Shown here: piece by piece, positions 1-32,000 of the stretch | Numbering within the stretch: the first letter of the stretch is position 1 | How the letters are laid out: each line of letters begins with the position of its first letter | Assembly: GCF_000010065.1 (NCBI RefSeq) | Contig: NC_006576.1 | Location: 450,001 to 482,000 of the forward strand | Length of the DNA: 32,000 nucleotides | Reading direction: 5' to 3' | From: Synechococcus elongatus PCC 6301 | Lineage (GTDB): Bacteria > Cyanobacteriota > Cyanobacteriia > Synechococcales > Synechococcaceae | The notes under the pieces: model-generated | The model's database searches: none | Seen by the model: the letters and a program-made list of their open reading frames with translations, nothing else | Told to the model about the DNA's origin: nothing | Translations under genes and position numbers: made by a program

Positions 1-29
1 GGCATCAGTGCTACATTGGTAACTTGTCA

Positions 30-103
30 CGGGGCGTAGCGCAGCTTGGTAGCGCACCACTTTGGGGTAGTGGGGGTCGTGGGTTCAAATCCCGCCGCTC
101 CGA
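30..103 (+). tRNA. tRNA-Pro (anticodon GGG); CCA not encoded
   Basis: Manual cloverleaf. The acceptor stem CGGGGCG (30-36) pairs with CGCTCCG (96-102) with one G-U. D stem is GCGC/GCGC. Anticodon stem is CCACT/AGTGG with the 7-nt loop TTGGGGT, placing GGG at 64-66. The T-arm contains GGTTCAAATCC and the discriminator is A103. Confidence 0.9.
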
Positions 104-130
104 TTGAATCGGAATCACTCCAACATCACG

Positions 131-170
131 ATCAGGATGATTGAGTTCTCAGTCATCCTGATATTTTTTG
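131..170 (+). terminator. Rho-independent terminator downstream of tRNA-Pro
   Basis: A perfect 10-bp stem, ATCAGGATGA (131-140) with TCATCCTGAT (153-162), has a 12-nt loop. It is followed by A then TTTTTT (164-169). Confidence 0.8.
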
Positions 171-349
171 TCTGCATAGCAGGTAGTGGGTTAGATGGGA
201 CTGTTCCACAATGCCAAAAAGTCCTGCTATTCCCCTCTCCCTTCTCTCGAGGGTAGAAGAGCAACCGTTGGCTTGGAGGCGTGCTGCATCTTGATTGAAT
301 CGCCCGAGGGCAGTTGCACACAGCCCCTAGTTGGCAGTTGACCTGACCC

Positions 350-1381
350 CTAGAGCGAGAGCCGCGATCGCTGGTAGCGCGCTCCCCCGATCGCTGTCGC
401 TTCAGCAGTCTTCTGATTCCAGATCAGGCGATTGGCTTGGAGGCGCGCTTGATCCTTCGCGGAGAAGCTTTCGGCGTTGCCTTCTAGTTGAATCAACTGG
501 GCATTGAGATTGGCCTGCCCGCGATCGCCCCGAACTGTGGTCTGCTCAGCTGGGTAGAAGCCCTGGACCGCGACCGGGCTGTCGACCAAGTTTTGAGGTA
601 GATTCCAGCGCAAATCTTCACCCCGCAACTGGGCAACGGGATCCAGAGCATCGACCTCCACCTGCTGCTGCAGAATCAAAATTTGTGGATCGAGGAGAAG
701 TTCCCCCCGTTGCGATCGCCCTTGTCCCTTGAGCTGACTGCGATCGCGGCGTTCAGCCTGGAGCGGATTGGGGGCCAGCAAGCGTTTCTCAGCTAAGAGC
801 CAGCGGGGCGAGCTGGTTCGTAACTCCGACAGAATCTCCCCTTGCTTAAGGGTCGCTACCATCGGCCCGATCAATTCCAACTGTTGCTGACGGACATCAA
901 ACCGGCCTTCTTTGCCCTTGAGCACCACATCGCGATAGGTACCAATGACGTTGCGTCTGAGATCAAAGGTTTGCTGATTGGGCCGCCACTCCAGCTCCTC
1001 ACCCTTGAGAACCGCCCCCGGTGCCTGTTTTTGGCGAGCGATGACATTGCCACTGATGCGAATGATCTCGGCGTTTTCGCCCTCAATCGAGCCGCGATCG
1101 CCATCGATTTCGTAGAGCACCTTGCCGCTTTCATCGTAGAGAAAGCCGAGGGGCTTGGTTAGCTGCGCCGCACTTTTGTCGCTGTTATAGACAATCTGAG
1201 GAGTCCGCAGTTCCCAAGCAGGCTTGCCGGTGGGATTGGCCTGCCGCAGGGTAAAGTCCGTGAAACTGAGATCGGGTCGTTCAGCGCGTGGAGGCGCTGG
1301 CGGGGGCTCTTGGCAGGCCGTTAGCCCCAAACTGAGGGCTAACAGTAATGCAGACCAAAGCTGGCCCGATCGAAGCGTCAT
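350..1381 (-). CDS. LptC/LptA (OstA-like) family periplasmic lipoprotein, probably for LPS export
   Basis: The 364-aa track ORF spans 350-1444. The internal ATG at 1381 gives MTLRSGQLWSALLLALSLGLTAC, a lipoprotein-type signal peptide with a lipobox Cys. The rest has a repetitive beta-strand-rich pattern typical of OstA/LptC jellyroll folds. The family call is from pattern recognition only. Confidence 0.55.
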   Translation of the reverse strand: MTLRSGQLWSALLLALSLGLTACQEPPPAPPRAERPDLSFTDFTLRQANPTGKPAWELRTPQIVYNSDKSAAQLTKPLGFLYDESGKVLYEIDGDRGSIEGENAEIIRISGNVIARQKQAPGAVLKGEELEWRPNQQTFDLRRNVIGTYRDVVLKGKEGRFDVRQQQLELIGPMVATLKQGEILSELRTSSPRWLLAEKRLLAPNPLQAERRDRSQLKGQGRSQRGELLLDPQILILQQQVEVDALDPVAQLRGEDLRWNLPQNLVDSPVAVQGFYPAEQTTVRGDRGQANLNAQLIQLEGNAESFSAKDQARLQANRLIWNQKTAEATAIGGARYQRSRLSL

Positions 1382-1603
1382 CTCAAATCTCCGAGAAACC
1401 CCTGCCTCCAAGGAGGGCGGGATAGGCGCGTCTGTTACCGCCAACCCAGCGTAGCGCTAAAGAGTCGAGGGCGATCTGGCAATTTCAAGAACTGCGATCG
1501 GAGCGATCGCCCAAGACAAGAAGCCTGCAGGATTCAACCTGCACCAGTCCAAGATACAGGCCGGAGGCTGAATAGATTCACAATTAGGCCTCCGAGTGCT
1601 GCT

Positions 1604-2203
1604 TCAGGACGGGTTTACACTCTCGGGGGGCACTGCAACCGACCGGCTGTAAGGCTGACGTGGGAGCTTTTGAATGCTCGCTTTCAGGCTTTCGAGATCG
1701 ATGTAGCGATCGGCAACATTGATCAAGTTATCGCTGGTCATCGATCGCAGGCTGACGACTTCTACCCGCACGCCGCGATAGCCTACCACTTCCACCGCGT
1801 AGGCGAGATCTCCGTCGCCACTGACCAGCACCGCCGTGTCGTAGGTGCCGGCCAAGGCCAACATATCAACAGCGATTTCAACATCCAAGTTGGCTTTTTT
1901 TGTGCCGTCGGGCAGCTGGATCAAATCCTTCGCCACAACGCGATAGCCGTTACGACGCATCCACAACAGAAAGCCCTGTTGCTTCTCGTTGCTTCGATCC
2001 ACTCCGGTATAAAAGAACGATCGCAACAGACGCGATCCATTGGTCAAACAGGCCAACAACTTGGTGTAGTCAATTTCGATGCCGAGCTGCAAAGCCGCAT
2101 AAAACAGGTTAGAACCATCGATGAAGATGGCAATCCTGCCGCGGTTTTCAAGGATCGAAGCCGAACTAGAATAGCCAAGCGGTTCCTGAACAGTGGCCAT
2201 CAA
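1604..2203 (-). CDS. NYN-domain (LabA-like/DUF88) protein, a putative RNase-fold regulator
   Basis: The 199-aa ORF contains RIAIFIDGSNLFY...DVEIAVDM...VLVSGDGDLAYAV, the characteristic NYN/LabA acidic-residue motifs. It could be the labA paralogue lalA of S. elongatus, but I cannot confirm this from sequence alone. Confidence 0.8.
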   Translation of the reverse strand: MMATVQEPLGYSSSASILENRGRIAIFIDGSNLFYAALQLGIEIDYTKLLACLTNGSRLLRSFFYTGVDRSNEKQQGFLLWMRRNGYRVVAKDLIQLPDGTKKANLDVEIAVDMLALAGTYDTAVLVSGDGDLAYAVEVVGYRGVRVEVVSLRSMTSDNLINVADRYIDLESLKASIQKLPRQPYSRSVAVPPESVNPS

Positions 2204-2236
2204 AAGAAACCCTGCTGGTTATTAAAAAGGGATTTT

Positions 2237-2256
2237 AAAAAAGCGGCAAAACCGCC
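2237..2256 (-). terminator. Weak candidate terminator after metG
   Basis: On the minus strand a GCGG/CCGC 4-5 bp stem is followed by TTTTTT (the A-run 2237-2242 on plus). The stem is short, so support is weak. Confidence 0.3.
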
Positions 2257-2278
2257 CCCTCATTAAACAGCAAAAGTC

Positions 2279-3856
2279 CTAATCTGCGGGGGCTAATTCA
2301 AGGCTCCGAAAGACAGGACTGGGATCCAGGAACTGTTGAGCAGCCGGGAGAAAGCCCCAATGGCCGTGACTTTCGGGATCAAGCTGTTGGGCGATCGCAG
2401 GATCATTAAAATCTGCAACAAGTCCAAGCTGGCGGTAGATCTCTTGGCTGATCCCCGGCACGAGTGGTGACAGCCAATAGGCAGCCAAACGCACCGATTC
2501 CAGCACCGTGTAGAGAATTTCCTCAACCTTGGCCTGTTCACCCTGCTTAAAGCGTGTCCAAGGGGCTTCTTGGTCGAGGTAACGGTTGCCGGCCTGTACC
2601 AGCGCCAAAATTTGTCCGCAGGCTTCGCTGAAGGCCAAGCGATCGTAGGCGGATTTAACAGAATCAGTCAGAGCTTCACCTTGCTGGCGTAGCGGATTGT
2701 CAGCGGCGATCGCGGTACTCCCAAGCGGAATTTGGAGCTGACAGTAGCGCTTGGCCATGCTCAGGGTGCGGTTAAGCAAGTTACCAAGGTCATTGGCGAG
2801 ATCAGCATTGACGACGTTAACGAAGCGCGTCTCTTGATAGTCGCCGTCGCGGCCAAACTCAATCTCTTTGAGGAAGTAGTAGCGTACGGCATCGCTGCCA
2901 AAGCGATCGACCAGATCGAAGGGATCGAGGGTATTACCCAGACTCTTGCCCATCTTCAGACCATCTTTCGTCAGGAAGCCATGACCAAAGACGCGATCGG
3001 GCAGCGGCAGTCCTGCCGAAAGCAACATCGCCGGCCAGTAGACCGCATGGAAACGCAGAATGTCTTTGCCGATCAGGTGCAGATTGATCGGCCACCACTG
3101 ACTGAGGGCATTTTCCAGTGTTGGTTCCGCATCGGGATCGAGCAGCGCCGTCACATAACCCAGCAGCGCATCAAACCAGACGTAGAGCGTGTGCTTGGGA
3201 TTATCAGGAACCGCAAACCCCCACTCCAGATTGACCCGGGAAATCGAAAAATCCTGGAGGCCGCGCTCAACAAAACTCAGCACTTCATTGCGGCGGCTTT
3301 CCGGTTGGATGAAGTCAGGATTGGCAGCATAGTGGGCTTCCAGTGCTTCCTGATAGCGCGAGAGCCGGAAGAAGTAGTTTTCCTCGTCGCGCCACTCAAC
3401 CGCTTGGTTGGTGTGAATCGGGCAGCGCTTGTCTTCGAGTAGATCGCGCTCTTCTTTGAATTCTTCGCAGGCAACGCAATACCAACCTTGCTGCCGTCCA
3501 ACGTAAATGTCGCCTTGAGCCTCAACACGGCGATAGAAGACTTCCACGATCGCCTGATGACGGGGATCGGTGGTGCGGCTGAAGCGGTCGTAGCGGATGT
3601 TGAGCAGCTGCCAGAGGTCTTGGAAGCGAGCCACGATCGCATTGCAATGCTCTTGCGGTGGCTTGCCGTTCTTCTCCGCCGTGCGCTGAATCTTTTGGCC
3701 ATGCTCGTCGCTGCCGGTGATCATCAACACCCGATCTCCTTGCAGCCGATGGAAACGAGCGATCGCATCCGCCGCGATCGTGGTGTAGGCACTGCCGATG
3801 TGCGGCACATCGTTGACGTAGTAGAGAGGAGTCGTCAGGGCAAAAGTCGATGGCAT
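2279..3856 (-). CDS. metG: Methionyl-tRNA synthetase
   Basis: The 525-aa ORF has the N-terminal TTPLYYVNDVPHIGSAYTTIAAD (HIGH-type motif), the KMGKSLGN (KMSKS) motif, and a CxxC...CPIH zinc-knuckle region. Confidence 0.95.
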   Translation of the reverse strand: MPSTFALTTPLYYVNDVPHIGSAYTTIAADAIARFHRLQGDRVLMITGSDEHGQKIQRTAEKNGKPPQEHCNAIVARFQDLWQLLNIRYDRFSRTTDPRHQAIVEVFYRRVEAQGDIYVGRQQGWYCVACEEFKEERDLLEDKRCPIHTNQAVEWRDEENYFFRLSRYQEALEAHYAANPDFIQPESRRNEVLSFVERGLQDFSISRVNLEWGFAVPDNPKHTLYVWFDALLGYVTALLDPDAEPTLENALSQWWPINLHLIGKDILRFHAVYWPAMLLSAGLPLPDRVFGHGFLTKDGLKMGKSLGNTLDPFDLVDRFGSDAVRYYFLKEIEFGRDGDYQETRFVNVVNADLANDLGNLLNRTLSMAKRYCQLQIPLGSTAIAADNPLRQQGEALTDSVKSAYDRLAFSEACGQILALVQAGNRYLDQEAPWTRFKQGEQAKVEEILYTVLESVRLAAYWLSPLVPGISQEIYRQLGLVADFNDPAIAQQLDPESHGHWGFLPAAQQFLDPSPVFRSLELAPAD

Positions 3857-3992
3857 GAGCAGTGCAGGCAGAGAGAGGCCATCGGTCGATCTTAGCGATA
3901 AGCGCCCCCCGCACCGGTAGATTCGTCGCCTCTAGCACTGACATTGCGTGATCCCGCAGCTATAACCAAAAGACCCAGTTGGCGATCGCTCC

Positions 3993-4679
3993 ATGTCTGC
4001 TTCTGTTGATGACCCCCACTTGCTGGCTTGGCTACGCGGTCTCCTCTCGATTGCGCTGGCCGATGATGACTTTGAAAGCCACGAGCAGGATTTGCTCTGT
4101 GCGCTGACTCAAGAGATTTTGGGTCACCCTTGCGACCTCCAAGCCCTCGGCCCGATCAGTCCGTCCGATTTAGCGGCTGATCTTGGTGATGATCCCGAGC
4201 GCCGCGAAAATTATTTGCGCACGGCTGTGATGGTGGCACTGGCTGATGGGGTCTACACCCAAACCGAAGCAACCTTACTCCGCCAATTTGCCGCTGCTTT
4301 GTCTATGAAGACTGACGTCATTGACGCCCTTGAGCACACCCGCTGCGATCGCGAAGCTGCAGCGAGCGCTGAAACAGTCCCCATTGCTGACTTGCTAGCT
4401 CCCGTTCGCCATTGGCTCGATGACTTGCAGGTGCATGAGCCACGCCTGGCTCACTTCTTGGTCAAACTGATTCCGGCCCAATGTCCCTTCGAGCGGGATA
4501 TTGTTCTCTTTGGCCACAACCTGGTGCATATTCCGCCGCTGTGCAAACTCAACCCCCTCTACGAGCAGCTAGTCTCCCTGCGCCTTCGTGCCCTGTGCTA
4601 CCTAGCCGACGACTGCGGCGAGGATATCTCCGCCTATTGCTCTGCTGGATCGACGGAATCGGCTTCCTCCATCCTGTAA
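3993..4679 (+). CDS. Protein with a Mo-dependent nitrogenase C-terminal-like domain and a TerB-like N-terminal region
   Basis: The C-terminal half of this 228-aa ORF (RHWLDDL...KLIPAQCPFERDIVLFGHNLVHIPPLCKLNPLYEQL...CGEDIS) resembles the cyanobacterial Mo-nitro_C family. The N-terminus (LLAWLRGLLSIALADDDFESHEQDLL) looks TerB-like. Confidence 0.6.
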   Translation: MSASVDDPHLLAWLRGLLSIALADDDFESHEQDLLCALTQEILGHPCDLQALGPISPSDLAADLGDDPERRENYLRTAVMVALADGVYTQTEATLLRQFAAALSMKTDVIDALEHTRCDREAAASAETVPIADLLAPVRHWLDDLQVHEPRLAHFLVKLIPAQCPFERDIVLFGHNLVHIPPLCKLNPLYEQLVSLRLRALCYLADDCGEDISAYCSAGSTESASSIL

Positions 4680-4697
4680 AACCGATCGGCGATCGCT

Positions 4698-6455
4698 GTG
4701 CTTGAGACCCTTCGCACCGATGTTCTGATCGTGGGGGGCGGAACAGGCGGCACCGCTGCGGCACTTCAAGCGGCCCGCCGTGGGGCCCAGACGATTCTGG
4801 TCAGCGAAGGGCCTTGGTTGGGCGGCATGCTGACTTCTGCAGGAGTTAGTGCTCCTGATGGCAATGAACTACGAGCATTGCAGACAGGCATTTGGGGTGC
4901 GTTTCTCAAAGCCCTGCGCCAGCGTCAACCCGACGGGCTGAACCACGCTTGGGTTAGTTTCTTCACCTACGATCCTCGGGTCGGATCTCAGATTTTTGCC
5001 GACTGGGTGCGAGAACTCCCGAACCTAAAGTGGATCCAAGGCGATCGCCCGAGGGCAGTCATTGGCGATCGCGATCGCCTGCGGGGTGTGGAATTTGAGC
5101 GAGTGCGGATCGAAGCGCAAGTTGTCATTGATGCCACGGAACTGGGCGATCTGCTGGCGCTAGCCGATGTGCCCCACCGTTGGGGCTGGGAACCGCAGGA
5201 AGAGTGGCAAGAACCGAGTGCGCCGACGCTAGCGCAACTGGAAAGTGACAATCGCTATCAACGCTATCCGGTGCAGTCACCGACTTGGGTCGTGGTGATG
5301 GCAGATCAGAGTCAATCCGCTCCACCGATCCCCGCATCGACAAGCTACAACCCCGATCTCTTTGCGGGGGCTTGGCAGACGCCGGATGACCTCGCCTTTT
5401 TGGATTACGGTCGCCTGCCCGGCGATCGCTTCATGATCAACTGGCCGGGGCCGGGCAATGACTACGGCGAAGGCTTACAGCGATTAATTCAGGGCGATCG
5501 CGCCCATCAGGAATGGATGCAGGAGGCGATCGCTCATAGCCAAGCCTTTGCCCATCACATTCAAGCCCACTGGAGCGATCGCTATGGCTTGGCAAGAGAT
5601 CAGTTCCCACAGCAAGCGATCGGTGGGGGCGCCTTTGCCCTACAGCCCTACTACCGCGAAAGTCGGCGGGTAGTCGGTAGCTCAACTATTACGGAGTTAG
5701 ATCTGCTGCCGCTGCACCAAGGACAGGTAGCAAAACTGCCTTGTAATGCATCAGGACAAGTGTCTGCGATCGCGATCGGCAACTACGCCAACGATCATCA
5801 CTATCCCAATTGGGACTTTCGCCTGCAGCCCAAATCGATGCGCTGGGGCGGTCGCTGGACGGGAACGGCCTTCAGCCTGCCCTATGACTGTCTGTTACCG
5901 GTTCAGACTGAAGGGCTGCTCGTCTGTGAGAAAAATATTGCCGTTAGCCATATCGCCAACGGAGCGACTCGCCTTCAACCAGTGGTCTTGGGACTCGGGC
6001 AAGCGGCAGGCATGGCAGCTGCTTTGGCCGTGGAACAGAACTGTGATCCGCGATCGCTGTCGGTGCGAGATCTACAAGAAGCCTTGCTAACGGATTCTGA
6101 GGCTCCGCAGGCGATCGTGCCACTCTACGACACTCCGCCAGAGCATCCCGACTGGCTAACTCGTCAGCGCGCCTACCTCGATCGCCCTGAAGCCTATCCG
6201 GCAACAGGGGTGCATGGGGGAACGGCAGCAGCCTCGCTCATCTCTGCTAGAGCACAAACAGTCAGCGGGCAATTTGAGCGCTTGGGTGACCAAAATTATC
6301 AATTGGACGACGGCAAAACCGTTTGGCAATTAGTGACGCTCGATGCCAGCATTGATCAGCAATTCAAGGCATTGAGCGATCGACTGCCACTTGCAGTGGT
6401 AGGTCTAATAAACCCCGCTGGGCACTGGCTGATTGTCGAGGCCATCCACCCTTGA
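4698..6455 (+). CDS. FAD-dependent oxidoreductase (FAD_oxidored family)
   Basis: The 585-aa ORF starts at GTG. Its N-terminal dinucleotide-binding motif is VLIVGGGTGGTAAALQAARRG. The long ORF has host-like composition. Confidence 0.75.
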   Translation: MLETLRTDVLIVGGGTGGTAAALQAARRGAQTILVSEGPWLGGMLTSAGVSAPDGNELRALQTGIWGAFLKALRQRQPDGLNHAWVSFFTYDPRVGSQIFADWVRELPNLKWIQGDRPRAVIGDRDRLRGVEFERVRIEAQVVIDATELGDLLALADVPHRWGWEPQEEWQEPSAPTLAQLESDNRYQRYPVQSPTWVVVMADQSQSAPPIPASTSYNPDLFAGAWQTPDDLAFLDYGRLPGDRFMINWPGPGNDYGEGLQRLIQGDRAHQEWMQEAIAHSQAFAHHIQAHWSDRYGLARDQFPQQAIGGGAFALQPYYRESRRVVGSSTITELDLLPLHQGQVAKLPCNASGQVSAIAIGNYANDHHYPNWDFRLQPKSMRWGGRWTGTAFSLPYDCLLPVQTEGLLVCEKNIAVSHIANGATRLQPVVLGLGQAAGMAAALAVEQNCDPRSLSVRDLQEALLTDSEAPQAIVPLYDTPPEHPDWLTRQRAYLDRPEAYPATGVHGGTAAASLISARAQTVSGQFERLGDQNYQLDDGKTVWQLVTLDASIDQQFKALSDRLPLAVVGLINPAGHWLIVEAIHP

Positions 6456-6568
6456 CAGAGACCGGCGAGCGATCGTAGAACCCAAACACTCCCCTCGCAA
6501 GCAGCGTAAATTGGAGAGGTGTGTCCTTCATGGACAGTTTTGGGATTGATTAAGGCGAGGCATCGATA

Positions 6569-8239
6569 GTGCTCTATCTGGCTGAAGTCGGAAAGCGTGG
6601 CGGCTTGTTTGGGGGGAACAAAGTAGAGTTCCGCCTCATTGCTTTTCAGCGGCCGGACGAAGGGTGGCAGGTACTTCCTGAAGAAGAGGTCTTGGCCAGC
6701 GATAAAACCTGTGACTTCTCTCCAGGGGCACTAGTGCTACTTGACCTCAACAATTCGCGCCAGGTGCAGCGCATTCAAGAGGCCACTCAGCGCCTACTGG
6801 GGTTTCTGCGTGAGTTTTCGCGGCTGCAGGAGCGCTATCGCGCCCAAGAAGCGGAGGTAGAGCAGTGGAAGGAGTCTCTGAGCATTCAGAGTCAGGAACT
6901 CAGCCGCCGCCAGCAAGAATTTGAGAATCGTCAAGATCAACTGCAGCAACTGCAGGCAGAGTTGTTTCAGCTGGAGGAGCAAAAACAGGAAGCCCTCGCT
7001 ATTCAACAGCAGGCAGATGCCCTGCGGGCTGAACTCGATCGCCGCGATCGCGAGTTAAAAGAAGCTTGGCAAGAGCTTGAAATCCAGCGTCAAAGCTTTA
7101 GCAGCCAGCCCTTTGGCGCAGTCGCCTTTGCGCCGGAAACCCAGGCAGCAATCGCTCAGCTTGAGCAACAAATCGCGAACTGGCAGAACGACGATACCGT
7201 GCTGGCGGAACTCAGCAACAAAGTCACTGCAGCCCAGCAAGATCTCCAGTCACGCATTGCTTCATTGACCAATCCAGACCAGCCTGATGTTGGCAATCTG
7301 GAAAACCTGCAGCAGGCGCTGCAAGAACAACGGCGGCAGTTCCAAACTGCCCATCTGGAATGGATGAGCCAGCAAGCTCCCCCCGAGCAGGACAAGCATC
7401 AGTTGTCGGAAGAGCAGACCTTGCTGGCTGGGCTCGAGCAACGGCGGCGGGCAATCGCCCAAGCCTGTCAGCTGATCCATGCTCTGACAGGAGAAGCGAA
7501 TCGCAGCGAACTCGAGGCACTGCCCCTCGAGGAGTTGCAGGAACGGGTGGCTGCAGTCCAGCGAGACTACGATCGCATTTATTCCTTCGTCAACGATCAG
7601 GAAGAGGAGTTACGGCTCGAAACCGCTGATCTAGAAAAGCTACGTGCCAACCTCGAGCAAGCCAATGAACTGGAGCGGCTTTCCTTAGAAGGAGAGTTGA
7701 TCGAAGCCGAGCAACGCTGCCAGCTGCTGGATGAATCCTTGGTTGCCCGGCGACTGATTGCTCAAGAACGTCTCACTGTTTTGCAGCAGTACCAGCAGGT
7801 CTTGGAGGGGCGGCAGAGCGGCACCCCGATCGCGCCGGAAGTAGATCTTTCAGAACTGCGATCGCTCTTGGATCGGGAGCTACCGGATCTAGATGGCTTG
7901 ATTGCCAATGTTCAAGCTCGGGTTGAGAAATTGCAAGAGGACGTGGCGACCATTGAAGGCGGGATTCAAGCCAAGGCCGATCGCGTCTACCGTCTCAAAG
8001 AGACTGTCGAATCCACAGAAGAAAAGTGGCGCAACTGCGAGCTCCAAGTTGCTGAAATCAGAGGCTACAACCAAGCGATCGCCGCTTGCCGAGAGTGGCT
8101 GGAACAAATTGCCCAAACCTACTCGGAGGTCTACGGTGCGATCTGCACCCTAGCGGAGCAGCAACGTCAGCAACAAGCAGATCGCGCCGCTCTGCAACAG
8201 CAGTTAGCAGCGATCAGTCATCAACTGATTGCAGCCTAA
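6569..8239 (+). CDS. hmpF: Long coiled-coil protein, HmpF-like (pilus motility/taxis-associated)
   Basis: The 556-aa ORF has a GTG start preceded by GAGG. The N-terminus MLYLAEVGKRGGLFGGNKVEFRLIAFQR matches what I recall of the conserved HmpF/Slr1301-type N-terminus. The remainder is Q/E/L-rich heptad-like coiled coil. Confidence 0.6.
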   Translation: MLYLAEVGKRGGLFGGNKVEFRLIAFQRPDEGWQVLPEEEVLASDKTCDFSPGALVLLDLNNSRQVQRIQEATQRLLGFLREFSRLQERYRAQEAEVEQWKESLSIQSQELSRRQQEFENRQDQLQQLQAELFQLEEQKQEALAIQQQADALRAELDRRDRELKEAWQELEIQRQSFSSQPFGAVAFAPETQAAIAQLEQQIANWQNDDTVLAELSNKVTAAQQDLQSRIASLTNPDQPDVGNLENLQQALQEQRRQFQTAHLEWMSQQAPPEQDKHQLSEEQTLLAGLEQRRRAIAQACQLIHALTGEANRSELEALPLEELQERVAAVQRDYDRIYSFVNDQEEELRLETADLEKLRANLEQANELERLSLEGELIEAEQRCQLLDESLVARRLIAQERLTVLQQYQQVLEGRQSGTPIAPEVDLSELRSLLDRELPDLDGLIANVQARVEKLQEDVATIEGGIQAKADRVYRLKETVESTEEKWRNCELQVAEIRGYNQAIAACREWLEQIAQTYSEVYGAICTLAEQQRQQQADRAALQQQLAAISHQLIAA

Positions 8240-9224
8240 GCCAGTCCCCCGCGACTACCGCGACCCGTCTCTGGGGCAGGCTAGAGCTGCAGCTGCCTTG
8301 AGGCGCAGTGATCAGCTGGCGGAGTTCTTCGACCTGCACCGTGCTCGGCGATCGCTGCAGTTGATCCTGAAGGAAGGCATGCAAGACTCGCCTTTGGAGA
8401 GCGATCGGCTGTTGCGCCAATTGGGAACGACAAAGCCCCCTCTCGCTGAGGGATTGCTGATAGACCTGCTCAGTTAGTTCAGCCAGCCAGTCAGCTTCAT
8501 CGGCCAGCAGCTCAGCGGTATTGGCAAGGTGGCGATCGCATTGGGGATTGATCTGGCGCAGCTGCGGGAGAACTTCTAGCCGCAGGCGATTGCGGGCAAA
8601 GCGGCGATCGCGGTTGGTGCTGTCTTCCCAAACAGGTAATTGAAACTGCTGAACCATCTTGCTAGTTTCAGCGCGGGTAAAGCCCAAAAAGGGTCGCACC
8701 AAGGTGAGCCGATCGCTGAGCGATCGTTGCCAGCGCAGACTGGCCAACCCTTGCAGATGGCTGCCCCGCGTCAAGTTGTAGAGCAGGGTTTCGGCGCGAT
8801 CGCTGGCAGTGTGGCCGGTGACGAGTAAGGCAGCGTCGATGTCGGCCGCGATTGCCTCTAGGACCTGATAACGCCACGTTCGCGCTGCAGCTTCGCTCCT
8901 CGGTGGTTCCGGCGATCGCTGGCAGTAAAAGGGGAGCTGCCACTGATCCGCGAGCTGACGTAGATGCTCGGCATTCGCTGTGGAGTCCGATCGCCAGCCA
9001 TGGTCACAATGGGCGATCGCCAGGGACCAATGCCAGTGCGGTTGTAGACCCCGCAGTAGCTGCACTAACGCGAGGGAGTCCTGTCCGCCCGAAACGGCCA
9101 GTAAGAGGCGCGATCGGGTAGGCAGAAGCGATCTCCGCTGTAGGAGCTGATGCAGGCGGGCGTGAAAGGGAGTCCAGCAATCTGAGGACAAAGCGCTAGG
9201 CGACGGCAAAGGGCGATGCAACAA
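8214..9224 (-). CDS. tilS: tRNA(Ile)-lysidine synthetase
   Basis: The 336-aa ORF has the PP-loop motif LLLAVSGGQDSLAL and the downstream DHGWR and TGHTASDRAET motifs typical of TilS. Confidence 0.9.
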   Translation of the reverse strand: MLHRPLPSPSALSSDCWTPFHARLHQLLQRRSLLPTRSRLLLAVSGGQDSLALVQLLRGLQPHWHWSLAIAHCDHGWRSDSTANAEHLRQLADQWQLPFYCQRSPEPPRSEAAARTWRYQVLEAIAADIDAALLVTGHTASDRAETLLYNLTRGSHLQGLASLRWQRSLSDRLTLVRPFLGFTRAETSKMVQQFQLPVWEDSTNRDRRFARNRLRLEVLPQLRQINPQCDRHLANTAELLADEADWLAELTEQVYQQSLSERGLCRSQLAQQPIALQRRVLHAFLQDQLQRSPSTVQVEELRQLITAPQGSCSSSLPQRRVAVVAGDWLRLQSVDD

Positions 9225-9295
9225 TGGTAAGAATTCAGTTGCGCTTGCCCAAGCGATCGCAGCCTGAAGTTGGTCACTGCTGTTAGGAAATTGCT

Positions 9296-10042
9296 ATGTC
9301 CATGCCTGGTGCGCTGCAAGCAGCCCTGTCCCAAGGTCGTGCACTGAAAGTGATTAGCGGCCTTGCTAACTTTGATGCCGATCTCGTTGCGGCAGTTGTG
9401 CGCGCAGCCGATCGCGGTGGCGCTACGTTCGTGGATATTGCTTGCGATGCCAGCTTGGTCCGTTTGGCGCGTCAACAGACAGCTTTGCCGATCTGCGTCT
9501 CTTCGGTAGAACCGACAGCGTTCTTGGCAGCGGTTGAAGCCGGTGCTGATCTGATCGAAATCGGCAACTACGACAGCTTCTACGCCCAAGGTCGGGAGTT
9601 CAGCGCCGCAGAAGTGCTGGAACTAACCCAAGCGACGCGAGCCTTGCTGCCGCAAATCACCCTGTCGGTGACTGTTCCCCACACTCTACCGCTGGACCAA
9701 CAAGCGACTTTGGCAGAACAACTGGTGGTTGCAGGTGCGGACATCATCCAAACCGAAGGCGGTACCAGCTCGGCTCCGACCCATGCAGGCGTTCTCGGCC
9801 TGATCGAAAAAGCAGCCCCGACCTTGGCAGCCGCTTCCGTGATTTCCAAAGCAGTAAACGTGCCCGTGCTCTGCGCTTCGGGCCTGTCGGATGTCACGGC
9901 TCCCATGGCGATCGCAGCCGGTGCAGCCGGCATCGGTGTTGGTTCAGCCATCAACCGCCTCGACAATGAGCTGGCGATGATTGCTGCAGTTCAACGCTTC
10001 GTTGAAGCCCTCGATCGCGCTCGAGTTGCTCAAGCACACTAA
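9296..10042 (+). CDS. ycf23: DUF561/Ycf23-like TIM-barrel protein
   Basis: The 248-aa ORF has an N-terminal ALKVISGLANFD motif and Ala/Gly-rich barrel strands typical of Ycf23 (hypothetical chloroplast RF23) homologues. Confidence 0.75.
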   Translation: MSMPGALQAALSQGRALKVISGLANFDADLVAAVVRAADRGGATFVDIACDASLVRLARQQTALPICVSSVEPTAFLAAVEAGADLIEIGNYDSFYAQGREFSAAEVLELTQATRALLPQITLSVTVPHTLPLDQQATLAEQLVVAGADIIQTEGGTSSAPTHAGVLGLIEKAAPTLAAASVISKAVNVPVLCASGLSDVTAPMAIAAGAAGIGVGSAINRLDNELAMIAAVQRFVEALDRARVAQAH

Positions 10043-10066
10043 TTTTCAGCCAGACTGAAAGTCAAA

Positions 10067-10108
10067 AAGCTCTTGTCAGGTTCACACTGCGACGAGAGCT
10101 TTTTTTTG
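10067..10108. terminator. Bidirectional rho-independent terminator between the convergent ycf23-like and pepN genes
   Basis: An 11-bp stem, AAGCTCTTGTC (10067-10077) with GACGAGAGCTT (10091-10101, one G-U), is followed by a T8 run on the plus strand. It is preceded by AAAAA, which reads as T5 on the minus strand. Confidence 0.75.
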
Positions 10109-10179
10109 TTACCGAAAAAAAGCGATCGCCCCAGATATCCGAGCGATCGCAGTCTTAAATCACTGCCAGTTCCAGCAGA

Positions 10180-12777
10180 TTACTGTTTTGATTCGAGGGC
10201 CAACAAACGATTTTGCAGCTTTTGATTTTCCTGCCGTAGCTGATCCATTTCCTCGCGCAATTGCCTCAAGGACTGATCTGGCCCCATTTGCTTCTGAACC
10301 CGAGCGATCGCTTCATCCCCCACCCGTTTGACTCGTCCATCAAGACTCATCCCTGCAAGGGATTGCAACAGGCTTAGGGCCTGCGGTGTTTTCATTCGAC
10401 CTAGCGACGTCACAACTGCCACTTGCGTCAGGAAGAAATCTTCTTGGGCAAGGCTGCGCAATGTGGCTAAAACGCGAGCGATCGCGGCGTCTGTTTGACC
10501 CGCAGAAACAGGACCCAGTGCCCGAATTGCAGCGAGTCGCAGCGGTTGCGGCACACCCCGCAAAGTTTGCGCCTCGATCAGCTCTAGGGCTTCAGCGGAA
10601 TCCGAGAACTGAGCTAACGCTGTTACGGCTGCCGATCGCACTACTTCATTCCAGCCCGATCGCTCTTTGAGAACACTCTTGAGGAGCTTGATCACTGCCT
10701 TATCTTTGCGATCGCCGGCGATCGGTTGGCTCGCCACCTGAGCCAACGCCGTAATTGCACTGGCTTCGGCGTAGTAGCTGGCGTCTCCCGCTTCAACGGC
10801 TGATTTCAAAGCTCGATAGCGATCGCGGCTGCGGCTTTGTCCGAGAGCAGTAAATACCGCCCGACGAACCCGAGGATCACTATCTTTGACGGCTTTAATC
10901 AGCGCCGTCTCCGCTGCTTCTAGGCCGATGCTGCCTAGTTGACCGGCAATCTCAGCGCGGACGCCCCAAAACGTATCTTTGTGGAGCGCATCAGCGAGGG
11001 CCGCGATCGCTTCCCGACCGCCCATTTTGGCGAGGGCTGCTGCTGCCTGAATCCGCGCCACCGGATCGGAATCGTGCTGCACCTGCGATCGTAGTTCGGC
11101 CAGCGGATAGTCCAGCTCGACAGTTTTGAGGGCGTGATTGCCGACATCAAAGCTGATGAAATCGGGCTTGGTTGCCAGCGGTAGATAGAAGGTTTGCTCC
11201 GCTTCGTGGATGCGGAGTCGGAAGACTTGGCTCTCGGTTTCCACGCTACGACCTCGCCCCCGCAACTGACAGAAGGCGATCGGCACGGTGAGGTCGAACA
11301 GATCCTTACCGTCCTTCGATTGTGTCTGCTGCACCGTCAACTTAGCGAGCTTGGCGTCAGCATCCCAGCTGTAGCTGACCTTGAAGTCGGGATGGCCGCC
11401 TCGGAAGACGTACTGGTCAAACAGCGGCAGCAGATTTCGCCCCGTGGTCTGCTCAATGCTGCGTAACAGGTCGACCGTCTCGACGGTTTGATGAGCATGT
11501 TGCTGCACAAAGCGATGGATCGAAGCCCAGAACAGCTCTTCACCCAGTTCCGTACGCAGCAGGTGATAGACGCAAGCGCCTTTTTCGTAGAGGTGGCGAT
11601 CGTAGAGTTCGATCGCCTCGCGGTAGACGTGGGTGACGATCGGCCGGCGGTAGCGATTGCGATCTTCGTCGAGGTAGCTGCGCAGCGTTTGTAGGCGATA
11701 GTAGGCAGCTTCCTCAGCACCGTACTCATGGTCAATCCAGAGACTTTCCGAGTAGGTGGCCATGCCCTCTTTGATCCAGCCGTGGGACCAGTGGCGAATC
11801 ACCAGCAAATCGCCAAACCATTGGTGCGCCAGCTCATGAGCCACTAGCGTCTCGGAGCTGCGGTTATCGATCGCGGCGCGTTCATCCAGCAAACAGCGAT
11901 CGGTCAGGAGAGTGCAGGCGGTGTTTTCCATGCCGCCAAAGATGAAGTCGTCGACACAGACTTGCGCGTACTGGACGAAGGGATAGCGATAGCCAAAAGT
12001 ACGGCTAAAGAACTCGACCATGCGTGGCGTTTTGCCCATGGTGCGCAGGCCCTGATCTTCGCGGCCTTTTTCGACGTAATAGCGGATAGGAATACCGTCC
12101 CAGCTATCCTCTAGTTCTGCAAAGTCACCCACCGCCAAGGTCATCAAATAGGTGGGATGCGGCTCCGACTGCCGCCAATGGAACTGTTGCTGTCCCCCAT
12201 GATCGGTGACCGCAATCGCCTCCCCATTAGAAATGGCACGGTAAGGCTTGGGCACCGTCACCTTCAGTTCGCTGGTTGCCAGTTGTCCCGGATAGTCGAA
12301 GCAGGGAAACCAGTAGCGTGAGTCTTCATCCTCGCCCTGCGTCCAAACCTGAACAGGCTTGTTGGGATAGTCCTCATCGGGCTGGATGAAGTAGAGCCCG
12401 CGCTGCGGGCGATCGAGGCGGTAGTGAATCGTGATTTCTAGCGATCGCCCAACTTTAGTGGCATTGGGCAGATGAATCCGCAGCTGCTCTCCGTCGTAGT
12501 CAAAACGAGCCGATCGCCGGCCAATATTGACCGCTTCAATCTGCTGTTGCACCGCATCCAGTTCCAGCAGTTCAATCCCATCGCGCACGGGCTTGAGACG
12601 GATCTGACAGGTTCCCGCCACCTGCTGCTGTTGCAAATCCAGCGTCAGATCTAGCGCAATATGTTCCACCTGCCCCGGGCGATCGGGCACGTAGTGCGGC
12701 TTAGCACCAGGCAATTCAAAACTGGGGCGATCGCCGCCATCAAAACCAAGCGAAAAAAAGCGGTGATGCTGGGGCAT
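10180..12777 (-). CDS. pepN: M1-family aminopeptidase N with C-terminal HEAT-like repeats
   Basis: The 865-aa ORF has the GGMEN exopeptidase motif and the zinc site HELAHQWFGD...WIKEG. The C-terminal ~300 aa is a repetitive Ala/Leu-rich HEAT/PBS-lyase-like region. Confidence 0.9.
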   Translation of the reverse strand: MPQHHRFFSLGFDGGDRPSFELPGAKPHYVPDRPGQVEHIALDLTLDLQQQQVAGTCQIRLKPVRDGIELLELDAVQQQIEAVNIGRRSARFDYDGEQLRIHLPNATKVGRSLEITIHYRLDRPQRGLYFIQPDEDYPNKPVQVWTQGEDEDSRYWFPCFDYPGQLATSELKVTVPKPYRAISNGEAIAVTDHGGQQQFHWRQSEPHPTYLMTLAVGDFAELEDSWDGIPIRYYVEKGREDQGLRTMGKTPRMVEFFSRTFGYRYPFVQYAQVCVDDFIFGGMENTACTLLTDRCLLDERAAIDNRSSETLVAHELAHQWFGDLLVIRHWSHGWIKEGMATYSESLWIDHEYGAEEAAYYRLQTLRSYLDEDRNRYRRPIVTHVYREAIELYDRHLYEKGACVYHLLRTELGEELFWASIHRFVQQHAHQTVETVDLLRSIEQTTGRNLLPLFDQYVFRGGHPDFKVSYSWDADAKLAKLTVQQTQSKDGKDLFDLTVPIAFCQLRGRGRSVETESQVFRLRIHEAEQTFYLPLATKPDFISFDVGNHALKTVELDYPLAELRSQVQHDSDPVARIQAAAALAKMGGREAIAALADALHKDTFWGVRAEIAGQLGSIGLEAAETALIKAVKDSDPRVRRAVFTALGQSRSRDRYRALKSAVEAGDASYYAEASAITALAQVASQPIAGDRKDKAVIKLLKSVLKERSGWNEVVRSAAVTALAQFSDSAEALELIEAQTLRGVPQPLRLAAIRALGPVSAGQTDAAIARVLATLRSLAQEDFFLTQVAVVTSLGRMKTPQALSLLQSLAGMSLDGRVKRVGDEAIARVQKQMGPDQSLRQLREEMDQLRQENQKLQNRLLALESKQ

Positions 12778-12872
12778 AGGACAAACTGGGCAGGAGCGCT
12801 GGGATCTACTCTAGTTCAGGGCTTGCCTTGCTCCGCTAAACTCTCTTCAGCTCATTTTTAAACCGGCCCAAC

Positions 12873-13391
12873 ATGGCAAGCGCACCTTGGGTTTTTGCCT
12901 ATGGCTCACTGATCTGGCGACCTGATTTTGCTTGGCAGGATCGCCAGCCTGCGGTGCTTCGCGGTTGGAAGCGGCGCTTTTGGCAACTGTCTACAGATCA
13001 CCGCGGTACGCCCAGCCAACCTGGACGGGTTGTGACCTTGGTTCCAGATGCACAAGCGGAATGCGTAGGAGTAGCGTTTCAGCTCATGGGTGACGTGGGT
13101 GCTATCCTCACGGCGCTCGACTATCGCGAGAAAGATGGTTATGACCGTCAAGAACTGGTGATTGAACTGCAGGATCAACGACAGGTCACAGCGATCGTCT
13201 ACGTTGCGCAAGCTCAGAATCCGCGCTTTGCTGGCCCAACCCCTGTCCCTGCGATCGCTGATCAAGTGCGACGCAGCTATGGCCCTAGTGGCAGTAACGC
13301 CGAGTATGTACTGCGACTCGACCAAGCGCTAACAGCTTTGGGCTGGGAAGACCCCCATGTGCGAGCGATCGCCAATCTTGTGGCAGCCTGA
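12873..13391 (+). CDS. ChaC-family gamma-glutamylcyclotransferase
   Basis: The 172-aa ORF has WVFAYGSLIW (the YGSLxW motif) and LDYREKDGY (catalytic Glu region). Confidence 0.85.
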   Translation: MASAPWVFAYGSLIWRPDFAWQDRQPAVLRGWKRRFWQLSTDHRGTPSQPGRVVTLVPDAQAECVGVAFQLMGDVGAILTALDYREKDGYDRQELVIELQDQRQVTAIVYVAQAQNPRFAGPTPVPAIADQVRRSYGPSGSNAEYVLRLDQALTALGWEDPHVRAIANLVAA

Positions 13392-13787
13392 GCTCTTCTG
13401 AACCTAATCGTTCAAGTCAGCCAGCTTTGCATCAGCCAAAACTAATTTGCATTGCCTTTGAATTTTAAATACAAAACTGAAAACTCTAGGGATTTGATTG
13501 ACCAGCTCCCAACCCGTTGGGAAGTACCTGTCGATTTTAGGTTGGATGATCTATCACCTGGTTTTCCTCGAAAAACTCAAGCATTACTTTTAAGATAATC
13601 CCGAAAAATTCACTTAAGCAAGCTCAAATTCATCAATCAACCAAAATCGTTCTTAGGAGTAATTTTTGCTTAAAAACATTTCCTTAATAAATCAAGTGAT
13701 CCATTTTTATTTCAGAGAGCTAGCTTATGAGTCAAGGGCGAATCAAAAATTGCTCTTGAGAGTTAAAACACTTAATTGGAGTCTGTC
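13392..13787 (+). promoter_or_regulatory. Long AT-rich non-coding region holding the promoter/5' leader of the GG-peptide operon
   Basis: This ~395-nt stretch has no ORF in the track and very low GC, and lies directly upstream of the first peptide gene. I could not pin down exact -35/-10 elements with confidence. Confidence 0.5.
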
Positions 13788-14066
13788 ATGTCTCAATTCA
13801 TTAATTTGATCAACGATCAAAATGCTCAGGAACTTCTAGGCGGAACTACCTACAATCCACCGAGCTATCCTTATCCTTCGTATCCAAAACACAGCTGGTC
13901 GGTTAAGCAGTCTGTGTATGCACCAATCAAGTCCGTAGCAGTTAGTAGTTCTGACGCTACAGCATTCAATATTGGTGTTAAAAATCTCTTCAGCCCACAA
14001 ATTGCTACAGCTACTGCAATTTCTGGAGCTACATCGACAGTTATTGGCGGAACTGTATCTGCCTAA
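13788..14066 (+). CDS. ebfG1: Double-glycine-leader secreted small protein, paralogue 1 (EbfG1-like)
   Basis: ATG at 13788 follows GGAG (13778-13781); the track ORF begins at an upstream TTG at 13776. The 19-aa leader is MSQFINLINDQNAQELLGG, with hydrophobic residues at -4, -7, -12 and -15 relative to GG. The 73-aa mature part has no Cys and is S/T/A/I-rich. Confidence 0.85.
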   Translation: MSQFINLINDQNAQELLGGTTYNPPSYPYPSYPKHSWSVKQSVYAPIKSVAVSSSDATAFNIGVKNLFSPQIATATAISGATSTVIGGTVSA

Positions 14067-14110
14067 AGTTCAATTAGTGGAAAGCATTCGTAAACTAACA
14101 GGAGATAATC

Positions 14111-14401
14111 ATGTCTAAACTCATTAATACTATCGATGACAACCATGCCCAATCCCTTGTGGGAGGGAGTGGTTATTCCATTCCTACGTATCCCAAACAT
14201 CCTTATCCTAACTACTATGGAAAGCCGTCATCGAGCGTTCAGCAGTCGGTTTCAGCGCCGATTACTTCAATTGCTGGCAGCAGCTCTAATGCACTTGCAT
14301 TCAATATTGGATCGTTTAACTTGGCGAGTCCTCAAATTGCTAAAGCAACTGCTGTATCCAGTGCCACTTCACTTGTCTATGGTGGGACTGTTTCAGCTTA
14401 A
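14111..14401 (+). CDS. ebfG2: Double-glycine-leader secreted small protein, paralogue 2 (EbfG2-like)
   Basis: The ATG follows the RBS AGGAG. The leader MSKLINTIDDNHAQSLVGG has the same -4/-7/-12/-15 hydrophobic pattern. The mature part aligns with paralogues 1 and 3 (QSVSAPITS...AFNIG...SPQIAKATAVS.ATS.V.GGTVSA). Confidence 0.85.
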   Translation: MSKLINTIDDNHAQSLVGGSGYSIPTYPKHPYPNYYGKPSSSVQQSVSAPITSIAGSSSNALAFNIGSFNLASPQIAKATAVSSATSLVYGGTVSA

Positions 14402-14415
14402 CTAGGCTGACATAG

Positions 14416-14449
14416 TGAAATGCTCATTACAGAGTTGATGAGCATTTCA
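14416..14449 (+). promoter_or_regulatory. Perfect 12-bp stem-loop between peptide genes 2 and 3
   Basis: TGAAATGCTCAT (14416-14427) pairs with ATGAGCATTTCA (14438-14449) around a 10-nt loop. There is no clear U-tract downstream (TTACTCCTTC). Confidence 0.6.
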
Positions 14450-14478
14450 TTACTCCTTCACTTTATGAGGAACGAATT

Positions 14479-14754
14479 GTGAATCAGTGGCTTGAGTCTA
14501 TCAATGATGATACTGCTCAACAGCTCTTGGGCGGTAAATTCTGGGGGAATAAATGGGGATTATATAAGCCCTCTAAGCCGATCTTAGGAATTGGTCAGAG
14601 TGTGACATCTCCAATTCAATCAAGTGCGATTAGTATTTCTAGAGCTACCGCAATTAATATTTCTATATTTAGCAACAATAGTCCTCAGATTGCTACTGCA
14701 ACATCTATCTCTGGTTCAACTTCTTTTGTAGAGGGTGGAGCAGTTACAGCCTAA
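14479..14754 (+). CDS. ebfG3: Double-glycine-leader secreted small protein, paralogue 3 (EbfG3-like)
   Basis: The GTG start follows GAGG. The leader is MNQWLESINDDTAQQLLGG with the same hydrophobic spacing. The mature part shares GQSVTSPIQS...NSPQIATATSISGSTS.VEGGAVTA with paralogues 1 and 2. Confidence 0.8.
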   Translation: MNQWLESINDDTAQQLLGGKFWGNKWGLYKPSKPILGIGQSVTSPIQSSAISISRATAINISIFSNNSPQIATATSISGSTSFVEGGAVTA

Positions 14755-14901
14755 CCAAAAACTAATTAAAACAATATACTCATTAGACCTATAAATCTAC
14801 TTGTATTATGAACTTTTAAGTACACATTTAAACTATTTTATTTGCGATTATATTTCTTTAGTTTTATGTCTTGTTGTTCAATGTTGTTTGAGGGCATCGA
14901 T

Positions 14902-15150
14902 ATGCAAGTTGAATTTGATTTGATTACAGATTTGTCAGATGGGCAAGCTGAGATGGTGACAGGAGCATTATTGCAAACAGCCAATTCAGTAGCAGCAGCA
15001 ATTGCAAAATCAACTGCGATCGCTCCTACTGGGATTGCAATTAGTGCAGGAACTGTCGCCAATGCACTTTCTATTGCTCAGAATATTGGTGTGAGTACAG
15101 TCACATCACCTTCTATACGAGTCCCCATTAACGTAGCTGTCAATCTTTAG
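14902..15150 (+). CDS. ebfG4: Divergent GG-type (Gly-Ala) leader secreted small hydrophobic protein (EbfG4-like)
   Basis: The track ORF starts at 14842. ATG at 14902 follows GAGGG (14890-14894). The 22-aa leader MQVEFDLITDLSDGQAEMVTGA has V-4, A-7, L-12 and I-15. The 60-aa mature part is A/I/V/S/T-rich with no Cys. In-frame ATGs at 14866 and 14881 are alternative starts. Confidence 0.7.
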   Translation: MQVEFDLITDLSDGQAEMVTGALLQTANSVAAAIAKSTAIAPTGIAISAGTVANALSIAQNIGVSTVTSPSIRVPINVAVNL

Positions 15151-15182
15151 CCAGTGCGATCGCAAGTATTTGGACTCTGGAA

Positions 15183-15223
15183 ATTGAGGGTGGGTAATAC
15201 CACTCTCAATCTCTGATATTTTT
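15183..15223 (+). terminator. Candidate attenuator/partial terminator between the peptide genes and the exporter gene
   Basis: An 11-bp stem, ATTGAGGGTGG (15183-15193) with CCACTCTCAAT (15200-15210, one G-U), has a 6-nt loop. TTTTT (15219-15223) follows 8 nt downstream. Confidence 0.4.
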
Positions 15224-15244
15224 CATCCTTCACTCTTAAGTATC

Positions 15245-17389
15245 GTGAAATATGCATGTATTCGGCAACAAAGTGAAGAGGACTGTGGAGCGGCCTGCAT
15301 CGCAACAGTTGCAAAATACTATGGCCGTCACTTTGCACTCAATCGAGTACGGGAAATTGTCGGCACAGGTTCGCAGGGAACTTCTCTGTTAGGACTTCGT
15401 AGGGGTGCTGAATCTTTAGGATTCAATGCTCGTCAGGTAAGGGCTTCGTTGGAACTCATTGATCATTTAAAAGAAGCACCACTTCCAGCAATCATCCACT
15501 GGAAGGGTTATCACTGGGTGATTTTATATGGCCAAAGGGGAAAGCAATATATCATTGCAGACCCAGGGCTTGGCATACGCTACATCAATCGACATGAGTT
15601 ATTAACTAGCTGGAGTAATGGCGTTATGCTGCTACTTCAGCCAGATAGTGAGAAATTTTACAGTCAAGAAAATGATAAGAATGATAGCTGGATTCGCATT
15701 ATTCGACGGGTTTGGAACTTTAAAACACTCCTGATTCAAGTTGTCATCATTAATATTGTGATTGGTATTTTGGCACTATCAATGCCACTCATGATGCAGT
15801 TTTTAACAGATGATGTCTTGATTAGAAAGGATACACATCTCCTATTCACAGTTGCGATCGCAGTAATTGCGATGAATTTTTTTAGGAATATTATCAATCT
15901 AGTTCAATCTCATCTAGTTGGATATTTTGGCCAAAAGCTACAGCTAGATCTCATTTTGGAGTATGGTCATCGACTTCTCCATTTACCCATGGCTTATTTT
16001 GATAATCATCGCAGTGGAGAAGTGATTAGTCGAATTGGTGATATTCGGCGAATCAATGATCTAGTCTCAAAAATTGTACTTGGCCTGCCCAGCCAGTTCT
16101 TTATTGCCTTGATATCTCTATTCATCATGCTTCGTTACAGCTCAATTTTGACAGCTGCAGCGATTGCCGCATTTTTTGTCGTGACTCTTTTTAATTTAAT
16201 TTTTCTTCCTTTTTTACGACAAAAAAATAAGCAGCTAATTGCTGAATCGTCCGAGAATCAAGGCTTCCTTGTTGAAACTTTTCGTGGAGCTGTCTTGCTG
16301 AAGACAACTCAAGCGATCCATCAAGCATGGGAAGAGTATCAGCAAAACTTTGGCCGACTTTCTTTTTTATCTTGGGGAGCACTCAAGCTAGATATTTATG
16401 CCGGAACTACAACCGATTTTCTATCAACTATAACTAATGTTAGTATTCTCTGGCTAGGCAGTAGCTTGGTCATTGATGGCACGCTAAGTATTGGCCAACT
16501 GCTAGCCTTTAGTGGCTTTAGTGGTAACTTATTAGGCTTTTTATCTGGAACAGTTGCACTTGCTGACGAATTTTTAATTTCGCAGGTTGTCATTCAACGT
16601 TTATCAGAAGTTTTAAGTTCAACCCCAGAGGATACTATCTCCTCTCATAAGCCTTGGATTCAAATTCCTGATGATACTAACATCATCTGCAAGAATGTTA
16701 CTTTCCACCATCCAGGTCGTGTTGATCTACTGAGGAATTTTGATCTAACAATTCCAGGGGGCCTAGTCACTGCTCTAATTGGGCAATCTGGTTGTGGTAA
16801 AAGTACTCTTGCCAAGCTGATTTCTGGCCTCTATCATCTTGACTCTGGAAACATTCAATTTGGCATTTATAACCAACAAGACATTGCTTTAGATTGCTTA
16901 CGTCAACAGGTTGTTTTGGTTCCTCAAGATGCTCATTTCTGGAGTCGTTCTATTGTCGAAAATTTCAAATTTTCTCATCCCAATACATCATTTGAAAATA
17001 TAGTTAAAGCTTGTCGAATCACAATGGCAGATGAATTTATCAATGAACTTCCTGACAAATATCAAACCGTATTAGGTGAATTTGGGGCTAATTTATCGGG
17101 GGGGCAGAGGCAAAGGCTTGCCTTGGCAAGAGCGATTATCAATAATCCACCTGTCTTGATCCTTGACGAGTCTACTAGCGCTCTTGATCCCGTCATGGAA
17201 AGTCAGATCCTTGATAGCCTACTAGCATTTAGAAGAGGTAAAACGACAATTATTATCAGCCACCGGCCACGAGTAATTCAACGTTCTGATTGGATTGCAT
17301 TCCTTGAGAAGGGAGAATTAAAAGCTCAAGGACGTCCAAATGACCTGAAATCACTTGTTGGTGATCATCTTAAGTTTATTGCCCCTTAA
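15245..17389 (+). CDS. pteB: C39 peptidase-domain ABC exporter (bacteriocin/double-glycine peptide processing and export; PteB-like)
   Basis: The 714-aa ORF starts at GTG. The C39 catalytic residues are present: Cys in QQSEEDCGAAC, His in GYHWVILYG and Asp in IIADPG. A six-helix TMD region follows, then Walker A GQSGCGKST, signature LSGGQRQR, Walker B VLILDEST and H-loop ISHR. Confidence 0.92.
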   Translation: MKYACIRQQSEEDCGAACIATVAKYYGRHFALNRVREIVGTGSQGTSLLGLRRGAESLGFNARQVRASLELIDHLKEAPLPAIIHWKGYHWVILYGQRGKQYIIADPGLGIRYINRHELLTSWSNGVMLLLQPDSEKFYSQENDKNDSWIRIIRRVWNFKTLLIQVVIINIVIGILALSMPLMMQFLTDDVLIRKDTHLLFTVAIAVIAMNFFRNIINLVQSHLVGYFGQKLQLDLILEYGHRLLHLPMAYFDNHRSGEVISRIGDIRRINDLVSKIVLGLPSQFFIALISLFIMLRYSSILTAAAIAAFFVVTLFNLIFLPFLRQKNKQLIAESSENQGFLVETFRGAVLLKTTQAIHQAWEEYQQNFGRLSFLSWGALKLDIYAGTTTDFLSTITNVSILWLGSSLVIDGTLSIGQLLAFSGFSGNLLGFLSGTVALADEFLISQVVIQRLSEVLSSTPEDTISSHKPWIQIPDDTNIICKNVTFHHPGRVDLLRNFDLTIPGGLVTALIGQSGCGKSTLAKLISGLYHLDSGNIQFGIYNQQDIALDCLRQQVVLVPQDAHFWSRSIVENFKFSHPNTSFENIVKACRITMADEFINELPDKYQTVLGEFGANLSGGQRQRLALARAIINNPPVLILDESTSALDPVMESQILDSLLAFRRGKTTIIISHRPRVIQRSDWIAFLEKGELKAQGRPNDLKSLVGDHLKFIAP

Positions 17390-17430
17390 TTCCTTTGAAT
17401 TGAGTTATTTAATCTTGCTGGAGGCTCCCA

Positions 17431-19134
17431 ATGAACGTCAGCGATCAATTAATTAACTGCTATCTAGAAATTGAGAGAAACTACTTAAATGGTCATTTGG
17501 AAGCAGCAGAAGAATTATCAGATCAGCTAGTCAAACAACAACCCCAAAATCCTCATTTAAGACTTCTGAGAGGTCACATATACTATAGCCTTGGTGAATT
17601 AAAAAAGGCCCGATATGAATATGAGTTGACTAGGGGGTTGACTGCCGATGAAGATTTGATTGAACAGTCACTTAACGGCTTAGAGCGATGCGATAGTCTT
17701 CATCCTGACAGAGCTGCTAGCTCAAGCGATGCAACCATTATTTTTCCCCGTCATGCAGTCATTGCTGCTTCCAGTCTTGAGCAGTCTTTCTTAAAGAACC
17801 GGGTTGAGGAGGAGACTAGGGATTATCAGCTGACAACTCAAAATGCTGATGAACCGTCTTTGTCTAGTTTTTCTACTCCTACTTCTGATACTGCCAGTGT
17901 AATTCAAGTGGTCAGTGATGATGAGATTCCAGAAGATTTACATCTCTTGCAGGCTGATGAGTTTCTTCCCCCTGTTAACCATTGGTTTCAAATTGCAGGT
18001 ATCAGCTTAGTTCTGGGATTCATTGGGACAATTATTCTTACTTCATTTCTTAAGTATAAAGTCGTTGTTAAGGCACCTGCTCTAATTCGTCCGATTGGGG
18101 AAACACGGCTAGTTCAAGCCGCTGTTGAAGGTAAAGTCCGTCAGATTGCTGTTCGTTCTAACCAAGAAGTCCAGCAAGGTGATCCAATTATTGTTATTGA
18201 TGACTCGCAGCAAATTACCAAGCGAGACCAACTGATTGACAGTATTGCTAAAAATCAACTTAAACTTCAGCAGATTGAGTCTCAAAAAGCTGCGATCGCA
18301 GAGGAAATGCTAGCTGAATCCAATAAAGTAGCGCGGGGCATTGATGTGAATCAAGCTGATATTCAAACGGCAGAGGCTAACTTGGCGCTCGCAGCAGATG
18401 AATATTCTCGCTATCAAACTCTCTCTAATGCTGGGGCGATCGCTGATCTCTTAGTGCAAGAGAAGCTAGCCAGTTTTCGGGTAGCACAAGCCAATTTGAG
18501 CCGCGCGCGCGAGCTAACAGCTCAGACTGAGGAACAGGGTTTAGCCACCCAAGCAAGACTCCGACAGATGCAAGACCAGCTAGCTCAACAAGAATCGGAA
18601 ACGCTACAACAGATCAAAGTGGAGCAAAAAGAACTCCAACAAATGAATATCAACCTAGCAAATACTGTTGTTCGTGCCCCAATTTCTGGGATTATTCAGT
18701 CCATTAACCTGCGCAATCCTGATCAAGTAGTCGGCGTTGGCCAGGAAGTTGCCCGCATTTTTCCAACTCAGAGTGGCTTGACGATTAAAGCATTGGTTCC
18801 TTCACAGAACATTTTGCCCGTCGCACTAGGACAACGTGTGCAACTCCGGATTGCCGCCTGCCCCTATCCGGACTTTGGCACCCTTGATGGCAAAGTCCAG
18901 GCGATCGCACCCGATTCCGGCGGTTCATCTAGTTCGGCAGCACAGACCAATGAACCCGTTGCCGCGAATAGTCAAGCCTATGAAGTGACGATCAAGCCTG
19001 AAGATCGTTCTCTAACTGATGGTCAACGGGTTTGTAAAATCCGTCCTGGGATGGATGCCGAAGCCGACATTATTACCAATGAAGAGACGGTACTCAAATT
19101 TATGCTGAGGAAGGCTCGTTTGCTATGGCGATAA
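17431..19134 (+). CDS. HlyD-family membrane fusion/accessory protein with a 184-aa N-terminal TPR-like cytoplasmic extension
   Basis: The 567-aa ORF has ATG after GGAGG. The TM helix WFQIAGISLVLGFIGTIILTSFL starts at residue 185. It is followed by a typical HlyD lipoyl/coiled-coil/beta-barrel pattern (VVKAPALIRP...VEGKVRQIAV...GDPIIVIDD; VVRAPISGIIQSI). The N-terminus has a TPR-like LRLLRGHIYYSLGELKKARYEYE. Confidence 0.88.
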   Translation: MNVSDQLINCYLEIERNYLNGHLEAAEELSDQLVKQQPQNPHLRLLRGHIYYSLGELKKARYEYELTRGLTADEDLIEQSLNGLERCDSLHPDRAASSSDATIIFPRHAVIAASSLEQSFLKNRVEEETRDYQLTTQNADEPSLSSFSTPTSDTASVIQVVSDDEIPEDLHLLQADEFLPPVNHWFQIAGISLVLGFIGTIILTSFLKYKVVVKAPALIRPIGETRLVQAAVEGKVRQIAVRSNQEVQQGDPIIVIDDSQQITKRDQLIDSIAKNQLKLQQIESQKAAIAEEMLAESNKVARGIDVNQADIQTAEANLALAADEYSRYQTLSNAGAIADLLVQEKLASFRVAQANLSRARELTAQTEEQGLATQARLRQMQDQLAQQESETLQQIKVEQKELQQMNINLANTVVRAPISGIIQSINLRNPDQVVGVGQEVARIFPTQSGLTIKALVPSQNILPVALGQRVQLRIAACPYPDFGTLDGKVQAIAPDSGGSSSSAAQTNEPVAANSQAYEVTIKPEDRSLTDGQRVCKIRPGMDAEADIITNEETVLKFMLRKARLLWR

Positions 19135-19171
19135 TTGGCTTCAATTTCTTGAATCAATTATTGAAGCCAAT
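19134..19171. terminator. Perfect 12-bp inverted repeat between the convergent hlyD-like and ftrV genes
   Basis: ATTGGCTTCAAT (19134-19145) pairs with ATTGAAGCCAAT (19160-19171) around a 14-nt loop. It overlaps the hlyD-like stop codon. No canonical U-tract follows on either strand. Confidence 0.45.
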
Positions 19172-19184
19172 CAAAAATACATAT

Positions 19185-19406
19185 TTAGATGACCTCTAGC
19201 TCGAAGTCACGTAAATGTGCACGAAACTTATTGGAAAAGCTCACGAGATAGGGAAAGTTTGCACTAATGGGCTTACCATTCCACTCAGTTAGAATCGCTG
19301 CAATTTCGCCTTCCGCGTCTTTTAAGTCAAAGGCTTGATTTCGATGATCAGGATGGTGATACACCACCACTGATTCTTTGACTCGCACGCGATCGCCAAC
19401 GTTCAT
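19185..19406 (-). CDS. ftrV: Ferredoxin-thioredoxin reductase variable subunit
   Basis: The 73-aa ORF reads MNVGDRVRVKESVVVYHHPDHRNQAFDLKDAEGEIAAILTEWNGKPISANFPYLV. This closely resembles the cyanobacterial FtrV sequences I recall. Confidence 0.88.
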   Translation of the reverse strand: MNVGDRVRVKESVVVYHHPDHRNQAFDLKDAEGEIAAILTEWNGKPISANFPYLVSFSNKFRAHLRDFELEVI

Positions 19407-19544
19407 AACAGCTTAATGAGGCAGAGACGACAACACAGCTTGAGGCCCAGAGACCTGAGCACTGCTAGAAGCAACCTCTATCTTCCCATAGTCTCTGAGC
19501 TTGCTAGCAGAGAGCCATCATTCTGAGGAGCAGGGCCCAAGACT

Positions 19545-21359
19545 TTAACGATCGCTGGGCCCGACTGGAACACCTAGGTTGGGAGTTGGCTGCGTTGGAG
19601 CCGGGACAATCAAGCCAATGCCAGCACCTAAAAGCATGGCAAGGGCTATCGCCCCCAGCCAAGTTCGCCAAGAGAGATTGAAGCTAGGTTCAACCGCTCG
19701 ATCCACGATCTCAGGAGCTACTACTGTGTCCGCAGGCTTAGGTTCCTGAACGGTGGCGGTGGCGAGTGGCAGCTCCAATGGTGGCGACACAACTGGACTG
19801 ATTAGGCTCGGTGCGACCTCCGTCAGTTGGCAACAGAATGCTGCCACTGAAATATTGTCGTGTCCGGTCAGCTGGCGGGCGCGATCGATCCAGCGCTGGC
19901 CCCAGTCGGCCAACGATAATTCCCCTCGGAGCACAGCACCCACATCTACATGGCCAAGGGTCTCAACCAGACCGTAGTCACTCAGACCATCTGAGCAGAG
20001 CAGCAAAATGCCTGGCTCGAGGACGCGAAAGGATTGAACAGGGATCTGCAGTCCCGTCGAAGCCATCACCCCCATCGCCTGGGAGAGGGCAGCCCCTTGC
20101 GTTAAGCGCAGGGCCGAACGATAGGCTAGAAAGCCCTGAGTCACTGTCTGAGTAGCGACATCGTGGTCAAGGGTGAGTCGCTCTGTCAGGTGGGGAGTCA
20201 ACCAATAGGCGCGGCTATCCCCAATGTGGGCGATTGTCAGCTCGGGCTGGGGTCCTGGTGTTTTCAAAGCCAGAACGAGGGTTGTCCCCATGCGGGCTAA
20301 GACTTCTGCATCTTGTTGGTTGCGGCTGGCGATCAGATCGTTAATGATCCGCAGGCTGATGCGCAGTTGCTCAGCCAGGCTCTCCACAGGTCGTTCGGGC
20401 GCTTGACGATGCTCCAATAGCTGCGGGACTTGGAGTTTAAGACCAGCGATCGCAGTTTGGCTGGCTACTTCCCCACCCACATGACCACCGAGACCATCAC
20501 AGACCGCAATCCAATCTGGCTGTGGTGATTCGGCAAGGTCGGTTGCTAGGGGATAGCAACTGTCTTCGTTATCGCCGCCGCGCCAGCCGGGGTCAGTCAG
20601 GGCGATGGCCTCTACTGTCAAAGACTGCTGCTGGCTGTAGTGCTGCCACGCCTGCCGGAGGATGGCCTGACTCTCGGCTAAATCAGCCTCTGGGGTTTGG
20701 AGGCGCTGCACCATTGGGGCGATCGCAGCGGCAGCCTCGGGATGCAACAGCGGCAAGAGGCTCTTGAGGACCTGTCCCAAACGGCGCAAACTGGCTGGCT
20801 CAGTCTCTTGGGGATTAGCTATCCCCAGTGGATTCTCATGGTCGTCCAGCAACTCCAGCAGGCGCAACTCACCCGCACAAACGCGGATATTCATCAATTT
20901 CAGGACACTACTAGCCACGCCTTGGCAGATCAGGGGCTCCCACAACAGCAGGATCTGCTCAATCCAGTGAATTTGGAGGGCCGTTGAAGCTGTCTTAAGC
21001 GCATTGACAAGACTGGGCCAGAGATGACCTTCGCGATTGAGGGGAACGCGCTCGAGCAGAATTGCTGTTTCACCATCCTCTAAGGGCACCAGCGCATAGA
21101 GAGTGGGTAGGTGCCGCTGGTGCTCAAACAGCCAGAGGTAGGGTTGCAGAGATTCCGGTAGATGCTCTGGGAGCTGAGGCGGGCGATCAGGATCCAGATC
21201 AAACCAAATTTGGGGCGCTACAACTTGATAGCGATCGCTCACCCTCGTTCCTGGGGGCACCTGTGCTGCAGCGGCTCCACTGACCCAAAGAAACCGATTG
21301 GCAAGTGGCTCAACTTGACGCGGCAACGTATAGTGCTCTGCGAGAAAATTCTGGGTCAT
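19545..21359 (-). CDS. Membrane-anchored PP2C-family Ser/Thr phosphatase with an N-terminal kinase-like (probably pseudokinase) domain
   Basis: The 604-aa ORF has PP2C motifs in the middle: NEDSCY, IAVCDGLGGHVGGEVAS, LLLCSDGLSD and TGHDNISVA. The C-terminal TM helix is WRTWLGAIALAMLLGAGIGLIV. The N-terminal ~250 aa begins RVSDRYQVVAP, like a kinase N-lobe, but lacks the GxGxxG, HRD and DFG motifs. Confidence 0.85.
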   Translation of the reverse strand: MTQNFLAEHYTLPRQVEPLANRFLWVSGAAAAQVPPGTRVSDRYQVVAPQIWFDLDPDRPPQLPEHLPESLQPYLWLFEHQRHLPTLYALVPLEDGETAILLERVPLNREGHLWPSLVNALKTASTALQIHWIEQILLLWEPLICQGVASSVLKLMNIRVCAGELRLLELLDDHENPLGIANPQETEPASLRRLGQVLKSLLPLLHPEAAAAIAPMVQRLQTPEADLAESQAILRQAWQHYSQQQSLTVEAIALTDPGWRGGDNEDSCYPLATDLAESPQPDWIAVCDGLGGHVGGEVASQTAIAGLKLQVPQLLEHRQAPERPVESLAEQLRISLRIINDLIASRNQQDAEVLARMGTTLVLALKTPGPQPELTIAHIGDSRAYWLTPHLTERLTLDHDVATQTVTQGFLAYRSALRLTQGAALSQAMGVMASTGLQIPVQSFRVLEPGILLLCSDGLSDYGLVETLGHVDVGAVLRGELSLADWGQRWIDRARQLTGHDNISVAAFCCQLTEVAPSLISPVVSPPLELPLATATVQEPKPADTVVAPEIVDRAVEPSFNLSWRTWLGAIALAMLLGAGIGLIVPAPTQPTPNLGVPVGPSDR

Positions 21360-21415
21360 GAACGGCGGCGGGCCGAGGAGCTGGATTCACTGTAGCAGGC
21401 TCGTTCAAGGCTGTT

Positions 21416-22315
21416 TTAGGAAGGGCGATCGCGACTACAAAAGGATTCTGGCCCGCGATCAATCACCTGGCCACCCAAGTCCTGGCAAGCACGTTGCCAA
21501 GCCTCATAGTCAGGCAATCCCTGGGCTAAATATTGCCGGAAACGAGGCTCTAACTCTGCCTCACCGACCGTTTCAGCGATCGCCGTGCCATCTTCAGCCA
21601 CAGCAGCGGCATTGGGACGTTGCTGCGCCAGTTGCTGGATGGATTGCTGGGCCTGCTGGCGCAGAGATTGGGCCTGAGGTTGCCAGTAGGGATGATCACT
21701 CAGTGCAAGGAGAGCACGATCGACATCCCACCAACGAGCTTGGCTGAGGGCCGCCTGGGCTTGGGCGATCGCCTGACTGTCCTGTTGCCACTGCTGCTGC
21801 CACTGGGCCAAAAGAGCAGAAGCGGTTGGGGTCAGGGGGGTTCCCTCTGGCAGAGACTTCAGCAGTTGTTGGGCAGCTGACCAGTTGCCTGCTAGGAACT
21901 GTTGCTCCGCTTCGGTGCGCACTCGTTCGCTCCATTGTTGCGCCGCAGCTTGAGCCTTGGGCGCTTGGCGATCGCTCGTAGGAATCAGTAAGACTAGTTG
22001 CAGGGCTTGAGGGTATTGACCGGCAGCCGCTAGCTGTTGCGATCGTTGCCAACGACAGTTGTTGAGTAAGGGCTGAAGGGTTTGGCTATGTTCGAGGGGG
22101 GCCAGTTGTTGAAGACAGGACTCAAAGTTGCCTGCCACCAGCGCTTGTCGAGCCGCAGATAGGGCACGTTGCTGCTGCCACTGTTGCCAACCCCACCCAG
22201 CAGCTGGAACTGCGATCGCTACAGCAATCAGGCCTATTTGCCAGCGGTACCGAGAAATCGCCATGGTCTTGCTACGCAGATTGCCCACAGGCAGCTTAGC
22301 GAGTTCTGAAGCCAA
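21416..22315 (-). CDS. Hypothetical N-terminally membrane-anchored Gln/Trp-rich helical-repeat protein
   Basis: The 299-aa ORF has the TM helix WQIGLIAVAIAVPAAGWGW and an alternative start MAISRYRW at 22264. About four TPR-like units follow (e.g. AGQYPQALQLVLLIP, AGNWSAAQQLLKSLP). The C-terminal ~60 aa contain two Cys. I recognise no family. Confidence 0.55.
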   Translation of the reverse strand: MASELAKLPVGNLRSKTMAISRYRWQIGLIAVAIAVPAAGWGWQQWQQQRALSAARQALVAGNFESCLQQLAPLEHSQTLQPLLNNCRWQRSQQLAAAGQYPQALQLVLLIPTSDRQAPKAQAAAQQWSERVRTEAEQQFLAGNWSAAQQLLKSLPEGTPLTPTASALLAQWQQQWQQDSQAIAQAQAALSQARWWDVDRALLALSDHPYWQPQAQSLRQQAQQSIQQLAQQRPNAAAVAEDGTAIAETVGEAELEPRFRQYLAQGLPDYEAWQRACQDLGGQVIDRGPESFCSRDRPS

Positions 22316-22366
22316 TCTGAGCGCTGTCGATCGGGATTGCTATCGGTCTGTACGAGCTATCTCAGA

Positions 22367-23455
22367 TCAAACAATGGCAAGACTGGTGAGGTCGCCCTGA
22401 AAACCGGTGATTTCAATCAGGAGATCACGCTCAGCTTGAAACCCAGCTAAGTCATCATTGAAAGCCACAAAAGTTCGCTGCTCGATTTGAAAGGTTGCCG
22501 CACCATTGGCCATGAAACGATCAGGCGTCAGCACCGCCACGAGTGACTCTGGGTCGAGGCTGCTCACTGTACCCACGTTACTGATTTCTGTCGCACTGAC
22601 AGAATTAGGGCCAACCAAGCGATCGCTGCCGATTTGAAAGTCGGTTATCTGATCAAAACCTGATAGTTGTGAATCTGCGATCGCTCGGTAGAGAAACTGA
22701 TCTTGCCCTGCTCCACCAGTCAATGTATCCGCGCCGAGTTCCCCAATTAGATTGTCATCCCCATTTCCAGCAGTTAGCAAATCGTTGCCGTTAGTACCGA
22801 TCAGCGTAAAAGCCTCGCTACTACTGAGCTGGTTATCATCATTACCCTTGACGATAGACCGTGCTTCACTGATCGCGATCGCGGTAGCTGGGGAACCGGA
22901 ACTCACTACAACCTGCTGAGCGATCGCAGTGACTTGAAGAGCGTTGGGCAAACTCGAATCATCACCAGTCACTTGAGCAAGCAAGGCTTGCACGGTTGGC
23001 AAAGCGATTGGGTTTTTAGAGAAGTCATAAGCTTCAATTTCCTCAAGGCTATCTAGTGATCTGGTGAATAGATCAGCCACTAGAACTTTATTGAGAAAAG
23101 TCTGAGCATCTCGGCTGCCCTCTTCAATCCCCTCAACAATCGCGATCGCTAAATTGGCTAAGCTGAGCCGGCCAGATTCCAACTCTTTGACATAGAAATC
23201 TTGACCGATGGGATCAGCGTCGCGGTTCAGAATTGTTTGGAAGAGCGTATTGACAGCCTCAGCGGCAGACAAAGAGCTGAATCGCAAGAAAGACTCTACT
23301 GACTCACCAAAGGCTTCAGCGATCGCCCCGTAGTTAAGGGTGCTGAGATTGTCCTGAACGATCACATCCCAAAATTTTTGACCTGCAGGATCTGCTGGCC
23401 GACCATAAAAAGCAACATAGAGCTGCTGAGCAGAAGTAATCTTCAGATTAGCCAT
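22367..23455 (-). CDS. Secreted DUF4214-like plus RTX (hemolysin-type Ca-binding repeat) protein
   Basis: In this 362-aa ORF the N-terminal half (YVAFYGRPADPAGQKFW...LFQTILNRDADPIGQDFYV) looks like DUF4214. Residues ~220-255 (GTNGNDLLTAGNGDDNLIGELGADTLTGGAGQDQF) are GGxGxD nonapeptide repeats. There is no N-terminal signal peptide, consistent with type I secretion. Confidence 0.75.
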   Translation of the reverse strand: MANLKITSAQQLYVAFYGRPADPAGQKFWDVIVQDNLSTLNYGAIAEAFGESVESFLRFSSLSAAEAVNTLFQTILNRDADPIGQDFYVKELESGRLSLANLAIAIVEGIEEGSRDAQTFLNKVLVADLFTRSLDSLEEIEAYDFSKNPIALPTVQALLAQVTGDDSSLPNALQVTAIAQQVVVSSGSPATAIAISEARSIVKGNDDNQLSSSEAFTLIGTNGNDLLTAGNGDDNLIGELGADTLTGGAGQDQFLYRAIADSQLSGFDQITDFQIGSDRLVGPNSVSATEISNVGTVSSLDPESLVAVLTPDRFMANGAATFQIEQRTFVAFNDDLAGFQAERDLLIEITGFQGDLTSLAIV

Positions 23456-23534
23456 AATATTTAACTCTCAGAGACTTAAACTTAGAAGAGTCTGGAGACT
23501 AGCCCAGAAATAATAAGGCTGGAAATTTTTGGCC

Positions 23535-23547
23535 GCCTAAATCAATT
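23535..23547. repeat. Direct repeat copy 1 (GCCTAAATCAATT)
   Basis: This exact 13-nt sequence is repeated at 23710-23722. Each copy is preceded by GAGACTAGC (about 23496 and 23692). Confidence 0.5.
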
Positions 23548-23709
23548 AAATCCTGTACTTATTGCCAGACTCTAGATCACGACCTCTAGGTTTATTTAGT
23601 CACTATTGTTACTTTGGGATAGCTTTTTGAGAAGGTGCAATTTAAGATTAATTTACTGCAACTTTATTGTGCGTTAAATTAATAGTATTAGAGACTAGCT
23701 ATGATAATA

Positions 23710-23722
23710 GCCTAAATCAATT
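23710..23722. repeat. Direct repeat copy 2 (GCCTAAATCAATT)
   Basis: Exact match to 23535-23547, within the same AT-rich intergenic region. Confidence 0.5.
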
Positions 23723-23889
23723 TCAGAGATTCTTGGTCAAGATATCCAAAAGATTAGTCAGCAGAATTTACAACCTAGATAGCCCAATCATCCCAAAATT
23801 AAAGATTAGACGTAGAGCGTCAATCCCAATTTAGCGAAACGTCTTTGTTAGATGCTGATCGAGCTCCTGATTTTAGCCTCTATAGAACA

Positions 23890-23927
23890 ACCCGCAGTGC
23901 ATGAGCTAGACGTCATGAACTACGGGT
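23890..23927 (-). terminator. Candidate terminator hairpin downstream of tldD
   Basis: An imperfect hairpin (ACCCG.AGT.CATGA / TCATG.ACT.CGGGT) has 13 bp, two 1x1 mismatches and an 8-nt loop. It lies 35 nt past the tldD stop. On the minus strand TTGTTCTAT follows. Confidence 0.35.
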
Positions 23928-23961
23928 CGATATCTAACATTGCAACGGTTGCTCAGGTTAT

Positions 23962-25440
23962 CTAGCGGCCACCCACAGTGATGGCATCAACCTTGAGGTG
24001 GGGCTGGCCCACCGTCACGTAGACGCTGCCGCTGACTGAGCCGCAGAAGCCCGGTGCGAGACCAAGATCGTTCGAGCACATGGAAATGCGCTGCATGATC
24101 TCGGTTGCCTCACCAATCAAAGTTGCACCCTTCAGCGGCTTTGTGATGCGCCCATTCTCAATCAAATAAGCTTCATCAACGGCAAAGTTAAACTGACCCG
24201 TTGCGCCAACACTACCGCCACCCATCTTCTTGCAGTAGATGCCGCGATCGATTGATCCCAAGAGATCCTCAAAGCGATGAGGTCCCGGGGCAATGTAGGT
24301 GTTGCGCATCCGCGAAGCCGCTGCGTAGGTGTAGTTACTCCGGCGACCACTGCCAGTTCGGGGTTGGCCTGTCCGCAGTTCCCCCGCGCGATCAGCGATG
24401 AAGTTTTTGAGGATGCCATTTTCGATCAGCAAGGTGCGCTGCACCGGCATGCCTTCGTCATCCATGTCAAGGGTGCCAAAGGCATCGGGCGACAGGCCCT
24501 CATCCCAGGCTGTGACACTGCTGTGCGCGATCGCTTCTCCTTTCTTGTCTTTGAACGGGGTGGTACCGCGCTCAATTTGCGTGGTTTCCAGCAAGTGTCC
24601 ACAGGCTTCGTGGAAAATCACGCCACCAAACTGGTTTGCCAGAATCACCGGATAGGTGCCTGACTCTACAAAATCGGCGTAGAGCATTTGGCCCGCCGAC
24701 TCTGCGACTTCAGCGGCATCCGCTTCAGAATCCCACGATCGCAAAAAGTCAGGATTGCTCGTGTCTCCCACCCGTTTGCCAATCGAGGCACGGTAGCTGC
24801 CATCCGCACAAAGTAGGTTGTAGCCCACGGATTGAGTGAGGCGAATATCTCGCGCAAAGGTCCCATCACTGGCTGCAACCAACACCTCTTGCCAGTCACG
24901 AAAATAGGCGGCCCGGCGAGACTGCGCATGCTTCGCCTGTCGTTGCAGGCGATCGCTCGCGGACAGCAACAGATCACCCATCTCCGCCATGGAGCTACAG
25001 CGGCTTAGCCACTGATCTTTTTGGCGCAGTTGGCCATAGTCGCGCAGCGGTTCCAGATTGACCGGTGGGACAAGGGATTGCGCACTGGGTAATTGCAGGC
25101 CGAGGATCCCTAAAGCTTGTTCGAGCGATCGCTTCAGCCCCTCATAGGACAAGTCATTGGTGCTGACATAGCAATCCGTGGTACCTCGAAACACCCGCAC
25201 CCCTGCACCACTCGCTAGCCGTGGTGACAGGCTGGTCACTGCATCCTCTTCGACTAGGCAGCTAATGTACTGAACGCGCTCGAGGAAAAACTCGACAAAG
25301 CCTGCGCCGGCAGCCCGTCCAAGTCCTAGCAGTTGTGCCAGTGCCGGCGTCCAGCTGCTATCAAAACGCTGGCGATCGCCGGCCGCCAGATCAGCAGCCA
25401 ACGTTAGGGAAAGGGGCGGTGCAACAACCATGGCAAGCAC
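23962..25440 (-). CDS. tldD: TldD-type metallopeptidase (TldD/PmbA family, 'microcin-processing peptidase'-like)
   Basis: The 492-aa ORF has the HExxxH site in [13 protein letters not shown] Gly-rich C-terminal beta region ([23 protein letters not shown]) is typical of the family. Confidence 0.85.
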
Positions 25441-25580
25441 AAGACTCTAACTTCCGTTCAGTCTAACAACGACTCTTGCTTGGCCTAGAGGGACAGTTTG
25501 ACGAGGGACTCGCACGGCTCTGTTGAAAGGGAGGAGCCTGCGATAATCAAGCGACGTGACTGTCTCCCTGTCGCAAATTT

Positions 25581-26414
25581 ATGGTTTCCCGTCGCTCTTC
25601 AGTTCTTCCTTTCCAGCGCTGGTTAGGAGCACAGCGACGGCAGCGCCTCCGACTGTGGCTGACCCTCGTGCGGCGAGAACTCGAAGCTCAGTACCAAGGA
25701 TCTGTGCTGGGTAATGCTTGGCCTCTACTCAATCAGCTTTCGCAGCTGTTGATTTACACTTATATCTTCTCGATGATTCTCAAAACCCGTCCTGCTCTGG
25801 CCAGCCTTGGCGATAGCACTATGGGCTATGGTCTTTGGCTTTTCTCTGGCCTGCTGCCGTGGATTGCCTTTACGAATGGCTTTAGTCGAGCTGCGACTGC
25901 GGTAATCCGTCAGCCCAATCTCGTCAAAAAGGTGGTCTTCCCCCTAGGACTTTTGCCCCTTGTTGACCCAGGGGTCGCTTTGGTCGAAAGTGCGTTTGGC
26001 ACCCTAGTCTTGCTGGCCGCGACAGCGATCGCTGGGGTGAATCTGCAAGGGGCGCTCTGGTTGCCCCTCCTCTGGCTGCCCCAATTTCTGCTGACGGCTG
26101 GTTTGGCTTATCTGCTAGCAGGGTTGACCGTCTACCTGCGAGATATCCCTCAAATTGTCGGTGTTTCGCTCAATCTCTGGTTCTATCTGACACCGATCGT
26201 CTACCCCTTGACCCTCATCCCAGAACCTTTACGAGGCTGGTTGCTGACACTCAACCCCATGGCGCAGTTGGTGGAGCTCTATCGTTCTACCCTGTTTGAG
26301 CAGCAATTTCAAAGTGAATTGTGGTTCCAGTTCACCGCGATCGCGCTCGTGCTGTTTTGGGCCGGTCGGCGCTGTTTCCAGCGCCTGCAACCGGGATTTT
26401 CCGACATTCTCTAG
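25581..26414 (+). CDS. ABC-2 type polysaccharide/O-antigen exporter permease (Wzm/KpsM-like)
   Basis: The 277-aa ORF has six predicted TM segments and family-typical stretches: LVRRELEAQYQGSVLGNAWPLLNQL and NLWFYLTPIVYP. Confidence 0.8.
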   Translation: MVSRRSSVLPFQRWLGAQRRQRLRLWLTLVRRELEAQYQGSVLGNAWPLLNQLSQLLIYTYIFSMILKTRPALASLGDSTMGYGLWLFSGLLPWIAFTNGFSRAATAVIRQPNLVKKVVFPLGLLPLVDPGVALVESAFGTLVLLAATAIAGVNLQGALWLPLLWLPQFLLTAGLAYLLAGLTVYLRDIPQIVGVSLNLWFYLTPIVYPLTLIPEPLRGWLLTLNPMAQLVELYRSTLFEQQFQSELWFQFTAIALVLFWAGRRCFQRLQPGFSDIL

Positions 26415-26471
26415 GGGCGGAGAGGGACAGCTGAGTCCTCGTCAATCACTTTGGCAGCGATCGCACCAGAT

Positions 26472-27470
26472 TTAGCCTTCCCGCAGCACCTGGACCAGTT
26501 GAGTGGCCAGAACCAACAACTGCGATCGCTCAAAACTGGCGGCCAAGGCCCGAGCGGCTTCTTGAGGTTCAATCGGAATGCTAACCACCGTGGCGGTGTA
26601 GGGATCGATTGCCCCACCGGCTAACCGAGCCAGAGCAGGAGTGACGGCAACTTGATCAGCTCGGCCCAATTGCCATTGATCGCTGGCCTGCTTGAGGTTG
26701 CGAACCACAACCGCCGCTAGCTGAGCAAAGCTATTTTCAGGCTTGGCGATCGCCCGAGAGCAGATATCCAAGAGGTACTGCCAAGCAGGTTCCGACGAGA
26801 GATTGCGCAGTTGCTGACAAGTATGGAGAATCTGCTGCCGTTGCTCAGTCGTTTCCTCGGCCCGAAAATGCTCGAGGAGCTGTTGCAGCAACGCCGTGAC
26901 GGCGTCATCGGCTCCCATGCTGGCAGCTGTGGCAGTCGGGGTGGCCAGCAGGCTTTCCCAACGATCGACGCGCGGTGCGGATGGGGTCGCTTGACCAGCA
27001 GCTGCTAGCAAGTTCTGGAGTTCCGTAAAGGCTGGGTCCGATTGCTCGAGAGTTTGGCGGGTGTATTCCGTCTCCAGCTCACCATTGTTCTGCAGATGCT
27101 CGAGCAGGTTGCAAAGAAAATCAAAGCCCTGCAAAAACAGTGACTGCGCTTCTGGGCTAGCAACGTCGGGTTGGTCGCGCAGCACCTTAAAGCCATCTTC
27201 GAGGCGGTGTGCAACATGCTGAATGCTCTGTAAACCCAACATGGCTGCGCCCCCCTTAACGGAGTGGGCGGAGCGGAGGAGTTCATTGATGCGCTCTGAA
27301 TCTTGGCTGGTGGCCACCAGATCCATCAAACCCTTCTCGATTGTGTCGAGATTCTCGCGGGCTTCTTCAATGAAGTATTCGAGAACCTGTTGCTGTTCTG
27401 CATCCACGAGCCCAATCCCTCTCCGCTGAAGCCACAACAATGCATGGCCTATTTTGCCTGACCTAAGCAA
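26472..27470 (-). CDS. Stand-alone Hpt (histidine phosphotransfer) domain protein
   Basis: In this 332-aa ORF the N-terminal FIEEARENLDTIEKGLMDL...LLRSAHSVKGGAAMLGL is the CheA-P1/Hpt signature, including the phospho-accepting His. GTG at 27407 is a possible alternative start. I do not recognise the C-terminal ~200 aa. Confidence 0.75.
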   Translation of the reverse strand: MLRSGKIGHALLWLQRRGIGLVDAEQQQVLEYFIEEARENLDTIEKGLMDLVATSQDSERINELLRSAHSVKGGAAMLGLQSIQHVAHRLEDGFKVLRDQPDVASPEAQSLFLQGFDFLCNLLEHLQNNGELETEYTRQTLEQSDPAFTELQNLLAAAGQATPSAPRVDRWESLLATPTATAASMGADDAVTALLQQLLEHFRAEETTEQRQQILHTCQQLRNLSSEPAWQYLLDICSRAIAKPENSFAQLAAVVVRNLKQASDQWQLGRADQVAVTPALARLAGGAIDPYTATVVSIPIEPQEAARALAASFERSQLLVLATQLVQVLREG

Positions 27471-27503
27471 GCTCTGAGCAGATCTTGTGGAATTGTTGTG
27501 GAT

Positions 27504-29516
27504 CTAGTCCACAGACTCTAGGCTTTCGACCACCTCAAATTGGATGCGATCTTGGCGCGGGTCGGCGTGGGTGACGCGTAGAGCCAAGCGATCGCCCAGT
27601 TCCACGGGCTGACTGAGGCGAATTGGCAGCTCTAAGCCAAGGTCTTCAATCAGAATCAACGCAAGTTGCTCGTGCTCTCGCAGCCAGCGCAGAATCAGGG
27701 ACGACCAGATGCGATCGCCCTGACGACGCAGGTACTCCAGACCCCAGTAGCGATTGGTCTGCCGCTCCACCAGCACGGCTTCATAGCTGAGGCTGAGGGT
27801 ACTCTGCAGCAGTGTTTCCAGTTCTTCTGCACTGAAGGGGAGTTGGTCGCCCCGCAGATGCGCCTTGATTTGGAAGTGGGTAACGAGGTCGGTGTAGCGC
27901 CGAATCGGGGAGGTGACCTGCGAGTAGCGGTCGAGGCCCAAGCTGGCATGGCGCTGGGGGTTGAGACTCGTTTCGCTGCGAGGCATACAGCGCCGGATTG
28001 CACAGGATCGGACAGGACCGGCAGGCAGCGCCAGCAATTCTTCTTCGCTCGGTAATTCCGGTTGGGGCTGTCCCCGGAACGGTAGCGGTAAGCCGTTTGT
28101 TGCGCCGTAGTGGCCCGCGACTTCACCTGCCAGAATCATCATTTCGGCGACGAGGGCACGCGCAGCCGATTCTTCTAGCACGGAAATCGAGATTTGATCG
28201 TCGGCTTCAGAGACCTTGATCACCGCCTCAGGCATGTTGATGGCGATCGCCCCTTGCTGGTGCCGCCACCGGCGTCGCCGTTGGGCCATCTCCCAGAGGT
28301 CGAGTAATTCTTGCTCTGCTGTCACGCCGAGGTCGAGCATTTCGTCGACATCTTCGTAGGTGAGGCGATAGGTCGGTCGAATTTGGCTGGGCACAATCTC
28401 GTAGCTGGCGATCGCCCCTTGCTCATCCAGACAGATACCAAAGCTGAGGGCACAGCAGGCTTGCCCTTGCACCAAACTCATCGGACCGGCCGCCAGTTCC
28501 AAGGGGAACATCGGTACCATGCCGGTGGGTAAATAGATGGTGGTGCTGCGGCGACGGGCTTCCAGATCTAGGGCATCGCCCGGTTCAATCAAGCGGGTTG
28601 GGTCAGCAACATGCACCCAGAGTTGGAGGCGACCGTCGCTGAGCCGCTGACAGCTCAAACCATCGTCAATCTCCCGTGTACTCTCATCATCGATCGTGTA
28701 GACCTTGAGATGGCTGAGATCCTGACGGCGATCGCGGTCAACGGGAGGAGCATCTAAGCAAGTTTGAACCACATCCATCACCGCGACAGGGAATGTTGTC
28801 GGGACTTGGCTGCGGCGCAAAAAGAGATTTTCGTGCGGTTGCCAGTAACCCAAGGCGACCAACAGGTCATGGGCAGCCTGAGCCGAGGCTTGGCGACCTA
28901 AAGCTGTCAGAACTTCGGTCGCAGCTCGAGTGTTGTTGCCGTCTTCGCTAAAGAGTGCCCATTGTTCGAGGGCCTTCAACCAAGGGCGATCGCTATCGAT
29001 CCAAGTGACAGTCTCACCACCTTGTGCCTGCTGACAGCGATCGAGAAAGTTTTGCCAGAGTCGGGCTTTTTCAGCAGCGATCGCCAGCTGTCGTTGCTGC
29101 TCAGCGACTTGCTCACGGCTGCGCGCTTCGTAGCGATCGCGGCGCTGCCGGAAGTAGGTGCGATCGTCATCCAAGAGACGAAAGGTCGCGTAGAGGGCGG
29201 CTGGATCCGCTTGTGAGAACAGCAGATCACTGAGGATTGCGAGTTCTGCCTCTTCCCCTTCATCAACCAACATTTCCCAAGCGATCGCTAACGCATCGGG
29301 GTCGAGTAGGGCCTCCACTTCCCTGCGAAAAGCAGCAAGCTCTTGGGGTTTATAGATTTGTCCCGCCACCACATAGGTGAAATCGCGGGGGTGGAGCGAG
29401 CGGTTTGCCCCGCGTTCATCGACGACAATCCAATTTTTTTTGCCGTCTGGACGATCCAAAACGCCTAAGTGGCGTTGACCACCTAGGCGAAACTCAATCA
29501 GCGTTCCTGCTTCCAC
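27504..29516 (-). CDS. rnb: RNase II/RNase R-family 3'-5' exoribonuclease
   Basis: The 670-aa ORF has RNB-domain motifs (YTIDDESTREIDDGLS, HASLGLDRYSQVTSPIRRYTDL) and a C-terminal S1-like region. Confidence 0.9.
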   Translation of the reverse strand: MEAGTLIEFRLGGQRHLGVLDRPDGKKNWIVVDERGANRSLHPRDFTYVVAGQIYKPQELAAFRREVEALLDPDALAIAWEMLVDEGEEAELAILSDLLFSQADPAALYATFRLLDDDRTYFRQRRDRYEARSREQVAEQQRQLAIAAEKARLWQNFLDRCQQAQGGETVTWIDSDRPWLKALEQWALFSEDGNNTRAATEVLTALGRQASAQAAHDLLVALGYWQPHENLFLRRSQVPTTFPVAVMDVVQTCLDAPPVDRDRRQDLSHLKVYTIDDESTREIDDGLSCQRLSDGRLQLWVHVADPTRLIEPGDALDLEARRRSTTIYLPTGMVPMFPLELAAGPMSLVQGQACCALSFGICLDEQGAIASYEIVPSQIRPTYRLTYEDVDEMLDLGVTAEQELLDLWEMAQRRRRWRHQQGAIAINMPEAVIKVSEADDQISISVLEESAARALVAEMMILAGEVAGHYGATNGLPLPFRGQPQPELPSEEELLALPAGPVRSCAIRRCMPRSETSLNPQRHASLGLDRYSQVTSPIRRYTDLVTHFQIKAHLRGDQLPFSAEELETLLQSTLSLSYEAVLVERQTNRYWGLEYLRRQGDRIWSSLILRWLREHEQLALILIEDLGLELPIRLSQPVELGDRLALRVTHADPRQDRIQFEVVESLESVD

Positions 29517-29537
29517 AAGCTTGTCCTAGGGCAGGAT

Positions 29538-29753
29538 TTAGCCTTCTTGGTTGAGGAACGGTAGCAGGGCCAGAATCCGAGCCCGCTTGATTGCAACCGC
29601 TAAATCGCGCTGTTGACGTGCGGTCAGGCCAGTGATCCGACGGGGAAGAATTTTGCCCCGTTCGGTGATGAACTTGCGCAGCAGATCGACATCTTTATAG
29701 TCGATTGGATCGCTGGGCTTGATGGGAGAGAGACGACGACGGAAATAGCTCAT
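29538..29753 (-). CDS. rpsR: 30S ribosomal protein S18
   Basis: From the internal ATG at 29753 the product is [66 protein letters not shown] (71 aa). The 9-codon extension in the track ORF is probably not translated. Confidence 0.92.
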
Positions 29754-29808
29754 GACGGATCCCGAAAAAACAAACGACAAGGGAGATCAGGGTTCTGCAC
29801 TGGCAGAC

Positions 29809-30003
29809 CTATTTGATCTCTTTATGTGCGGTGTGCTTGTTGCAGTGCGGGCAGAATTTTTTGATTTCTAGCCGTTCCGTCGTGTTGCGACGGTTTTTCT
29901 GCGTGGTGTAGCGGGACACGCCTGGAGAGCGCTTAGCTGTGTTGGACCGACATTCCGTGCACTCGAGAGTGATCACGATGCGGGCGCCCTTCGCCTTGGC
30001 CAT
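29809..30003 (-). CDS. rpmG: 50S ribosomal protein L33
   Basis: From the ATG at 30003 the product is [64 protein letters not shown] (64 aa, zinc-ribbon CxxC...CxxC). The longer track ORF is an upstream read-through artefact. Confidence 0.92.
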
Positions 30004-30180
30004 GATTGTTCGACCTTGATGGTTAAGACACAATCTTGAATCATGCCATGCGATCGCCTCTGGGGGCAAGTAATACAAGTTGAGGGCCGCTGGCAATAGC
30101 CGGATGCAGGTCTGGGCGATCGCTGCCCCAAGCAAGCAATAGGCACAGTACCCTGTAGGCTAGTCAGGCTCTGGATATCC

Positions 30181-32000
30181 ATGACTTCCAATCCTTCCTC
30201 TTCACCGTTCCCAGCCAGAATGGCGACCGAGTTACAGCTGGGAGTGGTGCTGAGCGATCGCTATCAGGTGGTGCGGGAACTCGGACAGGGGGGCTTTGGC
30301 CGCACCTATCTGGCGAAGGATTTAAATCGCTTTAAAGAAGAGTGCGTGCTCAAGGAATTTGCGCCCCAAGTTGAAGGAGAAGAGAGTCTCCAGAAAGCTC
30401 AAGACCTCTTTCACCGCGAAGCTGGGGTTCTCTACCAAATTGAGCATCCTCAGATTCCCCGCTTTCGGGAACTACTGCGGGTGACCCATGGGGGGCAAGG
30501 TCGGCTGTTGCTGGTCCAAGACTATGTGGCTGGGCAGACCTATCAGCAAATTCTGGAGATGCGTCGCGCCCAAGGGCAAACCTTCAGCCCGGCCGAAGCG
30601 CTGAGTCTGCTGCAAAATCTCTTGCCGGTGCTGAACTACCTCCATCAGGCGGGTGTGGTTCACCGCGATATTTCGCCAGACAACTTGATCTGTCGCGATC
30701 GCGATGGACTGCCGGTGCTGATCGACTTTGGTGGCGTCAAGGCGGCAGCAGCGGAAGCAGTGTCGCAGTTTGCCCAGCGGCGTCAGCGACCATTGACCGC
30801 TACTCGGCTCGGGAAAGCAGGTTATGCACCGGGCGAGCAAATGCAGCAGGGGATTGCCTATCCCCACGGTGATCTCTACGCTTTGGCTGTTACTCTGCTG
30901 GTCTTGATGACGGGCGAAGACCCCCAAGACCTCCAAGATCCCCTGACCTTGGAATGGCTTTGGCGAGAGCATCTCAGCCTTGACCCAACCTTTGCAGCAG
31001 TACTCGATCGCATGCTGGCTTTGCGGCCGCGCGATCGCTTTGCCAGTGCTGCAGAGGTGCAAGCGGCCCTCACGGGTGTGGCTCTGACTCCAGAGCCGAT
31101 CCAACCAATTCACCCCCCCAGCCCTACCCCAAGCCAGCTCGATACTGTTGTCGTTGCTCCCCGTCAGGTGATTGCACCGCCGGCAGTCGAGCCAGCGCCC
31201 ACTCAGATCCTGACACCGCCCTCAGCATCCATCGAGCCCGGGAGCTCTGCTGCTGTTGAAGAAGCCGCAACTACCCAGCGCTTCATCTGGGCCGTGTTAG
31301 CGATCGTGTTTGCGGTGTTTGCAGCGGGAACCGGCTGGTGGGCAGCTCGCACTTGGCTGGGCTGGCAAACCGATAGCCAAACGCCCACAACACCCACCTT
31401 GCCCCTGCCGGATCCAACGCCGGACCCAACGAATTTCAGTCAGCAGCGGGCCGAGTTGGCGAATCAACTGCAAGCCATGCAAGTTGATCCGGCTTTCTTT
31501 GAGTTGTTAGTTAATGAAAGCTTTTTCCAAGCTGTCCCAGAGCGGCGGGGACAACCACCCAGCGATCGCCCTGAAGATCGAGAACTCCAGCAGCGCTGGC
31601 TGAGCTTGGCCAAAAACTGGATTGTGCGGCTGAATAGCCTGCCGGTGGCGGAGCGATCGCGTTTAGGGCGCTACAGCATTAGTGAACTGAGTGGTTGGCT
31701 GGGTATCGCCCAACAACAGTCTGTGAGTGAGGCCGCCTTCCGAGCAGTCGTTGATGCCCAGTACAGCTACCTCAGCGATGATTCAGCGGCACCCCTGCGG
31801 GGAAGCCCCCGAGAACAAGTTTGGCTGGCGATCGCGGCAGCTCAGGCAGCGATCCTGCAGGCCGGTGAAGGAGTGACTCTGCTGACCTGGAATGAAGACG
31901 GTACCGCGCAAGTTGGCGGCAATTTGGCACCGGGCCAAGGCCGCATTTTCCTCTTGCCGATGCAGGCCGGTGAAGTACTACAGCTCAACTTTTCAGGTGG
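30181..32000 (+). CDS. Transmembrane Ser/Thr protein kinase (Hanks-type), 3' end outside the window
   Basis: This ORF is not in the track because it runs off the window. My hand translation in frame from ATG 30181 gave LSDRYQVVRELGQGGFGRTYLAKD, VLKEF, HRDISPDNLI, LIDFGGVK and GYAPGEQ. A Pro-rich linker follows, then the TM helix FIWAVLAIVFAVFAAGTGWWAA (about 31288-31350) and a further extracytoplasmic region. I saw no stop up to 32000. Confidence 0.88.
   Translation, partial: MTSNPSSSPFPARMATELQLGVVLSDRYQVVRELGQGGFGRTYLAKDLNRFKEECVLKEFAPQVEGEESLQKAQDLFHREAGVLYQIEHPQIPRFRELLRVTHGGQGRLLLVQDYVAGQTYQQILEMRRAQGQTFSPAEALSLLQNLLPVLNYLHQAGVVHRDISPDNLICRDRDGLPVLIDFGGVKAAAAEAVSQFAQRRQRPLTATRLGKAGYAPGEQMQQGIAYPHGDLYALAVTLLVLMTGEDPQDLQDPLTLEWLWREHLSLDPTFAAVLDRMLALRPRDRFASAAEVQAALTGVALTPEPIQPIHPPSPTPSQLDTVVVAPRQVIAPPAVEPAPTQILTPPSASIEPGSSAAVEEAATTQRFIWAVLAIVFAVFAAGTGWWAARTWLGWQTDSQTPTTPTLPLPDPTPDPTNFSQQRAELANQLQAMQVDPAFFELLVNESFFQAVPERRGQPPSDRPEDRELQQRWLSLAKNWIVRLNSLPVAERSRLGRYSISELSGWLGIAQQQSVSEAAFRAVVDAQYSYLSDDSAAPLRGSPREQVWLAIAAAQAAILQAGEGVTLLTWNEDGTAQVGGNLAPGQGRIFLLPMQAGEVLQLNFSG

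What the first reader, a model, noticed from the sequence alone, without database searches (positions are those of the whole stretch)
13392..19175. AT-rich island encoding four double-glycine-leader peptides, a C39-ABC exporter and an HlyD adaptor: a secreted-peptide system that does not look like a bacteriocin
Directly seen in the sequence:
- A sharp drop from about 58% to about 30% GC begins immediately after the ChaC-like stop.
- HIP1 sites are nearly absent across the island.
- Four tandem small ORFs have leaders ending in GG or GA, with hydrophobic residues at -4, -7, -12 and -15.
- These are followed by an ABC exporter with an intact C39 Cys/His/Asp triad, then an HlyD-family protein.

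Established knowledge: this architecture is the dedicated processing and export machinery for double-glycine peptides, as in class II bacteriocins, competence pheromones and cyanobacterial HetC-type systems.

Unusual points:
- The mature products are large (60-77 aa) and Cys-free.
- They are Ser/Thr/Ala/Ile-rich and beta-prone.
- The locus has no immunity gene, no modification enzyme and no outer-membrane factor.

This argues for secreted structural, matrix or amyloid-type proteins rather than toxins.

Novelty: from memory, this matches the ebfG1-4/pteB locus of S. elongatus PCC 7942 (Schwarz laboratory). In that system, GG-motif proteins exported by PteB enable biofilm formation. The core system is therefore probably described already, although I cannot verify identity here.
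Basis: partly seen in the sequence, partly recalled or inferred. Interest (0 to 1): 0.85.

Follow-up and report, generated by a model that had tools for sequence, protein, structure and literature searches.

The report
Known ebfG–pteB biofilm secretion locus

Summary
The island is real. It holds four tandem GG/GA-leader genes (13788-15150), a C39-peptidase ABC exporter (15245-17389) and an HlyD adaptor (17431-19134). They sit between chaC and ftrV in DNA of 41% GC, against 57% in the flanks.

It is the published ebfG1-4/pteB/hlyD system of S. elongatus. The three secreted N-terminal peptides reported by mass spectrometry (Parnasa 2016) match the window exactly, each directly after GG, GG or GA. 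EbfG2 and EbfG4 are 100% identical to S. elongatus proteins. The window is 99.9% identical to S. elongatus assemblies.

The literature already shows:
- PteB Cys-dependent secretion
- amyloid formation by EbfG1-3
- surface and matrix localisation of EbfG4
- co-regulation of hlyD
- a requirement for EbfE, which lies at 23962-25440

- The EbfG family is confined to the S. elongatus clade.
- The exporter's nearest relatives are in low-GC Nostocales and Pleurocapsales, some on plasmids.
- The HlyD has a clade-specific cytoplasmic TPR extension.
- An invariant palindrome and conserved hairpins mark candidate regulatory sites.

Verdict: already known, low interest.

The parts
13392..13787 (+). chaC-ebfG1 intergenic region, the putative promoter and 5' leader of the ebfG operon. 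It contains an invariant palindrome TCCCAAC-NN-GTTGGGA at 13507-13522 and a highly conserved block at about 13663-13787.
   Evidence: Five-lineage alignment A3. The palindrome is unique in the window. It is present in all 7 ebfG-bearing loci fetched by then and absent from the 80 Nostoc-type loci. There is no Rfam match and no covariation support for an RNA fold of the proximal block. Its function is inferred, not shown.
13788..14066 (+). ebfG1: 92-aa precursor with a 19-aa GG leader and a 73-aa mature protein that starts TTYNPPSYPYPSYPK.
   Evidence: The published secreted peptide matches exactly (PMC4997328).
14111..14401 (+). ebfG2: 96-aa precursor with a 19-aa GG leader and a 77-aa mature protein that starts SGYSIPTYPK. 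It contains the published amyloid hot spot LAFNIG.
   Evidence: It is 100% identical to an S. elongatus protein. Supporting papers: PMC4997328 and PMC9981879.
14416..14449 (+). Conserved 14-bp stem-loop in the ebfG2-ebfG3 spacer. It is a candidate intra-operon RNA processing, stabilising or attenuating element.
   Evidence: RNAalifold on 4 lineages: 14 pairs, 4 of them with compensatory double changes. The single-sequence fold of the whole 77-nt spacer is -25.2 kcal/mol. Its function is inferred.
14479..14754 (+). ebfG3: 91-aa precursor with a GTG start, a 19-aa GG leader and a 72-aa mature protein.
   Evidence: The GTG start and leader are conserved in L001 and L086.
14902..15150 (+). ebfG4 (Synpcc7942_1134): 82-aa precursor with a 22-aa GA leader and a 60-aa mature protein that starts LLQTANSVAAAIAK.
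   Evidence: The published secreted peptide matches exactly. It is 100% identical to an S. elongatus protein annotated at 89 aa. The upstream ATG at 14881 is not conserved in L001, which favours the 14902 start.
15183..15224 (+). Conserved 11-bp GC-rich stem-loop (15183-15210) followed by a T-rich tail, directly after the ebfG4 stop. It is a candidate partial terminator separating ebfG1-4 from pteB-hlyD.
   Evidence: conserved in 4 lineages, with one compensatory pair and G-U/A-U changes. Its function is inferred. The papers describe both an 'ebfG-operon' and pteB being 'cistronic' with it.
15245..17389 (+). pteB (Synpcc7942_1133): a 714-aa peptidase-containing ABC transporter. It has a C39 domain (Gln8, Cys14, His90, Asp106), six-helix ABC transmembrane region and a nucleotide-binding domain.
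   Evidence: Pfam. Full-length alignment to PCAT1 4ry2, E=4e-108. A published Cys-to-Ala mutant loses biofilm formation and EbfG secretion (PMC4997328).
17431..19134 (+). hlyD (Synpcc7942_1132): a 567-aa membrane-fusion adaptor. Its parts are a cytoplasmic TPR-like helical domain (residues about 1-90), a variable linker (91-185), a TM helix at about 188, and a periplasmic HlyD domain.
   Evidence: Pfam HlyD_3, HlyD_D23, Biotin_lipoyl_2 and weak TPR. NCBIfam type_I_hlyD E=7e-43, below the curated cutoff. Domain conservation is, TM position and the AF2 helices. It is named hlyD and is co-regulated with the ebfG genes in PMC11345509.
19135..19170 (.). 11-bp inverted repeat between the convergent hlyD and ftrV genes, a candidate bidirectional terminator.
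   Evidence: Fold of -13.3 kcal/mol, with an equivalent hairpin in L001. Its function is inferred.
22367..23455 (-). Synpcc7942_1128 (assigned by gene count): a 362-aa DUF4214 + RTX Ca-binding repeat + 'bluetail' putative surface protein. It lies outside the finding but is transcriptionally grouped with ebfG4, pteB and hlyD.
   Evidence: Pfam and NCBIfam bluetail, E=6e-18. Biofilm-1 iModulon membership comes from PMC11420160. Its role is not tested.
23962..25440 (-). ebfE (Synpcc7942_1127, assigned by gene count): a TldD/PmbA-family metallopeptidase that published work shows is required for EbfG secretion.
   Evidence: Pfam PmbA_TldD domains 1-3 and NCBIfam TldD, E=5e-74. The papers place 1127/EbfE in the same cluster.

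Best explanation
The region is the ebfG1-4/pteB/hlyD biofilm-enabling secretion locus of Synechococcus elongatus (Synpcc7942_1134 to 1132, plus three genes long left unannotated).

Mechanism:
1. The four small genes are transcribed together when a secreted, pilus-dependent biofilm inhibitor is absent.
2. Each precursor carries a double-glycine leader. The C39 domain of the ABC transporter PteB recognises the leader and cuts directly after GG or GA.
3. PteB, working with the HlyD adaptor, exports the 60-77-aa mature proteins. An unlinked outer-membrane channel and the nearby TldD-like peptidase EbfE are presumed to take part as well.
4. Outside the cell, EbfG1-3 assemble as amyloid-type fibres and EbfG4 sits on the cell surface and in the matrix. 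Together they enable biofilm formation.

Shown experimentally in the literature:
- the requirement for the GG motifs
- Cys-dependent secretion
- the cleavage sites of EbfG1, EbfG2 and EbfG4
- amyloid formation by EbfG1-3
- localisation of EbfG4
- co-regulation of pteB and hlyD

Shown here:
- identity of the window with that locus
- the anatomy and catalytic residues
- the family's distribution

Inferred:
- involvement of an outer-membrane factor
- the roles of the HlyD TPR domain, the palindrome and the intergenic hairpins
- horizontal origin of the exporter module
For: - Identity: three published secreted peptides match exactly, directly after the predicted cleavage sites.
- EbfG2 and EbfG4 are 100% identical to S. 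elongatus proteins.
- The window is 99.87-99.95% identical over 11-20 kb to five assemblies carrying the same genes.
- HIP1 is at 3.2/kb in the flanks, the density that PMC3025956 uses as this genome's signature motif.
- Machinery: C39 + ABC + HlyD domains, with a full-length match to PCAT1 and conserved catalytic motifs.
- The published amyloid hot-spot motif A-[F/I]-N-I-[G/S] is present in window EbfG1-3, with AQNIG in EbfG4, and is kept in most EbfG1-3 homologues of the other lineages; the divergent first copy of L085 has AANIS.
- AF2 finds no confident monomer fold for mature EbfG2 (pLDDT 42). This is compatible with a disordered, aggregation-prone protein but proves nothing on its own.
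Against: - Nothing found here contradicts the explanation.
- The window is not base-for-base identical to the assemblies compared (about 0.1% differences). Its HlyD has Arg107 where all others have Ser, so the exact strain is undetermined.
- The cleavage site of EbfG3 was not observed by mass spectrometry in the paper read.
- Amyloid formation was shown in a heterologous E. coli system, not in the native biofilm.
- No outer-membrane component has been identified.
Confidence: 0.96

Rival explanations
1. A class II bacteriocin or microcin locus. On this reading the four GG-leader products are antimicrobial peptides exported by a dedicated PCAT and adaptor, and the biofilm phenotype is secondary.
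For: - The GG leaders and the C39-ABC + HlyD architecture are those of bacteriocin and microcin exporters.
- TldD-family peptidases mature microcin B17 in E. coli (established knowledge), and one lies nearby.
- A 2026 paper reports microcins that self-assemble and promote biofilm in Acinetobacter (PMC13188072, listed, not read). The two roles therefore need not exclude each other.
Against: - There is no immunity-like gene in the island.
- The mature products are 60-77 aa, Cys-free, rich in Ser, Thr, Ala and Ile, and match no bacteriocin family in Pfam or NCBIfam.
- Published data assign them matrix, amyloid and surface roles.
- RB-TnSeq shows that non-producers are incorporated into biofilms rather than killed.
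Confidence: 0.03
2. A peptide-pheromone (quorum-sensing) system like ComC/ComAB. On this reading the exported EbfG products act as signals that switch on biofilm genes, rather than as structural material.
For: - PteB aligns over its full length to ComA (8hf4, E about 1e-90).
- Expression is population-heterogeneous and density dependent.
Against: - There is no adjacent two-component sensor.
- There are four redundant cargos of 60-77 aa, far larger than known pheromones.
- Amyloid formation and matrix localisation are documented.
- The known extracellular signal in this system is a separate inhibitor of less than 1 kDa.
Confidence: 0.02
3. The low GC reflects a recent, strain-specific horizontally acquired island that is peripheral to the organism's biology.
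For: - GC is 0.41 and GC3 is 0.27-0.38, with a 3-fold HIP1 depletion.
- The nearest PteB relatives (64-67% identity) are in low-GC Nostocales and Pleurocapsales, and some sit on conjugative plasmids.
- Synpcc7942_1132 was flagged compositionally as a xenolog in PMC3025956.
Against: - The island sits at the same chaC/ftrV position, with the same low GC, in a lineage only about 83-85% identical at the nucleotide level (L001). Divergence inside the island is similar to that of the flanks.
- It is also present in three further diverged lineages.
- Any transfer therefore predates the radiation of the clade.
- Delaye et al. themselves found no phylogenetic support for xenology of 1132.
Confidence: 0.1

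Closest known systems
EbfG1-4 / PteB / HlyD / EbfE biofilm-enabling secretion system of Synechococcus elongatus PCC 7942 (Schatz 2013; Parnasa 2016, 2019; Frenkel 2023; Suban 2024)
   Same: It is the same locus. The gene order is the same, the three published mature N-terminal peptides match exactly, the amyloid hot-spot motifs are the same, and the flanking genes fit the numbering 1131 ftrV to 1127 ebfE.
   Different: There are only about 0.1% nucleotide differences from the assemblies compared, including HlyD S107R. The exact strain was not determined.
PCAT1 of Clostridium thermocellum and ComA of Streptococcus (peptidase-containing ABC transporters, solved structures 4ry2 and 8hf4)
   Same: The C39-TMD-NBD architecture matches over the full length, with the same Cys/His/Asp triad and oxyanion Gln motifs. 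Cleavage is after GG or GA, coupled to export.
   Different: This is a Gram-negative (diderm) setting with an HlyD adaptor. The cargo is 60-77-aa matrix proteins rather than bacteriocins or pheromones. PteB scores below the curated NCBIfam cutoffs of the bacteriocin_ABC and NHLM_micro_ABC1 families.
HlyB-HlyD-TolC type I secretion
   Same: An ABC transporter is paired with an HlyD-family membrane-fusion protein. The literature calls this system 'type-I like'.
   Different: The substrates carry a cleaved N-terminal GG leader rather than an uncleaved C-terminal signal. The C39 domain is catalytically intact, unlike the C39-like domain of HlyB. No TolC-type gene is in the window. The adaptor carries a 185-residue cytoplasmic TPR-containing extension.
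Functional amyloid systems (curli CsgA/CsgB-CsgG; Fap; TasA)
   Same: Secreted small proteins form amyloid-type fibres in the biofilm matrix. There are several paralogous subunits with a possible nucleator and accessory split, as discussed in PMC9981879.
   Different: There is no sequence relationship to these systems. Export is by a PCAT with an HlyD adaptor, not by Sec plus a dedicated outer-membrane channel. No imperfect-repeat architecture is present.
GG-leader cargo clusters next to PteB-like exporters in Nostocales and Pleurocapsales (Wang et al. 2011 genome mining; Anabaena clusters discussed in PMC12267927)
   Same: The exporter is 64-67% identical. An HlyD gene lies directly downstream in 66 of the 80 loci. 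One or two GG-leader proteins with 60-100-aa mature parts lie upstream.
   Different: The cargo is unrelated to EbfG: there is no profile hit in any of the 80 loci. Their HlyD partners lack the long cytoplasmic N-terminal extension.

Membership tests
S. elongatus ebfG1-4/pteB locus | The mature N-termini of EbfG1, EbfG2 and EbfG4 equal the published secreted peptides TTYNPPSYPYPSYPK, SGYSIPTYPK and LLQTANSVAAAIAK. | tested here: met
   Exact strings occur directly after GG, GG and GA in the window ORFs. The peptides are from PMC4997328.
S. elongatus ebfG1-4/pteB locus | Gene order ebfG1-2-3-4, pteB (C39-ABC), hlyD, then ftrV, with ebfE (TldD-like) four genes further on. | tested here: met
   The numbering 1134 to 1127 is consistent.
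S. elongatus ebfG1-4/pteB locus | Sequence identity with S. elongatus database entries. | tested here: met
   EbfG2 is 100% identical to 'hypothetical protein [Synechococcus elongatus]'. EbfG4 is 100% identical to 'PCC6311_1186'. DNA identity to assemblies is 99.9%. No direct alignment to the PCC 7942 reference chromosome was possible, because the reference did not appear in the genome-contig results.
S. elongatus ebfG1-4/pteB locus | Published amyloid hot-spot motif A-[F/I]-N-I-[G/S] in EbfG1-3 and AQNIG in EbfG4. | tested here: met
   The window has AFNIG, AFNIG, AINIS and AQNIG. The motif is from PMC9981879.
Peptidase-containing ABC transporter (PCAT) | N-terminal C39 domain with catalytic Cys, His and Asp and an oxyanion Gln. 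| tested here: met
   Pfam Peptidase_C39, E=3.5e-36. Cys14, His90, Asp106 and Gln8 align to the PCAT1 motifs.
Peptidase-containing ABC transporter (PCAT) | ABC exporter transmembrane domain plus nucleotide-binding domain in the same polypeptide. | tested here: met
   ABC_membrane E=7e-33 and ABC_tran E=2e-30. The alignment to 4ry2 covers residues 2-710.
Peptidase-containing ABC transporter (PCAT) | Cognate substrates with a double-glycine leader encoded nearby. | tested here: met
   Four GG/GA leaders lie directly upstream.
Class II bacteriocin / microcin locus | A dedicated immunity gene adjacent to the structural genes. | tested here: not met
   There are no further conserved ORFs in 13392-19175 on either strand. 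The syntenic loci have the same gene set.
Class II bacteriocin / microcin locus | Antimicrobial activity of the mature peptide. | not testable with these tools
   The literature read assigns a matrix role. No antimicrobial assay was found in the papers read.
Classical type I secretion system (HlyB/HlyD/TolC) | Uncleaved C-terminal secretion signal or RTX substrate. | tested here: not met
   The EbfG substrates use cleaved N-terminal leaders. An RTX-repeat protein does lie 3.2 kb away (22367-23455), but whether it uses PteB/HlyD is unknown.
Classical type I secretion system (HlyB/HlyD/TolC) | An outer-membrane factor of the TolC family. | tested here: inconclusive
   None is encoded in the 32-kb window. 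It may be encoded elsewhere in the genome.
Curli/Fap-type functional amyloid system | Sequence homology to CsgA/CsgB or FapC, and a dedicated outer-membrane secretion channel. | tested here: not met
   The EbfG proteins have no Pfam or NCBIfam hits, and there is no channel gene in the locus. The system resembles a functional amyloid system in how it works, but it is not a member of these families.

The most novel reading that the evidence does not exclude
The locus itself is known, but three features seen here may be undescribed; I found none of them in the papers I read.

1. The HlyD adaptor of the S. elongatus clade has a conserved cytoplasmic N-terminal domain of about 90 residues, TPR-like, plus a linker. 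This extension is absent from the 64 HlyD partners of the closest PteB homologues. It could act as a cytoplasmic receptor or holdase for the aggregation-prone EbfG precursors.

2. An invariant palindrome, TCCCAAC-NN-GTTGGGA, lies about 270 bp upstream of ebfG1. It is conserved in all five lineages within otherwise diverged sequence. It could be the operator of the still-unknown regulator that transmits the extracellular biofilm inhibitor signal.

3. The co-regulated gene Synpcc7942_1128 encodes an RTX/bluetail surface-type protein. It is more likely a further secreted matrix or adhesin component than part of the secretion machinery.
Probability: 0.3. Interest if true: 0.45.

Novelty: already known. 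Interest (0 to 1): 0.12.

Why it matters
The system matters as the best-studied genetic module for cyanobacterial biofilm formation. It is an unusual case of a bacteriocin-type PCAT exporter being used to deliver amyloid-type matrix proteins as public goods. That was established by the Schwarz and Golden laboratories between 2013 and 2025, so rediscovering it from raw sequence adds no new biology.

The small additions made here give specialists concrete handles on two open questions in that literature: which regulator represses the ebfG operon, and how amyloidogenic cargo is kept soluble before export. The additions are:
- restriction of the cargo family to the S. elongatus clade
- the Nostocales-like, plasmid-associated affinity of the exporter
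- the TPR extension on HlyD
- a candidate operator palindrome
- conserved intra-operon hairpins
- the domain content of Synpcc7942_1128

Tried and rejected
- Riboswitch or known RNA in the leader: an Rfam scan of 13300-19500 at E<=1 found only a chance miRNA hit. RNAalifold of the conserved 125-bp proximal block gave no compensatory pairs. I therefore treat that block as promoter or leader sequence conservation, not a structured RNA.
- EbfG homologues beyond the clade: a word-indexed search and a full HMMER profile scan of 1.84 billion representatives found only 4 clusters. The three whose contigs I looked up lie at syntenic S. elongatus-type loci. A profile search of ORFs in the 80 PteB-homologue loci found none.
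- My first regex scan for upstream GG cargos in those loci was too strict and gave 3 of 69. It was replaced by a regex validated on the window's four leaders.
- Structure prediction: mature EbfG2 gave pLDDT 42 and the HlyD N-terminus gave pLDDT 48 overall, with 56-71 in the helical part. Both are too low for fold searches, so none were run.
- A search for the HlyD N-terminal domain elsewhere returned only near-identical fragments.
- Exact look-up of the window's HlyD found nothing on record. The cause is a single S107R difference.
- The Parnasa 2019 EbfE paper is not held. EbfE = Synpcc7942_1127 was taken from other papers, and the assignment to 23962-25440 rests on gene order and TldD homology.
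- The 58-aa minus-strand gene called between chaC and ebfG1 in L001 has no ORF counterpart in the window and was dismissed as a spurious call.
- A recent strain-specific island was rejected, because a lineage about 84% identical has the same island at the same site.

Full report
OBSERVATION

The window carries a sharply bounded low-GC tract that starts directly after the ChaC-like stop at 13391. In 100-bp windows, GC falls from 0.58 to 0.35 across that boundary.
- The tract 13392-19175 averages 0.414 GC, against 0.569 to the left and 0.559 to the right.
- GC3 of the island genes is 0.27-0.38, against 0.51-0.63 for the flanking genes.
- HIP1 (GCGATCGC) occurs about 90 times in the window. Only 6 copies lie in the island: 1.04/kb against 3.17/kb outside, binomial P=0.0016. 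This is a real depletion, but HIP1 is not 'nearly absent'.
- The low-GC tract runs on through ftrV (GC 0.45) to about 19450.

ANATOMY

All the genes below are on the + strand.
- Four small genes: ebfG1 13788-14066, ebfG2 14111-14401, ebfG3 14479-14754 (GTG start, conserved in relatives) and ebfG4 14902-15150.
- Their leaders are 19, 19, 19 and 22 residues and end in GG, GG, GG and GA. All have hydrophobic or small residues at -4, -7, -12 and -15, and a regex for that pattern hits all four.
- The mature parts are 73, 77, 72 and 60 aa and contain no Cys.
- EbfG1-3 are paralogues, 50-64% identical as precursors. EbfG4 is distant at 27%.
- Next comes a 714-aa protein with Peptidase_C39, ABC_membrane and ABC_tran domains. 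It aligns over residues 2-710 to the bacteriocin transporter PCAT1 (4ry2, E=4e-108) with the catalytic motifs conserved. This gives Gln8, Cys14, His90 and Asp106.
- After that comes a 567-aa HlyD-family adaptor.
- No other credible ORF, immunity-like gene, modification enzyme or outer-membrane factor lies within the finding's coordinates. No outer-membrane factor lies anywhere in the 32 kb.

IDENTITY

Parnasa et al. [quoted passage not shown]
- Each of these strings is present verbatim in the window, directly after GG, GG or GA.
- EbfG2 and EbfG4 are 100% identical to proteins that sources name as Synechococcus elongatus proteins.
- The window is 99.87-99.95% identical over 11-20 kb to five assemblies carrying the same genes, and 98.4% identical to a sixth.
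- The downstream gene order fits the published numbering Synpcc7942_1131 to 1127: ftrV, a PP2C-like gene, a 299-aa ORF, a DUF4214/RTX protein and a TldD-like peptidase. That makes the TldD-like gene at 23962-25440 ebfE.

WHAT IS ALREADY KNOWN ABOUT HOW IT WORKS (from the papers read)
- Deleting ebfG1-4 abolishes biofilm formation in a pilus-assembly mutant. GG-to-AA changes in single genes reduce it, and the quadruple change abolishes it.
- The PteB Cys-to-Ala mutant is planktonic and secretes far less EbfG.
- The four genes are co-transcribed and are repressed by a secreted inhibitor of less than 1 kDa.
- EbfG1-3 give amyloid phenotypes in the C-DAG assay and EbfG2 forms fibrils. EbfG4 is found on the cell surface and in the matrix. 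Only about a quarter of cells express the operon strongly.

The published hot-spot motif A-[F/I]-N-I-[G/S] is present in the window's EbfG1-3, with AQNIG in EbfG4.

(a) Distribution of the cargo
- A full HMMER profile scan of 1.84 billion representative proteins found only four clusters.
- The contigs I looked up for these and for the word-search hits are syntenic S. elongatus-type loci.
- One lineage, L001, is only about 83-85% identical in DNA. It has the island at the same chaC/ftrV site with the same low GC. Protein identities there are 78-94% for the EbfGs, 95% for PteB and 86% for HlyD, against 94-97% for ChaC and FtrV.
- Another lineage, L085 from a complete 2.78-Mb genome, has three ebfG genes and a different left flank.
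- In L004 the EbfG1 and EbfG2 homologues contain three Cys each, so 'Cys-free' is not a family rule.

(b) Origin of the exporter
- The closest PteB relatives outside the clade are 64-67% identical and come from Nostocales, Pleurocapsales and similar low-GC cyanobacteria.
- Equally close copies sit on conjugative Nostoc and Calothrix plasmids.
- In 66 of the 80 loci an HlyD gene follows directly.
- Many of these loci have one or two upstream GG-leader proteins with 60-100-aa mature parts. None of these is related to EbfG.
- This fits an old horizontal acquisition of the exporter module, or a module swap with clade-specific cargo. It does not prove it. Delaye et al. flagged 1132 compositionally but found no phylogenetic support.

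(c) The adaptor
- The S. elongatus HlyD has its TM helix at about residue 188. In 64 HlyD partners of the closest PteB homologues the median position is residue 29.
- The extra cytoplasmic part begins with a TPR-like helical domain of about 90 residues. It gives weak Pfam TPR hits, and AF2 predicts helices over residues 3-96 at pLDDT 56-71.
- This domain is 75-94% identical across four lineages, as conserved as the periplasmic domain. The linker (91-185) is only 51-60% identical.
- I infer a cytoplasmic cargo-handling role. This is untested.

(d) Regulatory candidates
- In the 396-bp chaC-ebfG1 spacer, a five-lineage alignment shows an invariant palindrome, TCCCAAC-NN-GTTGGGA, at 13507-13522 in otherwise diverged sequence. 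It also shows a block of about 125 bp before the ATG that is almost invariant.
- The palindrome is unique in the window and present in every ebfG locus fetched by then.
- There is no Rfam family and no covariation in the proximal block.
- Two intergenic stem-loops are conserved with compensatory changes. One is in the ebfG2-ebfG3 spacer at 14416-14449, with 4 of 14 pairs covarying. The other directly follows ebfG4 at 15183-15210 and has a T-rich tail.
- A hairpin at 19135-19170 lies between the convergent hlyD and ftrV genes.

(e) Neighbourhood
- The 362-aa protein at 22367-23455 (1128 by gene count) has DUF4214, RTX repeats and a 'bluetail' surface-protein domain.
- It belongs to the same Biofilm-1 iModulon as 1132-1134.
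- The 11-mer TGAGAGTTAAA occurs exactly twice in the window, in the leaders of ebfG1 and of this gene. This is suggestive only.

COMPARISON AND VERDICT

In how it works, the system combines a PCAT and adaptor export route (like PCAT1 and ComA) with a functional-amyloid matrix role (like curli). By membership it is the EbfG/PteB system itself and a PCAT. It fails the tests for a bacteriocin locus (no immunity gene), for classical T1SS (N-terminal cleaved leader, no TolC-type gene in the window) and for curli or Fap (no homology).

The finding is correct and well read from raw sequence, but it is already known. The residual novelty lies in untested details: the HlyD TPR domain, the palindrome, the hairpins and the nature of 1128. 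Interest is low.

Noticed in passing
window 13507-13522: An invariant palindrome, TCCCAAC-NN-GTTGGGA, lies about 270 bp upstream of ebfG1. It is conserved in five diverged lineages while the surrounding sequence is not. It is unique in the window and present in all 7 ebfG loci fetched by then. It is a candidate operator for the unknown regulator of the ebfG operon.
   Followed up: partly
window 13663-13787: An almost invariant block of about 125 bp lies directly upstream of the ebfG1 ATG. It is more conserved than the coding sequence. It has no Rfam match and no covariation, so it is probably a core promoter plus 5' leader.
   Followed up: partly
window 14416-14449 and 15183-15224: There are two conserved intergenic stem-loops with compensatory base changes across lineages. 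One is in the ebfG2-ebfG3 spacer. The other follows the ebfG4 stop and has a T-rich tail. They could set the relative dosage of ebfG1-2, ebfG3-4 and pteB-hlyD.
   Followed up: partly
window 17431-17990 (HlyD residues 1-187): The adaptor has a cytoplasmic N-terminal extension of about 185 residues: a TPR-like helical domain plus a variable Ser-rich linker. It is conserved within the S. elongatus clade and absent from 64 HlyD partners of the closest PteB homologues.
   Followed up: partly
window 22367-23455 (-), upstream region 23456-23961: A 362-aa DUF4214 + RTX-repeat + bluetail-domain protein (Synpcc7942_1128 by gene count) lies behind a 500-bp AT-rich upstream region (GC 0.30-0.44). The literature places 1128 in the same 'Biofilm-1' iModulon as ebfG4, pteB and hlyD. 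Its domains suggest a secreted surface protein rather than a secretion component.
   Followed up: partly
window 13757-13767 (+) and 23460-23470 (-): The 11-mer TGAGAGTTAAA occurs exactly twice in 32 kb. Both copies lie just upstream of the start codons of co-regulated genes (ebfG1 and the RTX/bluetail gene). With n=2 and only partial conservation in other lineages, this may be chance.
   Followed up: partly
window 23962-25440 (-): This TldD/PmbA-family metallopeptidase corresponds to EbfE (Synpcc7942_1127), which published work shows is required for EbfG secretion. No PmbA/TldE partner gene is adjacent.
   Followed up: partly
window 14881-14901: Database entries annotate EbfG4 as 89 aa, starting at the ATG at 14881. 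That ATG overlaps the Shine-Dalgarno-like GAGGG and is not conserved in L001. The 82-aa form starting at 14902 (22-aa leader) is the conserved one.
   Followed up: partly
L004:654-1285: In one diverged lineage the EbfG1 and EbfG2 homologues each carry three Cys in the Tyr/Pro-rich N-terminal part of the mature protein. The Cys-free character is therefore not universal in the family.
   Followed up: no
L085:9241-11080: A complete 2.78-Mb genome (GCA_036630085.1) has only three ebfG genes, including a divergent 82-aa first copy. Its left flank is CorA rather than ChaC, while the right flank (ftrV, PP2C, RTX protein) is conserved.
   Followed up: no
L028, L050, L068, L069, L071 and others, about 1-2 kb upstream of the PteB homologue: Nostoc-type loci encode one or two cargo proteins with a strongly conserved leader (MDTIQQEPLFTELTPEAAATVEGG) and unrelated mature domains of 65-100 aa. 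Exporters of this clade seem generally to carry small proteins rather than short peptides.
   Followed up: no
window 17749-17751 (HlyD codon 107): The window encodes Arg107 where the five S. elongatus assemblies compared, and the diverged lineages, encode Ser. The position is in the variable linker. Because of this difference, the exact protein is not on record in the collection.
   Followed up: partly
window 19185-19406 (-): The core photosynthetic gene ftrV has unusually low GC (0.45; GC3 0.45), and this also holds in the diverged lineage L001. The compositional anomaly therefore does not stop at the hlyD stop codon.
   Followed up: no

What the first reader, a model, noticed from the sequence alone, without database searches (positions are those of the whole stretch)
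13788..14754. Three tandem paralogous GG-leader proteins share a conserved, Cys-free, amyloid-like core and a C-terminal GG(T/A)V(S/T)A tail
My hand alignment of the three products shows 19-aa leaders of identical length. They share the conserved mature core QSV.(A/S)PI.S.A.S.S.A.A(F/I)NI...(N)..SPQIA.AT(A/S)(I/V)S(G/S)(A/S)TS.V.GG(T/A)V(S/T)A. The N-termini of the mature parts are divergent. Alternating small-polar and hydrophobic residues, with no Cys and few charged residues, are typical of beta-solenoid or functional-amyloid subunits rather than antimicrobial peptides. A second conserved Gly-Gly lies five residues from the C-terminus in all three. It could be a structural turn, or, speculatively, a second processing or recognition site. 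Tandem duplication with a divergent N-terminal module suggests sub-functionalisation.
Basis: partly seen in the sequence, partly recalled or inferred. Interest (0 to 1): 0.7.

Follow-up and report, generated by a model that had tools for sequence, protein, structure and literature searches.

The report
Known cyanobacterial biofilm amyloid genes ebfG1-3

Summary
Three tandem ORFs (13788-14066, 14111-14401, 14479-14754, + strand) encode paralogues with 19-aa double-glycine leaders, a divergent N-terminal module, a conserved Cys-free core and a GG(T/A)V(S/T)A tail.

They are EbfG1-3 of Synechococcus elongatus. ORF2 is 100% identical to an S. elongatus protein. The published N-terminal mass-spectrometry peptides of secreted EbfG1, EbfG2 and EbfG4 occur exactly in the window ORFs. 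EbfG4, PteB (C39-peptidase ABC exporter), HlyD and EbfE follow in the published order.

Parnasa 2016 showed leader cleavage, PteB-dependent secretion and the need for these proteins in biofilm formation. Frenkel 2023 showed amyloid formation by EbfG1-3, with the hotspot A-(F/I)-N-I-(G/S). The amyloid reading is therefore correct and already known.

What I add:
- The family has only about 17-18 members among 5.8 billion proteins, every named one from S. elongatus.
- In the C-terminal "GG", only the first Gly is invariant. The second is S, N or P in several orthologues, and one strain lost the tail to a stop codon. This argues against a second double-glycine processing site.
- I found no internal repeat and no confident fold, so a beta-solenoid has no support.
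- A covarying RNA hairpin sits between ebfG2 and ebfG3.

The parts
13675..13787 (+). Conserved region upstream of ebfG1, probably promoter-proximal sequence and 5' UTR, including the GGAG Shine-Dalgarno at 13778-13781
   Evidence: Across six S. elongatus-complex loci the roughly 115 nt before the ATG are almost invariant. Sequence further upstream is unrelated, because the upstream neighbour genes differ. The consensus scan found no sigma-70-like promoter here. Function is inferred.
13788..14066 (+). ebfG1: 19-aa GG leader (13788-13844) and 73-aa mature protein (13845-14063)
   Evidence: ORF. The mature N-terminus TTYNPPSYPYPSYPK equals the published MS peptide of secreted EbfG1. It is identical to P0009, 'hypothetical protein [Synechococcus elongatus]'.
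14111..14401 (+). ebfG2: 19-aa GG leader and 77-aa mature protein, which contains the LAFNIG amyloid hotspot
   Evidence: 100% identical to P0001 of S. elongatus. The MS peptide SGYSIPTYPK matches exactly. LAFNIG was modelled as a steric zipper, and EbfG2 fibrils were seen by TEM.
14413..14452 (+). RNA hairpin between ebfG2 and ebfG3 (17-bp stem, 6-nt loop)
   Evidence: MFE -25.2 kcal/mol, z = -4.07, with 0 of 200 shuffles folding as well. It is present at the same place in four other lineages. Of 14 consensus pairs, 3 show compensatory double changes. No T-run follows it, so it is not a classical terminator.
14479..14754 (+). ebfG3: GTG start, 19-aa GG leader and 72-aa mature protein
   Evidence: ORF. 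Its core is 59% identical to the EbfG1 core. It differs at two residues from the S. elongatus cluster representative P0012.
14902..15150 (+). ebfG4 (Synpcc7942_1134): 22-aa Gly-Ala leader and 60-aa mature protein, a published cell-surface and matrix protein that is not amyloidogenic on its own
   Evidence: The MS peptide LLQTANSVAAAIAK matches exactly after the GA. The profile-profile comparison with EbfG1-3 is weak: probability 6%, with only 18 columns around NIG...SP.I aligned.
15245..17389 (+). pteB (Synpcc7942_1133): ABC exporter with a C39 peptidase domain, which cleaves the GG leader and exports EbfG1-4
   Evidence: Pfam Peptidase_C39 3.5e-36, ABC_membrane and ABC_tran. NCBIfam bacteriocin-type peptide cleavage/export ABC transporters. 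Published Cys-to-Ala mutant.
17431..19134 (+). hlyD-type membrane-fusion protein of the type-I-like secretion system
   Evidence: Pfam HlyD_3 1.3e-16 and HlyD_D23. Named as part of the EbfG secretion system in PMC12647202.
23962..25440 (-). Most likely ebfE (Synpcc7942_1127), a PmbA/TldD-type homologue of microcin-processing peptidases that is required for EbfG secretion
   Evidence: Pfam PmbA_TldD domains 1 to 3, with 3.3e-60 for the C-terminal domain. Role as published. The assignment rests on domain type and position in the cluster.

Best explanation
The three genes are ebfG1, ebfG2 and ebfG3, the first three cistrons of the four-gene ebfG operon of Synechococcus elongatus (PCC 7942-type strain).

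**Mechanism**
1. Each precursor carries a 19-aa double-glycine leader.
2. The adjacent exporter PteB, working with the HlyD-type adaptor and needing the PmbA/TldD-like EbfE, removes the leader after Gly-Gly and exports the 72-77-aa mature protein.
3. Outside the cell, the Ser/Thr/Ala-rich, beta-prone core self-assembles into amyloid-type fibrils. The hotspot A-(F/I)-N-I-(G/S) lies in this core.
4. These fibrils, together with the surface and matrix protein EbfG4, build the biofilm matrix.
5. An extracellular inhibitor represses transcription of the operon in wild type. Only about a quarter of the cells express it strongly.

**Shown by published experiments:** leader cleavage, PteB dependence, the biofilm requirement, and amyloid formation in a heterologous system.

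**Inferred:**
- Amyloid is the native state in the cyanobacterial matrix.
- The conserved C-terminal Gly is a structural turn before a last short strand.
- The hairpin between ebfG2 and ebfG3 modulates the relative expression or stability of the cistrons.
For: **Identity**
- ORF2 is 100% identical to an S. elongatus protein. EbfG1 is identical to P0009.
- The published peptides TTYNPPSYPYPSYPK, SGYSIPTYPK and LLQTANSVAAAIAK occur exactly, directly after GG, GG and GA, in the window ORFs.
- The gene order ebfG1-4, then a C39-peptidase ABC exporter, then HlyD, with a PmbA/TldD gene further on, matches the published locus.

**Function (literature)**
- Deleting ebfG1-4, or changing all four GG motifs to AA, abolishes biofilm. 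The PteB Cys-to-Ala mutant blocks secretion (PMC4997328).
- EbfG1-3 are positive for Congo red and AmyTracker in C-DAG, and EbfG2 forms fibrils under TEM (PMC9981879).

**My analyses**
- The core is conserved and under purifying selection, dN/dS 0.02-0.29.
- AlphaFold2 predicts only beta strands in the core, at residues 51-65 and 75-89, at low confidence.
- All 18 family members keep a 19-aa leader and the N-I hotspot.
Against: - Amyloid formation was shown only in E. coli C-DAG with a CsgA signal and a His tag. It has not been shown in the native matrix.
- The AlphaFold2 monomer model is uninformative: pLDDT 50.6, pTM 0.18.
- I ran no amyloid predictor of my own.
- The window's EbfG3 differs at two residues from the database representative, so the exact strain is not pinned down.
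- The scan of species-representative genomes returned nothing, not even the source genome. I took this as a limit of the tool, or masking, rather than as evidence.
Confidence: 0.93

Rival explanations
1. They are class II microcin or bacteriocin precursors. The secreted peptides would kill or inhibit competing bacteria, and any aggregation would be incidental or a storage form, as with microcin E492.
For: - They have a double-glycine leader, a dedicated C39-peptidase ABC exporter and a HlyD adaptor.
- Wang et al. 2011 catalogued such clusters, including those of S. elongatus PCC 7942, as putative bacteriocin clusters. That paper is also credited with finding the three unannotated ORFs.
- Microcins that also form amyloid or biofilm are known (PMC13188072).
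Against: - The genetic phenotype is loss of biofilm.
- PMC13188072 states that these cyanobacterial proteins did not display antibacterial activity.
- No ORF that looks like an immunity gene shows up among the small genes, though I did not test this formally.
- There is no Pfam or NCBIfam bacteriocin family match.
Confidence: 0.04
2. The C-terminal Gly-Gly is a second maturation or recognition site. PteB, or the PmbA/TldD-like EbfE, would remove the last four residues, or the tail would be a recognition tag.
For: - GG followed by a 4-residue tail is present in all three window proteins and in all EbfG1- and EbfG2-type orthologues except P0006.
- The first Gly is invariant in all 18 members.
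- EbfE is required for secretion, yet its substrate step is not defined in the texts I read.
Against: - The second Gly is Ser in P0005, in P0017 and in the L005 EbfG3-type orthologue. It is Asn in P0018 and in the L006/L007 EbfG3-type orthologues, and Pro in P0006.
- One strain ends the EbfG3-type protein at ...NGI through a TAG stop, with relic MLA codons after it.
- I saw no leader-like amphipathic helix with D..AQ.L before this GG. This rests on reading the sequence, not on a test.
- His6 tags fused to the C-terminus were still detected on EbfG2 fibrils in E. coli.
- The tail continues the alternating polar/hydrophobic pattern. AlphaFold2 places a turn at YGG and a short strand at residues 93-95, at low confidence.
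Confidence: 0.06
3. The mature proteins adopt a defined beta-solenoid or beta-helix fold made of repeated rungs, like curli CsgA, rather than forming a generic cross-beta steric-zipper amyloid.
For: - The core shows an alternating small-polar/hydrophobic pattern.
- Two segments look loosely similar: S.PI.S.A.SSS.A.AFNIG and SPQIA.ATA.S.ATS.V.GG.
- AlphaFold2 predicts a long beta hairpin.
Against: - The two halves align with an hhalign score of 11.8, against 9.0 +/- 2.3 (maximum 14.0) for column-shuffled controls, so the similarity is not significant.
- The model is low confidence (pLDDT 50.6).
- There is no Pfam curlin or other repeat match.
- No relative has a solved structure.
- About 54 core residues would give at most two rungs.
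Confidence: 0.1

Closest known systems
EbfG1-3 / ebfG operon of Synechococcus elongatus PCC 7942 (Parnasa et al. 2016, PMC4997328; Frenkel et al. 2023, PMC9981879)
   Same: It is the same locus. The published peptides match, and the gene order is the same: ebfG4, pteB, hlyD and ebfE. The GG leaders and the A-Phi-N-I-Pi hotspot are the same.
   Different: Nothing essential. The window's EbfG3 differs at two residues from the database cluster representative.
Class II microcins with amyloid or biofilm roles (microcin E492 of Klebsiella; MccAB1 of Acinetobacter baumannii, PMC13188072)
   Same: These are small proteins with a double-glycine leader, exported by a C39-peptidase ABC transporter plus a membrane-fusion protein. 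They self-assemble into amyloid, and for MccAB1 this promotes biofilm.
   Different: - There is no detectable sequence homology.
- EbfGs are reported to lack antibacterial activity.
- No immunity gene is evident.
- The 'GAV' motif that paper notes in EbfG3 is absent from the 16 non-identical family members of A5 and from the EbfG3-type ORFs of L004-L007.
Curli (CsgA/CsgB) and other functional bacterial amyloids
   Same: Both are secreted matrix amyloid subunits. Frenkel et al. propose a division between nucleating subunits and other components.
   Different: - Curli uses a different secretion route, Sec plus CsgG/E/F, where EbfG uses a type-I-like PCAT.
- There are no CsgA-type imperfect repeats.
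- There is no Pfam match.
Cyanobacterial double-glycine peptide clusters (Wang et al. 2011 groups; the Anabaena asr5139-alr5148 cluster)
   Same: They share the short-type C39 ABC exporter plus HlyD, with several tandem GG-leader precursors.
   Different: The mature EbfG1-3 sequence has no relatives outside S. elongatus. A profile search of 1.84 billion representatives gave only four true hits. Candidate Anabaena counterparts are only 16-21% identical to EbfG1-3.

Membership tests
EbfG1-3 (S. elongatus biofilm-enabling GG-motif proteins) | Sequence identity with the published proteins and their MS peptides | tested here: met
   TTYNPPSYPYPSYPK and SGYSIPTYPK lie immediately after the GG in ORF1 and ORF2. 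ORF2 is 100% identical to S. elongatus protein P0001.
EbfG1-3 (S. elongatus biofilm-enabling GG-motif proteins) | Position immediately upstream of ebfG4 (Synpcc7942_1134), pteB and hlyD | tested here: met
   ebfG4 at 14902-15150 carries the LLQTANSVAAAIAK peptide. The C39 ABC exporter is at 15245-17389 and HlyD at 17431-19134.
EbfG1-3 (S. elongatus biofilm-enabling GG-motif proteins) | Amyloid hotspot A-(F/I)-N-I-(G/S) | tested here: met
   AFNIG in EbfG1, AFNIG in EbfG2 and AINIS in EbfG3. The motif is as defined.
EbfG1-3 (S. elongatus biofilm-enabling GG-motif proteins) | Forms amyloid fibrils and is required for biofilm | not testable with these tools
   Taken from the literature. My AlphaFold2 model is low confidence.
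Double-glycine-leader peptides exported by peptidase-containing ABC transporters (class II microcin or bacteriocin type) | N-terminal leader ending in GG or GA, with an adjacent C39-peptidase ABC exporter and a membrane-fusion protein | tested here: met
   19-aa leaders with D..AQ.L.GG. Peptidase_C39 3.5e-36. HlyD_3.
Double-glycine-leader peptides exported by peptidase-containing ABC transporters (class II microcin or bacteriocin type) | Antimicrobial activity and a cognate immunity gene | tested here: inconclusive
   No candidate immunity ORF stands out in 13392-15245, but I ran no formal test. The literature states there is no antibacterial activity.
Curli-type functional amyloid (CsgA) | Imperfect internal repeats forming stacked strand-loop-strand rungs; curlin repeat domain | tested here: not met
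   No Pfam hit. The internal half-against-half hhalign score is 11.8, against shuffles at 9.0 +/- 2.3.
Curli-type functional amyloid (CsgA) | Sec signal peptide and a CsgG/E/F export apparatus | tested here: not met
   The leader is of the double-glycine type and the neighbouring exporter is a PCAT with HlyD.

The most novel reading that the evidence does not exclude
Two features that the papers I read do not describe could be regulatory layers of matrix assembly.

1. **C-terminal Gly and tail.** An invariant Gly is followed by a five-residue alternating tail in 16 of the 18 aligned members. This could be a recognition or trimming site for the PmbA/TldD-like EbfE, whose step in EbfG secretion is undefined in the texts I read. 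It could also be a cap that controls fibril elongation.
2. **Intercistronic hairpin.** The covarying hairpin between ebfG2 and ebfG3 could set the ratio of strongly amyloidogenic subunits (EbfG1/2) to EbfG3/4 within one transcript.
Probability: 0.1. Interest if true: 0.4.

Novelty: already known. Interest (0 to 1): 0.12.

Why it matters
As a discovery it does not matter much. The genes, their processing, their secretion system, their role in biofilm and their amyloid propensity were published in 2016-2023.

It is useful as a check on method: a reader working from sequence alone inferred "secreted functional amyloid, not antibiotic", and experiments agree.

Three small additions may help people working on the system:
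- **Restricted family.** Fewer than 20 distinct sequences turned up in billions of proteins, every named one from the S. elongatus complex. The family evolves much faster than its exporter: core identity is 62-98% against 89-95% for PteB.
- **C-terminal motif.** The second Gly of the C-terminal GG, and the "GAV" motif of EbfG3, are not conserved. This argues against reading either as a functional site.
- **Untested RNA elements.** A conserved intercistronic hairpin and an almost invariant stretch of about 115 nt upstream are candidate regulatory elements.

Tried and rejected
- **Pfam and NCBIfam scans of the four small proteins.** No family matched.
- **Scan of species-representative genomes with the mature profile.** 83 pattern hits, none confirmed by tblastn, and the source genome itself was not returned. 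I treated this as uninformative, perhaps because of masking or the low-complexity filter.
- **Profile search of 1.84 billion representatives.** Five hits. Four are true family members. The fifth (P0007, 906 aa) is a repetitive protein matched only on 'FSPQLAT' repeats, and I rejected it as spurious.
- **Homology of EbfG4 with EbfG1-3.** hhalign probability 6%, with an 18-column local match only. Homology is not established, although the spacing of AP..., NIG and SP.I is similar.
- **Internal duplication or solenoid repeat.** Not significant against shuffles.
- **AlphaFold2 with an 18-sequence alignment.** pLDDT 50.6. This is too low for a fold search, so I ran none.
- **PDB sequence search.** No hit at E <= 1.
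- **Published C-terminal peptides of EbfG1-3.** I searched the main text and supplement of Parnasa 2016 and found none.
- **Comparative-genomics paper on S. elongatus strains.** It does not mention ebfG.
- **Sigma-70 promoter and terminator consensus scans.** Nothing above the shuffle expectation in 13392-15300.
Full report
**1. What is in the sequence**

The + strand between 13788 and 14754 carries three ORFs of 92, 96 and 91 codons.
- The first has an in-frame TTG four codons upstream. A GGAG lies 7-10 nt before the ATG at 13788, and this arrangement is conserved in every related locus. The ATG is therefore the start.
- All three precursors have a 19-residue leader of the form M-x-x-[FLW]-[IL]-x-x-I-x-D-x-x-A-Q-x-L-[LV]-G-G.
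- After the leader comes a divergent Tyr/Pro- or Trp/Lys-rich module of about 20-25 residues. Only 2 of its 25 aligned columns are identical.
- A 54-residue core follows, with 28 of 54 columns identical.
- The mature parts contain no Cys and 0-1 acidic and 3-5 basic residues. Nearly half the residues are Ser, Thr, Ala or Gly.
- Pairwise BLASTP of the mature parts gives E = 3e-16 and 9e-15.

**2. What surrounds it**

- Directly downstream lies a fourth small gene (14902-15150). It has a 22-residue leader ending in Gly-Ala and a 60-residue Ala/Ile/Ser-rich mature part.
- Next is a 714-aa ABC exporter with an N-terminal C39 peptidase domain (15245-17389; Pfam Peptidase_C39 3.5e-36).
- Then comes a 567-aa HlyD-type membrane-fusion protein (17431-19134).
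- Further on, on the minus strand, is a PmbA/TldD-family peptidase (23962-25440).
- Upstream are ChaC and an M1 aminopeptidase, which are housekeeping genes.

**3. Identification**

- ORF2 is 100% identical to a protein that NCBI labels 'hypothetical protein [Synechococcus elongatus]'. ORF1 is identical to P0009 from the same species.
- Parnasa et al. 2016 (PMC4997328) describe four small GG-motif proteins, EbfG1-4. EbfG1-3 were previously unannotated ORFs upstream of Synpcc7942_1134.
- These three strings occur exactly, immediately after GG, GG and GA, in window ORFs 1, 2 and 4.

The window is therefore the ebfG-pteB-hlyD region of S. elongatus. The finding is EbfG1-3, the exporter is PteB, and the PmbA/TldD gene is most likely EbfE.

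**4. How it works (published, not tested here)**

- Deleting ebfG1-4 in a biofilm-proficient background abolishes biofilm. Changing a single GG motif to AA impairs it partly, least for EbfG3. The quadruple mutant abolishes it.
- The four genes are co-transcribed.
- The catalytic Cys of PteB is needed both for biofilm and for EbfG accumulation in the medium.
- Frenkel et al. 2023 (PMC9981879) predicted amyloid hotspots with the motif A-(F/I)-N-I-(G/S). They showed Congo-red and AmyTracker phenotypes for EbfG1-3, but not EbfG4, in the E. coli C-DAG system. They also saw immunogold-labelled EbfG2 fibrils by TEM.
- Later papers treat EbfG1-3 as amyloid-prone matrix components secreted by a type-I-like system made of PteB, HlyD and EbfE.
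- A 2026 paper on Acinetobacter microcins cites these proteins as a parallel, states that they lack antibacterial activity, and notes a 'GAV' motif in EbfG3.

**5. What I could add**

*(a) Distribution.*
- A profile of the three mature parts, searched against 1.84 billion representatives, found five proteins at E <= 0.001. One of them is spurious.
- A profile of 11 members, searched against 5.8 billion proteins, found 17. Every one with a name comes from S. elongatus.
- The loci I retrieved are all syntenic: two or three EbfG1-3-type genes, an EbfG4-type gene, PteB and HlyD. The upstream neighbour is either ChaC or CorA.
- This extends the 2016 statement that the mature proteins have no homologues in other cyanobacteria. 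It also agrees with the failed BLAST search in Anabaena.

*(b) Evolution.*
- Orthologues are under purifying selection, with core dN/dS 0.02-0.29.
- They diverge much faster than PteB. Core identity is 62-98%, against 89-95% for PteB.
- The N-terminal module varies most and includes indels. In one lineage it has three Cys per protein.

*(c) The C-terminal GG.*
- Across 18 members the first Gly is invariant. The second Gly is not.
- It is Ser in P0005, P0017 and the L005 EbfG3-type orthologue. It is Asn in P0018 and the L006/L007 EbfG3-type orthologues. It is Pro in P0006, whose tail is also three residues longer.
- In strain GCA_036630085 the EbfG3-type gene stops at ...NGI through a TAG codon, and relic M-L-A codons follow the stop.
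- The tail keeps the alternating pattern of the core. AlphaFold2 puts a turn at Y-G-G and a short strand after it, at low confidence.
- C-terminal His tags stayed on EbfG2 fibrils in E. coli.
- Together this favours a structural turn over a second double-glycine cleavage site. The 'GAV' of EbfG3 is confined to the PCC 7942-type sequence.

*(d) Fold.*
- No relative has a solved structure.
- AlphaFold2 with the 18-sequence alignment gives pLDDT 50.6 and a helix in the leader (residues 10-16). It also gives two long strands (51-65 and 75-89) joined by the stretch from G-S-F-N-L to S-P-Q. This is compatible with a beta-prone core but is no evidence for a defined fold.
- A test for an internal two-fold repeat scored 11.8, against 9.0 +/- 2.3 for column-shuffled controls. 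The beta-solenoid idea has no support from the sequence.

*(e) EbfG4.*
- It shares only a short local similarity with EbfG1-3 (NIG, five residues, then SP.I). The hhalign probability is 6%.
- Common ancestry is plausible from position and leader, but the mature sequence does not demonstrate it.

**6. Noticed nearby**

- The 77-nt spacer between ebfG2 and ebfG3 holds a 17-bp hairpin at 14413-14452 (-25.2 kcal/mol, z = -4.07). The hairpin is present in all five lineages I compared. In the most divergent one, three of the 14 consensus pairs changed on both sides and stayed paired, while the loop varies freely.
- No T-run follows the hairpin, and a four-gene transcript is documented. It is therefore more likely a stabiliser, a processing site or a partial attenuator than a full terminator.
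- The roughly 115 nt before ebfG1 are almost invariant across lineages whose upstream genes differ. This fits the promoter and 5' UTR used in the published reporter.

**7. Verdict**

- The feature is already known, so interest is low.
- The residual novel possibilities are a role for the invariant C-terminal Gly and tail, perhaps linked to EbfE, and a regulatory role for the intercistronic hairpin. Both are untested, and I put them together at about 10%.

Noticed in passing
window 14413-14452 (+), between ebfG2 and ebfG3: A strong 17-bp RNA hairpin (-25.2 kcal/mol, z = -4.07) is conserved at the same position in four other S. elongatus-complex loci. Three of its pairs show compensatory changes, and the loop varies. 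No T-run follows it. It may act as an intra-operon stabiliser, processing site or attenuator.
   Followed up: partly
window 13675-13787 (+), upstream of ebfG1: About 115 nt before the ebfG1 start are almost invariant across six lineages, while sequence further upstream is unrelated. The block includes an imperfect inverted repeat, TCAAGGGC-N12-GCTCTTGA, at about 13732-13759. It is a candidate promoter, operator or 5' UTR for the inhibitor-responsive regulation.
   Followed up: partly
L003 654-944 and 989-1285: In one metagenomic S. elongatus-like lineage, the EbfG1- and EbfG2-type proteins each carry three Cys residues in the N-terminal Tyr/Pro module. The core stays Cys-free. The family is therefore not Cys-free throughout, and the N-terminal module could be disulphide-linked there.
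   Followed up: no
L004 7001-7603 (S. elongatus GCA_036630085.1): This strain has only two EbfG1-3-type genes. One is a divergent 82-aa member (P0006) that lacks the Tyr/Pro module and ends ...YGPSVNSKIV. The other is an EbfG3-type gene cut short at ...NGI by a TAG stop, with relic tail codons after it.
   Followed up: partly
window 22367-23455 (-) and 19545-21359 (-): Two further genes lie between hlyD and the PmbA/TldD gene. One encodes a 362-aa protein with DUF4214 and RTX calcium-binding repeats, a possible further type-I secretion substrate. The other encodes a 604-aa PP2C-like phosphatase. I did not examine their relation to the ebfG system.
   Followed up: no
Genome-contig scan: The species-representative genome scan returned no confirmed relative, not even the S. 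elongatus source locus. This suggests the region is masked there, or that the low-complexity filter removes it. It should not be read as absence.
   Followed up: no
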